Shown in pieces: positions 1-64,000 of a stretch of DNA of 64,000 nucleotides. Within the stretch, counting starts at the first letter, position 1. Every line of letters begins with the position of its first letter. Source of the stretch: Cirrosporium novae-zelandiae. Taxonomy: Eukaryota. The notes beneath the pieces were generated by a model, which had not been told where the DNA came from, did not search any database, and worked only from the letters and a program-made list of their open reading frames with translations. The stretch covers positions 124,001 to 188,000 of the forward strand of contig JAPETS010000020.1 of NCBI GenBank assembly GCA_026023565.1. Reading direction: 5' to 3'. The position numbers and the translations under genes are program-made.

Positions 1-378
1 ATGGAGCGCTTTGGTGGGGGCTGGTGTAGAGAGTGTATTCGATAAAGACTGTTGGATTCTAGAAATCGGTTTCGAGCGGTTTTGAGGGCGGGCATTGGGA
101 AATGATGTACGCTGAGCGAGTGGCCTTAGTTGGGTTTCGAGTGAAAGTCCTTGGAGACATGAGTAAGATGACTTGTAGCTCTTATAATTGATATATACTG
201 ACCTTCTTCGATTGCATATAGACCGTCTCAGCGACAATCTCTATCAAACAATGTTTCCAGGTTGGTTGTCGTTACGGCGTACAGGCTTTTGCGAGTGCAA
301 CATCTGCCCAAAGCCTGCGATTCCCGCAGCGATGATAGCACAGAAGGCAACGATTAGAATGGTGACGGTGGTCGACAT
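1..378 (-). CDS. Possible small membrane/secreted protein or 5' end of a spliced gene running off the window
   Basis: ATG at 378 reads MSTTVTILIVAFCAIIAAGIAGFG (hydrophobic) to TGA at 244 if unspliced. Donor-like GTACGC/GTCAGT sites follow and one frame stays open to position 1. Exon structure unresolved. Confidence 0.3.
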
Positions 379-994
379 TTGAATAGAAAAGATTCTAGAA
401 ACGAGCTTAGAAATAAAAGAGAGTGTGTTTTGTATAAGGTCAATGGGAAAAAAGAAAGAAAGAAAAGAGGCCTAGAATCTATATATATATTCATGTCGAA
501 GAGGGGTATACAACTCCAAGTGCTATAACATTTCTGTCAGAATCAATGAAATAGATGCCGCCAAGAAATACTAATATTCAACGCTTATATTGTAGACCTT
601 CATGGGTTTATCGCAATGGTACTCCATAGGATCTCGATAGGATCCGAGATTTTCTAAACTAGGAAATACTTATGAGAAAGGTCGAAATTTGAAGCTAAGG
701 ACATTGCTAAGAGAAGAAATATATTTTCGCCTTGGTGAAAACATCCATGTTGGTGATCACGCTAAAACTCGGCTTCTAATACATGTGATTGGTTAGCATG
801 AATTTATAGCTACCCCTATTTTGGGTACTGACCCGTCAATAACTGCACGATGAATTTAAACATAGACACTGTACTCTTTTTATATCGTACTCGGGTTCGC
901 ATTCAATTCTTATCCGACAATATAACAACCATCAACATTGTACCTCAGGTTTTATTAGTTTAGTAGTGTGCTATCAACTTGATAGTATCAAGAG

Positions 995-2559
995 ATGTCC
1001 ACAACACGTCGACATCCCAAGAGTCGAACAGGGTGCTTTCAATGCAAGCAACGGAAGGTGAAGGTATGGAAATAGCATTTCTTCGTGTCGATTTATTTCA
1101 ATCATAAAGCTTCCGTGTGGCGTTTGGGAGCGTACCAGTATTGAATCTCCCTATTGTGAACCTGTACATCTGAGCCGTCTTCATCGGGTTTATGTCCCGC
1201 AGTTTCACCCTATCTCATTTATCCTTATGCACCCCTTCCTTGTACTGTACAATGGATCTCGTATTGTCGTTGGTATTGCAGCTTTAGCGCAGATGTGTTA
1301 CCAAGATAGAACAAATTCTCTTGCTAACAGAACCGCACTTAAAGTGTGATGAACACAAGCCGTCTTGCGCTAATTGCGTCCGACACAAATCTTCCTGCTC
1401 TTACCTCCAACACATTCCCTTAACCCCGAGGCGAAGACATGGCAATCGCCGGATACTACCGACGCCCTCAAATGCCCCCAAAAGCATTCAGTTATCTCAG
1501 AACCTTCGGCAAACTCCCACCAGAGGATTTGATTCCCTCCCATTTCAGTTCACCACCCTCGACCTCGAATTATTCCACTTCTACATCAGCAAAACTAGCA
1601 ATGAGCTTCTGGGCTACCACCTAACAGGAACACACATCTGGCAAACAGGAGTTGTGACATTGTCGCTAAAACATATATTCCTTCTCCATGAACTCTTCTC
1701 TCTCGCAGCTCTCCACCTTGCGTTTGTCAATGCTTCCAACCCCGTACTCAACCAGAAATATCGTAACGCTGCAATATTTTACTATACCAAGTCTATAGCC
1801 CAATTGCGGTACGAAATCGAAAATATCACCCGCGAGAACTACGAAGCTTGCTGTTTCTGCTCGGTTCTCCTCGGTCTTCATGCCTGGATGATCCAGGATG
1901 GACGGGGCGCCAATTTGTTCTTTTGTACAGAGGAAAAGAGTGATCGAGGACTGGGAGCTAGAATTCCTTGGTATAAGCTTCATCGGGGTGCTAATGAGGT
2001 TCTCAAGTCAGGGGCCTATTGGACTAGAGGTGGGCTCATGTGGGAATCGATAAGACCCTGGATGTCGGTTAGTCTTTCGAACCCCACGCCATTAAAAGAC
2101 GAAGAGAAGACAAATCTCGATGCGCTTGCAGCATGTTGGACATGCTCCGATATAAGCTCTGAAGACAAAATAGCTCTGGAAGAAACCCTACAGTCACTTC
2201 GTCTCATGTTTAGCATGATATCGATGGCAAAGGTCGAAATTAGTAATAGCACAGTAGTATTATCATGGACTACGCTTATCCCATCCAAGTTCTGCCAGAT
2301 GGTTGAGGAAAGAATTCCGCAAGCTTTAGTGCTTGTTGCTGTTTATTGTATACTTTTAAAACGCCTCAAGGAGCTCTGGTGGATTAGAGGGAAGGCAGAG
2401 GATCTTTTGGAGGCAGTTAGGAGAAAAGTTCCGGATAAGTCGTGGGATAAGTGGCTTGAATGGCCCTTGAAGGAAGTTCAGGGCAAGAGAAAAGACTGCG
2501 AGATAGAGGGGTCTCAGAACGCTTTATCGGGTATTGAAAAAGAAACAGGGAAGATATGA
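995..2559 (+). CDS. Zn(II)2Cys6 transcription factor (UPC2-like, Fungal_trans_2 type)
   Basis: Exon 1 995-1063 (MSTTRRHPKSRTGCFQCKQRKVK), intron 1064-1344 (GTATGG...GCTAAC...AAG), exon 2 1345-2559 starting CDEHKPSCANC. Splicing rebuilds the full C6 cluster; downstream 'DLELFHFY' and 'FLLHELFSLAALHL' are typical of the family. Confidence 0.9.
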
Positions 2560-3119
2560 AGAGGGCGAATACAGTACTTGCTAATCTAGGTAGCATGGGA
2601 GATCTTTGGAGCGAAACTATCGTTTTTCTGCATGGAGAAAGATAAAACTATGCCTCTTTTCTTCCTGAATGAATTTACGCTGGACACGTCGGCGTGCTGA
2701 AAATAGATCACTATGATCTCCCTAAATCCTACCTCGAATTCTATCCGGGTCATTAAAGGATGTTGGAATGGAACCCCTATGTAAGGGCGGCGCCTAGGTT
2801 AGGCGATGAGGTCGACAAGTGAGCCTACTGGCCTATAATTATATAAATAAATAAGCGTTTTAAAGGCTGTTTCATGTTACGGGTTTTCGGGTAGCCACAT
2901 TTGGGTACGTACGTAAGGCTGAGGGCATGAGGGGAAATATTCTTCCTCTTTAATTACCTAATTACTTATTCTTATTTATCCATATTTATTCTTTCCTATT
3001 ATTACCTAGCCTATTCCTTGCATAAATATCTATCTTTAATTTTTCTTAATCTCGTTATCATCCAGTACGCAGCTCATCGATTACATTGTGTCACTAATAT
3101 TCATCTATCTATACTCACA

Positions 3120-4397
3120 ATGCCTTGTACATCATGTGCTCGTTCAATCTTGACAACCTTTGTCAACTCCCTCCATCCGATTGAACCACTTCCTCTACGG
3201 ATTTCATGTGCATCACGCCGCAACATCTTGCTTCAAGCTTCTGCACGTCGGCAACTTTCTACATCCTCGGAACCTCAAACTATCACTAAACATGACCACA
3301 AAAGTGATGACCCCTACATACCATTTAGCGAAAGTCCAAGTGAGCCCGCCGAACCCTCGTCGAACGTGGATGGAAAAGCAGTGCAAACTACATCCAACTG
3401 GGCATCAAGGTCCAATGGACCGTCCCTACCTTTTGACTTCCCTTCCCTTTCTTCTATCGCATCCAGCACTACCTCTCCATCAGACATGGAGGCCATGGAC
3501 TCAGACCTGGGCCCTATAAGGCGTGGTCCAAGAGTACGCGGCGATCTTGATATCACAATCCCATCTACAATCATCGAGGACAAGGAATTTCGAAATTCGG
3601 TGGAGAAGTTGTTCGGCTTTCCCCCTACAATAGCGAAAACAAACAAAGAAAACACCTCCTCTGTTACCAGCAAAGACCCAGAGAAAAAAAAAAAACGCTC
3701 GGTTACCGCAAAGGCCCCAGGGAAGAAACATATTAGGGTCAAGGCGAAGACCAAAGCAAAGACTGAATCTGATGCCAAGGAGCTTGAGGATCTTGACCAA
3801 GAACCGGAGCAATCTCAAACACCAGTAAAGGCTAGACTTAAAGCTAAGAACCTTAAGAAACTCGAAGAAGAACCAAAACAACCCCGGATACCAGCAAAAA
3901 AGACTTCTCCTTCCCCGTCAGGTCTGGATGATCAAACAGACAACCTAGACCTTCATAAATCTAGCGACAAAGAAGCTGACCAACCAACCTGGGGTATACA
4001 AAAAGCTGCCTTGAAACGCAAATTCCCAGAGGGTTACAATCCATTAAAGCGTCTCTCCCCAGATACCCTGACTGGAATACGAGCCCTTCATGGACAATAT
4101 CCGGAGCGCTTCCCCACCCCAACACTCTCAAAACTTTTCAAAATATCACCAGAGGGCATTCGACGGATATTGAAATCCAACTGGGCACCAACCGAAGAGG
4201 AAGACAAAGACCGAAAACAGAGATGGGTGAAGAGAGGAGAGAGGATTTGGGATCGTTGGGTGGAGCTAGGCGTGAGACCGCCGAAGAAGGGCAAGGGGAC
4301 CGGGAAGGTGATTGCGAGGCCGAAGAAGACTCCGTGGAAGGGGGGAGCTGAGAGGCGACAGGAGGCTATTCTGAGAGCTCTTGGTGAAGACAATTGA
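3120..4397 (+). CDS. RRG9: Mitochondrial Rrg9/neugrin-family protein
   Basis: First ATG at 3120 with an Arg/Ser-rich presequence-like N-terminus; C-terminal neugrin motif WGIQKAALKRKFPEGYNPLKRLSPD...FKISPEGIRRILKSNW. Confidence 0.85.
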   Translation: MPCTSCARSILTTFVNSLHPIEPLPLRISCASRRNILLQASARRQLSTSSEPQTITKHDHKSDDPYIPFSESPSEPAEPSSNVDGKAVQTTSNWASRSNGPSLPFDFPSLSSIASSTTSPSDMEAMDSDLGPIRRGPRVRGDLDITIPSTIIEDKEFRNSVEKLFGFPPTIAKTNKENTSSVTSKDPEKKKKRSVTAKAPGKKHIRVKAKTKAKTESDAKELEDLDQEPEQSQTPVKARLKAKNLKKLEEEPKQPRIPAKKTSPSPSGLDDQTDNLDLHKSSDKEADQPTWGIQKAALKRKFPEGYNPLKRLSPDTLTGIRALHGQYPERFPTPTLSKLFKISPEGIRRILKSNWAPTEEEDKDRKQRWVKRGERIWDRWVELGVRPPKKGKGTGKVIARPKKTPWKGGAERRQEAILRALGEDN

Positions 4398-4814
4398 GGA
4401 GGACTAGGTGAGGAGAATTGTACCTACTACATAGGAAATACGGAGGGGTGCATTATGTAACCTGCCAGAACTCGAAATAGTCATGTTGTCATTGTTTTTC
4501 GTGGGCGACTTTGTCCCTGAACAAATCACATGAACCATGCCATCTATCCATCTATCCCTCTATTATATATGGTACCATTACATCAGCTATACTCAATTCC
4601 CCTACAAGATATCTAACTATCTATATACAGTACAATATATCGACTATGATGATTGTAGATGTGAAGGTGGGCGGGGGAGATGATGTTGCTGAAAGGGTGG
4701 AAGGGGTTATGTTATGGTTTGTTGTCATCTATCTATCAACCAATCTATGCCCATATTTGTTATATCTATTTCATATAATACATTCATTGATCAGATCTCT
4801 GGCCCCCCATCCCA

Positions 4815-6294
4815 TCAAGCCCTCCACCTCCACCCCTTCTCAACCGAATCCCCCACCCTCACCCCAATGCAACAAACAGAACACACTCCCAACAAAACCC
4901 CACAATACCACACAACGCCCGCATACCTCTCAGCCTGTGCCCCTTCCCCTAAAATCGCACCACCCACCGGACTCCCCAAAAGAGCTCCCAACCCTCTCAC
5001 AAAATATATGAAACCCGTCACACTCGCATATGCAGCCGGTCCAAATACCTCCATCACGGTCGTAGGAAATAGCGCATTGTATCCACCCGCCGTAACGCCA
5101 TACAGCACGATAAAAGAAATCCAAGTTGCTTTTGCGGTAGCCTGAGAGGAGCTAGCGAGGGCGGGTGTCCAAAGGCCGAGGACAGAGATACAGGAACCGA
5201 TGACGCTGAGGAGGAGGGTATTTTGGCGGCCAGCGCGGTCGGCGAGATAGCCTGTGAGGATTCGGGCGGTGGCGTTTATAGCGTTAGAGAGGGAGAGGAG
5301 TAGGGATGCGGTGTTGGCGGTATAACCTAGGGTGAGGGAGAAGGATGGCAAGAAGGTGAGGGGGATGAAGTTACCGGCGGATTGAAGTAGTGCACCGAAG
5401 GATTGGAGGATAAAGGTTGGGCGTTTGGCGAGGGTTAAGGAGACCAGTGTGTGTGGGTGTTGAGCGCCGTAGAGGGGTGCTGGGGTTAGGAGTGCGGTTG
5501 GGAGGGAAAGGGTTAGGGTTACCAGGGCGAGTAGGCGTAGTGTCGCTCGAACTGAGAGGTGAGCCAGCAGGGCTCGCGTTATGGGTGCCAGTGTGAGGCC
5601 GCCGATGCCGGCACCTGAGAGGATGGTGCCCATTGCTAGGCCACGGGAGGTTGTGAAGTAGGAGGGCGCGGTCATGACGATGGGGTAGTAAAGGAGGGAA
5701 GATCCGAGGCCGTATAGAAGGCCTTGGGTTAGGATTAGGGTAGAGAGCTGGGAGAAAAGTTAGAGGCGGAATATCTACCCATAAGATCAAGGAAACATAA
5801 AGTCTGACTAGTTTGAATGAATCGGTCATGACAGAATGACACATTTTACTTGAAGCAATTGAATTGAAAAAGGAGATATCAAACTCTCAGATAATACACA
5901 TGTATATTATTATACTCACCTGTTTACTAAAACTCGCTCCCAGAAAGGCCAGGCTCATCAACAAGCTCCCTCCAAGCGTCAATCGCCTCCAATCCTTCAC
6001 CCTCCGCATCAACGGACTCACAATCACACTTCCACCCCAGGTCAATCCCGCCCCCAGAGTGCCCACCGTAGCAACCAAAGCCTGGTTTTCAGCTTGTTTT
6101 GGAGTGATGACGCCATTTGGCGATGGATTCGAGACATAGTAGGACTGGAAGATACCGTATGCTTGATTTAAGCCAATTGTGAGAAATACAGCCAAAAACG
6201 CAGAGAGGAGCACGAGGGCTTGTTTGGTTTTTGTTACGGACTCTGGAGCGGAGATGGTAGAATGGGATGATGAGTCTTGGAGTTCAACAGACAT
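4815..6294 (-). CDS. MFS monocarboxylate-transporter family (MCH-like) permease
   Basis: Exon 1 6294-5920, intron 5919-5748 (GTGAGT...CTAAC...CAG), exon 2 5747-4815. Many TM helices; motifs 'AYGIFQSYY', 'RGLAMG..SGAGIGG', 'GYLADRAGR'. Confidence 0.88.
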
Positions 6295-6512
6295 GGCGAA
6301 TATCTCAACTATATAATCAATAGTATTGAGTCGTTAGAGGAATTTCACCCAGCAATTTGATTTAAATGTTTCATGGGCGATGGAAACCTTGGATGCGGGG
6401 TCTCCGGACAACCGATAGCTATGGTAAGCACAGGAGCCGTAAATTCTTTTTACCTATTCAACGTTCTCTGCAAAAGTAATTGCTTTACCTAACCAACCCT
6501 TCACCTGATTCT

Positions 6513-6560
6513 AGACTGGCAGACTGGCAGACTGGCGGACTGGCGGACTGGCAGACTGGT
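6513..6560. repeat. 8-bp tandem repeat (RGACTGGC)x6
   Basis: agactggc x3, ggactggc x2, agactggt, about 220 bp upstream of the MFS start codon. Confidence 0.9.
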
Positions 6561-8156
6561 GGAGCCGAACAACTTGAGCTCTTTCAAAGTGCCGATGGAG
6601 GGGGCAATCACCCTGCCCAAATATGGAGTCAGGACTACTACGGCTAGAACGAGGACGATGAAGTCGTGAAAAGAAGGCAAAAAAGAGGAAAACGATGGCA
6701 TCCTCTGGTATTGAAGAAAATATGTCTCAGATGATGCAAATTTTGATCAAATGATATCCATGTCCTGATGATAACGACCGGTGCACCCGTTGCACATTCT
6801 ACCAGACCACCGATATTATACTGCAAGTCTTCGACTAATGACAACAACCCATTCAAATAATTCCGTCCAGCGCCAAGATACCATGGTCAAAATCCATGGT
6901 GGTTGAATGGCAGATGTCGACTCCACAAGATCAGTCTTGCAGCCAAGAACGGGGCTTGATGACTACCGTTGCTTGAAATACGCCATCCATCAAATGCCCA
7001 CAGAATGAGTTGGAAGTATCCGAATTGCCTTTCTGCTAATTCACCATGGCACTCCTATCAAGCATTTGCAGTAAGCCGTCCTCAGGAACCCGCAATCTTC
7101 GCCGGCTAGTAAATGTCTTAAACGCTCTCACTACTTCGTCGCTTCACACCGTCTATAGCTTATCAGCAACTTATCTCTACCCCAGCACATCTCCTGTCTA
7201 CCAACCCACAATCTACTACTTCGATGGAAGAGGTCTTGCTCACTTTCTCGGGGGATATCAATATTGAGAAATCTATCACCGAGTTTAAAGAGAGTCATGG
7301 ATGCAGCTTGCCCCACCCCATCCCGCATGCGCATATCGGCGGACAACCATCATCACTTCGACCATGGTTCTCTTCAGCTTCTTCCATGCACAATATATTT
7401 CGGGACATCCTTCCCCAGCACTAATACTGCAGACTATCTGCACGAAAAGAGAGCTCTGGACTACGGAGAAATATTGTACGAATCAAGAGCCATATGTCCC
7501 CTGTGCCTTACCTGTTCTAGTCATTTCTTAAGATATGCGCCGAGGCTCATGATTTTTGACGTGAAGGACTGGGAGCGATCAAGTGGACCAAATGGCTTCA
7601 TCAACGTAAATGAATCGGACGACCGAGTTTGCTTGATTTGACTGCTATCGGTCCTACACATCCAAAGTCAATACCAAAGAGCTCTACTATAACCGCCTGG
7701 CTATCAAGAATGAACCATTGGCTGTCCATACAGAGTGTCCAGCTAAGCAACGAGTTCACCTGCCCGCCCATTTGAGCATCTTCGACAATAGATTCAACGG
7801 TGGAGATAATGTATTGCAGATCAATTTACAAGGGACCGTCAGGTTAGGTTTATCAACTTATGCTTGTGACCCCTCCAACTCCTACAGAAAAACCCGCGTG
7901 CAGATTGCTACCTTGCTAGGTCTAGAACTAGAAAGGACGAATAGTCCTGTCCGAGGTTACAGTTCTCAAAATTCGCAAATCGTTATTCTCAATTAAGTTT
8001 CCCTGTTTTCTAGTAGTTGAGGAATGATTCCTCGATGCTATTTCTATAAGATCAAGCTATGTACCTACTTGATTTTGTCATTCGTCTAAATCCAACACAT
8101 TCAAGCCCTTATAGCAACATTCGCTTTGATTAGCATTCGTTTAGCATTTGCCCATC

Positions 8157-9014
8157 ATGAAGTTGTCCATTCCAAACCTCTACCCAGTTCTTTTAACTGG
8201 CTACTTGATCTTCACCGCTAGCATTTGGGCCGCGCCTCATCCTGAGTTAGCCAAAGAGCGATATGTCCAGATCCGAAATATGCGGAGGTCGTCATCCGCA
8301 ATTTCGGCCGTTGGTCCTAAGCCTCCTCTGGATATCCATGAAAGCCCTTTCTCTGGTGTCAGTTACAGCTCCAACTGGTGCGGTGCTGTAATTACTTCCC
8401 CCCCAACTGGCGAGAACTTCACGGAGGTTTCTGGTAACTGGGCGCTCCCTACACTCTCTGTACCAACCGATGCGTCAAGCTCATCCGAGTATTGGTATAA
8501 CTCGGAATGGGTTGGCATTGATGGAGATACATACCAGAACGCCATCTTGCAGGCCGGCACCTTGTCTTACATTGACAGTACCACATTGGAACAAGGAGTG
8601 TATGCATGGTACGAATGGTATCCTAATTCTCTTATCTACTTTGACGATCTTTCCGTCTCCGTCGGCGACACTGTGGCTGTATCGGTGCTTGCGACTTCTA
8701 CGACTTCAGGCACAGTGGTCATTGAAAATGAGACTACCGGTACTACTACCACCACCACTGTTAGCGCTCCCACTGCCACGGCCTCCTTGGCTGGGGAAAA
8801 TGCCGAGTGGATTGTGGAAGATGTGAGCTCCGGCACATTGGTTCCTTTCGCAAACTTCACTACAGTGTACATCAATGACTGTGAAACCACTACGGATGAG
8901 GGCTCAAGTCTCGATCTGAGCGATGCCGACCTATTCTACATTGAGCAGAACAGCGAAGTGCTGGCTACCGCTGTGATAATTAGCGATACTGAACTGGAGG
9001 TATATTACGGCTAG
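8157..9014 (+). CDS. Secreted glutamic peptidase, family G1 (aspergillopepsin-2/scytalidopepsin-B like)
   Basis: Signal peptide and propeptide, then SSNWCGAV, WVGIDG, ILQAG (catalytic Gln), AWYEWYP and AEWIVED (catalytic Glu). Intronless; TATA-like TCTATAAG near 8043. Confidence 0.95.
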   Translation: MKLSIPNLYPVLLTGYLIFTASIWAAPHPELAKERYVQIRNMRRSSSAISAVGPKPPLDIHESPFSGVSYSSNWCGAVITSPPTGENFTEVSGNWALPTLSVPTDASSSSEYWYNSEWVGIDGDTYQNAILQAGTLSYIDSTTLEQGVYAWYEWYPNSLIYFDDLSVSVGDTVAVSVLATSTTSGTVVIENETTGTTTTTTVSAPTATASLAGENAEWIVEDVSSGTLVPFANFTTVYINDCETTTDEGSSLDLSDADLFYIEQNSEVLATAVIISDTELEVYYG

Positions 9015-9557
9015 GGATAAATTTCCTTTTTCTTGAAGCTGGAACCTCGGCGTGGATCATCTAGGGGAATGGTAGAAGCTGATGACGGAACTGAGAGTCA
9101 GTAGCTAGGTTCCGAACAGAAATTTCCTTCCTGGCTATTCTTTATTTTAGGTGGATCGCCTTTCAACAAGCGTCTTTTTCTATGAAGGCACAGCGACTTT
9201 AATGACTGGATGAGGCTAGATGTGAAAGTCACAAAATGATGTACATGGATATACACGAACTATCTACGATCATGACGGTAGTAATATATTTGAAGCTAGT
9301 TTACAGATAAGCTTGTGCATTCATGTAACTAGTAATTATCGAAAATCCTAATCCGATAAATGTACACTCGGGCAATAATATAGACATCATGACATAGATA
9401 TTTCATTCAGACCTCGGGACCAAGACGCCGCAAAGATACCATGGTGGGATAAATGTCTTGGCATCCACTATCACTATCCCGCAAAACCTCAATCCCACCT
9501 GGAACATCCTCAACAAAAATCCACCACCAGAAAAAAGTCCCACAAACTCTCCTCACT

Positions 9558-10629
9558 ATGCAATTGATCGTGAAACCAAGAGGTAAGTCTCAATTCCCCA
9601 TTTCTAGCAAAAATTAGAACAAAAAAAAAAACCTCTTTATACTAACTAACCTTATTGTTCGCGGATCTAAGGCGTGCCTATCAAGACACTTCCCTCTGAA
9701 GTCACGACCTCCGCTGAGGACAATGCCTCACATCTCTACAGCAAGCTTTCGACCTTGACTGGCCTTTCCCAGCATCGATTGAGGATCACCAAGGGTAGCG
9801 ATGGCAGCGTCATTTCACCAGATAGAGACTTGACAATTGGCTCTACGGGACTACAGGAAGAAAGTACCATCTACGTCAAAGACCTAGGTATCTAATCTCC
9901 CCCTTAGCCAAAAAAAAAAAGAAAGAAAGAAAGAAAGAAAGAAAAAAAAACTCACCACCAACCAACCTCCCAGGCCCCCAAATAGCCTGGCGCACCGTCT
10001 TCATAATCGAATACCTCGGCCCCATAATAATCCACCCACTCCTCTACCTCCTCCTAGCGGGGCCAACCCCAACCCCCCTCCAAACCCTCTCCCTCACCCT
10101 CATAGTCGTCCACTTCGTGAAGCGCGAGCTGGAAGGAATCTTCATCCACCGCTTCTCGCTCGCCACAATGCCGATCCGCAACGTGTTCAAAAACAGTGCC
10201 CACTACTGGCTACTCGCGGGGCTCAACATCGCCTACTGGATCTACATCCCCACCTCCCCGACCGCCGCACCCCCGGACACCAAAAACCCCCTCATCACCT
10301 ACGCCGGCCTCACCCTATTCCTCCTCTCGGAGTTCGCAAACCTAAATTCCCACCTCACGCTACGGAACCTACGCCGCCCGGGAAGCACGGATCGCGGCAT
10401 CCCGCACGGATTCGGGTTCGGGCTCGTGACATGCCCGAATTATATGTTTGAGACGCTGGCGTGGGTGGGCGTGGCGATCGTGTCAAGGAGCTGGAGCGTG
10501 GTTGTTTTTACGGTTGTGGCGGTGGCGCAGATGGGCGCTTGGGCTTGGAAGAAGGAGAAGAGGTATCGGAAGGAGTTTGGGGATAAGTATAAGAGGAAGA
10601 GGTATGCGATTTTGCCGGGGTTGTGGTGA
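9558..10629 (+). CDS. TSC13: Very-long-chain enoyl-CoA reductase (steroid 5-alpha-reductase family)
   Basis: Exons 9558-9582, 9672-9887, 9974-10629 with canonical introns. Joins give VKDLGPQIAWRTVFIIEYLGP; also HRFSLATMP, NSAHYW and VTCPNYMFE. Confidence 0.93.
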
Positions 10630-11459
10630 TGGATGGGGGTTTTGGAGGGGATTTAGAGGGGCTAGAATGGAATCCGATGAGTAGATGGATGAAGGAGACG
10701 AAAAAGCATATCTATTAATGCTCATGATTTTTTCTGTTTCTATTTCTTTTTCTATTTTTTTTTAGGGGGGGGGGGAGAGCAATGCATTGAAAAAACACCT
10801 TACCTTCGACCGGGTTGGTTGTATGACGGACACCCAGCGCGGTACTACTGTGATACGATATATATGATATTCTTGTTTAAGAGGAAGGTTGATTACGTGT
10901 GTGTGTATGTTCTACTCCTGAAATCTATTAGAGTAGAATAGAATAGAATAAAAATATATCCCATAAAGAGAATATATATATACATTAGACTATACATTAT
11001 ACGACATAGGTATTACTCGTACGGTACACTCGGCTCTAAACTCCCCCTTCTTCTTGATTCCTACATACAATTACATTCTTTTTTTTTTTAATTGGAATTG
11101 AAGGGATGGATGATGTTTTATATATATGTGATCTACTGCTAGCCAGCTTATATATTATTTATTTATTTTGATTTGATATTGATTTTAGTTTTGATGAAGG
11201 AGGTAGGGAGGAGATGGTATAATGAAGTTTTATTGGTAGAAAATGTTGGGAGATGGATGGGTCTAGAATATTTATTAGAGGAATCTTAGGGGAGGTAGAG
11301 ATGGTATCCTCATATGAGTCTAGCATATCCTAATTATGCTTTGCTAAGTAGCAGGTCAACTCCTTCTCCCACCCGACCACTGATAGAAGTAATCAAACTA
11401 AATATTGAGATGTATTCATAGTGGGGTTAGCACACCAATTGACTTCAGTCGAGTTGATT

Positions 11460-12480
11460 TGCATTAGCAGTGGCAATTGCCAGTAACTAAATAAAACATA
11501 TTGACGGGAACTATTGGTAATGGTTGGAATGTGTTGGCAGATACAGTTGGTAGATGGTGATTCACAATGACGGGAACTGTTGGTGGTTGCTGGGTTGAGT
11601 TGGTAGGAGCAACGGGTAGACAAGATGAGGTTTAGAGGTCGCCGTTGCTAGCTGAGTGGTTGGTTTCTTTGACTGTTGCTAATTTATCATAGGGCCGGAT
11701 AGTCGGTTTGTCCCATTTGCAGTTGTACCGGTCGCTAAAAATTTGATGAGGCTATGAAACCAATTCTTTTCCTAATCAAGTAATATTCCTATATCGGGCT
11801 TGATCCAGATCAACTTGATCTCCTAAGTGTGGTGCTTCTCCAAGAAGAAACGGAGAATTTACTAATGCCATGCAGGAAGTATCTTCCTAGCAGCTGCTAC
11901 TGGAGCTGGTGCACTTCCCATAAAGTTGTTTGCATTCGCGGAACTGATAATGTCATTCACAGAGGAGCTGGTAGCGACAACACTGGTGCCTAGTTACCGG
12001 ATGCTGAATCTGCTTGAACGGAGGAGAACTAGTTGTTATATCGCATCATATATCAACTCCTAGCTGAAAGTGAGGAAGTATTGAGTTGGAACGATGATAC
12101 CAATGTATGGTGCAGTAAGAAGCAGAAGACCCTTTCAAGTACTGTCGTTTCCACTAGCACGGCGTGCATCTCGAACCATAGAGTAAGCCTTAGCGATGTT
12201 GGGCCGTCGAGAGTCTCCCTCCTAGTAAAGTACCAAGTCTGTCTCGGTCATGTTAGTACAAATCCGGCAAGTCAATGTAAGAAAGCGGATAAATAGCAGC
12301 ATAAAGTTGATCAGACAGCAGTTGGAAATAAACTGTTTCCACAAAGTATATTCAGAACAGATTTGTGTGAATATGTTTTTCATCATAGAGTGCGCGAAAT
12401 ATCGAAAAGAACTTTGGTTGGTATTGCTTACTTCGGTCATAATACCTAGCACCTCACGTTCTCGTTCGCATTTGTTGGAG
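11460..12480 (-). pseudogene. Possible decayed gene relic of unknown family
   Basis: TACTAAC...CAG acceptor near 12240 followed by protein-like frames broken by isolated TAG/TGA; internal repeat PTVPV/PIVPV. No intact long ORF. Confidence 0.25.
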
Positions 12481-12744
12481 TTCCATCAATATACCGAAAC
12501 ATAATGCTGCTGTACTAGCTAGTAAGCAATACTAAATAGCTATGTCGTCTGTAAAGGATCTAACCCCACACATAGTGAATTAATAATTCACCTATGAGAA
12601 TAGATCGTGCATAGACGGGTAGCCTATAGGTAGGACTAAGTACGTTAATGCCCTAGCACAATGAGGTGACAACCGAACTCGCCTCTAACCTCTTTTCCTT
12701 ATCAAGGTTCTGCATGAATCTGCCTTGAATAGCTCTGAGTAACT

Positions 12745-13796
12745 TTAGCTTGTCTGTTTCTTCTTGAAAAACGACTCAATCTTCTTTTGACTCCCATCGT
12801 ATTGAGAGCTCCCAACGCCACCCCCGGTTCTCTTGACGCCTTTCAGATGATCCTTGCAATTGATTGTTTTAATAGTCATGCAGTGCGTATGAATACCAAC
12901 TGAAGCTGATTTTCCTTCGAGCAAGGATTCTGGGTTCTGATCGCTGGTATCAGGCTCAATTTCCTTCTCGGTCACTATCCCCTTGGATTTGGAATTCGGC
13001 ACAAGTATGGTAGAAGTGTGAATATCAGCCTCGAGATAGCCAGTATTCGACCATGTAGCTATATATTCTAGAGGTATTCCTTCTCTACGAATATTGATAC
13101 CTGGTGCCAAAGAGATGTTCTTAGGGCCAACCCGGCCCAATAGACATCTCCACAAAACGGATAGAATCTCTCCATGTGATACAACGGCAACAGTCTTCTG
13201 ATTCATTTTTTGCTCTCCATCCAAAACTGGGTATAAGTGCTGAGTCAAAAATGTTTCCATTCGTGCAATCATTTTTTCCTTTGATTCAATATCTTTAAAC
13301 CCTTTTTCGTTTTGATGTTCATCACAGAGCCCTTCTTTCACTTTTGGATACATTTTCAGAGCCCGAAACGACTTTCCTTCATAAGAGCCAAAATCTTTCT
13401 CTCGCAGAATTGGCAATTGAATAGGGTTGAGACAAACTTCAACTGCTGGTGATACAGATCTCGGGGGCTTGGTATTCTGAATGATCTGGCTTGTCTTCAC
13501 AGCACGTTGTAGATCTGAAGTGAAGATGTGGGTAAAGGTAAGACCCAGCCGAGAAAAGTACTCGCCGAGTCGAGTAGCTTGAAGGACGCCATGGTTTGTC
13601 AGAGGAGAGTCTGTAACTCCAGCACTACCCAAAATCAGTAAAAAGACAAGAAAATAAGAGATGATAGAATGACAGAGGTTGCAAAAGTAGTTTGCTTAAA
13701 AAAGTCATTCACCTAGTTTAGTTATGATAGAAACACTTACTAAATCTGACTGACATTGTCGGTTGTTTCTCCATGACGGATCAAGAACAACTTCAT
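12745..13796 (-). CDS. Histidine phosphatase (phosphoglycerate mutase/TIGAR-like) family protein
   Basis: Exon 1 13796-13741 MKLFLIRHGETTDN (RHG motif), intron 13740-13625 (GTAAGT...TAG), exon 2 with SDLQRA, LREKDFGSYEG and VVSHG. Confidence 0.92.
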
Positions 13797-14996
13797 TCTT
13801 GATGAGCTAAAGGAATATCATCTAAAGACCAACTGAGGTATACGCCCATACTCAATTTCGAAAAAATTGGCTATAAAAGTTGAAATGAAACGAAGCTGAA
13901 GGTTGTTGGTATTGTCGGAGGTCGTAGTTTACACACCCCGACTTCAACAAAACACCCCTCGATCTTCTTATAACCACTGGGCATTTAACCACACAACTAG
14001 CCTAGGGTATACTAAGCCTAAAAAGGAAAAATTCTGCACGTGCACCCTGCCCACGTGAATTACTCTTTACTTTTAGAGGAAGCCGTCAAGTGCCTTAGGC
14101 TACTCCATAACCTCTTTGCTTAATCGATACCTCTTTTTCTAATTTACTTTAACCATTTTATATTTCAATCATCTTATATGTTAAGCATTCTACTCTTTAG
14201 GATCTGCTTTGTTCCTTATCATATCTTTCTATCATACACTCAGACCTTCTTGATTGCTTTAAACAGCAACTTGCTCTGTCAGAAGAGAGGAGCTTCTCTC
14301 TAATGAGACTTGCCTTATATCTTAAAAATTCTCTTGAGTGTTTCTACACTGTCCCTTCTGAAATTGCGGCTTGAGGACCATAAGATCACTTGATATGTCC
14401 CGGTTTCTCGATTCGTTCATTCAAAAGATCCCCCCCTTTCGAGGTTGGATAACATTTACGATATCTTTGCATCTTATTAACATATAGACATCTACATTCT
14501 TCGGTAACAAGTCTCGATAGAATCGCTAAGTGACATCTTTTACAAGTTGTATTTACGAACTAATTAGTAGCAATAAGGGGCCCATACTGGTCGTAAGTCG
14601 AAACCCTTTTGGGCTCTCCAGAGCTGTTGCATTTATGAGACATAGCTTTAGAGTTAGAAAATTTGTCTCAGTATGCTATTTTTTTGCTACTAGCCAAGTA
14701 GGATTACTGGAGAGGGAATTATCTCTTGAGACTCTATTCGATCTAAACTTCACGATTGTATTAGATCAACTACATAATGCTTTTATATATTGCACAGCTT
14801 CATTTCAAACAAGCGAGTTCATCTTGGATCTTTCATAAAACAAATCTCCCAGTCAGTACTTTAGACTAAATCTGTTTATCACCTAGGTAACTTTGAAAGG
14901 GGACATATAAGCCGAACTACCCAACCTATTCTTTCGTCTCATTTTATCTAAACTCAAGGAAGACTCACCAACCAGTTACACTACAGCAAAGTTCTT

Positions 14997-16928
14997 ATGG
15001 CTACAGGAACCGTTCAGAGAAGTCTATTCTCATCATTATCCTCTTCTAATGACCTCCCCGAAATTATATGCGACGTTCATAGTATTCAGTTAGATGATGC
15101 TCAACCTCCATCCGCCCATGAAACGGCTAACACTAGTTCCATGGAGGATGAATCTGAATATACTGAATTTGATGTAATTGACACTGAAGATGGACTAGAC
15201 CGTTATTACGAGCCTATGAACCTTGGAGGTGATGCCCTTGTATACAATTTCGATGATAGTCTCGACTTACTTAGTGATATAGATTTTGATTTTGATTTGG
15301 AGATAGCCTCCGGATTCATTAGCTCGAAATACGAATTTCGTCAGAAGCCCAAAGAACAAGCGCTTATTCTAAGAGGCTGTCTCGACCAAGATCGAAGCGG
15401 TAACTATGATCCACAAAATCCAATTGAGCCCACTGCTTGGGATTATACCCTCAAGCGTAAGCGTACAACAAACGCCGACCAAGATTTCAAGAATAAAAAC
15501 AAACGTGGTGAAGGAAGAGAAGGTGGCCCTAAGAGGTATAAGATAGGGACGACTTGGCTTACCGGGCGTCAGCATGGTAAACAAAAGGTCGTGATTTTCA
15601 AACTCACTTCACTGCTAGGAAAAGCCCTTCTTCAAAGCTTGAAATCATCTGATAGTCATGTTCCCCTTACACCACCAACCACATCCGACCCATCTCTTTT
15701 TGGCGCTTCCTCATCCGCTCAACAGTCATATAACTTCCGAACATTTGGGGATCCTATGAGTCGCAACCTATCCGCTCGTCAATCATCGATACTGAATCCC
15801 AAATTACCTTTCGGGCTAGATCAAATAGGACCTGGTCATCCCGAGGCAAGAGGATGTGTCCAATGCTACGAAGCCGGACAAGATTGTCCCTTGCTTGATG
15901 ATGGTGAAAGCTACCCTTGTAGGATCTGCGTAGAAGATAAATGCGACTGCCAGCCTATAATACCCCCTGAAAAAAAGCGAGCTTGTGAGTGCTGCAAGAG
16001 AAAGCATATTGTCTGCTCTTACCGCCAAGACTTGGACAATGATCATGATAAGCCATGTAAACAATGTCAAGTGGCGGGAATTATGTGCATCGCTGGCCCT
16101 CAGACAGCCAGATGTCGTTCCTGGCGACCTGTTAGGAGCCCTGTAAACAAGCAGAGGGGCACATCATATAGAAAACCAACGAAAAGCTTACTGCGCAATA
16201 TTAACAAATCCAAGAATTCTCAGCCTTCACCTAGAAACCCAGAGCCCATTTGCAGAACCACTCGTGTCATTCAAACTCGGTTCGCGCACCCCATCACGTT
16301 CCATCATATCGACGAAACACTCAATACACCATGTCATTTCTGCGCCGACTTCCTTTACGGAATCTTCGGCCTCGGATTAGTTCGCGTCGAAGTCATAAAA
16401 TTTGCTTCCCATGAAGGCTACACAGAAATCGACGGGGGACACACCGGGAGAGGTGCACAACCCACCCGCATGTGCGTATACTGCACCCAAGAACGCCTAA
16501 ACGTCTGTTTCTGCCCCCAACACGAAATCGTCCCCATCCAAGGCATCGCCGAAGACACCAGCAAGAAAGCATTCGAAGAGCTTACTTCCACGCAACCAAA
16601 AGCTTTGGAGGAAGCCTCCGACTACTGCTCTATATGTCCAGCACCCGCCACACATTTCTGCAAGACGCAACCTGTGGATATGCTCGCAGAATTAAGCATG
16701 GCCCAAAACGGATGTGGACTCTTCCTTTGCGAGGACTGTGCCGTTTCATTGGTGGAGGAGTTCCAGGGGGACTTGGATACGATGATCAAAGGAAGCGAGA
16801 ATCGAATCGACGGGGACGAGAGTCCTTTTCCGCTGGGGTTGAGGGCAGATGTGCAATTTTTGGTCAAGGACGGGGAGTTGGTGGAGAGGTGTGGCATTGA
16901 GGGATTGATGAACGGAGTGAGGTTTTGA
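14997..16928 (+). CDS. Cysteine-rich protein with two tandem Zn2Cys6-like clusters and C-terminal Cys/His clusters
   Basis: 643-aa intronless ORF; two C-x2-C-x6-C-x10/13-C-x2-C-x6-C units at 15855-16088; further CHFC, CVYC, CSIC and CGLFLCEDC motifs; acidic N-terminus. Confidence 0.8.
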   Translation: MATGTVQRSLFSSLSSSNDLPEIICDVHSIQLDDAQPPSAHETANTSSMEDESEYTEFDVIDTEDGLDRYYEPMNLGGDALVYNFDDSLDLLSDIDFDFDLEIASGFISSKYEFRQKPKEQALILRGCLDQDRSGNYDPQNPIEPTAWDYTLKRKRTTNADQDFKNKNKRGEGREGGPKRYKIGTTWLTGRQHGKQKVVIFKLTSLLGKALLQSLKSSDSHVPLTPPTTSDPSLFGASSSAQQSYNFRTFGDPMSRNLSARQSSILNPKLPFGLDQIGPGHPEARGCVQCYEAGQDCPLLDDGESYPCRICVEDKCDCQPIIPPEKKRACECCKRKHIVCSYRQDLDNDHDKPCKQCQVAGIMCIAGPQTARCRSWRPVRSPVNKQRGTSYRKPTKSLLRNINKSKNSQPSPRNPEPICRTTRVIQTRFAHPITFHHIDETLNTPCHFCADFLYGIFGLGLVRVEVIKFASHEGYTEIDGGHTGRGAQPTRMCVYCTQERLNVCFCPQHEIVPIQGIAEDTSKKAFEELTSTQPKALEEASDYCSICPAPATHFCKTQPVDMLAELSMAQNGCGLFLCEDCAVSLVEEFQGDLDTMIKGSENRIDGDESPFPLGLRADVQFLVKDGELVERCGIEGLMNGVRF

Positions 16929-17154
16929 TAGACAGATGGCAAGGTGGGTGGGTGTGCAAAGACTTAGAGAAGGATGAGGTGACGATCATATCATGGAGAC
17001 GTTCCTTTTGGTATTGGTATTGGTATTGGTTGGTATAGGATTATGGGAGGGGGTTGTCGAGGAACAAAGGACGTCAAATCTATAGACTATATTCTCTTAG
17101 GGCCTCTTATTTCGTTAAATATACATCCATCCATTTATCTCTATAACTAAACAG

Positions 17155-17214
17155 ATGTCCGCCATAACCCATAAGGCGAGCGACATACGAACAATAAAAT
17201 GAATTATCATCATC
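17155..17214 (+). mobile_element. Short retroposed element (LINE/SINE 3'-tail type), copy 1
   Basis: atgtccgccataacccataaggcgagcgacatacgaacaataaaatgaattatcatcatc; similar to copies at 23830 and 24809. Confidence 0.7.
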
Positions 17215-17428
17215 ATAATTATCCTTACAACCACAAAAGCGATACCCACTAAATTAAATCTTCATTCATTCAGAATTATACAATATAATTCTCCAAGAAC
17301 AACTTCTCGCAATCCAAACCGACTGTCAAATCCCAATATAGTCAGTCATATGAGTATCCTATTCCAACAAAAAACAAAAACCAAACCCAAATCCAACAAA
17401 CATCACCATCAAAATATCTCAAAACACA

Positions 17429-18127
17429 CTAACTCCCCCTCCGCCTCCCAACCAAAGAAGTCGAACTAGTAAAACTCCTCCTCCCATTTCCCCCGCTCCC
17501 ATCCTCACTTCCACTCCTCATCCCAAAGGGCATACTCCCCCCGATTTCCCTCCCCACATCCCTCTCCCCACCATCCCTCCTCTCGCCCCTACCCCTACGC
17601 ATCACACCCTCAACCCCATTATCCAAAAAATCCGCCAATTTCCAAACCCACCTACGCATTCCTCGGTCCAGGGGCCGCGGGGCGTGCGTTGAGATGTAGT
17701 GTACGCGACGTTGCCAAATTGGATTTGGGCCGTGGATGTGGATTATACGCGTGTTGGGGGTTGGGGAGACAGGGGGAGGAGGGGAAAGAGGGGGGGGATG
17801 GTGCGAACGGCGTTCAGACGCTGCACGGGACTGATGATGATAAGAATGATAGGAATGCTGGGAGTTGTGGGAGTCGTGCGAGTGAGGTGGTGGAAGGAGT
17901 GGAGCAGCGTGCGAATGGTGCGAACCATGTGATCGAGGAGGCGGAACACTCAAACGGCGTTCAGACACCGCACCCTCGCCCTCATGATGCGAATGACGCG
18001 AATGATGCAACGAAGAAGGTGGTGGCCCCCTCCCACCCGTCATCAACGCCAGATCCGAACCCTGGGAACCTTGGGAACGACCATGGTAGGAAGAAGGCGC
18101 ACGGGATCCGTTTCTGCTTGGGGGCAT
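17429..18127 (-). CDS. Hypothetical His/Ser/Pro/Arg-rich low-complexity protein
   Basis: 232-aa ORF with ATG in good context (caaaATG); internal duplicated SERR and PPPxSHxSHxS segments; no recognisable domain. Confidence 0.55.
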   Translation of the reverse strand: MPPSRNGSRAPSSYHGRSQGSQGSDLALMTGGRGPPPSSLHHSRHSHHEGEGAVSERRLSVPPPRSHGSHHSHAAPLLPPPHSHDSHNSQHSYHSYHHQSRAASERRSHHPPPLSPPPPVSPTPNTRIIHIHGPNPIWQRRVHYISTHAPRPLDRGMRRWVWKLADFLDNGVEGVMRRGRGERRDGGERDVGREIGGSMPFGMRSGSEDGSGGNGRRSFTSSTSLVGRRRGS

Positions 18128-19414
18128 TTTGGAGGTTTGGTTTGATTTGATTCGATCTGGAAATGCGTAATGCGTAATGCAAACACCCCTGAAGGACCTT
18201 TTAAGGGGTAGGGGAGAATGGAAGGAGGAAAGGAAGGAGGTAAGGGGGGAAGGGATTGTTGTTGGAAGAGGTGGGTGGTGGGTAGTGGGGAGGAGTAGGA
18301 TAGCGGTGGCTAAAAGAAAAAGAAAAAGAAGAAAAAGAATAGGTGAATAAGTGCATTTGGAAGAAGGTCTGGTTGCTGAAGTATAGTTTTGCTAGTATTA
18401 GTTGGTTGGTTGGTTGGTTGGTTAATAGGTAACTTAGTTGTATACCTACCTATCTATATAAGAGGAAGAAGGGGAGGAAGTAGAACTAGGGGCCCTGCTC
18501 CTCTCAGATATCAACAAACCCCATATCAAGTCTATAAACTTTTAATTTATTTATTTATTAATTCGTCGTGGTTTAAAGTGAAGGGACATTTTGTGGGGGG
18601 CGGTTTTTTTATTGTATCAGGAATATGCATCTTTCTTGAGAGGATGAATGGGGGTGCGGTGGTGGTGGATTGGATATACGGTTTTTGGTGGCTTCATAAA
18701 GAAGGGAGGATTTGGTAGGTAGGTAGGAATTGGTTATGAGGGAGGGGGAGCTTAGGGCGTTAGAAGGTGAGGGACAAAGATATATCAATGAATGGAACTG
18801 GGTGGGAAATTCATATCTTATTCAATAGAGGTGGAGGAGAAAAAAACAATGATAAGATTCATAGGATCACATTTAGTTTTTTCCATTCATACCCGGTGAA
18901 TTAATTCAGATTCAAACTATCTTCCACTCAACTAGCAATATGCAAATGTCACAGCATCATTTCCCATATTATTGAAACAGCATCTTTGACTTGCCTATAC
19001 GCCAAACTCCCCCAATAGTGGAGAATCCCCATAGCACCTACTCGATGACTTCCATCAACCCAAATTGAAATCCTAATCCCTTGTCAAACTTCATCCTCAT
19101 TCCCAGAACCAGTAGAATGGAGAACGCCAGTCTAATGCGGATTTTGCTTCCGTTCAATGCATGTTTCTTTTGCCAATTTCGAGCCGATTAAAATAGTGTA
19201 ATCAGGAGACCTCCTAACTTGAAAACTTTCATCCCAATGAGGTATCTCCATGCCTCGAAAAACACATCACCATAAAGAAAATAGAAAAGAATCGGCCGTC
19301 ACATTCGTAATCCTCCATATGTAACAAGCTGTAAGCCGTATTCATGTGTAATTCTTTGATGTCCACCTATGCTTCTCATTCCATCCTGGAAGTTTTAAGA
19401 AAGCCAGGTTCGTC

Positions 19415-20849
19415 TTACTGATGCCTAGGAGAACTGTATTTTTCCCTATAAGTGCTCACTGCTGGGATCTCAGCCGGATATCTTTTCTCCTCGGTTCCAT
19501 AAGCTCTCGGGGTCAGCTTAATTAACGTATGCAGTGGAACTTCCATCCATGGACTACGCTCCTGCGGCACATTCATATAGTAAGCATAAATGCATCGTAG
19601 AACGGCTTGGTGGGTGACAATGATGATGTTCTCGGACCGCTCAAGCTCCATAATGATAGGTTCAAGTCGGATGACTACATCACGGTATGATTCTCCACCT
19701 CGATAGCGGTAGTTGTATTTATCATCATCGCGGGCACGGAAATCTTCAGGATAACGTTGTTCAATTTCTTCGTATGTGAGGCCATCGCAGACACCAGAAT
19801 CAAGTTCGTCTAGAGCTTTCCACTCAAGTTTCTCGTACCCTTGTTTCGAAGCAGCGAGGAAGCGTGCAGTTTGGATGGTACGTTTTAGGGTTGAGGTCCA
19901 TATTGTGAGGGTAGTGCCCGGATTAATGGATTGGGCGACCAGACTAGGTAATTTGTGAGCGTAGGCTTGGCCACGTTCGGAAAGGTTGGCGTCACCGCCG
20001 ATTTTGCCAGAGAGATTGAATTCAGATTCACCGTGCTAGAGGAGACGTTAGCGAAATTCAATTGGATAGGATTATTACACTTGCCCTTGAAAGCCAAATC
20101 GAACGAGGCTTGATATGTAAGTTCATCAAATAATAAACAACCCGGCTTTGTAAATAGTCCCTGATCCCGTTGATGATGACTTGCTTCCCAACATTGATCA
20201 ATTTGACATAGGTGAGATCCTTCTCCCCTTCGTCAATCGTCTCATAGACCTTCTCGTAATTGCTAATCCGATTTCGAAAGTCTCTTACTGCAACTTCAGG
20301 ATCCAGGCCAACATAGTCTGGTGAAGTCGTCTTCACTTCCATGATATTGCCTAATATCAATGCTTCGTCGTCACATTTCGACTCAACAAAAAGGGTTTGG
20401 ACACCCTCTTGTTCACATCGCTCGTAAATCCAGCGTCGACGTTTCTTTGTGGAATTGGTGGCATCCAATATGGCAATAAGCCCTTGTCGATTCCGAAACC
20501 ATGAAATCATATCTTCCATTGCTGCCTCAGCAGCTGCACGTCTTGCTTTTTCACCGGCAGGGTTTGTAGTGTCGAAGAAATCCGCAGTGGGCTGAGGAGT
20601 GTCCATCCTTCGATATTGGCCAACATTGAAGGTCTTGGCAGGTATGGAGAGCCAAGCAAGGTACCTCACCACTATTTCCAATTCACAAATCAATATCATG
20701 AGCAGCCTGTCTGTCTAGAGGAGGATTGTACCTTTGCCAGCAATCAGGCTCTTGCCCCTCGCAGGCAATCCAACCATAACAACACATATCTGAGTATCGT
20801 CGGCCTGCACACCAGTTCCATTAGTCGTTAGACCTTCTTCTCTCGTCAT
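19415..20849 (-). CDS. FBP26: 6-phosphofructo-2-kinase/fructose-2,6-bisphosphatase
   Basis: Exons 20849-20732, 20671-20085, 20035-19415. Walker A GLPARGKS, LDATNST and WLSR|HGES across a GC-AG intron; RGGESYRD and THQAVLRC. Confidence 0.93.
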
Positions 20850-21226
20850 TTTGTACAAGAAAATGATTTCTGAGAGTAAAGTGGTAAGAAGAAGAATAAA
20901 TAAAAGGAAGAGTGGAGAATAACAAAGATTGTGGGGGGAGCAATGGAGAAAAGGGTAGATGGAGAAAGTGGGGTTTTCAGAGGTATAGAGAGTTATGCGG
21001 TTGCTGGATTGACTTCATTCAGACAGCGGAGATGCGGAAGTCTAAGTGAGATCGGAAGATTTCGGGGCCATGCTAGTCAATAAAACTGAATGCACGGCCA
21101 CAGTTACCCATTTACCTCTCCAAAGATGGAAGAGGTGAATGTGGTTTTTGAAATGAATTATATGGTCGCGATGATATTGTCTGGGAACTTGGAGACAAGA
21201 AGCTAGCAAGATGCTTGCAAGCTTAC

Positions 21227-21361
21227 CACAATAGGAGAACCGAGACCACGAAGGTATAATGGGCGACGATGAGGAGAAGGCTTGGTGGAAATGGAAGCGG
21301 AAGCTGAAGCTGTGGAACCGGTGGAACCTCTGGGCAACTGATGTTCCGGCGGTATGGCCAT
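21227..21361 (-). CDS. Candidate alternative first coding exon of the PFK2/FBPase2 gene
   Basis: 45 codons from ATG (MAIPPEHQLPRGST...GSPIV) ending at a GTAAGC donor; phase-0 compatible with the acceptor TGCAG at 20805 (CTAAC/CTAAT branch just upstream). Confidence 0.6.
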
Positions 21362-23829
21362 TCCAGGATTATTCAAATTATTCAACAGCCAATTAAATGA
21401 CAAGATCAAATAAAATGGAATAACTGAGTTCCCGCCGTTTAAGGTTATTTTCTGGAATATCAATTTCTGTCCCCGCTCTCTTAGTCAGAGGCGGAAATCG
21501 GCTGCAACCGAATTTAATATCTTTGAAGCTGTTTGAAGATGGATGTCAAGAGGTGTTCCGAGATCGATAGATATACTGTCGACAGCTGGTGCCCCCCCAA
21601 ACTATTAATAATTTTTTCGGATAAGCCGATTGCTCAGCTTCTTTCCTTTTTCGATGCAAGTCAACCGTTGGACTGAATGGGTATTAGGTAGGTCGCAAGT
21701 ATCAGGTGATGCGAGGTGATGCGAGGTGATGGCTTTCCAAGAATAAATTTAACGATATCGGATCTCTGTCTTCACCATATTGTCGGAAGAGCCTCAACCC
21801 TTTTATGTTGATACCCAGTACCCGCATCTCAGCTTTAATATGCAACCTTGACCGGATGACTGATAGGGCATCGTTTGATTTTTTTTTTTGGTTTTTTTTG
21901 GTTTGTTCGCTCACTACACCGTTCGTCCCTGGTTTCAGTCTCCTGCCTCGTCATTTCATACTTGACAAGACTTAGTTGCAAGTACAACCATCACACCACT
22001 AATATCAACCATAGGATACCTCTGTTGTAACGCAGATCCATAGCAATTGCAGATTGCCGTCCATCCGGCAGCTTTAGCCTTGGCTTGCTTCGTACTTGAC
22101 AATAGGGCTGACTGTCATGTTGATAGGTTATAGCATTGATAATGATGCAATCTCCTCGTCGGCCATTGATCGGATACGACCACAGCACATGGACGTATTG
22201 ATTCGAAATGCGCTACAAGACCCTTGAGTTTTCCCGTCTTCATCTCATGTTTGACCGTCATTCCCCCTTCCTATCATCCTATCCTCGAGGCCCTCTATCG
22301 ATAGCAATCAAGATGAGGCATCCAGCAAACATTTTCCAGCAGACATGCAATCCAGGGTCGATACCAAAAATGGGTCTCGAAATCAGAGATTCATGGCATA
22401 GTCGTCTATCCCGTGTCTCACTAGCCAGAAAGGAATCCATTTGACACCAGCTGGAACAGTGCAGAGGATTTCATCGTGCCTTATAATCCAAATCGCATGC
22501 ATGCGTATGAACTACTTCCGCCCCGGCGAGAAACCTCTTTTGTCTCAAGCAAGCGAGCAAGCAAGCCAACAGGTGGAAGATAGGAAAACATAAAAGAAAC
22601 ACACGAGTACAGGGCATTAGAAAACCACTAACCGCAGTACCATCACGAGTAAAGATCCCATTACTTCCTCTCCTTGCACTCACACCACTTTGAACTGTAG
22701 AATACATTGTCGTCGGCTTTCGAGACAGACAGCGCGAGAGCCGAAGAATTACTATCTCCACCAAAAGCCGATTAGCGCAGCAGCAGCACAAAAACCTCAA
22801 AAGGGACTTTGAACAATAAATCGTCAAACTCTGAACGAGGAGGGGGGGATGTATCCAGTGAATAGACAAGACAGTCTAGACCACCTACAGAAAAAAAAAG
22901 AGAGCCCAAAAGAATAATCAACCAGATTATTTTTTTTCGTTGAGACAATGCTCAAAATATTGCTTCTTCGTTGCTTACTTACCGTGGGCTAGCTGGCTTA
23001 TTAGATATGCTGCTCTCTACCCTATGTTATGTACAGCACTGTACAACCTAAAAGCAAGCGCACCAAAGAAATTTGAATTCCTCAATCATTCCTAGTTAAA
23101 ACTTATGTGTACCACACACAATAATGTATCTAAAAAAAAAAAAGCAACTTTGCAGGTAATGACTTGAAAAAAGACAGGGAGGGTTGCGCGTGGGCCTATT
23201 GTTTCCACTTCATTGGCTCCGAATTCCTGATTCCTATCTTGTTAATGGCTACCGATTGTCGCCGTAAACGGGGGCGCGTCGCTCGCTGTTAAACCGTTAT
23301 TAAGGGAACTCCGATTTCTTCGATTGCTTTGCTACTTACCGTGTGTCACGGCTAGTAAATCAGTTCAGGACATACATAAATAACGCATTGTTTGGCTTGC
23401 TTGGTTGCTTTCTTGCTTATCAGATCCAACCACTACCACTACTACCCCCAAGGGATCAGGAGAGAATTTTCAAAAAAAGATAAGAATGTGAAAAAAATAT
23501 TCAAACAAAAATTCAAACAATAACAACCCCTTCTTTTCTTTTCTTTTTTTTTTATAAATATATAATATCAAAACGAAAACATTCTCCCCCCCCCCCCTCC
23601 ACCTTGGACACTTGGACGACTAAATAGAAGAAGAAAAAATAGAATTTGATGTCGCACAACACGACGCGTAATTATACAATAATATGTAGATATGGATAGA
23701 TGGATAGATAACCGACGGATCCAATAAGTCTCATTTCTTTACTTCTTCCGCTTACCAAAGAAAAAACAAAAAAAACCCCCCCATCCTCTCTCAGCCCAAT
23801 TTTTATAAAACCTATCCAATCTTGTATGA

Positions 23830-23909
23830 ATGTCCGGACGTCATAGATAGCCCCGAAGGAGGCGACATGCGGACGCGGATAATAAAATGAATTATCATCA
23901 TCATCATTC
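23830..23909 (+). mobile_element. Short retroposed element, copy 2 (degenerate)
   Basis: atgtccg...ggcgacatgcggac...aataaaatgaattatcatcatcatc, flanked by the imperfect duplication ataaaacctatcc/ataaagcctatcc. Confidence 0.7.
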
Positions 23910-24808
23910 ATAAAGCCTATCCTATTCTATGATATACTGTATGTATATACAGTACCAGGCAGACAGGCAGGCAGTTAGTCATATGAGCCTTTTGGGGTTT
24001 TAAGATTTTTTTTTTAGGTGTTGTCTCTTCTTTATAAAGGTATTTGAACGAAATATTCTTAACCTTGGATAACACCATTCTCAATGAAAAAGAAGAAGAA
24101 AAATACCGAGAATTAAATTCACATGATGCATACGCGCGCATGCGTACGCAACACACGTACACATACAGAACCCCCTCTTATAAAGGAAGAAGAAGAAAAA
24201 GAAAAGAAAAAAAAGGATCCGATTTTTTTTTTAATTGAAAATAACATACCTTATAGTCTCATATCCCCCCTATCCCATAAAAAAAACATTCCTAATCCAC
24301 AATAACATCGCAGCTTATTCCTACCTTACCCTACCCAACACATCATAAATAAATCTTTTAGATATCTATTCTATCTCTATCTAGAGAAGAAGAAAAAATT
24401 CGGCTTTTAGGTCGACCTGTTCTAAGAACGACGACGACGGGGCTGACTGACCAGTATAAGTTAGGTTTTTTTTGTTTTTTTTTAAATGCAATGGTTTCTG
24501 AGTTTATTGTTTGGATCGAGGAATGTGGGATTATGCTGTGGTGAATGGCCCCCCACTGTAGTATTAAATCATGAGGAGGGACATGGGACTACTATATTTT
24601 TTTCTTGGTGGATTTGTTAAGTTGTTAGTGTTTCAAGTCCATGTGAGCTGTGTGTCATGCTTCTTGATCATATATTTCTCCACGTTGACATGATAAGTTA
24701 TAAGATGGGGAGGTATTAGAGACTGATAGATCGAAAATAGCATCAAGGTTATAAGTAAGTGGTAGTGTAGACGTGGATATTCATTTCCTGGAACTTATAG
24801 TCATACAT

Positions 24809-24863
24809 ATGTCCGCCATGACCTAAAGGCGACATGCGGACAATAAAATGAATAATCATCATC
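24809..24863 (+). mobile_element. Short retroposed element, copy 3, with 12-bp target-site duplication
   Basis: atgtccgccatgacctaaaggcgacatgcggacaataaaatgaataatcatcatc flanked by ATAGTCATACAT (24797-24808) and ATAGTTATACAT (24864-24875). Confidence 0.8.
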
Positions 24864-25389
24864 ATAGTTATACATTTGGAGTTATTCTTGTGATGGTAGG
24901 TGTATATCAATAACATTAGAAAATAGCTCAGTTATTACAGCTTACATCACTGAAAAAGCCTGAGCACTTGCAATGTAAGGCTTCTTAGGAGAACCATCAC
25001 GTGTCTAATGAAATACAACAATGAAGAGGTAGATAAGGAATTCTAAGAAGAAAGAGGTTTATTGTGATGCTGGGTTTTGGACTGACGGCCAACGGCAACT
25101 ACAACGGTCGTTGTACCTCGTTCATTGCAAGTTTTTGCGCTTGCCATCATAAGGAAATCTCCAGCCCTTCATGACCAATAGGTTGTGAGCTAGGACTCTC
25201 AATCATGGTCCATGAGGGGATAAAACCAAGGATGTTTGTTGCTGTTGTACGTCTTCAATAGCTTAAATTCGGCATCTCTAGTCAAAATTTGGCCAAGGAG
25301 ACTGTCATCTTAAGGTAGATGAACCCCCCAATTTGTTGTTTTGGCGCCTGTTGGCATTTTAGTGACGGGTGTTTTTCAATGCTATCCGT

Positions 25390-25988
25390 CTATGTTTCCA
25401 ACGAGCTAGGCTCATCGGTCGTACACGAGAGCTTCACCAGTTCGAAAAACTCTCGGATACCTTCACCATCGACGCCCTCTCTTCCCTGTAGTTTCCGTAG
25501 CTGGTATAATGCGTGATTTAATCTCTGTTCTGGCTTCCACCGCTTTTCATTGCCATATCTTCGATTTCTTCCTCGATCATCCAAACGGTTCTCTGGGGCA
25601 TGAATGTCATCGGATTGTTCGACTGTGTATTGAAATATTGTGTGAAGATCTGCGCGAAGGTTTGGGTACTTTGCAAATAAGCGTTGGAGCTGATCACTGT
25701 GCTCAAGCGCAGAGAAAGGAGACTGAAGATTGTTATGGCCGTTATTGTCAATGCGGTTGTCGCTAGCCTCATTTGATACCTCTGCTAACGGTCTATTGTT
25801 TGGTTGACTTGTGGTTAAAATTCCTGGACAGTTCTCTGTATGCGTCTTGGTACATTTCAAGGAACAGCTATTAACAATTAGCCTCAAAGCTTTCAAAACG
25901 AGAAGATTGGTTACCTTTGCAGCCGACATGAAGGGCATCTATATTTTGCAGGGTTCTGCGAGCAGATTTCGCAGATAGTCGTAGCCAT
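25390..25988 (-). CDS. HIT-type zinc finger protein (Hit1/ZNHIT3-like)
   Basis: Exon 1 25988-25915 MATTICEICSQNPAKYRCPSC, intron 25914-25868, exon 2 begins CSLKCTKTH, completing a zf-HIT domain. Confidence 0.85.
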
Positions 25989-26317
25989 TTGCTGACCTCT
26001 ACTAAAAATCCTAGGGGATGAGTATTGAAATGTGTTTGATAGGCTATATATTTAAGTGTTGGATAATATATCAAAACTATCAATTAACTTTCGTTATTTA
26101 AGATTCTGTTTATAGTTTTAAATCCATTCTCCCTATTCGTTATCGAGACACTTAGATCACATGACCTGACGTAATTAACTCCTACTTGGACTAATCCGAT
26201 AGAGGTCCGATTTCTAATCTCGAAACAATAATTTTATATTTTACAAAGTACCGTCATTGAAACCATTGAATTCCATTCATACCTTACTCCACTACTCCGC
26301 CATACATTTGTTTGAGA

Positions 26318-27265
26318 ATGGCATCAAAGAATATCTCAAGACCAGCCAAGCGCTTACTACAAGAAGTTCGATCGCCGGTTGTTTGTGGTGATGCTTCTCG
26401 GTTCTTTGCCGCAGCTCCGCAATATCTTCAACGCAGCAGATTATCCACCATTACATCCCCCAACACCTATCGAAGACCAAGATTTCAGAGAACAAATAGG
26501 CAGACCTTCAACCTTCAGAGCTCCAGATCCATATTTATACAGACCGAACCCACCCCGAACGCTGACGCTCTCAAATTTATTCCTAATCACAAAATACTTC
26601 CAGAAGGATTACCTTCATCATTTCTAGAATATTTATCGCCGAGATCCACCCTTGCTCCTCCTTATCCGTCGCCTCTTGCCTCTAGGCTCCTCAATATTGA
26701 CGGTGTTAAATCTGTTTTCTATGGCTCCGACTTCATTACCGTTACGAAAGAGGCAGATGTCAATTGGGCTCATATTAAACCCGAAGTTTTTAGCCTGATC
26801 ACCGAGGCAGTTACATCTGGTGAACAGATCGTAAACAAAATCGATAAAACTGCAGATAACTCCGGTCAGCAAGGCGGCGAGGTCGAGAGCTTAGGCTATC
26901 ATGAAGATGACGATGAAGTTGTTGGAATGATCAAGGAACTTTTGGAAACACGGATAAGACCTGCAATCCAGGAAGATGGAGGAGATATTGAATATAGAGG
27001 GTTTGAAAATGGGATGGTACTGCTCAAGCTCCGAGGGGCGTGCCGGACGTGCGATTCCAGCACCGTCACTTTGAAGAATGGCATTGAGAGCATGCTAATG
27101 CACTATATTGAGGAGGTAAAGGGCGTTACGCAAGTGCTTGACGAGGAAGAGGAGATCGCGATGCAAGAGTTTGCTAAGTTTGAAGCGAAACTCAAACAGC
27201 AAAAGGGCCCTGACGCAATCGCATCTACGGTCGGTAAAGGTAGTCTTGATACGGTGGAGGCTTAA
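26318..27265 (+). CDS. NFU1: Mitochondrial Fe-S cluster protein Nfu1
   Basis: Presequence, Nfu_N (IFIQTEPTPNADALKF) and NifU-C (IRPAIQEDGGD...GACRTC) domains; divergent from the zf-HIT gene. Confidence 0.95.
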   Translation: MASKNISRPAKRLLQEVRSPVVCGDASRFFAAAPQYLQRSRLSTITSPNTYRRPRFQRTNRQTFNLQSSRSIFIQTEPTPNADALKFIPNHKILPEGLPSSFLEYLSPRSTLAPPYPSPLASRLLNIDGVKSVFYGSDFITVTKEADVNWAHIKPEVFSLITEAVTSGEQIVNKIDKTADNSGQQGGEVESLGYHEDDDEVVGMIKELLETRIRPAIQEDGGDIEYRGFENGMVLLKLRGACRTCDSSTVTLKNGIESMLMHYIEEVKGVTQVLDEEEEIAMQEFAKFEAKLKQQKGPDAIASTVGKGSLDTVEA

Positions 27266-30227
27266 AAGCATCATATTATTACCGGCATTGGATTGGATTG
27301 TACTACTAGCCAGTAGGCTCGTTCGAGGATTGGGTTATGCTAAAACGTCTATGGTTTATGGTGTTTCAGGAACCAATGTCGCGAATTTCACAGAGAAGCC
27401 AGCCGTGCAGGCGGTGCCAGCGTAGTGTACTAACAGAATTAGATTATTCTTGCTTACTTGTCTATCAACGGGCACGAACGAGGTAGCGTAATGGATGATC
27501 AACTAGCCAGCCATGTACAGAGTCTATTGGAGTTTCCCAACAAGATTTTGAATTAATGGATTTACCATTTATGAATACAAAGTCTAAAAGATAATTATTT
27601 CACTCTGTCAACGATCTGTCTACTCTAGAATCGATCGAAGTATTCAAGGTACCCAAGGTATTAGGAGGTTTTCTGACATACGTCAATAGATCCCAAGAAG
27701 TAGATGGCGCATACAAAAATCAGTCAAGTCACGAGGACTTGGGGGGGAGGGGTCTAGGGAACCCTGGAGGCAAGTCAGATGGTTCCCGTTTGAGCAAGAA
27801 AAGGCTCCAGTAATTACCGAAAAACCATCAGATTACGACTACACGGTTGCTTTGGTTGCGTGGATTGATCCATACTGAAAATCATTCGAAAGGATATAAG
27901 AATTGGGCTGAAAGTGATGTAAAGACTTTACTTTATCGAAGCTCTCTCCCAATAAACGAGTCAAGTTATGAAGAGTAAGAAGCATATTCATAGCGCTTAC
28001 TTTAAAAAAAACAACATAGAGATTGATGATGATTGACATGTTAGAGCTTTGATGACGGATGACGGAGAAGGGCGAGGTCATGGTCGATGGTCTCGTTGTC
28101 TTTTAGGTGGCCCCTCATTGATCCCAAAGTGTTCTATGCCACTAACGAGAAAACGGCTGGTGTCTGTACCTCTCAAACTTCTTTTGCAAATCATCAATTG
28201 AAAATCATCCTTTGGAAGGTGAGAGAGGGGGGGGTGGTTGGGGGGTTTGAGAGGGGGGAGGGAGAGGGGAAATAGACGGTGGAGAGAAAATCAGAGATCA
28301 GACATCTTGAATGCATCAAGCTCGGTTACCAGCAGACAGACAGACGACAGATAGACAGATAAACAGACGTACACACCAGCAGCATAGCATTAGCATAACA
28401 TCAGTGCACTGTAAAAATGATGTGCCTTGTTGTGGCGTGCAGTAGTACAATAGGAGATTGAACGAATTAAAAGAGGGATAAAATGATGAATTGGAGACAG
28501 TTCCTTGGTTGAGGATGACTGGCATTGGGGCATTGGGGCAATTGGGACATTGGCTGGTATGGTCCCAGACAGACAAGAATTACTGCAGAATTACAGTAAA
28601 ATTACAAGCAAACCCTTCCAACTTGGAATTCACGTGGCAACCAACCCCTCTCCAAATCTCCAGTTTCTACAATTTCTGCTGTCTATCAAGTTCAACTTGA
28701 CAGCCTTTTCTATACACACACGATTATATATACACACACACTCACACACAACACAGTATGGGCCTATTCTCCTTTAGGGTTCCACCTATTTTATACACAA
28801 TAATATCTATCGAATAATAATTAACTAAAATACTATTAACCTCAGGTGAGAAAAAAAAAGTTTGGATTTTATGCACAGGTTTAATGAAAATCTCAGATTT
28901 CAACAACCGCCAGCCTTTCTTTCTTTTCTAAACACAGCATGACCATCTATTTCCATTATGGATGGGTGTGTTGCTTCTCCTCCTCCTCCTCCTCCTCCTT
29001 CTCCTTCTCCCCAAAATAGTCTCAAAGCTCTCGAGCGAGGAGGTTCCATCAAATAAAAAACAAAATAATAAAAGATCTTCAGGTTTTTGCCATGGGTTCG
29101 TCTTGATATTGCCAACTAAAGTTCAACCACCGCATCATAGCTGCTGGGGGTGCATGGTAGACTGCATAGTCCGAATAATTATGACTGAGGATGAAGATGA
29201 GTGGATGTAACGACCAAAGTAATTAGTTCTTGCGGCGTGTTCCCGACTGGCGACTGGAGACTGGCGAACAGCGTTAAAGAACAATGAATGATTGGATTCA
29301 TTGAAGAGCCAGACCCCTCAAGCTTGGATTGATTTCTCTCCACATTCCTTCCCTCGGTCATGAATGAATTATTCTCCTAGCATAGTTAGATAATTAAATA
29401 ATTAGATCGTTACCTAGATACCTAGAGACCTACTTGTAATTGTAGACCCCTGAAACCGCCGACTTTTACAAAAAGAGCTTTGTGTGGTTGTACTAATTAT
29501 GTATGGTACGTAGGTACGTAGGTACTCAGATAAGTATTTGGTACTCACAGTAATTGCGATAGAAGTAAAATCCCCCCCCCCCCCAACATCTCGGCTCCTC
29601 ACCTTGAAGGTAATGAATGTAATTTTAATTAATTACGAGGTATCTAAAGTATCTATCTATACACACACACGACGCAATATTTTCATTTCCTCGTTCCTCT
29701 CATCCTCGAAAATTAACCGGTGCGGAGAATCCTTACTTTTTGTCCCCACCCTGGCATCCTCGCACCTTCGCCAATAATCCCCCTCCCAGGGGTCCTCTTC
29801 TTCACCTGATTCTGATCCAAAAGAACATTAACTGATAGCCCGCCACTACATTAAACCTTTTCGCTGTCCATTGTTCATTTGTGTTAATTTTTGGAGGCTG
29901 TTGGATTGTTACATTGTATTGTACCTTTCATCCCTTTCAGCAACACAAGACTTATTGTTCCTCCCCCCCCCCCCGGATTATTGCCCCAGATATTACTAGT
30001 CGCCTCCCCACATTTTCTCGCACGAGGTCACTGCGTCCAGCCGAGCACCGAGTTCCTTGAACCTTTACCAACCTCCTCCTTCAACTTGTCCATCCCAACT
30101 TCCTCCGCCTGGTGGCCCAGTTTCAATTTTTATAGACCATTGTCGCAATACCTATTCTCAGTGCGCCTCATACACCGTTCCTTCATCCATCCAATTCTAG
30201 TCGGCCCAGGACTACACTAGCCAAATA

Positions 30228-31495
30228 GTATGTCATGTCTCTAGATTCCCCTCGACTTTCGTTGGCCATATCCGAACGAACAATTCCTTCCAGTTCCATA
30301 TCCCTAATTACCCTATATTTTCAGGAGTTTTTTCCAATTAGATCGGTACGCTTTCAGCGTCATTGCCGCACTCGAAATTATCACCAACAGCCTTAGACAA
30401 ACAATGCGCTAACGTCCATAATCTAGATCGTGCTGCTTAGCCGCGTAAATACATGTCCTTTAGCAGCGTTTGAAGTCCTGAAAAATCAGCGAGGGAGATC
30501 AGAATAGATAAGCCTAGGTAAGAGCCAAGGCATTAAGCGTTTTAATTCCCACGATACCTTTTTTCGAAGCTTCCGTCCATCCCCTCGCGTCTATCCTCCA
30601 TATAGCGTATACGTCAAGTGTATCCTGAGCTCCAAATAATTGAATGTTATCAATGGGACTTAGATCTTCATTGCATTATCCTCCCGTGCCTTACGACGGA
30701 ACAATTGCATGATTCTTTCATTGAATATCGCACGCTGCCGACTTGAAGAATCGTTCATCTTTCCTACCCCGAGTGCTCCATTAAGATTCATATACTTTCG
30801 CTACATTTGATGAGAAGGGACTCATCAATGTGATATTTAGGATCAACAACAGGCGGACTTGTATTATTCGAATCCCATTGTTGGCAGCTGGTACAGGGTC
30901 ATTCTTCGAATCAGTTTCATTAAACTCCGAGTTGGACCTTTTTCAATTCTCACTTAGACACCTAAAATATCGTCAAAACTGAAACTATCCTACGAATTTG
31001 TTGAGTTGCCCACCGCACCGCCTCACCACACGACACTGTCACACGGAACTCTTATAACGCTACCCTCTCTTTGATATTCATATACTTCGTTCCACATTGC
31101 TCGACCAAGTCCATTCATGAAGGTCTTCTAACTTTTTAGCTGGTAAGTTATTTAATTCTTTAGCAGCGAAATATTCCTCTAAAGTTACTACAAGTATTAA
31201 CTCCCATTCTTTAGCCCAACAACTCATCGATTGGATGTCAAGTTCTGTTAACCGGAATTGAGTGCTTAGAACCTGGTAAGCTGCCTATTTCATACCTGTT
31301 TAGCGGCTGTTCAGCTGTCAAGCCGTACTCTTAATCACCCCACATTCTGATCACGAGTCTACCAGGGATCCCTGACAGAAGGACGCTTAAATTCGGCGAA
31401 CATCAAACAACTTTGTACCTTGCATGAACTCACCAACATCCTCAAGCAACCTATAGTCATCATTATCTCCCGGCACTGAGAAGCCAGACTCGAAC
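30228..31495 (+). promoter_or_regulatory. Multi-intron 5' leader with uORFs upstream of the PSP1-domain gene
   Basis: Donor/branch/acceptor sets at 30228-30324, 30346-30426, 30518-31139, 31143-31214 and 31276-31365; uORFs at 30453, 31235 and 31424. Confidence 0.55.
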
Positions 31496-34275
31496 ATGGC
31501 GTCTCCTTCCGGCCGTGCTGTGACACAAGCACCTAAAAATGGCCGTCCTTCCTTCAGCACCGCACCATCCTTACCATCACCCAACGCATCGATGCTCTTG
31601 GAGAAAACAAAAGCTGGTACTGCTATTCGACGGTCCACACCGGACTCCGAAGTTTTTGTGCAAAGTGATGACGAACAAGACCATCGCGCACGAACGCAAA
31701 CATCGCAACCACCGAATCCTGCAGCCACCAAAGTTAATCGAAGATCCTCGTGGCTCAACGATATTCCACCTGCAGCGCAACGCAAAGGGTCGATAGCAGC
31801 CAGCAGCTCTCTTTCGGGTGCCAACTCCTATCCTAATACACCCTCTGGAGATCAAGGCCCGTTTAGCAGTGGATCTATAACAAGTCCTACTATCGGATCT
31901 AATGGTGCTTGGGGACAAACGTTTTGGGGTACGGGTATCTGGAACAATGACCCCAGGAAGCCTGCGCCAGCAAGAGTATCTGAGATTTTACCTTCACCAT
32001 CATCAACAAATGGCATGGCCTCTGGTGATTACTTTGAGTTGAAAAACAATCCCGCATTTGGAAATGTGACTGAATCTGCAATTCCCTTTCCAATACCCCT
32101 ACACCCGACACCGAAGACATATCGCTCGCAATCATATTCCGTCGGCCAGCTTGATCCTGATTCTCTAAACTCTTTACCGTCAAATGCAGGCGTCCCGCTC
32201 TATGCAAATCGGAATAGGAATGGTTTGCAACATCGGCCTTCTCGACCAAGTATGCTTGGAAATGTTGATGAAAATGCACCACTCGGCCGGCTTCACGAGG
32301 TCGAGGATGATGATAGCACAACCGGTTCGGAGGACGATCGTCATTGGTCTATATCCCAAGCGCAAAGGGTGAAGCAGCTTGCATTGGAGAATGCGTTATT
32401 GAAACAGGCATTTAGCCAAGCGGAACAGGGTGGATTGCCTCATCGTGCCAGTGTTTCATCTGCAGTTTCTGGTGGATTTTCTCGACAGTCTGCAGGCTTT
32501 CTCAATCAAGCCCACATGCAAAGTGGAAACGGGCTTGATCTCGCAGTAGAGGACATCGACGAACTCAGTGACTATCATGGACATGGATCCCAGATGCCTA
32601 CTGGTAGAAGGTACAGTGAATACAGTGCTAATGCCGACAATCAGTACTCGCCCATGTTTCCCGAAAATCGTAAGTTGGAAAGCATTAAAAAGGGATTTTG
32701 GCAGAGCTCCCCCGGTATTGGTGGCTTCGCCGAACCTCCGCAGAGCAGGAGGCACTCCTTTGCTGATATGCCCACACGCCGTGGGTCGATGAATTCCGTA
32801 GCCGGTGAACCCACGACCCGAAGAACAGGCATGACTCAAGTGTCTGGGTCAACCGCAAACGAGGATATGCTAGGACGATTAGATGACGGTACAGCTCGTC
32901 CCATACGAGAAGACAATAGTGAGTACGCCTTTTATCATATATTTCAAGCCATCGAAGAAAAATCCATGAGACATAGACATTTACAAGCCCGTTGTTATGC
33001 AGCTTCGTATTTCGCTGGATTGGACCCTTCAAGTCGTGGAGGGGAAGTCCAGTCGCCAACGACGCCCATCAGTTCTCTACAAGCATATGGGGTCCCAAAC
33101 CCATATGGCCGCCCCCAACATTTTCCGTCTTCACATCATTACCATCAGAGTCTGGTTATCGTGACTTTTAAATGTTATCGCGCCGATGCCTTCTATGTCC
33201 AAGAGGATACTGGTTTGCAGGTCAAGCAAGGCGATCTTGTCATCGTAGAAGCCGATAGAGGAACCGATCTAGGTACAGTTGCCTGTGAGGGGGTTATCTG
33301 GACCAAGGCCAAAGAACTCAAAGAACAATATGCCGAGGAGCATTACAAATGGCTCATGATGTTTTCTCGCCACAACCAAAGTGGGAATCCAAATGCCGTA
33401 AATCCAAACGGCCTGCCAAACCACGGCGGGCAAGGAAGTGCGGTTGGTGGCATGGGTCCACCTGGTCACCACAACCTGCAAGAGCCTGGCTCTGGTGAGC
33501 TGAAGCCGAAGATGATCAAGCGTCTAGCTCAGAATCACGAAATTCAAGCACTTCGAGATAAAGAAGGGAATGAAGCAAAAGCCAAACGTGTTTGCCAGCA
33601 AAAGGTTATTGAACACCGATTGAATATGGAGATTCTCGATGCCGAATTTCAGATGTACGTAACAACCTATTTGGTCCGGGTCATAAATGCTAATGCTTTT
33701 TTAGGGATTGGAAGAAACTTACCTTCTACTACTTTGCTGATACATATATCAATTTTAACTCTCTTGTGACTGACCTCTTCAAGATTTATAAGACTCGGAT
33801 TTGGATGTCAGCCATAAATCCTGCCTCCTTTGCTAGTCCTTCTGCAGGGCTTCAGCTACCGACCGGCCTAGGTGCTGGGAATTTAGGCCATGGCCGTGGG
33901 AGTCCAGGGGATCGTCGACGACATCACGAGCAGTCCTATGGCAATCGATCTCCTGGTTCTTTCCCGCAACCCGACGTTGGCCGTGATGCCGATTCACTCC
34001 AGGTAGGGGGGTTCGTCAATCCGTATGTTCAATCTTACCAGCAACCCCCCATTGGAGTTCGTCCGACAGGACTTGGTGTGACCGGATTTGCTCAGCCTGG
34101 TCAAGCACCTCTTGACAATTTCAATGGGTTCGCATCCGGCACACCAAGTGGCCAAGATCCTCAATTAGGGGAATATCCGGGCGGGGCGAATAGCAATCTA
34201 CGAGGTCTTCCAGGAATTCATCCTATCGGGAGCGAATGGCTCAACAACTTCCAGGGGCTGTCACTCGGTTCATGA
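31496..34275 (+). CDS. PSP1 C-terminal domain protein
   Basis: Exon 31496-33654, intron 33655-33704, exon 33705-34275. Motifs GDLVIVEADRGTDLG, MEILDAEFQM|DWKKLTFYYFA and LFKIYKTRIWM. Confidence 0.9.
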
Positions 34276-35834
34276 ATCGAGAGACCATCTGGTCTGACGG
34301 CTTGAGCGCAGCCAGTCACGGTCTGAACGATATCGCTCCACCAATTCGTTGTACTTTATTCTTTACCGTCTTATTGTAATTTTTTAGACACAAGCTGGTC
34401 GTGACAAACTTTTCCGGAGCTACCTGCATGGGAATAATCTTCAGTATGCCTTCGAGACATTCGATCGCTTTTCAGCTAGTGCCACACGGCGTTTCAATAC
34501 AATACACTTCCTGTCGCCGCCACAACGAGCGATTTCGCGTTGCTACACCACCTTACATTCTTTCAGGTGGTGAGGTTAGCAGTCATATATTGGGGAACGG
34601 GTTTGGAGAGACTTGGTCCTCACCGGTCCTGTCCTCTCATTTCGAATGATTTATGAACAGAGGGATCATATAAAGAAAAGACAGAAAAAAGACTCGAAAA
34701 ACTTAGCTTGGACCCAGTTGGACCCCGACCGTTATCGAATCGATAGACTCATGCACATCCGAAGATGATGGTTCGTTTGGCCAACCTCGGTCATTGCCTT
34801 TAGATTTTAGATACAAATCGGAAAAGTAGCCAGGGATATGGAAGGGAAAAGCAGAAGCAGGCGCATTGACGATATGCGGCGACGACATAATATTATGAGC
34901 ACACGAAGGAAGCATCAGAAAATTCTGAAGGGGATCCCGGGAAAGTTTCAATTTTTTATTTCACTGTCTACTTTATTTCTTCTCTCCATTGTTAGTTTAG
35001 CCTTTTTATGGAAACGGATGGATGGAATCAGCCCGAATCAGGATAGATATTATGGCGGCGATTGTGGCGCAAGGTTTGATCAAAACCGGTCTTCTTGTGT
35101 ACCTTATCTATCCCGAAAACTTCATTACTCTTTGTTTGGATGCGCGATGTGGATATGACTAGTCGTCAGCTTTCTGGAGATGTTTTCTTAAACTTCTTAC
35201 TTGTCTAGCTGTATGTCTAGGTCGTGCCCGGAAGGGGAAGCTGAAATGGGCACCCAACTCTCGAATCTCTGCTCAAAATGGACAGGGGATTTCTTCTCTT
35301 CTTGCTGCAGAAGCAATGACGGCGAGACCGAGGTCTCTTCTACGGATATTGAAGAGTCGCGAATGAATATGGCTTTATTGGCTGGTTATCAAATTCATCT
35401 CCAGTCTATCCTAGATTACTACTAATAATCACGGCCGATCAATGAATCAATAAATACACATTCTACTTCTATAACCATGCATATTCTTCTTCTTCTCTTT
35501 GATCTCTGGAGCATTATGATACCCTTGAGTCTGGGCGGGGACAGTTCGCTGGTATTTCAGCTCGCTGTCTTGTCAACCCTCTCGTGGTCGATGGGGCCTC
35601 TTTGTGTTTTTGTAAGGAATCTAACCGGCACTTATAAAGCGTAGCTCTCATTTTTGATCTCGATACCGGCTTTCCTATCCTATATATTAGCCGTTCCGTC
35701 GGTATATGTCCCTATATTAGATGGCTAAGCTCATTATTTTCATACCACTTGTTAGATAGCAACATCGATGTAATCGATCCTCCGGATTATAGGCGGCTCT
35801 TACTGCTAGATGCATCATTTCCAGGATATATATG

Positions 35835-36440
35835 TTATCGGGAACTGATTCCTTGACACTGCTCTTCTAAAACCTTCAATTCTTCTACCACTTCCTCTCC
35901 AAGCTCTTTCCCCCCTCCAGGCAATTTTCCGAGTCGACCATATCTCAGGTCACTCAGTTCACCCACTCGACCTCGCATCTCCTCTAGGAGCTTCTTCTCG
36001 TCCTCTTCCATACCATCAACCTCCTTCTGCACATATTCGCATGCTGCCTCTAACTCGGCTATCATACTACTAGGTGAGTGCTGTTTTCTCCTCCCCGCTT
36101 CAATCCCCACAGTAGACAAATCCATTGGCCCATCGAAAGCTTCTCCCATCATAATATCACCGTTCGACGGTATTGCAGCGTCAGCCTCGGCCCTTCTTGT
36201 GCGTGTGATCTGCCGCCGCACCTTCTCTCCACGTTTTGCTTCCTCTTCAATGTTGAGGCGCACCTGGTCGGCATCGCGAGAACGCTGATGTTGAATACTA
36301 GCATAGAGATAGCGAATTTGTGGGTTAGATTGTAGGGAGGCGGGGAAGAGAGCTGTGAATTCGGACAAGGTGAGGAATGCCGGAAGGGGGGCGGGGGAGA
36401 GCAGGAAGTTGGTGAGGATACTGGACTCTGTAGGAGCCAT
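35835..36440 (-). CDS. Cnl2/Nkp2-family kinetochore protein
   Basis: ATG at 36440: MAPTESSILTNFLLSPAPLP...LFP..QIRYLY; C-terminal ELSDLRYGRL; coiled-coil. Confidence 0.8.
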   Translation of the reverse strand: MAPTESSILTNFLLSPAPLPAFLTLSEFTALFPASLQSNPQIRYLYASIQHQRSRDADQVRLNIEEEAKRGEKVRRQITRTRRAEADAAIPSNGDIMMGEAFDGPMDLSTVGIEAGRRKQHSPSSMIAELEAACEYVQKEVDGMEEDEKKLLEEMRGRVGELSDLRYGRLGKLPGGGKELGEEVVEELKVLEEQCQGISSR

Positions 36441-37100
36441 TGAAGCAGAGGAATCGGTACTCTCTATAAGAAGGTAATATAATAATACGTGCCTCAATAT
36501 GACCCAGCTGAAAGAAAGAATTTGCTGCTATCGTCTTGTGCACGCAACGGAGAACTCGATGTTTTGCCCGCAACGGAGGAGCTGCGGATGGACTGCGATG
36601 TCCAAAAAGAGTTTAGCTTAGTATTTTATGACGACAATACCATATTGAATTGGACTGGATACCTAGGTATGTATTGAGGTGTATTCAGTCAATGGCCTGA
36701 AAATTCCATGGTTATTGGTATTCTTCTCCTCGAGTGTTGCTAAGGACCAAGGTACGACTATTGTTCCATTGTCGATCTATTGGATTGAGTCTCTATTCAT
36801 CACAATATTTTAGGGTTGACCGAGAAAACGCGCTTGCTTCTCACTTCTACCAACTGGACTATTTCAACCTCTACACCAACTCACACACTTCACCTCAACT
36901 CTTTTAAATTTCCACAACCAGCCACTTTCTTCCTTCAAAAATCTTTCTCACACTTGACCACTTGACTAGAACTTCATCCTTCTTCTCCCTCTTCTTCTGA
37001 AGCTCATCGTTTACACTTATTCAGACTATCCATTTACTTCATCTCATCAGTAAGATATCTCCCTACTAAGCTTACGCCTCAAGTGAAGGTTGTCTTTACG

Positions 37101-39789
37101 ATGGCACCCTCAAAGGAGCTCACTTATGAGAAAAACGAGCGGGTCTTCTGTTTCCACCATGACTTGCTCTATGAGGCCAAGATCTTGGACATAGAACCTG
37201 GAGATCCAAACGATGAAACTAAACCAATAACTTACCAAATCCATTACAAGGGCTGGAAGCATACGTGAGTTCTTTCCTGCTATCCAAGTCCCCAAGATCT
37301 TCGAGCTGCAGTCTATTGTTGTCATCTCTCTATTCTTCCCTTAAGGGAGAAGTGAGGGTTTGATTTGCTATCTTACGTCTGCGTTGTGCTTAGCACCTCG
37401 CTGCTATGTTTGTTTGAGTAGCAGCCTTTGAAATAGGTTGACTCTATATTACTTTTGAAGAGCATGATGTCTTGTATCCTCTGCTACTTACTTCTAATCT
37501 CTAGCTCTTTGTGCGTTTCAAAGTTGAGTTGTATTTTTCGGTGTTGAGTTTTGCATCACATGTCCACCTCTCTTGAGGTGATCTGTCCGGAGCAACACAA
37601 CACAAGCCTTCCATGCGTTCACTAGGAGCATCAGTATTGCATCCTCTTCTGTGGAAACAAATTCTGAGCTCTCTGTTGATTTTTGCTGTTCGTCCTTCTC
37701 ATGCATGAGATTTACCAAGTGTGATTTGTGTTGTTTACCAGTTACGCGTGGCGATACTAGCATATGTTACTTATTACATCCTTTCACATTTAATACTCCG
37801 ATGACGGCTTGGAGCTTGCCTCATTGCCTGTATATTTGCTAACGTGATATGCACTCTAGGTGGGACGATCATGTTCCAGTAGAGCGTCTTCGAAAGTTTA
37901 CCGACGAACACCGAGACCTTGCCAATACCCTGCGCAAGCAGAAGCTCGAAGATCAAGCTCGCGAACAAGCGGCTGCTTCGTCCAAGAAGAAACGCCCAAC
38001 CGCCACCGCGGCTTCCGACTTTAGTTCTCAGCGCGGATCCGAAGATTCCCCCGCACCCACAGGAAGGAGAAGAGCTGCAGCTGCTCAGAAGGACTATGAA
38101 ATTGAAAAGGTTGGTTCGACAACACAATCCACCCCAAATTCCCCATCTTCCCAGCGTTCATCTCCCGGAACGGCCATTCACCCCGAAGGACTGGAGGATT
38201 CCTCGTTTGCAAATCCTTTTCTATATTCCGGACCAGAGGATCATCAAGAAGACAACCAAGTGCCAGAACCATCAGAGCCCGCACAGTCAGAACCTCTCCA
38301 GAAGACCAAGAAAGGAGCAAGTACTATAAGATCGAGCTACAATCTCCGCGCGCGAAAACGCCCAGCTCTGGAGTCGGCGGTCTTAGAGGAAAAGCCAACA
38401 AAGCGTCGCAAGTGCGGCGGCAAAGAAGCCTCCAAACCAACTACAGCGACACTGATCACAAGGGTGACTCGATCACAGTCCGTAGCACTAGCCGAGAAAT
38501 CCACCACAGCACCTCAACGTAGAGTTCGAAAGACTCGTGCTCCCAACACTCAACAGCCAACCACAAGAGTGACAAGATCCCAATCGGCAGCACCAGAGAA
38601 ATCTTTAAAGAGAGAAGCGCCTCCAAATGGAGGAGTGCACGAGCCTTTAAAAAAAAGACTAAAGACGCAAGTTAAAGACAAGCTACAGTCGATCTCTAAA
38701 GATCAGATGGATCATGATGGTCAACGTACTGAGGATGCTCTCGCCCATAAAATGGAGGTCAATAAGGCAGAAGAAAATATGCCTATTCAGAACGAGCCCC
38801 CTGTTTTGGTTCAGCCAGCACCTACTGCTGAGGATAAAATCATGGTTGACGAAGCATGTCTTCCTGTTGCAGAAGAGCATACACAAGCGCGTTCTCGAAA
38901 ACACCAGTCCAGTGGTAAAGGTAAAGGCGGGACCACCAGATCCAATACGCAACGTCGAGGAACCAGAACTAACCCAAACCCTGGAGATGAACAACCCGGA
39001 CCATCGTTCCCTAACATTGAACCCAAACCCACTTCAAAAGCTAAAAAGACCCAAAAGTTGAATGTCAATAATAACGCACCCTTGCAGGAATCGAACTTCG
39101 TCTCGCGCCCGTCCGTGATGCTTCCCATGTCAGATACCCTAAAATCGCTTGCCGTCGATGATTGGGAAGCCATCACGAAGACCCTTGCCCTTGTGCCCCT
39201 TCCCTCAAAGAATCCCGTAAACAAAATCATGGATGATTATTACGCCGACCAGAAGACAAAGCGACGTGAAGGAAGCGCAGATATGGATCTGCTTGAAGAG
39301 TGTGTTGCTGGAATGAAGGAGTACTTTCACAAGACATTGGGCAAGATCTTGTTGTATCGTTTTGAAAGGGATCAATACTTTGAGATGAGCAGGCTGTGGA
39401 CTAACAACCCTGATGGCGTTGTTGACGAAGTGACCGGTGAGATTAAAAAGTATGAAGGACCTGGTGACGTTTATGGTCCTGAACATCTCTTGCGTCTATT
39501 CGGTAGGTTAATTCCTTGTTTTCTTCAGCTTCTCACGATTTCCTCATAATCTCCCACAATCCCCTCTCATGATTACAAATGTACTAACTACAGCCCTTCT
39601 ATAGCTTCTATGCCGGAGCTCATTGCCCAAACGACTATGGATGCCCAGTCTGTTGTCCGCCTCCGCGAAGAAATGACCAAGATGCTTAACTGGCTTGGTC
39701 GTCACGTCTCTGACTACTTTGTCGACAACTATATCCCCGCCAGCGTCGACTACATCGCCAAGGCAAGAGGTGTTGGGGCTCCTCAGTGA
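37101..39789 (+). CDS. EAF3: Chromatin factor Eaf3/MRG15 (chromo-barrel + MRG domain)
   Basis: Exons 37101-37264, 37860-38109, 39088-39502, 39605-39789 (337 aa). Motifs [43 protein letters not shown] and MPELIAQT. Intron 38110-39087 is in frame and stop-free. Confidence 0.93.
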
Positions 39790-41420
39790 AAGAACACACA
39801 AATACGAATATGCGAGGAGACGGGGAGAATATCTGGTGAAGAGTGAGAGGTTATTGGCACTGGTACTGGTTGGAGATATTATGGTACCCTTTAATAAAAA
39901 GTCCAGTCAGTTTGGATTGTACGCAAGGCTGATTGATTGGCTATGATATGGTGTATGGGCCTCTGGGCACGATGTTTCCTACCACCCTTTTTTTCTTTCA
40001 GGTGCTTTGCACCCCCACAAATCAAGACATGGTTGTTGGTTATCACATCATCATGCTTACTTGAACGTGCACGAAGAGGTTGCGTTCTTGGTTGGTTCAG
40101 TACTCATATCCTTTAAAAGACATCTTGTCTATTGATAGAGGAGCCTTCGATACCAAAGATACCAAAAGTGTTTAAAGCAAGCGAGTCGTTTTATGCTTTC
40201 GTACTATTCTCTTTTCAATTCAGTTTATTAGTCTTTTAGTCTTCTAATCCTTTAAGTCCTTCATGCGTGCGTGCGTGCAAGCGAGCAAGCGGGCGAGTTA
40301 AAAATTTAGTGGAGGGATCTTCAATATCCCGTTTCTACCGCTCTAATTGGAGACGAAGAGAATAGGCCTAATGCCATTCTAAGTTCTGTTCTGCTCTGTT
40401 CTTTAAATCGATTTCAAGCGTTCTAATACCTACTTCCCTTTCTTCACTTCTACTCCATCCATCAAAAGTCATGTACATGCAAATGCAACCCGTCCTTCCT
40501 CTACTCAACCACACGGACTTTTTTCCTAAACACCCACACTTCATCTTTGGATCCAGGGGACCCTTGTAAAAAAAAGCGAGCCTTTTTTTCGCTTGGGATC
40601 TTTTGTTTCTGGGGGTGCTGTCTGGGTGGTTAAACAACTCAAAAAAGCTCCAAGGACACACACATACATGCATTCTTGCTCTCCTCACACCTCATGTACA
40701 CGACTCCTACACTGATGGCTTGGATGACCCCTTCTCCTTTCTCCTCCCCCTCCTTCCTCAACCTCCTTCATCAGATCCCCTTGGATCTCCAAAGACTTCT
40801 AGCTTGAAGGTACACCATAGGGTAAAAGGGCAAAAAACAAAAAACAAAAGCGACGGCGGCGGGTTAGGGGGGAGTGAATCCCTAAGATTGGTGTATAGGC
40901 GAGAATACGAGAATAAATCCTTCTTCAAGCCCTCGGGACTAAGTTCCCTTGAGGATGTAGTCGTTGAAGGGTAGTTTCCTGGCATCTCTCGTTTATACAT
41001 ACGGTCTGGGTATTCACCCCCCACTCCTCCTCCTCCATCTTTTTTTAAAAGGCTTCCTAACTTACTCCTGTCGTCCTCGGCTCTTCGTTTTAGATTTTCT
41101 AACTTATTTTCTTTTGAAAGAGAGAGAGAGAGAGAAATATCAGGGATAAAAGGGACTTGGGTTTTTTTCTTGTGAATTTTTTAGACTTTTTTTCTTCTTC
41201 TTTTCATGTTCATTCATTACCAAAAAAGAAAAGAAAAAAGAAAAAAGAAAAGAAAAGCACCCTTAATAGTCCCATCCGGTATGAATTTTTTTTTTCATTA
41301 GCTTAGGATGATGGATGAAATTTACGTGCTTTCATTTCTTTTTTTTAAAAAAATAGATACGTTCGACCAAAAACATTATGAAAATTTATTAAAACCTTGA
41401 ATGTTCGTGCTCTTTCTCTC

Positions 41421-41462
<42 letters not shown>
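41421..41462. repeat. (TAG)14 microsatellite
   Basis: Perfect trinucleotide run read directly. Confidence 0.95.
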
Positions 41463-41464
<2 letters not shown>

Positions 41465-41819
41465 ATACCTAGAGACTTGGGGAGATTGGTTTGGCTAACC
41501 TACCATCATTAGCATCATTATCATCATCGTCGCCATCAGCAGCTGTAGTAGTATTAGTATCATCGCCAAGGAGAAGAGAGCTAGGATTCTTCGTCTTCTT
41601 AGGAAGGGTTTGTTCTGACATTCATTTAATCGTGGCTTATGATTATGATCGTGAGTGTAGATGTAAGTGTGAGTGTATTTAAGGAGGAGGAGGAGGAAGA
41701 AGAAGAAGAAGAAAGGGAATGATTACGGTCCATTCTATCTACCTACCTCCCTATCTATCCTCCCTTCTATCCCACTTTCCCCTCCCCCCCACCCCGACCC
41801 ATCCCATCAAACCCCCCAA

Positions 41820-43524
41820 CTAATCAAACCTAACCCCCTTCCTCAACCTCCCCACATCCTCCTTAACAATCTCAATCTCCCTTTTCAACCCCACATACCT
41901 CTCCACAATCTGAACCATTTCCCCCTTATCCCCTCTCCTCCCCCCACCTCTACTCACCCTCCCACTCCCACTATCCCAATCCTCCTCTTCTACCTCCAAC
42001 CTACTTCCCCCATTACTATCCTTCTCATTGTTATTGTTTGGTTGGGTTGTTGTTGTTGTGCCAGTGTAGCCAGCAAGAGCGGTTTTGGCAACATGTTCGC
42101 GGTCTTCTAGGAGGCGGTAGTGGTGGAGGAGGTGGCGGGCGTAGGAGCGGAGGGCAGAGAGAGTTGAGGGGGTGTAGAGGTTGGTTGTTGTGGTTTGCAT
42201 TGTTGTTCTGGAGGGGGTTAGCCTGGGTTTGGGGAGTTTGGGAGGGGGGTGGTGGATAGGTAGGTAGATGGACAGATAGACAGATAATCTCCCCACCTCA
42301 CCCAAACAACCTAAAAAAAAAGATAGAAATACATACTTCACCCCCACCACCAAAACCTCACTCCTCCTCTCCACCCAGGCCAACCTAGCCCTCAACCCCC
42401 TGGCCCTGGTCCCAAGAACCTCCCTCTCCAATAACTCCACGCTCTTTTCCAGAACCTTCGCCTGCGTCTGCAACACCGTCGATGCTTTCATAATCGTTTT
42501 TAATTCTACCTCTTGCTCTTCCCCATCCCCGTTCGTAGGGGAAGTGGAGAGAGGTAACTCCCGCCCCCGGGGGGCAATCGCCTGTAGGGAAATTAATTGC
42601 TTGATTAGGAGTTCGGAAACTGCGTTTGAGAGTTGCGGGAGGGAGGTTAGGAGAGTGTCGAGGAGAGGGAGGAGGGTTGGGTTTGTGAGGTGGGTGGGTT
42701 TGGTTAGGAGTGCAGGGAGGAGGGTTGTCGTTTCTCGGAACTGGATGAAGAGTTAGTGGATGGGTAGATGGGGGAGATGGGGAGATTGTTTATATTATAT
42801 ATATACATACCTCATCACTTATGGTATTATCGGGAGAAGATTTCGAGAAGATATCGTCTGCTGCGCCATCGCCGATGAGAACGAGGGTTTGGAGGATGAT
42901 TTTTCGCTTGTAGACGAGGAGGCGAGTTTTTTGGAGGCTCTTGTTTTGGGAGGGGTTAGTGGTTTAGTATTTTTGGTTGGGTGATGCTGTTAAATAGAGA
43001 GAGAGGGTGGAATGTGTAATGGTTGTAGATATACAAAATGACATGGATGGGTTTTTGTAGGAAATGGAGGATGGGAGGTTGAGATATGAATATAAACAGA
43101 GAATAGATAAAACATATTAGGTGTGTGTGTATGCAGTCCTCCAGACATCATCAAGAACAGTTGGGGTCGGAGTTGAAGCTCATCTGCATGAATGAGGAGA
43201 GGATATCTTCATATCACAGATCACAGCCCAGGCAGTTAAATCTCTCTTCGACTCCCATCCACAGACAGTGTTTTTGATTCCTGATTCTAGATCCCTAATT
43301 CCTCATTCATTCATTTACTCTTTTCCATCTGCATCCAACACTGAACCCTTCTAAATAAAAAACAAAAAAAAACTCACCTCCCTTAGCTCCTTAATCATCT
43401 TCTCATCTTTCCCACTTCTTCTAGTAGATCCATCGGCATTGAGTCCATCTTCGGTGATTTTTTTGTACAGGTTTGCGAATCGGGGGTTTGATGTCAAGGT
43501 TGAAGGTGGGATTGGGGGAAGCAT
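41820..43524 (-). CDS. Augmin complex subunit HAUS4-like protein
   Basis: Exons 43524-43378, 42939-42811, 42740-42337, 42207-41820 join in frame. N-terminal 'PP...NPRFANL..GLNADGST' and C-terminal 'YTPSTLSALR...LAGY...VERYVGLKREIE' resemble HAUS4 termini (recalled similarity, not searched). Confidence 0.65.
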
Positions 43525-44366
43525 GATTCTTTTTTCTCTTTAATTTTTTTATATTCCTGGTTGTTTTTTTCTCTTTTATTTTTTTATTTTTGCTTGTATA
43601 GATTAATTGTATGATGGACTTTGATAAGGGGATGGCTGGCGAAAGGGTGGTGGCTATAGAAATGTTTGATTTGTTGGTGCTTGATTGGTGATTGGCTCAA
43701 GTTGTTAGCCTAGTTCTACATGAGCTTCGCATTTACATTTTGCCAAATTCATCATCTGCAAGCCTTTGGCATTGGGAGTCTCATTTGAAAAGATTTCATA
43801 GTTTCAAAATATCTATAGCAAAATAAATCGATAGATATCGATATATGTATTGTGAGGAATATAGACGGAATAAATCCATCTAACTAATAAGTTATAAGTT
43901 ATAAGTTACTCATAACTCAAAAACTTCCACACCCGTCTCCTCCAATTCCTGCCTATACAGTCCAATTACCCATCCATCAATCAGCAGAATCCCACCCTAT
44001 CCCACTTTTCTTCTCTAGGGGATATCAACGCTGTATACCACCCCAACTCTTCTTTGTCATCATAGAATTGGCCCAGTACCCCTCTCCCCCACCACTACCA
44101 TACCTTCATCCAGCGGATATCCATATCCATCCATCCATCCCTTCCTTCCATCCTTCCAGCGCCATGCTCCAGCTCCAACGAGAAGTTCCGGTGCAAAAAA
44201 AAAAAAAAAGAAAAAAAACTAACCATACGTAATAACTGGGGTATATACAACGATTCATGATGAATATAGCATAGCTGTGGAGTATAATCAATATAGGGTA
44301 TATGTATCTCTGTCCACGTTGTCCAAAATCCTTGTGATATTGCGACTGTAAAGGCCGTCAAGGCGT

Positions 44367-47300
44367 TCAGGTCCTAAGCCAGGCAAACTTTCTGAGATTG
44401 CCACCACTACCGGCACTGCCGGCAGGCTCAAGGGCGACTGATTTGTCGTAGAGTTCTTGGTCGATGCCCATGAGACCCTGTAAACCATTAGATTCTATTC
44501 CTCATGCAGGGAGAAAGACTTACATCATCTTCTTTGGCCAGCTTTGTATCCAGTACAATCCGTTGCAAGTCCTCATTTCTAGTCAGATTTGTATATGGTG
44601 TACCCTGGCTCTTCTGAATGCCGATGATAATTTCTCCTAGTACCTCAAACTTCTTCCAGTTTATGCGATCCCCCTTGTCCCCAATAAAGGTGCGGTTACC
44701 TTCTTCTGTGGAGACCAGATCTCGTCTAACCAAGGGAAGGTAGGGAATGCGTTCCTTGGATGTATTTTGCCATGCTAGCCGATAGGTAGCATGCGAGCTT
44801 TTGCTACTCATCAGAATCTCGAGACGCTGAAACTCTCGGGCTATTTGAGGTTCGACGAGTTCTCGAGTTTGACCGAGACGCAGGATTGGCGTGCTGTCGA
44901 TTCCAGCTATCACGGCTGCCAGCGAGTTGTAGTTATTTTGTTGTCGTAATTTCTAAAAACTCAAGTCAGTACGAGCATCTCAACAGCCATGTGCTGACCT
45001 ACCCAGGCAACACGCATAAACTTCTCCAGTGTACGGGCGCGATGTTTTGGTTTTTCGCGCATTAGTATCAAGCTGGCGACCCAGTATGCAACGTGGTTGA
45101 ACTGATCCGCCATCCGCTTCACATTGGTCAAATTTTTGCATTTTTCTTTCTGGTCAAATCTGAGACTATCATATCTTATGAGATCTCGAGGTCGAATGGA
45201 AGAAAAAAGGACCCAGTCAATCCTGGTCAGCTGTACTGCAAAATCATTCTCGCTTGCCTCCATGAATGTATGCCATTGCATTTTTGTCATCGAGTACCGT
45301 GGAATGGGTGTTAGCCTCTCGGCTTCCCGTTGCGCTCTTTCGGCATTCTTCAGATTGGTCTGGAGAGAACTTGAACCGGTTGATGCACTTTCGGACACTA
45401 TCGATTTCATTGAGGTCGATGCGGATGGTGTTATCGAAGTTCGCTTCGTGGATGTGGTATACTCTGTCTTGCTGGATTTTCTACTTGCATCCTTCAACTC
45501 TTCTGCAGACGAGCTGGGGTTGAGATTCGAGGTGGAACTCTCTTTGGAAGAGGAGGCAATGCTTAAAAAGCTCTCCATCTTATCATTGTTGCCCAAATCT
45601 TTGTCGTTGCACGCCCAATTGGTGTCATCATCTTCGACGACGGTAGGAAGACATGCATTCATCTCCGCCGCTGCGGCAGCAAATAATCGATGCTTTTCAA
45701 GTTTCATGATGAAATCAACCAGTCTCTGACGAGTGGGAGGAAATGCGAAATCTCCAGGATATTCCGAAAGCCATTGGGCAAGAACTTTCAGTTGTCTTAG
45801 TTGTGCGCCAAGACGTTCCAGCTGTGGACCAGCATCCTTATCGGATTTTTCGAATCGGGAAAGAATGCCTTCGAGTAATTCCGAGGGTGCGGCAAATTTC
45901 CGATAGAAGCAGAAGAATATTGCGATAAACTTGTAGTCATTTTTGGACAACTGAATACTAAGTAGTTTGTCCACCAGACCATCAAAACTGTAGCCGACCT
46001 CGCTGATCGAAGCCCGAGAGTCATGAAATGTATGGTGTTCGGTTGATGATCCCTTAGGGCGGGAAACATCATTCGGAGAAACCTGGGTTTCCTTGTGGCC
46101 CTTGTCATCTTCAGACTCTACGCCTGAAGTCAACTCCGACTCCTCATCCATATTCAAAAATGTCGTATTTAAACCTCCTATTGACAGATGCTGTAGGTTA
46201 ATCGGAACCCCCGAGCCTGTCGGTGGTTCATCGGATCTTCCACGTGGCGGTCGAGATAAGGATCTACTCCGCGGAGATGCTGCTGGCCGATGGGTGGAAG
46301 ATGATCTTGGGGGTGGAGAGAAACCGGTTGGTGTAGCAGGAGGGGTTTGTCGTTTGTGGGAATAATTGGTGTATCGTGGACCTCTTAGAGTGGCGGAATC
46401 GGTGCTATCATGTTTTCGCGATGATTTGGAACTACTGGACACGGATCCTTTTCGATTTCGATAGGTAGGACTCGAGGTTTCTGAAGCAGTGCGACCGTGA
46501 TGGGTCTGACCAGCAGGAGGCTGTCGCACCTGCGAAGAGGTGTATGGGTCCGAAGTTTCAGGGCGGTGTCGATGCGCTGAGGCTGATCTGGTGTGTTCTG
46601 TTCGTCCTGGTGATTAATTAGCGATTTAATTCACGGCGCTTTCCTAGAAGCACGGCGTACATCAATTGAACTCCGACAATTACATTGTGAATTGAACCAG
46701 AATTTTCATTGTGCAGTGGGCGTTAAAAAGATTGGGGGAGGACTGGGGACCAGGATGTAGGAAAGAATTAAGAGGAACAGGCGGAGTTTAATGACAAATG
46801 TGGAAAAGTCGGGCAAGGATGGCCCCAACATGGTGATTTTGGGCTTGCAACCAAATTACCAAACAAAACTTACCGGGCCCTCTAGACATGATTAGTCTGA
46901 GAATTATGGAAATGCATCGCTTTTGACTCTCCGGAACGTTTCCGGACGTTTGGCAATTATCAACGCCAGGAAAAGTAGCACATATTTCCTCGACCATCCT
47001 GGTATCGACCTGCCGAGCCTTGGGGGGATTGTCACATTTGCATGAGACCAAAATAAAAGGCAAGGAACTCCTGTAAAGGATATCTGTTTCCACGTTAGCT
47101 AATTTATTTTCCGTCATTGGGATGCGTCTCCGATATCCTTCCGCGTGTTCAGATCACCAGAAAGCCCGACCAAGATTACCCACGTGCGACACAGTTACCA
47201 AGGGATTGATGGGAGATTGCGACATACCCAAATGATCGTAGAGACTTGATAGACTTATCCGGTTTGTGACATCGTAGAGCACCAACGCTCCATCAAAGTC

Positions 47301-47973
47301 TGGCAAGACCCTATCGCCCAAGGTCCGAGGCCATTTCAATTTCTTATGCGACACGATCAGTCGTTCCAATGGCAGTTCCACCAAATTGACGCGATAGACC
47401 ACACCGTCCAAGGACATTTTCTTCGACACAAAAGGGCTAAAATTTAAATTTCGAAGATCCAAGGATCGCTGGATGAATGTTGATTTGCCAACACCTAGCC
47501 CACCGATCACGGCTAGATCGACTTGGGGTAACGCTGCGTGTCCATCGGCCTAGGAAGAAGCAAGTCAGCGCTAAATCTATTTGGGAGCAGGAATTATTTT
47601 AGATTTGATGTGCGCAAAGAGCATATCCAAGGGGTAAATGCTGCGTAGGACGTACATGTCGGCTCATACGATCATCCACTTTGGGTCGTGATGTATGGGA
47701 CTTGACTTCATCTGCCAATTGTGTCGCTTGAAGGGAATGGTATGGACGAAAGAAGGGGTCATCTCGAATGGAAAGCTTGGAATCACGGTCGGCGCCATGT
47801 CGAGTTTCCGAAGTTGTTGATTCGCGCTGGTGCTTTCGCGGGGGTGATATTGGTGAAGAATTCATTCGATCTTGTAGTGGAGAGTGAGTCTGGAGGGTCA
47901 ACAGTGGAGGGGCGGTTGTAGAGGGTCGACGCTCTCCACGGGGCTTGGCCTTCTGTGAAGGTCGACGCTCCAT
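44367..47973 (-). CDS. Ras guanine-nucleotide exchange factor with an N-terminal Ras-like P-loop domain
   Basis: Six exons (47973-47656, 47549-47228, 47083-46874, 46606-45003, 44952-44524, 44477-44367). GGLGVGKST, LVLYDVT, CKCD; REM domain (FFCFYRKFAAPSELL, WLSEYPGDF); CDC25 domain (FNHVAYWV, NNYNSL, IPYLP, INWKKF). Confidence 0.9.
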
Positions 47974-48616
47974 GAGGTCTCGTTTGGTTGAGGATGAGAG
48001 ATTGTTGAAGTTGCGTTTGTGGGCTTCATTCGTAGGTTGAATAGAAAATCGAGAGCGAATGTAAGGCACTATGGCAAGGTACTAAAAAAGAACCGGGAAG
48101 CTGGGTGGTAAGCGTAATGCCGGTGCTGTTGGATGACGTCGAGTCTGAGCATAAAGATTGAAGTTGGTGATGCAGGGCTCGACCAATGATCTCATGAGTG
48201 GGAATATATTATGAAGATTGATACATTATATAGTTGATTATAGTAACGAAAGAACAAGGTGAAGACAGAGAAATCAAGTAAAGCTCATGAGTGTATCGTC
48301 GAGGGGGGGGGTTTGGTGGGGAGGTTTGAATGAGTAGAATGGCTTAACATTACTATGGATTCTAGAATTTGGGGGGGGGGGGGAATTTGTTGTAAGATTC
48401 TTAAGATTTCCAATGGGAAATGGAATATTAGAGAGGGGAGCCTCAGGCAATTGTGAACAGTTCAGGCATCTATCCTAGTACCTTTAGTTACATCTGCAGG
48501 GGAAAATGCATGAGCCCATCCGCCATCCAGGATCTGAGCAAATCCGAGCTTAGAAGACCTTTAACTGATGCGTAATTGGCGTCTTGGCAAACACGCTTTA
48601 CTCGAACTTCCTTAGG

Positions 48617-48750
48617 GTACCCCCCCAAGTTTACCCCCCGTACCTCCCGTACCTTCCCGTACCTCCCCCCGTACCCCCCCCCCTCCCCTCCAAGGGCCCT
48701 CGAGCCCTCAAGAAGCCCTCAAAGGACCCTCAAAAGGACCCTCAAAAGCT
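48617..48750. repeat. Degenerate C-rich tandem repeats (GTAC-Cn units, then AAG(G)ACCCTC-type units)
   Basis: About five GTAC/TTAC+C-run units followed by about five xCCCTC(AA) units, upstream of the RasGEF gene. Confidence 0.75.
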
Positions 48751-50539
48751 CAACGGACTACCCTCCCAAAGGCCACTTTAGTCTAAGTCGAACTTCGGCA
48801 CAATCATCCGCCCATGCCGCCAAAACGAACGACGGGGAACAAAAGAAATGTGCCGGTTTATCATCAGTTTTCTACCAATTTGTCTACGGAGGTATGACTC
48901 CCTAGGTAGATATCACTTGCCAAAAAAACTCAATCATCAACATACTCCTCAACCCAAGCCTCACCAAGGAAAAGAACAAAAAGGTTAAAGAAAGCTCAGA
49001 TATATACCATGACCACATTTAACATTGAACAAATTCATCATGTTTTTTGAAAAGAAAAGAAAAAGATTTTTAACAAGCACTACCAAGCACCGACAAGCAA
49101 ATACGACATCTCAATTTCAATCAATTGCTCTTGTTTTCTCCTGATACGGCCATGCATCCACCCACACCCCCTTCTCTTACATTGGATAGAAATAAACTTA
49201 GCATTTGTAGTCTAACCATGTGGAGATGAATTCTGCAAACTGGAGGCTCCATCCCCTTGGAAGTTCGTACAGTTGGTGCAGTTGACTGTAGATCAGGTAA
49301 ATCAGGAGTACGCAGGATGCCATCATGTGCCAGTGCACCAGGGGTTCATCAAGCACCTAAGGCATATAAGAAGCTACACCAACCTGCACGACCTACTGGT
49401 CCGTGACTTCAAATATGGTATATGTAGCCCCCCCAGAAATGTTCGTAATACCTATACGCCCACCCCACTAATAATAATAATAATGAAACCAGCCTTTATT
49501 TTTCTACTACCAAAGAAACCATTTCAGCTACCAAGCCTGTGGAGAAAAACAAGAGCAATGCATTGGATTGGTGAATTACGACCATAATTTTCCGAATACG
49601 AATCTATCTTTGTAAAGATTTGAATCTCCCCCTAACCTCTTTTACAAATCGTCACGATACAAGTTTGAGGTTCTGTCAAAATATGTTTGATTGGAATGAA
49701 TGCTCATCACTACTTTTCATGGGTATGCTTGTAATTTTGGGGGGGGGGAAGACCTTCAGTGAAATGAGGTTAGTAGAAGACTTTCACCGTAAGATGAGTG
49801 GTGTGACGATTCAAAAAGCTATCAAGCAGTTGACATTGAGGCTGCATTGAATTCTAATGGTTGAAGCTGACGTCTATCAATATCGTGGAGTCCATGTCGT
49901 AGATGACCGGGAAGGATGATGGAAGGAAGAAAGGAAGGAATGGAAAGAATTCGGAAGGAGAATAGAAAGAATAAGCGTGATTGTCGCTGATTGAGATTTT
50001 CTGGAAGAAAGACTGTTCCTGCTTCTGATAGACTATTGCGCTTTACGGTTTTTATCCGATCGGCATGCAAAGTCTGTTGAAACGAGGGCCAGTCATGATG
50101 ATGGGAAATGGCAGATATTATTTGTGTGGGTATTTACTTTGCCATGACCATTTGCAGCAGCGAAGAATCAACCCCGCTTCCTCGTGGCATCCATATGCAT
50201 CCAAGAAGTTTATTCTTCCGAGACTTTTTGATCATCTTTAATTATTTTGATCATCTTGATCATCATGGTCCGAAGGAGTAAGTATTTATTCTATGGCGAA
50301 AAGAGGTAGTCAATGGCGTCTATGTGAGACATGGGGTAACATTAAATATTTGGGTATCAAAAGCTTGAAGGCTTGAAAGCGCAATTGTTGTATCATTGAT
50401 TTATTAGGAATATGCGTAACCACATGTAGATGATGGTTGTTTGGTTATCAGGAGACGCTCGGTGGCCTTTTTGGCAAAATAATAAGGAAAATGGGGAGTT
50501 TTGAACCGAAATAGCCCTTTGGATTACCTACCGTGTGTG

Positions 50540-50634
50540 TGGTACTTGCCGTATGGTACTTGCCGAGTAAGATGGTACTTGCCGGGGATGTTAAAAAGGT
50601 CGCCGTCTGGTAGTGGTGGTAGTGGTACTTGCCG
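50540..50634. repeat. Four copies of the 12-mer TGGTACTTGCCG
   Basis: Exact copies at 50540, 50554, 50573 and 50623. Confidence 0.9.
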
Positions 50635-52040
50635 TGGTAGTACAGTACCTTACCTCACCTTACCTCACCTTACCTCCAAGGGGGAACCAAGTTGACCAAT
50701 TGCGCACAGATACATATTGGCGTAGAATAAGCTCTGAAAAATGCAAAAAGAGGTAAAGACAAAAAAAAAAGAAAAAGAGAAAGAAAAAAACAACAACAAT
50801 AGACTACTCGAGTACCTAGGCAATTATTATTATTATTATTAGGGTCCTTGGGGTCTTAGGTCTTGGTCTCTTTTTCCATTTTCTCCTCCTAGACTTTACA
50901 CACACATCAAGTAATTAGCTATTATTCTAAGACACACAAAGACCAAAGGGAAAAAGGTCTATCAGCTATCTCGTCCTAAAATAAAATAAAGTAGGAAATT
51001 GAGAAAGTTGTCTGCCGATGTTTTCTTTTTTCTCCAGATTGATCAATGATTTTTTCCTTCTAACCATGCTAAGAAGTGACCTGCGACCTTCTCCGGACCT
51101 GGCCTCGGAACTTGGTCCTTTGAAGTCGAGAAAGCGAGCAAGACAAGTCTCGTCCATGTGTTTTATTCTCTTTCTCTCTTGATCCTCGCATCCTTCGCCA
51201 TTCACGGAGGGAGGGTTGGAAATAGGGTTTGGGGATCTTTGGGTCTTTGGAGTCTTGACGCCTTATCAAGGGCTTAGGTGAGAGATAGTGAGCGATGGGG
51301 GCTGAATGGGAAATCCTTGGGCGTTCCTGAAAACGGGTCTGGTGAATGCAAAGGCCTATCAGGATATCATCTACTTATCTCTAAAAATCATGGTTGATTT
51401 TAGACTGAGACCTACCGAGACTTTATTTCCAAGCGATTCCATATTTTGATCTGATAGTGAATTCTTTCTGCGTTAAATCCACATAGCACATCCCAATTCG
51501 TCCTCGATTCGCTTCATTTGGTATCTAGTTCAAGGCCAGAACTGCTGTCAAACCTGCCCTGAAGTGTTATGCTGGTTAATTATGACAGGAAAAAAATATG
51601 TCTTTTCTTTCTTTCCCACAGGCTGAGCCCCCCATGAGCCTCCTCGCCCTATCGTGCATCGCCTTAATTCGCCCATCCTTTTGTTAAAAAAATTTACTTT
51701 CGCGCTGTTGTTCGTCCAGCTGAAGATGCGCCAAAACAAGTCTGACCTGCTAAGCAGTAGGCTCGCTTTTTTTCTCCGATGATGACAGGGGATGGTGCTT
51801 TACAAATATAACTTCTACCTTTACGCCCCAGGCGTCTAGTCTTATTAACCTTTCTTAACCTGTGCCTGTGTCGAACCTATTCATCTCTCCTCTCCTTCCT
51901 GATCACTGTTGCATTGTTACACATCTACCCTCTCATGTTAACATCTCGAGAAGAAGACGAAAACAGGCGATTGGGCTCTATTGTTATATCATTCAAGTAT
52001 TATTTAAGCATAAAGATTGCATCTCCTGTGTAGCTGCGCC

Positions 52041-54159
52041 ATGGTTAGGTCTCGTCCTGCAACAGCAGACCAGGTATGTACCTATCCTTGTGCTTTTTAC
52101 CCTTAAGCTCTGGTCCCTTTCCAAATCAAAGATTCCACCCCACAACACCAACATCATCATCAGAACCCCAAATTGATGACCTCTCCAGGAAACCCTCCGC
52201 CATCATCGTCAGGCCCTCCAAGCCCTTGATGCTGTGCAGTACCGTCGCGTCAAAAGCGCAGGTAACGATTCAGCCAAGGCCAATGTTCCACGGATTTTGG
52301 TAGAAGATACCGGAGGAGACGGCTGTGTTCCCCAATTTGCCGCCGTTTCTTTCGCAGAGACTGGATCGGCAAATGACGAGACGTCCAAAAGGCCCGTGAA
52401 CAGGCTTTCCTGGAGTTACAGCTTTCCTGCGGAACAGGAAAAGTCGTCGTGGAAGGAAAGCGAGACGTATCAAGAGAAATACAAGGGCCTGCCTCTGGAG
52501 GACGCGGTGCGAAAGATCATGCAGGGCAACGGGGCTGCAGAGGTATCCAACGTCAGGGTCATCCGGGAAAACCAATGGAGAAGAAGTGTCCGAAACACGG
52601 CGGACACGGGGTCCCGAAACGCATTGAAGGAACGTCACAAGCGGAGGAGCCTGCGATTCAAGTCACAGGAAAGCCGATTGCACACCATATTCGACGATGA
52701 GCATCTCTCTCAAAAATACTCACTAGAGGAGATGCGGTCGCAGGACAATCCCCTAGGATCAGCCCCCAACCCCGCAGACCTCGAAAGACTGCTCGTGCAC
52801 GCCGAAGAGGAGCTCCGCCTCCGCGAACGGAGAACCCCTAGCTCATCCACCAACAACTCGGACGACGAAACCGTCCAGGGCAGCACCAAGAGCAGCTTCG
52901 AAAAGAAAAAAGAAGGCCTTGACACGCCTTCTTCCTCCAAGTCACCCTCCGAGCAAGCCGTTAAAACCCCAAATGAAGCCTCCCCGACAGATCCAAACCA
53001 CTGTCCCACACACACGCCCATCCAACCATCGTCCGATTCTCCAGCCACCCGCTCCAAAGACTTTGACCCACTAATTCTCATCCACCGCCTGCAACTTCTC
53101 CAACGCCACCCCGACCCTCCACAGCCACACCACCAACAGGCCCCCTCACCATCGCACTCCCTAATCTACTCCCTAGACAGCTCTACTGGAACCCTAGAGG
53201 ACGATATCAACCTCCTCACCCCCCCGACGACAACGATACGACCAAAAACCCCCAAACGCGTAAACTCTGTCCGCTTCAGCGAAACGCACGAAATAATCAC
53301 CAAATCCAAACTCAAAAACCGACCCCGCCCCCTAAGCTTCGCAAAACCCTCTCTCTCCTCCCTACGCCACATAAAACAGGGACCCAAAACGGCGCCCCTC
53401 CTCACCTCCAAAACCTGCCCGGACCTCTCCCTCCCCTCACCCCCACTCACTCCACAGCTACCCCAAACAAGACAACAAAAAACAAAAACAACCCCACCAC
53501 CCTTACCACCCTTACCCACCTCCTTCCCCTTCCCCCACTACCCACACCCACATCCCCTACGCGCAAACACAACGCGTCCCACCTCGCGGCCCCCATCCTT
53601 CTCAGCCACAATCCTCGAAGCAAGCACGTTCGCCCAAGCGCGTTCAAAAGAAAAAGAGGCTGAAGCCTCCGGAATGGTCTGGAGACAATTCTCCCCTCCT
53701 ATCCGTGATGATAATGGAACCAAGAAATTTGTTCCTTCGAGTCTTGAATCGGATGATGAAGAAGACGAGTACGATAATAATAATAATAATAATAATAGTA
53801 ATAGGAGGAGTAAAGCTGTCGGTGCACCCGTGGCAGAGGGGTGGGTGGAACGGCACGACTGGAAAGCGGAAGACGATGGGGATGTGGAGAAGAGTCTAGG
53901 GTCGGGATTTGGTTCCGGAGTAGGGGTGGGGGCGGACGGGGACGATGAGACGATCCGCAGGGAGAAGGGGTGGCGGAGGTGGCTAGGCAAGGTTAAAGGG
54001 AAAGAAAAGGAAAAAGAAAAGGACACCCCCTGCAGCCACCACCACAACCACAGCCCCAACAACAATAAAAAAAACAGAAAATCTTTCCTAAAACGGGTTT
54101 TGACGTCTACGTCGCTGTCAACAACCATCAGCTCCACCTCGTTGGCGGGGAAGGTGTGA
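52041..54159 (+). CDS. Hypothetical disordered Pro/Ser/basic-rich protein
   Basis: Exon 1 52041-52073 (MVRSRPATADQ), intron 52074-52188 (GTATGT...CAG), exon 2 in frame with the 641-codon ORF; poly-Asn tract; no recognisable domain. Confidence 0.7.
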
Positions 54160-56658
54160 TTGACCTTTTTACTTATTATTTCATGTTAGATGTGTATATC
54201 GTACACAGATGTGAAATCTGATGGCATTGGATCAACACAAACAACACAGAAACACCACAGACAGACAGACAGCATGAGGCTAGGATCGGATTGGATCGGA
54301 TTGGACCGGATTGAAAAGGCACAGGCATAGGCACAGGCACAGGACTTTTTTTTGTAAGGATGGGGAGAGGGGTTTCGGTTGAATTTTTGGTTTAACCATG
54401 ATACCATGACACTCGTTTATATAGTATATATTGTATACTAATGTATTTACTTGACTATCTGCTCTACTCAGTCTAAAGCAAACCCCAATTCAGCTCAGGT
54501 CAACCCAATTCAACTCAGTTACACATTATAATGAAGCAGTAACGAACGCAACCAACCTGACCGACCTACTGTAGAGAGTTGGACAACAACAATAGCGACA
54601 AAGAAAACCGAGAGTTGGAGTTGGAGTTGGAGTTGGGTTACTACTCTTCACTCTTCACTTTTTCACCAAATATCAAATTGCCTCCCCAATTCCCACCTCT
54701 TCTTATATATACCAAAAGAGAGCCAAAAGAGAACCAAATCCCAATTTTTTTCCCCCCTATCCTTACTAAAAAAAATCAAAAGCCAACATCCCACCTCCCA
54801 ACACCTTAACCATCTCAATAATTATCCAATTCCATCCAATTATCCAATCCTATCCAACCACCTCCACTCGAGTAGGCCAGGTTAAGCCAGTTACGTTACG
54901 TTTACACTTTATATTATTTCTGTAAAAGAGAGGGTAGCTGCACAATTCGGGGGAAGAAGAAAAAAAGATCAAAAGTTAAATTGTGAGAGAAGAGAAGAGA
55001 AGAGGGGCATAGATTATAGATAACCCCGTGAGAAAAGAGGAAGAAGAAGAGGGGGGACTGGCTGGCTGGCTGGCTTCTCCTATAGATATGTATATATATT
55101 TTACTTGTTTGTATAAGATATAAAATTCCTCCTTTCTCGAAAAACCCAAGAAAAATAATCATTTAATCAATCAATCAATCAAATTCCTAATCAAACTCTT
55201 ACTCTTTTTTTTATTATTCAATGTTCAAATTAGTTAATCAGTTAATTATCTACTCTCCCTCCTCCCTACTACTTACTTACTTATTGTAGGATAAACTACT
55301 TAGATAGGCTTTTTTTTTTATTTATTGTTGAGTTGGGGATGGGTAGATGGGTTATAGTTATTTTGGTATGATATTATGGATATATGGTAGGGTGTGTGGT
55401 AAGAGTGGGAAGAGGAATGAACGAATAAATAAAAGGTTTGGGGTTTTGGTGTTTTAGGGGGGTGGAAATATATATACCTAGGTACAGTACTTTTGAAAGT
55501 AAGATATTCCTTTAATTCCTTAATTGGCCGGGGGGGATCTTGCTGGATTGGTGGTTATAGTTAGTATGTTGGTATGTTTGGTATGTTGGGTAGGTAAGTT
55601 GATAAGGTTATAGTAATTATATGGGGGTTTAAACTTTAAACCCACACTCTGCGCCATAATTTCTTTTTTTTGTTTTTTCTGTTGCTATTGCTATTGCTGT
55701 GGATGGGATTGAGACTTGGGGATGTATGCATATGTTTATATTTGTATGAGTATAAGTATGAGTACGTGTACTCAGTATAAGCATGAATATGAATTCATTA
55801 AATAACAGTGAACAAATAAATAAATAACGGTATCATTGATATATATATATATATATATACATGATAGAACATATATCCCCCCTCTGCCCCCTGTCCCCTC
55901 CTCCCCCCACATCCCCTTTAGTAACCAACCAACTAATTAGTCTAACTAACAAAATAACCCTCTACATCTCCCTCTCTTTATCTCCCTCTCCCTCCTACTC
56001 ACCCACCCACTCACTCACTCACTCACTTCCCACCTCCCATCCACTCACTCACCAGGCAATATAATCTCCCTATCCCCCCCCCCTTCTACATCCTTAAAAG
56101 GCTACCATAACCAAATAACCAAACAACATAACCAAATAGCATAAACAACATAAACAAACCCACTTAAGGCTCAAAAAAAAAGCATCGATAATCATACTAA
56201 CCCCCCCCCCCCGACCCCTTTCCCCTTCCCCTTGTCAGGGTCGTAAATTCCTTATACCTTGTGCCTTGCGATCATTAATGATAGGGGCAAGTTATTGAAT
56301 GAGAAATGAACTAAATGAAATGACATAAAATAAAATAAGATAGAGGGTGGGTTGTAGTGACTGACTGATTGATTGAGTAATTGATTAATAAAACTAATAC
56401 CTCCAAACTGTCCTATCATTAGGCGTGCTATATGATACAGATGGAAACCAGTTATATTTTCTACAAAAAAAAATAAGTGAATCTCATGCATTTTAATTTA
56501 CTACTAGTAAGTTACATCACCGCAGAATTAGAAAACGAATCTGCACCATAAAAAAAAACGTGCAAACTACCCCCTCCCCCAACCCTCTCCAGTTCAGCCT
56601 ACTTAACATAAACACCAAAGAAAGAAACCAGGCTAGAAAAGAAAAGAAGAGAAAAAGT

Positions 56659-57866
56659 TCACTTAGGAACTAACCACAAGCTGAGACCCCCCTGCTCGGA
56701 GGAAAAAGATTCTAGACTCGACCTCGTCACATAGCTCTTGAGGTTATTCAAAAACAGCGCCACATTTTCCATCAGCAAGCAGCACTTGACATCCTTTTTA
56801 TCATGACAAATGCCGGGCACGACCGGATTCTTCATATTTCGTAAGCCTTTCACGAGCTCATTAATGCAGAAGCCAGTGAATGGGGCCTCCGGTCGTGGAA
56901 AGCCCAGTCCTAGCGGTTTCATTGCTTTGAGGAGGGCACCTAGCATCAACGAGGTGCATGCGAACGAGTGTCCTATCTTTTTGCCTTGCAGCTCTTCAAC
57001 GAGGTCATAGAGGGCCGAAACAAGCTGGCGTATTGCTTCTTGCCTGTGTTTTTCGATATTATCTATCATATATAAAATTAGCAAACGAGCATGACTTTCA
57101 GGGAGGGACATCGGCTCTTAATAGTAGAAGATGCTGTGTGGCCAAAGGGCGAATAATACTAACCAACGATCCAATCTGGAATCAAAAGTCCAAATGTGTC
57201 AATTGGGCCAGTGCTTTGGTATTGTAGAAACCGTCTCATGATGTTGAACTTGTCCAGTTTACGGAAGACCCAACAAACATAAAGCCATCCCGTGACATCT
57301 GGCAAGCATGTATCAATGGGTCTTGCCAAGCCCTTAATCCAGATGTCCGAATACAATTCTATCACCTCGCGGCACTCAAAGTTATCAACTAGAATAGCGA
57401 CATCTGTGAACGTCTCAAAATCTATCCACTGTGGAACACCCCTCGGATAACCGTGGATAATGTTCAATAGGATGACCAAGGCACTGGCATTTTCGTCGCT
57501 AGAAAGCTCTATCTCGATATAGCCTTTGGTTTTGATAGTATTAGCGTTCGCCGGAGAAGAGAGAATTCTACTAAAGTAGTGAGATGCGAGGGTCAGATGT
57601 TTTAACGAAGCTCGCATGCGGATCGTGTTTAAAGTTGTACTATCGTGAGTTGGCGTAGGAACATCTTCAGGTGCAGATGCCTCGTCAGCTATAGCCACTT
57701 CTCCATCATCTGCATGTGCTGCCTCAGCTGCGGATGCTTCCACAATATTTTCATCCTTAATCGGCGGTGCTTGGATTTCAAGATCGGAAGTCTCAGAGAC
57801 TTCATACTTGCTGTCGAGGGAGAAGATGACTTCTCCCTTTGGATCGAATTCATAATACCTCTTCAT
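56659..57866 (-). CDS. BTB/POZ-domain protein
   Basis: Exons 57866-57164 and 57062-56659. FDPKGEVIF...RASLKHLTLASHYF...ALVILLNIIHG...VAILVDNFEC; C-terminal CTSLMLGALLK typical of fungal BTB proteins. Confidence 0.85.
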
Positions 57867-58822
57867 TTTAGTACTATTTCAGCGAAACCACGATTATAAA
57901 GTGAGGATCTCTTTTCTTTTCTCCGATGAGAAGTGTAGATCCTCGAAAGCTAACCGCACGGGTACGGAACAAGTGGTGAAAAAGTTGTATATGTAAGAGA
58001 CCAGTTGCAATACAAGATAAAACTCGTGAAAGGGAGAATATTGGTGAATGTCTGAAGTCAATAATGAAATAAAATGGGAGGCCTTGTGTGATACGGCAAG
58101 GCTTTTAACATTAGTAGATAGAAAGAAAGGAGGCAAAAACAGTAGTTACTTTGCTGCTCCGCACTTACTTTCGGATAATACTACGAGGAATGAGTGAACG
58201 AACCATTTACCCCTCATAAAGATGCTCTTCCCTGAAACATATGAAAAAAGTATTCGACTTGAGAAGCGAAGCCCACTCAGGAAAGAGTGTACTGGTCTCA
58301 TTAATGGTAGACATGGTCTTGAATATTCTCAAGACCACGGCCCGGCTAGGAAATCGGCCACCGTTGAGCAGGAGAACTTGTCACTTGCAGAAGGACAGGT
58401 AAATGAAATACAGGATGATGCCGAGAGGCTTTTTCGCAAAACCTACATGCATGATACTGTGCTAGATGTTGAGGGGGTAACACGATCACGTGACACACTA
58501 TTTAGCTATCCCTACATAAAGCATCTATATGTTTTATGAGTCATGTTGTATGAATAAAATTTGGATCATGTGTCTAACTTTGTCGACAGTATGAGCTTTG
58601 AGGGAGAAGGGAAAAAAGAACCTTCATGATTTTCCTTCAGCTTTAATTTATCGTAAAATTAGGTCTACTATAATGGATCTACATGTTCTGTTCTTCAATT
58701 TCTCGTTCTTCCGTGGATGACATGAAATAGCACACGACTAGATACCTAATATCTATCTCTATTCTATTCTTTGCTTACTTGATTGCTTCCTTGCTCACGT
58801 ATGGGCCTACTAACTCATCAGT

Positions 58823-60991
58823 CTACCGTCTAAGTAACTTCCTCGTATCCTCCACCGCCGTCCTCGCAATCCTCTTCAACACGCTCTTCTCATCCGCCTC
58901 TCGGTACCGCTCCCAACTGCCCAGATCCTCCTTCGCCTGTATGCTCAGCGTCTCGTAGCCCTTCCGGATGACCCTCTGCACCTCCCTGGGAGTCAATATG
59001 CTCTTATCCTTGGCGGATTCCGATTCTAGCAGGTCGTGATAGTGCTTGCTGACGTTGATCATGGTTTCGATGTTGGATGACGATGATGCGTCGGTATTGT
59101 TGGATTTGTCGGAGAGCTTGTAGTCGTCTCGGAATTTAGTGAGGATGGGCCCCGTCTCGACGATTTTGTAGAAGAGGTCGTCGTAGGAGGCCGAGTCTGG
59201 GAGGAAGGCTTCGCCGCTGTTTAGTGCGAGTGCAATAATGCCGATGAGGGGGTTGAGCAAGTTACGGAGGTTGTGAGCTAGGGCTAGGTCCGATGAATAT
59301 GTGGACATGAATTTTATGAAGGAGAGGAGGCTGCGCCATAGTTCAGACCAGTGGTAGTTGAGACGTGTGCGAGAGCGGGAGAGGGCGGTTAGGAGGCGGA
59401 GGATGAGGGATACACATGATATGTATAGGTCAACGTCTAAATGGCGTCGGAGGTTGTGGTTTATTGTGTCAATCATCATATCAAGGATAATTGTTGCCGG
59501 CACCCTATCTGCATTGGAAATTGGCAAATATGGTTGTCGCTGCCGACACAAACGAACCGTGGTCTTGTTTTCATCGCTACAGATGCGTTTACAAATTGCT
59601 GGATCCTCGACAAGGATCCGTAAGATTATCAGGTTGAGGTACCCGTAGAGAGACGCTCGAGTGGATCGGTAGGCGTGCTGAAGCAGATATGATGTAAAGG
59701 AAAGGAAACTATTCAGAGGCGGCTCTTCCCCTTTATTTTCAGGCTGCAATGTTGCGAGATTGAAGCAGAAGAGCTTGTTCGCATTGACGAAATCATATGT
59801 GGCTAGCATTATCGCGACGTCCGCCTCTGGGAGAGCTGCAAATAGCGCCTTTGCATCCTCTGGGCTAGGCGGTTGAGGTTTTGATGCAGCTCCTGGGGAA
59901 ATATATCCGAGACTCAAAAAGGATATTGTGCTAGAGAGAGTCCACCCTTCTGGGAGATCTTCTTGAATAGCAACATATTGATTGCGTAGTCTAGAACATA
60001 GGACGCCTACAGTCCGTATGATTTTCTGAATTGTGGCTTCGTTGACGAAATCATCCAAGCGCAAACGATAGGGATTCTGAAACTCGAACTTGTTGTAGTT
60101 GGCAAGTAGGCCAAGGAGAAGAAAGGGCTGGAGTGATTGATCAGGGGTATCACAATCATGAATAAACTAGATAGAGTAAGACATATTTCTCAAATTTGGA
60201 GCTGAATGAAGGGCGGACCTTCATAAGAGATGGGAATAGATCACGGTGGGTGAAATAAGAAACCAAGCTAGTTTGGTATGCCCCAGAAGTCATGGAAAGG
60301 GCAACTTCAATGGCTTTTTGGCGTAATTCCACTAAAAGGTATGAGCGGTATGGACAAGGCAATCTGACTAGCCAACTCACAGCTTGACCCTCCACGAATA
60401 ACCACATCCAAAGCATTTATAAAGTCTGTCACGACGAGGTCGACCTCGTCAAAACCCCCCAGGAGGGCAATAATATCAGAGTTTGGATTGGTGTATCTCT
60501 TGTTCAGTATGCCATTTAAGAAAATTGTTAAAGTCTATTATAGCTTGTAAGTCTAGTGTTCATTGAGATATGGAGTCCTGGGTGATATACTTCAAGAGAA
60601 TACTGGTCCGCAGGTGCTTTGCCGGCTTTGAAATGTTGGATGGAGCGGATGAATAGGTCTGTCGTTTGAGCCTTTGTTCTATTAACCCCCTAGCCAACGA
60701 CGAGACAACAAAGGGCGACGGAGAGAAATATACCTGGATCTGGAGAAGGTCTTCGGGATTTAGGTCTTCTAATACGGTCTGTAGATGTGCCTTGTCCGGG
60801 CGGAGGAGGAAAAACTCGGCCCAGAAGCCCTCAGACAGGTAAGGTTCGACATCATGCTAATTAGCCTTGTCAATACAGAATGAAGCACATATATTAGAGT
60901 GGCTTACTCTGAATAAGACTTCATATAGCTGTACGACCTTGGGCTGGAAAGATTCGGGCCTAGCTTGCTGGGTTAATGGGGAGGCTTCCAT
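58823..60991 (-). CDS. DUF1741 / ARMH3 (C10orf76)-like armadillo-repeat protein
   Basis: Multi-exon gene starting MEASPLTQQARPESFQPKVVQLYE; motifs FWAEFFLLRP, YFTHRDLFPSL, LANYNKFE, LCRQR and YHWSELWRSL...YDDLFYK. Confidence 0.85.
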
Positions 60992-61655
60992 ATCAGTTAG
61001 TCGAGGTTGTTATGGGTCCGAGGGTCTAGTGTTCCAAAAGATAGCCAATGATTGAATAGTTGGCCTTAATAGAATCATTATGTCGGTTCCATTGAGAACT
61101 GAAGGACAAGACACATAAAATAAGCTAGGTAGTTACAAGATACAGAACAAAATAGATAGAATACTTGTCCCTCTCATTTGCTTCTCCACTGGTTCTCCAC
61201 CGCTGACTGATGTGCAGTTGTGCCACTGTGCTTTTTGGTTGTGAAACAATTTCAGCCACAGCCGCGTAAGCGCCCGTTTGTAACGCAAAGATCAATCTGA
61301 TCGAAAATCCTTGAATCATAGGGCTAGCCCTATAATGCCAGTAATCGGACAATTTTACGAATAGCTACAAAGTATCGTACAACCCCATGAATTCCATGAT
61401 GGCCAATACCTAATGCATGCATAATTGATGCTGAGATTTTCATCTGCAAATACGTATTTCTTATAAAAAACTTTTAAGCTCCTACATGAGATGGAGATCC
61501 GTCATCCTTAATAAGCGAGTTGAATAAATCTTTTGCTGATGTTGGTCGTCTTTTCCCACGATTGGCTAGATTGATATCAAGGAGAGGGCATTATTAACAA
61601 ACTAGGGATTCATAAAATGGTCGTTATTGGAGAAAAGCAGCAGAATGGGAATGCT

Positions 61656-63424
61656 TTATCCGACGCATATGTTGATATTACGCCTTTTCATCATCATCTC
61701 TATCCCGTACGGACCATAGCTTTCCCCGCTTTTATCTTCCCATACCCACTTCAAGATTTCTTTCATGCGGAAACAAACGAACATTAGGTGCGGCGTCTTA
61801 TCTAGCGCTCTGAAAATATATTCTCGTTGCTTCGGTTGACGCATACACGAACCTGCGGTGATCACGGGCCACATCATAGTCGTCCAGATCGAAGTATTGG
61901 GAGGAAGGGCTAAGAAAAATTTTAAAAAATCCGAAATGCATGGCTCTACTTTTGCTAGAAGGTCCGCGTCAGGAGGTTTGGGACCATGAAAAGACGTGTA
62001 AAGGAAAGCGAGAATAGCTTGTTGATAAATACGGCCAGCGAGTGCAAAATAGTTCTCTTCAGGCCGCATGCTATCGTCTCTTGAGTAGTCCCAGCTTCGA
62101 ATTTTGTCTTCGAGGAGCCTTAATTGGGCAATGCTCTCGAAAGATGAGATACCTTCTTCGTTTTCTCGGAGTCGCTGGTTAGCTAGCATTGATATGCGAG
62201 GAATGAGTTCAAACAGCTGATGTGCACATCCAAACATGGTTCCATAAATGTTGGAATCGCGATTGATTGATTCGAGGGAAAATACTAGAGGGTCGAAGGC
62301 GACTTCTCTATCTTGAAAGTCTACCCTCAATGTGATCTTGGCTACAATTGTCAAAAAGGCGTATTGCTCGAGAAGAAAACCATGTAGATTTTGGTCGACG
62401 GGATGTTTGGATTTTTGTAACTTGAGTAAGAGCTCTCGACTGGCTCGGAGATGATGATACAGTTCGCCGTGGATCTTGCCGTCAATACACTTTGAGATAT
62501 TATTATTAGCGTCCCGAATTTTCTTATGTCCCAGTGTTATCAAGAATCGCGACTGACCTCAAATTGACAGAGCAGTAAAGTTGTAACAAGCAACTTCAGC
62601 ACATCAGATGATTCCCCATTTGCGTATTTGGTCAATTCATGTTTCACACTACGTAGGGCAACAGCATAATGAGATCGCATCAAATGTTCTACACTTGGGT
62701 TGTGGACCATAAGATGTGTTCCGCTGATTGCGAGGACGGTCTGCATTATTTTATCATCAGAGAGAGCAAGGGGTAGAATGTATGTGATGTAGGGGTTTTC
62801 GGGGTAGACCCGACCCGAAATGCGAGGTGCTGTTATCTGGACGTAATGTTGAAGAAGGAAACGGGAGCCAGAGTGATCCAGAGCTTTCAATGTCAAGGCC
62901 ATCGATATATATGGATCAATTGCCTGATTGATGCAATTGAATGATCGAGGGCCATGAAATAAAACATCGTTGCCTTCTGAGGGGGGGAGCTCCAAGAAAC
63001 AAGAATCCACAAAAGGTTCTCCATAACTTATCGATGATAACCTATCAGAAGTTGAACTTGGATCTGGAAATAAGAGTTGGTTGCAGACAATCTCCTCATC
63101 GACATGGGTATCATTAAAATCCAACTTAAAATTATCAGAACTTCCATTATTCAGGTTTGCACTATCCCGAGCGTTATGTACTATCAAAGGATATTTTTGA
63201 TGATTTGAATGCCGCTGCTTTTGTCGTCCACATTTGGGGGGAATTCCATTGACATCGGAAGGCCAGGAGCAAATCAAACCATTGCGTATGCAGCCAGCGC
63301 AAGAAGGCTTCTGCTCATCGCACTTCTTACGTCGCAATCTGCATATCAGACAACCAGTCTTGGTCCGAAGTACTGGACGCCTTCGGGGTTGTTGTTGTGA
63401 TGTACCAGCAATCCTTTCCCTCAT
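61656..63424 (-). CDS. Zn(II)2Cys6 transcription factor with Fungal_trans_2 domain
   Basis: RTKTGCLICRLRRKKCDEQKPSCAGCIRNGLIC; intron 62557-62490 (GTCAGT...GCTAAT...AAG); C-terminal MMWPVITAGSC. Confidence 0.92.
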
Positions 63425-64000
63425 GATGGGCCAGGTGAAGCAATCTAGATGGGCAAAGTATGAGATAACGTAATGAAAACAGTAAACGAATTAATTCCCT
63501 AGGAACTATGCCGATCAAATGAATTGTACATGATTCAATATAACAAGTGTAGCAGTGTGTTTATACGCTGTACGTTGGCGCGGTTATCATGAGACTTGAT
63601 AGTGTTAGTGTCTGATAAGAGAGTGCTTTATTAGAGTCCTGGATTATATATGCACGTAAGGTTTTGCTTTTGTTTTTTGCATTTTTTGTCTCTTTTGCAC
63701 CTGAATTTAGGAGTTTTCTTCTCTAAAACTTGGCCTGGAGAAAAGATGGAATGAATACTTGTCTATGAGTTTGATCTTGCTCAAATGAGCTCTTCTCTGT
63801 TGACTTGTCATGGGAACGGAAGCAAAAGATGGGATGATTAGGAACACATCGACTCTGATTCGCTCAAATATGCGGCTTATATAAGCCCTGAATGCACAGG
63901 CCACCGGTTGACAAGTCCGCCTGTGCTCCCGCAACCAACAAGTTTCCCTTTCCGGCTTGAACGATACTAAACTAAACCTCAGAAATTCTTCCCCCCCATC

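Follow-up and report, generated by a model that had tools for sequence, protein, structure and literature searches.

The EAF3 gene of Cirrosporium novae-zelandiae was found to carry, inside an annotated coding exon and with conserved Eaf3 sequence on both sides, a 978 nt segment that we interpret as a dual-use exitron, an assignment made from genomic sequence to which we give a probability of about one half. The gene can probably make both a short and a long Eaf3 protein. The locus was analysed within a 64,000 nt stretch of contig JAPETS010000020.1 (assembly GCA_026023565.1, positions 124,001 to 188,000 of the forward strand), referred to here as the window, and all coordinates are those of the window. 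The main gene model consists of exons at 37101-37264, 37860-39502 and 39605-39789, separated by introns at 37265-37859 and 39503-39604. With the segment (38110-39087) kept as coding sequence, as in the NCBI annotation, the model encodes a 663-aa protein identical to the deposited one (P0003), and with the segment removed it encodes 337 aa. The gene model thus bears out the two product lengths and the 326 stop-free codons given for the segment in an earlier note on this DNA, which had also placed the boundaries correctly: GTTGGT from 38110 after ...KDYEIEK, and TTGCAG to 39087 before a ten-residue peptide. The features of the locus are as follows.

37101..37264, + strand: EAF3 exon 1, from the ATG; N-terminal part of the chromo barrel (PF22732, E=4e-11), ending ...HYKGWKHT with two bases of the Thr codon; agrees with the N-terminus of P0003.
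37265..37859, + strand: EAF3 intron 1, 595 nt; GTGAGT...GCTAAC...TAG; T-rich, GC 0.41; 8/13/8 stops per frame.
37860..38109, + strand: EAF3 exon 2, upstream part; end of the chromo barrel and conserved linker ...SQRGSED...KDYEIEK.
38110..39087, + strand: candidate exitron, 978 nt, 326 codons, 0 stops, at a conserved phase-0 intron site; basic disordered insert, residues 139-464 of the 663-aa form.
38110..38115, + strand: 5′ splice-site-like hexamer GTTGGT, Val-Gly if retained; same hexamer at the orthologous intron of loci L018, L040 and L076.
38458..38502, + strand: peptide repeat copy 1, 15 residues.
38563..38604, + strand: peptide repeat copy 2, 14 residues; 7 synonymous and 2 non-synonymous changes relative to copy 1.
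39069..39075, + strand: branch-site-like TAATAAC, with the branch A at 39074, 13 nt before the last base of the AG.
39085..39087, + strand: 3′ splice-site CAG, Gln if retained.
39088..39502, + strand: EAF3 exon 2, downstream part; N-terminal part of the MRG domain, from a ten-residue peptide to ...LLRLF.
39503..39604, + strand: EAF3 intron 3, 102 nt; GTAGGT...TACTAAC...TAG; the join gives a 14-residue peptide as in P0003.
39605..39789, + strand: EAF3 exon 3; C-terminal part of the MRG domain; stop TGA.

Pfam placed the chromo barrel in exon 1 (PF22732, E=4.3e-11; PF11717, E=4.2e-5) and the MRG domain (PF05712) on two exon parts with E=9e-37 and E=8.5e-11, the MRG match beginning at the 3′ edge of the segment, with the residue encoded at 39085.

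The site of the segment was compared with 49 distinct orthologous EAF3 loci from metagenome DNA. A phase-0 GT...YAG intron was present at the same codon boundary in 48 of them (46 loci together with L069 and L003), directly after E-I/L-E-K (or G-I-D-K) and before EE.F..RP. These introns range from 60 to 2003 nt, are mostly short or stop-bearing, end in CAG (40) or TAG (8), and in almost all cases contain a CTNAY branch motif 12-25 nt upstream of the acceptor. The edges of the segment were not cherry-picked, being those of the intron that 48 of the 49 orthologous loci have at this codon position. Removal of the segment also gives a junction (EIEK|E.NF) that matches EIEK|EESF in the short annotated forms P0037, P0029 and P0042. 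By this comparison, the segment is at a genuine, conserved spliceosomal intron site.

Splice signals are still recognisable at both ends of the segment, which retains GT, G at +5, T at +6, TAATAAC 13 nt before the AG, and CAG. Both the donor and the branch site had been called weak in the earlier note. GTTGGT does depart from the consensus 5′ splice site GTRAGT, but GTTGGT or GTTCGT is usual for this intron in long-intron relatives, including four in which removal is obligatory: L076 has GTTGGT and a 2003-nt interval with 18 in-frame stops, and L006, L036 and L044 have GTTCGT and stop-bearing intervals, as does L047. The branch-like AATAAC carries A where nearly all orthologues have C (CTRAC), and TAATAAC matches six of the seven positions of TACTAAC, a consensus quoted here from general knowledge. 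At 978 nt the segment is long for a fungal intron, the short orthologous introns being 60-336 nt.

The open frame of the segment is not a chance event. Stops per frame numbered 0/11/19 on the + strand and 12/11/13 on the - strand, against an expectation of 11.4-14.4; the 11-13 stops in each reverse frame ruled out a nested gene on the opposite strand. None of 20,000 mononucleotide shuffles and none of 20,000 first-order Markov simulations was open, and the analytic probability was 4e-7, a figure that excludes the further 1-in-3 chance of a length divisible by three. The segment showed three-base periodicity (position-by-base chi-square 51, p=3e-9), and comparable tests gave p=4e-7 for the flanking exons and p=0.06 for intron 1. 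Like the flanking exons, and unlike both true introns of the gene, the segment is A-rich with a GC content of about 0.5. Synonymous-codon likelihood favoured frame 0, which scored +26 bits where the other two gave -25 and -21, but the test has low power and carries little weight here, the mean for genuine long ORFs in the window being 0.008 bits per codon. A TRVTRSQS peptide motif is duplicated in the insert, and its two copies differ by seven synonymous and two non-synonymous changes (binomial p=0.003); no direct repeats were detected in the insert at the DNA level, and the peptide copies have diverged at synonymous sites. The marks of a non-coding intron, namely stops, a length free of multiples of three and intron-like composition, are not those of this segment. 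The open frame, the periodicity and the 7:2 ratio in the TRVTRSQS copies are signs of the protein-level selection that had been proposed for it.

The insert between the chromo barrel and the MRG domain is basic, with a net charge of +17, and predicted to be disordered, in agreement with its description in the earlier note. AlphaFold2 modelled residues 101-466 with pLDDT below 50 and without secondary structure, while the chromo barrel (residues 11-90, pLDDT 80-93) and the MRG domain were confident. KRRK/KKRLK-type clusters accompany the two TRVTRSQS motifs. A phmmer search with the insert against 1.84 billion representatives returned only the window's own protein and P0077, a bacterial repeat protein that we regard as a spurious match. 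A Pfam search of the insert (P0002) found no family, PF00172 included, and a transposon or borrowed domain was ruled out as its origin because it has no detectable homologue.

Long Eaf3 proteins with an insert at the same site were found in other fungi, dozens of them combining an open frame with a Val-Gly start (GT and a G at +5), codons resembling a branch site and a final Gln. The database sample contained 56 such proteins, including the window's own, with inserts of 116-652 aa starting with VG (36), AS (17), VR (1), VC (1) or QL (1), and of 66 long database forms, 64 have an insert ending in Gln. Asn or Asp occupied insert positions -5 to -7 in 35-41% of cases (background 8.8%), as expected if codons of a CTRAC branch site have been kept. 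Annotated long forms occur in Xylographa (540-549 aa), Loxospora (553 aa), Lambiella (510 aa), Pleopsidium (505 aa), Alectoria (542 aa), Sclerophora (464 aa) and Podospora aff. communis (585 aa). Most of the other inserts, 63 of 73 database forms, share a module of about 55 aa (HP.L...FF..QDP.L.LMIAGVP); a profile built from 35 sequences found it in 28 further database proteins and in L032 and L076, and gave E>1 in all frames of the window insert. A Zn(2)-Cys(6) domain (PF00172) lies within the inserts of L076 (21.5 bits) and P0075 (29.8 bits). With P0052 and L041 the window insert shares only the short motif TR.TR[SQ].

This database sample is biased, since the search was limited to proteins of 300-958 aa, so that orthologues with a frame-breaking intron could not appear, nor do the clusters counted stand for independent lineages. 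Of the loci in the unbiased DNA sample, the pair L018/L040 alone was fully open. On whether orthologous introns stay in multiples of three and free of stops, the outcome was mixed: 55 database proteins besides the window's own are open, and many orthologous introns carry stops or frameshifts. Signs of selection on the protein were found in this pair of relatives. The L018 and L040 intervals (777 and 789 nt, both GTTGGT...CAG) differ at codon positions one, two and three by 14/7/22 changes and by three indels of 24, 3 and 33 nt, all multiples of three. Their insert dN/dS was 0.41 overall and 0.25 in the first 150 codons; the insert dS was 0.26 against 0.089 in the exons, a threefold difference, and the central part of the insert aligns poorly. 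These values describe the L018/L040 pair; as the window insert has no detectable homologue, selection on it is not measurable against a relative. The ENA, Logan and JGI proteins used are genomic read-through ORFs in which intron 3 is unspliced, and hence none represents a transcript. Among the loci, L004 and L005 lack introns and have the size of an mRNA, and L031 has a poly-A end; none of the three could be linked with a conspecific long-intron locus.

Taken together, we favour a model in which an ancestral phase-0 intron of EAF3 would have become open, in-frame, translated sequence in this lineage while its splice signals were kept. Removal of the segment would give a canonical 337-aa Eaf3 with chromo barrel, a linker of about 85 aa and MRG domain, whereas retention would give the 663-aa protein, its chromo-MRG linker lengthened by the 326-aa insert. 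Both mRNA forms would be made, and the long linker could give Eaf3-containing complexes unspecific affinity for DNA or nucleosomes, or additional reach. A weaker version fits the same data, in that a long intron with modest signals may often be retained, with selection keeping read-through harmless within a disordered linker. Regulation of the retention and an effect on the choice between the NuA4 and Rpd3S complexes, both proposed in the earlier note, are speculation.

Several of these observations can also be read in other ways. An old intron that has been fully exonised, and is never or negligibly spliced, would leave the 663-aa protein as the only Eaf3, with GT and CAG surviving merely as parts of Val and Gln codons. 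That possibility, which we hold to be real though doubtful, agrees with the public annotation, with exon-like composition and periodicity, with the GTTGGT donor and with a branch-like AATAAC that is weaker than CTRAC, the form in nearly all orthologues, with a length far above that of the short orthologous introns, and with a peptide repeat under constraint. In the annotation, however, we saw no stated RNA support, and the same donor hexamers serve orthologues in which splicing is obligatory (L076, L006, L036 and L044). Furthermore, long forms with unalignable interiors keep a GTN first codon, a middle G in the second (Gly, Arg or Cys) and a last Gln, and are enriched in Asn or Asp where branch codons would fall, which is not the pattern of decaying relics.

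The opposite case, an ordinary intron that is always removed to leave canonical 337-aa Eaf3 and whose open frame has no meaning for the protein, we consider improbable. It would account for the orthologous position in 48 of 49 loci, most of whose introns are clearly non-coding, for the normal length of the spliced product and its P0037-, P0029- and P0042-like junction, and for an insert without homologue or domain, but it has to contend with 326 open codons (P about 4e-7; 0 of 40,000 simulations open), periodicity at p=3e-9 where intron 1 gave p=0.06, the excess of synonymous changes (7:2) between repeat copies, and a composition that differs from the two true introns of the gene. A different transcript architecture, in which internal alternative 5′ or 3′ splice sites take out only a portion of the segment, or translation from an inner start yields an MRG protein without the chromo barrel, is likewise unlikely in the window. 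Hints of it come from orthologues that are open only in the downstream-exon frame (L032 and L076), mostly open in the upstream-exon frame (L008, L041 and L044) or open over 269 codons in a frame matching neither flank, resembling a cassette exon (L020 and L022), and from P0076, P0049 and a frame of L049, which start M-A-R-V-T-R-S-like and resemble the TRVTRSQS of the window. However, the whole window interval is in frame with both flanks, so an inner splice is unneeded; no consensus-like donor was seen inside the segment when it was read by eye rather than formally scanned, and Met precedes neither TRVTRSQS copy.

The dual-use exitron reading can be extended to a broader and more tentative proposal, that one old EAF3 intron may have become a switchable coding cassette across several classes of Pezizomycotina, with splicing deciding whether this H3K36me3 reader carries an extra DNA- or partner-binding arm. 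The full exitron would then be found in the window, L018/L040, Xylographa and others, and elsewhere the open frame would be joined to one flank or to neither; the cassette would encode a basic disordered tail, the conserved module of about 55 aa or even a Zn(2)-Cys(6) DNA-binding domain. The acetyltransferase complex NuA4 and the deacetylase complex Rpd3S both rely on Eaf3 as their H3K36me3 reader, and the reach of each complex and its DNA contacts are set by the tether between the reader and docking domains of Eaf3. A 326-aa basic tether switched by splicing would, if real, provide a new handle on the aiming of NuA4 and Rpd3S, and in other lineages the switchable part would be the conserved module or the zinc-cluster domain; were the broader proposal also correct, it would amount to splicing-controlled retargeting of two opposing chromatin enzymes. 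A practical consequence concerns annotation. Lasallia Eaf3 is annotated at 325 aa and its close relatives have open intervals of 186-195 codons; gene predictors give a long or a short protein for the same kind of locus, so that Eaf3 annotations in fungi with open intervals are inconsistent. Those parts of the literature available to us yielded no account of an exitron or splice isoform for fungal Eaf3, nor of an intron converted into an exitron in fungi; there, papers using the term exitron deal almost entirely with plants or animals, and the papers found on Cirrosporium concern taxonomy.

Both predicted forms of the window protein share the chromo barrel and MRG domain of the Eaf3/MRG15 family, a subunit of NuA4 and Rpd3S, the short form being normal in both length and junction; the long form differs by its 326-aa basic insert between the two domains. 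To our knowledge yeast Eaf3 is without such an insert. Two copies of Eaf3 are present in the structure of yeast Rpd3S on a nucleosome, where they engage both H3K36me3 tails and also contact DNA (PMC10709384). Long Eaf3 proteins of lichen-forming and other ascomycetes have their insert at the identical site, mostly starting with Val-Gly and ending with Gln, and differ in that 63 of 73 carry the module of about 55 aa and some a Zn(2)-Cys(6) domain, the window insert having neither. Mammalian MRG15 has splice isoforms and a chromo-less paralogue, MRGX, a parallel case in that a single MRG-family gene or family gives rise to proteins varying within or close to the reader domain; neither the events nor the positions are those of the EAF3 segment, and no homology was seen between the variable parts. 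The definition of exitrons, or exonic introns, reportedly goes back to work by Marquez et al. in 2015 on Arabidopsis and human. The EAF3 segment shares with them its place inside an annotated coding exon, GT-AG borders with a branch-like site, a stop-free length divisible by three, exon-like composition and codon structure, and splice signals below consensus, and its removal or retention would likewise yield two in-frame proteins differing by a disordered stretch. It differs in being very long for a fungal intron and in being a candidate recognised from genomic sequence alone. Its origin also appears to be reversed: exitrons have been proposed to derive from exonic sequence, whereas the EAF3 segment would be an old, widely conserved constitutive intron site turned coding and, if so, would supply fungi with a clear example of an intron that became an exitron, the exitrons described to date being mainly from plants and animals.

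The EAF3 gene of the window contains a candidate exitron, an intron-like interval within a coding exon that is in frame and may be spliced or translated. The gene model is as follows.

EAF3 gene model in the window
37101-37264, + strand: exon 1, chromo barrel (Pfam)
37265-37859, + strand: intron 1, GTGAGT...GCTAAC...TAG, 595 nt
37860-39502, + strand: exon 2, which includes the candidate exitron segment
38110-39087, + strand: candidate exitron segment, GTTGGT...TTGCAG, 978 nt
39503-39604, + strand: intron 3, GTAGGT...TACTAAC...TAG
39605-39789, + strand: exon 3

We verified the coordinates of the in-frame segment reported in the earlier note, together with its GTTGGT and TTGCAG ends and its 326 codons without a stop, and reproduced both proposed product lengths. 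Removal of the segment gives 337 aa; retention gives 663 aa, identical throughout to P0003, the protein deposited for the window itself under the name 'MAG: Esa1p-associated factor [Cirrosporium novae-zelandiae]' (class Xylobotryomycetes by taxonomy lookup). The MRG domain was matched by Pfam across the final two coding parts, beginning at the residue encoded at 39085. Intron 1 is also long for a filamentous ascomycete (595 nt, versus approximately 230 nt for its orthologue in the metagenome locus L018) and has 8-13 stops per frame.

Stops in the segment number 0/11/19 in the frames of the + strand and 12/11/13 in those of the - strand, against an expected 11.4-14.4, and an open segment arose in none of 20,000 shuffles and none of 20,000 Markov simulations (analytic P = 4e-7). 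The segment is A-rich with a GC content of ~0.5, as in the flanking exons and unlike the T-rich intron 1 (GC 0.41), and its base use varies with codon position (chi-square 51, p=3e-9; the same test gave p=4e-7 for the flanking exons and p=0.06 for intron 1). A synonymous-codon score, which has low power in this genome, gave +26 bits for frame 0 versus -25 and -21 for the others. Over 14 codons, two copies of a peptide repeat, at 38458 and 38563, differ by 7 synonymous versus 2 non-synonymous changes (p=0.003), with no repeat in the segment detectable any more at the DNA level; of the evidence in the window itself, this 7:2 divergence points most clearly to a peptide that matters. P, S, T, K, A, E, R and Q abound in the encoded insert; its net charge of +17 and AlphaFold2 pLDDT below 50 over residues 101-466 agree with the basic, disordered insert described previously, and the chromo and MRG domains of the 663-aa form are predicted with confidence. 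No Pfam family was found in the insert, nor any homologue of it among 1.84 billion representatives.

An Eaf3 alignment scanned against metagenome contigs identified 79 loci (L-numbers). Our counts use the 49 distinct loci with both flanking anchors, identical copies dropped, which are distinct sequences rather than independent lineages; 20 further loci without one or both anchors lie outside the count. In 46 of these, the stretch lying between ...E-I/L-E-K (or G-I-D-K) and EE.F..RP opens with GT and closes with CAG or TAG; with L069 (97 nt, GTGGGT...CAG) and L003 (204 nt, GTATGT...CAG) added, an intron occupies the segment's site in 48 of the 49 loci, L005 being the sole locus without one. These introns range from 60 to 2003 nt, and almost all intervals have a CTNAY motif 12-25 nt ahead of the acceptor. 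Most are plainly non-coding. The idea that orthologous introns stay 3n and stop-free held for L018 and L040, which are open, and failed for many others, four of which are listed next.

Orthologous intervals with stops
L036: 602 nt, 7 in-frame stops, length mod 3 = 2
L047: 625 nt, 5 in-frame stops, length mod 3 = 1
L049: 1449 nt, 16 in-frame stops, length mod 3 = 0
L076: 2003 nt, 18 in-frame stops, length mod 3 = 2

Long orthologous introns use the donor GTTCGT in 8 loci and GTTGGT in 3, and the window's GTTGGT is therefore normal for this intron, also in loci where removal is unavoidable; this qualifies the earlier note's description of the donor as weak.

The open pair of loci allowed rates to be compared.

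Open intervals of the pair
L018, 1871-2648: 777 nt, GTTGGT donor as in the window, pyrimidine-rich end, CAG
L040, 3643-4432: 789 nt, GTTGGT donor as in the window, pyrimidine-rich end, CAG

Insert dN/dS was 0.41 overall and 0.25 over the first 150 codons, with a poor alignment in the low-complexity centre of the insert, and 0.023 in the flanking exons. Differences in the insert fall 14/7/22 by codon position. Each of its three indels (24, 3 and 33 nt) has a length divisible by 3, and a 1-nt indel is present in intron 1. Insert dS is ~3 times that of the exons (0.26 vs 0.089). On inspection of the alignment the insert appears far more diverged than intron 1, and just two sites differ in the last 135 nt ahead of the acceptor.

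A protein search returned 74 proteins (P-numbers), including P0003; the search covered lengths of 300-958 aa, and orthologues with a frame-breaking intron therefore could not appear. All Eaf3 proteins from ENA, Logan and JGI are genomic read-through ORFs, which demonstrate open frames rather than transcripts. Exactly at the segment's site, 56 of the 74 carry an insert, 116-652 aa long (median 229), and three have none (Lasallia, 325 aa; Ramalina, 331 aa; Thelocarpon, 328 aa).

Insert borders in database proteins
Start VG: 36 proteins
Start VR: 1 protein
Start VC: 1 protein
Start AS: 17 proteins
Start QL: 1 protein
End Gln: 64/66 long forms
N or D within positions -9 to -4: 58/66 long forms

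Gly, Arg and Cys at the second insert residue are chemically unlike, yet all have G in mid-codon, which is donor position +5. Asn/Asp make up 35-41% of residues at positions -5 to -7 versus 8.8% elsewhere in inserts, which fits codons spelling CTRAC. Insert interiors are otherwise unalignable between families; within families they evolve ~10 times faster than the flanks (70-86% vs 96-98% identity) and remain open, with indels of whole codons. On this evidence relatives appear to hold open frame and splice signals jointly. The Ala-Ser group (17 proteins, e.g. P0045, P0054, P0056-P0059), which replaces Val-Gly, could reflect a GC-AG donor (GCA AGT) or donor loss. The flanks of P0037 (named Lasallia pustulata, 325 aa) are 95-98% identical to those of P0008, P0010 and P0017, genomic ORFs from close relatives in which an interval of 186-195 codons stays open; loci of one kind are therefore annotated short in one genome and read long in others.

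Among the 73 other database proteins, 63 have in common a ~55-aa module (HP.L...FF..QDP.L.LMIAGVP.E) within the insert. Its carriers include proteins named as from Xylographa, Loxospora, Pleopsidium, Alectoria and Podospora; examples are P0004 (residues ~255-320), L032 (frame 1) and L076 (frame 2). The module was not found in the window, L018/L040, L008, L041 or L044. A Zn(2)-Cys(6) domain is present in the inserts of P0069, P0070 and P0075 by protein search, and Pfam scored the fungal Zn(2)-Cys(6) binuclear cluster (PF00172) at 21.5 bits in L076 and 29.8 bits in P0075. In these orthologues (for L076, 3294-5258, +) the cluster is encoded by the frame that runs into the MRG exon, and the product would be an MRG protein of the Eaf3 type equipped with a DNA-binding domain. 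Intervals are open in the downstream exon's frame in L032 and L076, mostly open in the upstream exon's frame in L008, L041 and L044, and open in the third frame, matching neither flank, in L020 and L022. This last interval (810 nt after RDTEIEK, 269 open codons, 9-16 stops in both flank frames) looks like a cassette exon between two small introns. All that the window insert has in common with Podospora P0052 and L041 is a TR.TR[SQ] motif. The motif recurs in inserts of distant lineages (window 38458-38502 and 38563-38604; P0052 residue ~363; L041 nt ~1154; L049 nt ~4210) and at the N-termini of P0076 and P0049. Three times an ORF within the interval begins with an M-A/T-R-V/T-T-R-S-like string, a hint of an internal start or of an alternative first exon. 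Given these open frames, modules and varied continuity with the flanks, the site reads as one where coding sequence repeatedly grew inside or beside an old intron, the window representing the version that is in frame throughout and whose basic insert is an orphan. The metagenome collection also includes transcript-derived Eaf3 contigs, since L031 has a poly-A run at its 3' end and both L004 and L005 lack introns and are of mRNA size.

We read the segment as a dual-use, exitron-like intron, with a probability of about one half. Splicing would yield canonical Eaf3, and retention a long Eaf3 whose tether is basic and disordered; a weaker variant on the same data is a long intron of modest signal, often retained and rendered harmless by its open frame in a linker. 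A constitutive exon is a lesser but serious contender, favoured by how the gene is annotated publicly, by a branch site (AATAAC) that is weaker and by the segment's length. Constitutive splicing would have to accommodate the open frame, the periodicity and the 7:2 ratio, and seems improbable, as do other transcript architectures at the segment.

The yeast Rpd3S-nucleosome structure (PMC10709384) shows two Eaf3 copies that bind both H3K36me3 tails and contact DNA; because of these contacts, a longer basic tether between chromo and MRG domains could plausibly change reach or DNA affinity. Titles and abstract openings returned by literature searches contained no report of an Eaf3 exitron or of fungal Eaf3 splice isoforms. 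Exitrons are already a known kind of element. The usual exitron is proposed to originate in exon sequence, whereas the EAF3 interval apparently derives from a conserved intron and its pattern extends across lineages, and it is in these two respects that it would go beyond known exitrons.

Follow-up and report, generated by a model that had tools for sequence, protein, structure and literature searches.

EAF3/MRG15 is the H3K36me3-reading subunit common to the NuA4 acetyltransferase and the Rpd3S deacetylase, and long forms of the protein are found in Xylographa spp. (540-549 aa), Knufia fluminis (1388 aa) and Podospora aff. communis (585 aa). The EAF3 of Cirrosporium novae-zelandiae resembles these in having a chromo barrel and an MRG domain with a disordered stretch between ...EIEK and EE.F..RP; however, their inserted sequences are not alignable with its own, and the Lecanoromycete inserts differ further in sharing a conserved LMIAGVPxE and in having no R-x-T-R-S. 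A second comparison is offered by exitrons, stretches of coding exon that look like introns and were initially described in plants and humans. Like these, the Cirrosporium insert is bounded by GT..AG, is divisible by three in length and free of stops, lies within a coding exon as annotated and encodes a disordered product, whereas its size of 978 nt, the lack of a branch site and its location at an ancestral intron position still spliced in relatives set it apart. The last feature makes the change look like one from intron to exon and not from exon to intron.

For the short motif TRVTRSQS, present twice in the insert, possible counterparts are found among docking and anchor peptides. The 14-3-3 mode-1 sites follow the consensus R-S-x-pS-x-P, as in the Chk1 site of Cdc25C, and TRVTRSQS would be similar to them in its hydrophobic-x-R-S-x-S arrangement and in the spacing of two sites 35 residues apart, which would suit a dimeric reader. 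The HMGN-like motif (PMC13347269) is represented by RRSARLSA, by RRSSRLTS in Dsup and by RRSARIAT in yeast Dot5; this motif and the LANA-type anchors share with TRVTRSQS a short, basic and serine-rich character and a location in a disordered region of a chromatin protein, but TRVTRSQS departs from the HMGN-like consensus R-R-S-x-R-[LI]-x-x in having a threonine in place of the first required arginine and a serine in place of the hydrophobic residue after the last one. Finally, the N-terminal arginine anchor of Rco1 in yeast Rpd3S (PMC10709384) is likewise a disordered stretch of an Rpd3S subunit that bears an arginine and contacts the acidic patch, although it belongs to a subunit other than EAF3 and its assignment itself comes from an AlphaFold prediction.

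The analysed window is a stretch of 64,000 nt of Cirrosporium novae-zelandiae DNA, and the gene at 37101..39789 on its forward strand is, by domain content, EAF3/MRG15, with both the N-terminal chromo barrel and the C-terminal MRG domain recognized by Pfam. Its product matches P0002, a protein of 663 aa from the same species named Esa1p-associated factor, at 100% identity; the public NCBI annotation of this protein counts the segment 38110-39087 as coding. The region 37000-39800 shows no differences from an independent DNA-run contig, the run being possibly a source of the same assembly. The features of the locus are as follows.

37101..37264, forward strand: EAF3 exon 1, from Met to the split Thr55 codon, N-terminal part of the chromo barrel (Pfam; P0002 N-terminus)
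37265..37859, forward strand: intron 1, 595 nt, GTGAGT...CTAAC...TAG (stops, codon score, branch site)
37860..38109, forward strand: conserved part of exon 2, with the chromo barrel end, a helix and a basic linker, last residues ...DYEIEK
38110..39087, forward strand: the insert ("intron" in the original prediction), 978 nt or 326 codons, GTTGGT...TTGCAG, P0002 residues 139-464
38401..38412, forward strand: KRRK basic cluster upstream of TRVTRSQS copy 1 (translation)
38458..38481, forward strand: TRVTRSQS copy 1, ACA AGG GTG ACT CGA TCA CAG TCC, P0002 residues 255-262
38518..38538, forward strand: RRVRKTR basic cluster between the two copies (translation)
38563..38586, forward strand: TRVTRSQS copy 2, ACA AGA GTG ACA AGA TCC CAA TCG, P0002 residues 290-297
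39070..39075, forward strand: AATAAC, the sole branch-site-like element near the 3' end of the insert, departing from YTRAY
39088..39502, forward strand: MRG domain part of exon 2, first residues ESNFVSRPS (Pfam MRG PF05712, E 1.1e-35; alignment)
39503..39604, forward strand: intron 3, 102 nt, GTAGGT...CTAAC...TAG
39605..39789, forward strand: exon 3, MRG domain end and stop codon (Pfam MRG, E 2.6e-10; P0002 C-terminus)

Exon 1 matches the MSL3_chromo-like (PF22732, E 1.4e-11) and Tudor-knot (PF11717, E 9.6e-06) families and is directly followed by the donor GTGAGT. Intron 1 has 8, 13 and 8 stops across its three frames and a CTAAC branch site with the A 17 nt from the 3' end, and both introns 1 and 3 have codon scores below zero in all frames. 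The conserved part of exon 2 is alignable with short orthologues as far as EK and has an in-frame codon score of +0.236 per codon. The canonical basic element GRGQKRGRD, located just upstream of the insert site, is degenerate in Cirrosporium novae-zelandiae.

The insert itself has the properties of coding sequence. There are no stops in its frame, as against 11-19 in each of the other five, and a stop-free outcome was obtained in none of 100,000 shuffles. Scored with codon usage from 16 training ORFs, all located in the 64,000-nt window, it reaches a log-odds of +0.153 per codon, whereas the other five frames are negative; for 12 control windows from the same ORFs the mean is 0.143 (range 0.037-0.192), and the score of the insert is positive in 12 of 12 sliding windows. 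In the alignment the insert lies exactly where the short EAF3 orthologues have nothing. The product has a pI of 9.9 and 65% disorder-promoting residues, rising to a pI of 11.2 in the region that bears the motif, and it is predicted to form a basic disordered segment between the chromodomain and the MRG domain; the KRRK cluster within it appears NLS-like. Taken with the peptide-level selection on the repeat and the public coding annotation, the one-frame-only openness and exon-like codons argue that the segment 38110-39087 is very probably translated, in good agreement with the original prediction. Three other causes of an open frame were rejected: a snoRNA host, which is without an Rfam match (nothing with an E of 1 or below in 36900-39900), an antisense gene, given the 11-13 stops in the minus-strand frames, and a mobile element, as no repeat besides the TRVTRSQS pair is present.

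The position of the insert is that of an old phase-0 GT..AG intron between the chromodomain and the MRG domain, as judged from related sequences. Among 79 related loci the boundary is clean in 46, and all 46 have GT..AG at exactly this site; 15 of these introns are no longer than 300 nt and 31 are longer. The GTTGGT donor of Cirrosporium is also found in one relative (locus L032), where the intron contains 32 stops, and in-silico removal of the insert restores a canonical EAF3 of 337 aa. The quotation marks that the original prediction put around "intron" are apt, the segment having a conserved intron position and GT..AG borders. The branch site, by sequence comparison, is decayed. In the stretch 10-40 nt before the insert's 3' end no canonical YTRAY was found, and the only CTAAC elements within the insert lie 76 and 118 nt before that end. 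A YTRAY no more than 45 nt from the 3' end is present in both true introns of Cirrosporium EAF3 and in 15 of 16 long interrupted introns of relatives, versus none of five fully open inserts, that of Cirrosporium included. No strong donor was found inside the insert. Efficient splicing nevertheless retains a low probability, since GT and CAG still stand at the two ends and the same donor type serves obligatorily spliced relatives. The donor of the Usnea-type inserts is probably GC. In Usnea relatives a spliced form, but no retained form in RNA, was seen, its existence being likely from cDNA-like contigs of 1.1-1.4 kb that encode a 323-aa form with the insert absent and have an MRG part 95-98% identical to that of relatives with inserts of 220-238 aa. 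Public annotations conflict on this point: the insert is left out in Usnea florida eaf3 and included in the Xylographa and Cirrosporium genes.

Within the insert lies the duplicated TRVTRSQS, whose coordinates, codons and translation are as originally described, with only synonymous differences between the copies. Both copies lie in the frame of a 568-codon open frame (37843-39549), and six of the eight codons differ, by one synonymous base each. The flanks were also said to be shared, which is true of the downstream EKS, separated from copy 1 by VALA and from copy 2 by AAP, and only loosely of PTT, which lies four residues before copy 1 but overlaps the first threonine of the motif in copy 2. 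A repeat search ranks the pair first among direct repeats (35 nt at 77% identity, with a spacing of 105 nt or 35 codons). An exact 8-residue repeat was seen in 3 of 20,000 shuffles of the 326-aa insert, and six random substitutions in copy 1 left the peptide unchanged in 242 of 1,000,000 trials. Nei-Gojobori counting between the copies gives 6 differences at 7.0 synonymous sites and none at 17.0 non-synonymous ones, a comparison in which identical peptides were preselected and the DNA differences are thus necessarily synonymous, so that the informative parts are the existence of the identical 8-mer and the saturation of silent sites. Over 16 aligned codons omega is 0.11. In-register DNA identity is 18/24 in the core as against 36/105 in the 105 nt upstream, and therefore the motif alone has been kept. 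These values indicate that TRVTRSQS is under purifying selection at the peptide level; the case is one within-gene comparison, because the insert is without an alignable relative.

Open in-frame inserts are present at the same EAF3 site in many other Pezizomycotina. Q is the last residue in 98 of 99 such inserts and V the first in 56, in keeping with the codons CAG and GTN. A comparison of two open inserts of relatives (L019 and L037) gives an omega of 0.41 (Fisher p 4e-05) with indels of 24, 3 and 33 nt, and points to protein-level selection on these inserts as well. The homologue protein lists are skewed towards open inserts, since broken inserts give products under the length cut-off.

In terms of overall sequence the Cirrosporium insert stands alone among those compared. 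Searches with the whole EAF3 product returned matches that are MRG-based and cover at most 39% of the query, with no alignable relative of the insert. No homology was detected to 101 other inserts (best phmmer E 0.063, to Podospora, via the motif itself), nor did an HMM of 51 insert tails match it, and when the 106-aa region with the motif was compared by phmmer with 1.84 billion representatives, only the protein itself and two unrelated repeat proteins were retrieved. Pfam assigned no family to six stretches consisting wholly or nearly so of insert (the Cirrosporium, L019 and L070 inserts, the L033 ORF and two whole proteins), and in four more proteins the matches were confined to the known chromo and MRG parts. 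For residues 225-330 the Protein Atlas gave no usable match, the structural neighbours all having a TM of 0.35 or less.

The conservation of the motif in relatives, on which the original prediction had been made to depend, accordingly takes a partial form: there is no alignable insert, and the R-x-T-R-S core recurs in other lineages well above shuffle expectation. In 144 homologues, pentamers of TRVTRSQS were observed 5 times versus 0.30 expected, R[VIM]TRS 6 times versus 0.19 and R.TRS 11 times versus 2.09, counts that include the close relatives P0039/P0151 and P0154/P0155; none of 300 shuffles attained any of the observed values. The core is found in EAF3 inserts of about four other independent lineages and is absent from about 100 Lecanoromycete inserts. 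The residues following R-S vary between lineages, and KK or KKR stands before the core elsewhere, P0039, P0100 and P0154 being examples.

The overall explanation that appears reasonably probable is an exonized or mostly retained intron that is translated and carries a constrained short linear motif. An old phase-0 intron would have been exonized or largely retained to give a 326-aa basic disordered insert and hence the annotated 663-aa protein, while the GT..AG ends could still permit some splicing to the canonical form; a purely constitutive exon and an alternatively spliced one are given roughly even odds. TRVTRSQS would then be a short linear motif in which every residue is constrained, with R-x-T-R-S as its core elsewhere. 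The constraint on all residues would suggest, if more weakly, a docking site rather than mere charge.

The preferred mechanism, held tentatively, is a phospho-regulated docking site that may switch how long EAF3 meets chromatin or its partners. The consensus of basophilic kinases, which the original prediction also named, has a hydrophobic residue at -5 and an arginine at -3 relative to the Ser/Thr, and hydrophobic-x-R-x-x-S is present in both copies (V-T-R-S-Q-S) as a match of sequence pattern. Both also contain R-S-Q-S, and the twin R-S-x-S pair could engage a dimeric reader such as 14-3-3, although the proline at +2 is absent (copy 1 continues V-A-L and copy 2 A-A-P, with proline at +3), and the variation after R-S between lineages weakens the 14-3-3 reading.

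The main alternative to phospho-docking would be a direct contact with the nucleosome or DNA. In its less specific form, TRVTRSQS and the clusters KRRK, RRVRKTR and KKRLK would together make a basic patch for nuclear import or nucleic-acid binding with no specific protein partner, serving to bring the long isoform to the nucleus or to retain it on linker DNA or RNA. Each copy lies 10-20 residues downstream of a classical basic cluster, the lysines before the core in other lineages are in keeping with such a role, as is the degenerate state of GRGQKRGRD; in the yeast structure, lysines of the Eaf3 chromodomain touch nucleosomal DNA and a lysine-bearing helix of that domain points to linker DNA (PMC10709384). 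However, import signals and DNA-binding patches tolerate conservative change, whereas here eight of eight residues are identical at saturated silent divergence, which leaves the basic patch doubtful.

The more specific form, raised in the original prediction, takes TRVTRSQS for an arginine-anchor-type peptide that would bind the H2A-H2B acidic patch of the nucleosome, and is considered unlikely. An arginine followed by serine, with a second arginine three residues upstream, reproduces the spacing of arginines 2 and 3 of the HMGN-like motif, but only two of the three arginines are present, and Dot5 binding needed all three (PMC13347269). Many acidic-patch binders have a serine after the arginine, and in 5 of 6 solved peptide complexes a serine adjoins the anchor (PMC10606924); the same paper describes acidic-patch binders as having no strict sequence pattern, so that a resemblance carries little weight. 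The location in the pI 11.2 region of a nucleosome-binding protein would fit, as would the yeast Rpd3S-nucleosome structure, in which an acidic-patch arginine is visible, though assigned to Rco1 only with the help of AlphaFold, and which therefore indicates that Rpd3S-type complexes use the acidic patch (PMC10709384). Against this, an anchor alone leaves the complete constraint on V, T, Q and S unexplained, and canonical short EAF3 proteins function without such a motif. No histone gene was found within the window. Mimicry of the histone H3 tail is left as speculation, with no lysine at the equivalent position of the motif.

A broader variant, in which the phase-0 intron of Pezizomycotina EAF3 is a splice-selectable coding module and the R-x-T-R-S motifs, of which Cirrosporium has two, are acidic-patch anchors, is rated quite improbable. 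If it were true, the gene would yield canonical chromo-MRG, chromo-IDR-MRG or chromodomain-less IDR-MRG forms, the last started inside the intron, depending on lineage and splicing, and splicing would decide the grip of NuA4 or Rpd3S on the nucleosome.

The weakest reading, that the segment is a genuine, efficiently spliced intron whose open frame is kept only to render unspliced transcripts harmless, with the repeat devoid of protein function and the 663-aa protein an annotation artefact, is very unlikely: the conserved site with its GT..AG ends, the canonical 337-aa product left by its removal and the insert-free Usnea florida annotation and cDNA-like contigs speak for it, but exon-like codon usage in every window, a repeat with zero non-synonymous changes at saturated silent sites and the missing branch site that 15 of 16 interrupted introns of relatives retain speak against it, and stop avoidance alone would not keep an 8-residue peptide twice.

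By title and abstract, the literature on intron retention, exitrons, in-frame introns and alternative splicing in fungi yielded no description of an open intron in EAF3. The locus illustrates how an intron position can turn into protein with internal controls at hand, namely the borders kept, the branch site lost, the frame open and a short motif fixed. In practical terms, gene predictors gain a ready-made test set, and studies of binding and phosphorylation a defined motif of eight residues. For the biology of EAF3, an insert that is large, specific to the lineage and placed between the two domains could alter the choice of complex or the seating on the nucleosome, which would be particularly relevant if splicing can take the insert out.

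The EAF3/MRG15 gene lies on the plus strand of the window among ordinary fungal genes.

Features of the EAF3 gene and its neighbours
37101-37264, plus strand: exon 1, start of the chromo barrel (Pfam MSL3_chromo-like, E 1.4e-11; Tudor-knot, E 9.6e-06)
37265-37859, plus strand: intron 1, 595 nt, with GTGAGT, CTAAC and TAG
37860-39502, plus strand: exon 2, a single open frame with the MRG domain at its end (E 1.1e-35)
Between exons 2 and 3, plus strand: second true intron ('intron 3'), 102 nt
39605-39789, plus strand: exon 3, completes the MRG domain (Pfam)
35838-36527, minus strand: Cnl2/NKP2 kinetochore protein, divergent from EAF3
31457-34272, plus strand: PSP1-domain protein, intron-split
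26270-27262, plus strand: Nfu/NifU scaffold

Splicing of these exons gives a product identical to P0002 (P numbers denote collected homologous proteins), a 663-aa protein named Esa1p-associated factor at NCBI, from a metagenome-assembled genome of Cirrosporium novae-zelandiae, a member of the small class Xylobotryomycetes. Since this protein contains the segment that the original prediction had called an EAF3 'intron' with internal evidence of translation, the public annotation already counts it as coding. Intron 1 is long by filamentous-ascomycete standards and has neither an Rfam match nor a coding signal in codon log-odds.

Relative to the short orthologues of 320-336 aa, the product has an extra block of 326 residues exactly between ...DYEIEK and ESNFVSRPS, corresponding to 38110-39087 (978 nt, GTTGGT at the start and TTGCAG at the end). 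The junction was sought without regard to reading frame in 79 related loci from metagenome contigs (L numbers), and all 46 with a clean boundary have GT..AG at the exact insert site; the others are two intronless, cDNA-like loci, four with a short intron and an anchor off by one base, and 27 that are unplaceable. The intron at the site measures at most 300 nt in 15 of the clean loci and is longer, up to 3399 nt, in 31. Of these, 24 carry stops or a frameshift, and the seven that are open and in frame reduce to four sequences, belonging to three or four lineages (L019/L023, L037-39, L044 and L070). At this site the donor typically has a pyrimidine at +3 (GTTCGT, GTTGGT, GTCGGT), also where splicing is obligatory, as in L032, whose intron has 32 stops. 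Such donors are carried by L003, L009, L019, L024-26, L032, L033, L037-39, L040-43, L044, L048-51 and the window at 38110; the other introns of these genes have GTGAGT, GTAAGT or GTAGGT. Because every clean locus has GT..AG and these donors serve in obligatorily spliced loci, the site is a genuine, conserved, phase-0 intron position, and the Cirrosporium GTTGGT is of a working type.

Translation of the insert is well supported. Stops are absent in the gene's frame and number 11-19 in each of the five other frames, and none of 100,000 shuffles was stop-free. Trained on the window's other 16 long ORFs, a codon log-odds measure gives the insert +0.153 per codon in frame, compared with a mean of 0.143 (range 0.037-0.192) for real coding windows and 0.19-0.24 for the flanking exons, while every frame of introns 1 and 3 has a negative score; all 12 sliding windows are positive in frame and all other frames are negative. 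The encoded stretch is basic, with a pI of 9.9, and contains many disorder-promoting residues. In both true introns the A of a CTAAC lies 17 nt from the end. Of 16 long, interrupted introns in relatives, 15 have YTRAY at most 45 nt from the end, compared with none of five fully open inserts, although some of these loci are closely related and the independent contrast is roughly 0/4 versus 13/14. The window insert has AATAAC only; its 3′ splice signal has decayed. Its interior contains neither a strong donor nor a branch site and acceptor that could serve as a pair. In view of these features and of the selection acting on the repeat described below, 38110-39087 is best interpreted as a former intron that has become an exon, which may still be spliced at some level.

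Among 99 collected homologues with at least 20 extra residues at this site, a list biased towards open inserts since many entries were simply called as ORFs on genomic contigs and only open inserts pass the length cut-off, the insert ends in Q in 98 (90/90 in the first set) and starts with V in 56 and with AS in 40. In the five open cases with DNA the V codon is GTN and the Q codon CAG, and the AS start would be consistent with GCAAGT as the donor. Between L019 and L037 the open inserts give an omega of 0.41 (Fisher p 4e-05) with indels of 24, 3 and 33 nt, an independent sign of protein-level constraint, although divergence is oddly uneven along the gene and L037 is interrupted in exon 2b and thus provides no exon-2b control. 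From the 5′ flank through exon 1 and intron 1 into the beginning of exon 2 the two loci are 95-99% identical, and from mid-insert on just 75-90%, which could reflect a lineage mosaic or a chimeric assembly. Signs of splicing may be seen in the insert-free forms of the Usnea type. P0121 and P0127, the latter clustering with Usnea florida eaf3 (annotated as 327 aa, insert absent), lie on contigs of 1.1-1.4 kb with an intact chromodomain and MRG domain, implying an intronless template, and their MRG part is 95-98% identical to that of proteins with 220-238-aa inserts. Annotators are at odds, treating the insert as coding in Xylographa, Cirrosporium and Knufia and not in Usnea. In the metagenome ORF calls P0068, P0069 and P0074 the MRG domain is accompanied by a fungal Zn2Cys6 cluster domain (PF00172), which may reflect gene fusion or read-through into the adjacent gene.

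The inserts of many Lecanoromycetes contain a conserved LMIAGVPxE element 45-70 residues before the insert end, another independent sign of constraint on the protein. Its rough form is Q-D-P-x-x-x-L-M-I-A-G-V-P-x-E (P0003, P0023, P0030, P0089 and about 50 others); very long inserts carry variants such as F-Y-A-G-I-P, and Cirrosporium has weak look-alikes only, FLYSGPED at insert residue 37 and a 13-residue stretch near insert residue 244. The MRG pocket binds FxLP motifs, and one may wonder whether the element is a candidate pseudo-ligand of that pocket. Several interrupted long introns (L032, L057, L058, L066, P0075, P0051) have a 3′ part open for 242-602 codons into the MRG exon, each with its own Met, as in MAKKRKR (L058) and MARVTRSS (P0075), and some share a PKDY-x-YID-x-KG-x-LK element, which suggests a possible alternative first exon leading to a chromodomain-less MRG protein. 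The 3399-nt intron of L033 holds a 935-codon frame (L033:697-3504, plus strand), out of frame with the upstream exon, that begins M-A-R-I-T-R-S counted from the first Met; it has no Pfam family match, is related to P0154, P0155 and P0156, and is homologous (46% identity) to a stretch annotated as coding in the Knufia fluminis EAF3 of 1388 aa.

The duplicated TRVTRSQS is present in the gene's frame at 38458-38481 and 38563-38586, and the six DNA differences between the copies are all synonymous, just as predicted. No other direct repeat in the exon ranks above this pair, which spans 35 nt at 77% identity with a spacing of 105 nt. By Nei-Gojobori counts the copies differ at 6 of 7.0 silent and 0 of 17.0 replacement sites, with an omega of 0.11 across the 16 alignable codons. 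An exact eight-residue repeat arose in 3 of 20,000 shuffles of the insert, and six random substitutions left the peptide unchanged in 242 of 1,000,000 trials. In-register DNA identity outside the motif core is only 36/105. The pair goes back either to an ancient duplication that has eroded everywhere except in the motif or to two separate gains of the motif; in both cases the peptide has been under selection, constrained at all eight positions in two occurrences 35 residues apart. Gene conversion is ruled out as the source of the identical copies, because it would have homogenised the silent sites too. R[VI]TRS occurs in the six-frame translation of the whole window only at the two copies.

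Conservation in orthologous inserts, proposed as the check on the motif, is divided: no alignable insert relative was found, whereas the RVTRS/RITRS core recurs in other lineages. A word-indexed search with the Cirrosporium protein gave only MRG-based matches with at most 39% query coverage, phmmer and HMM comparison of the insert with 101 other inserts gave nothing, and an exhaustive phmmer search of 1.84 billion representatives, with the 106-aa motif region as query, recovered only the protein itself plus two unrelated repeat proteins. The core is present in the inserts of P0039 (with its cluster mate P0151), P0100, P0075 and the Podospora P0051, which matches over the longer TTRVTRS, and in the L033 frame, whose relatives, Knufia fluminis EAF3 among them, have up to three R-x-T-R-S copies. 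In 144 homologues, TRVTRSQS pentamers number 5 versus 0.30 expected, R[VIM]TRS 6 versus 0.19 and R.TRS 11 versus 2.09, and none of 300 shuffles reached any of these counts. The core is found in about four independent lineages besides Cirrosporium. R-x-T-R-S is absent from about 100 Lecanoromycete inserts.

As to function, TRVTRSQS might tentatively be regarded as a phospho-regulated, switch-like docking site, and two copies at a 35-residue spacing would suit a dimeric reader. V-T-R-S-Q-S matches hydrophobic-x-R-x-x-S, the basophilic-kinase pattern named in the original prediction, as well as R-S-x-S, the core of 14-3-3 mode-1 sites, from which it differs in lacking Pro at +2; however, the residues following R-S differ between lineages. 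Somewhat less likely is an import or nucleic-acid patch; the motif region has a pI of 11.2 and also contains KRRK, RRVRKTR and KKRLK clusters. The predicted anchoring to the nucleosome acidic patch seems improbable, for while TRVTRSQS shares Arg-Ser and the R-x-x-R spacing with RRSARLSA, the first of the three arginines is missing from it, and acidic-patch binders follow no strict pattern (PMC10606924). Two further reports indicate that Dot5 binding needed each of three arginines (PMC13347269) and that in yeast Rpd3S the acidic patch is contacted by an arginine assigned to Rco1 with the help of AlphaFold (PMC10709384).

The more interesting result lies outside the original claim. Judged by titles and abstracts, no paper on an EAF3 intron site turned coding was found, and the known kinds involved are intron exonisation or an exitron and a short linear motif within disordered sequence. 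Many Pezizomycotina have made this conserved intron position coding, wholly or partly; its borders persist, while the open cases have lost the branch site.
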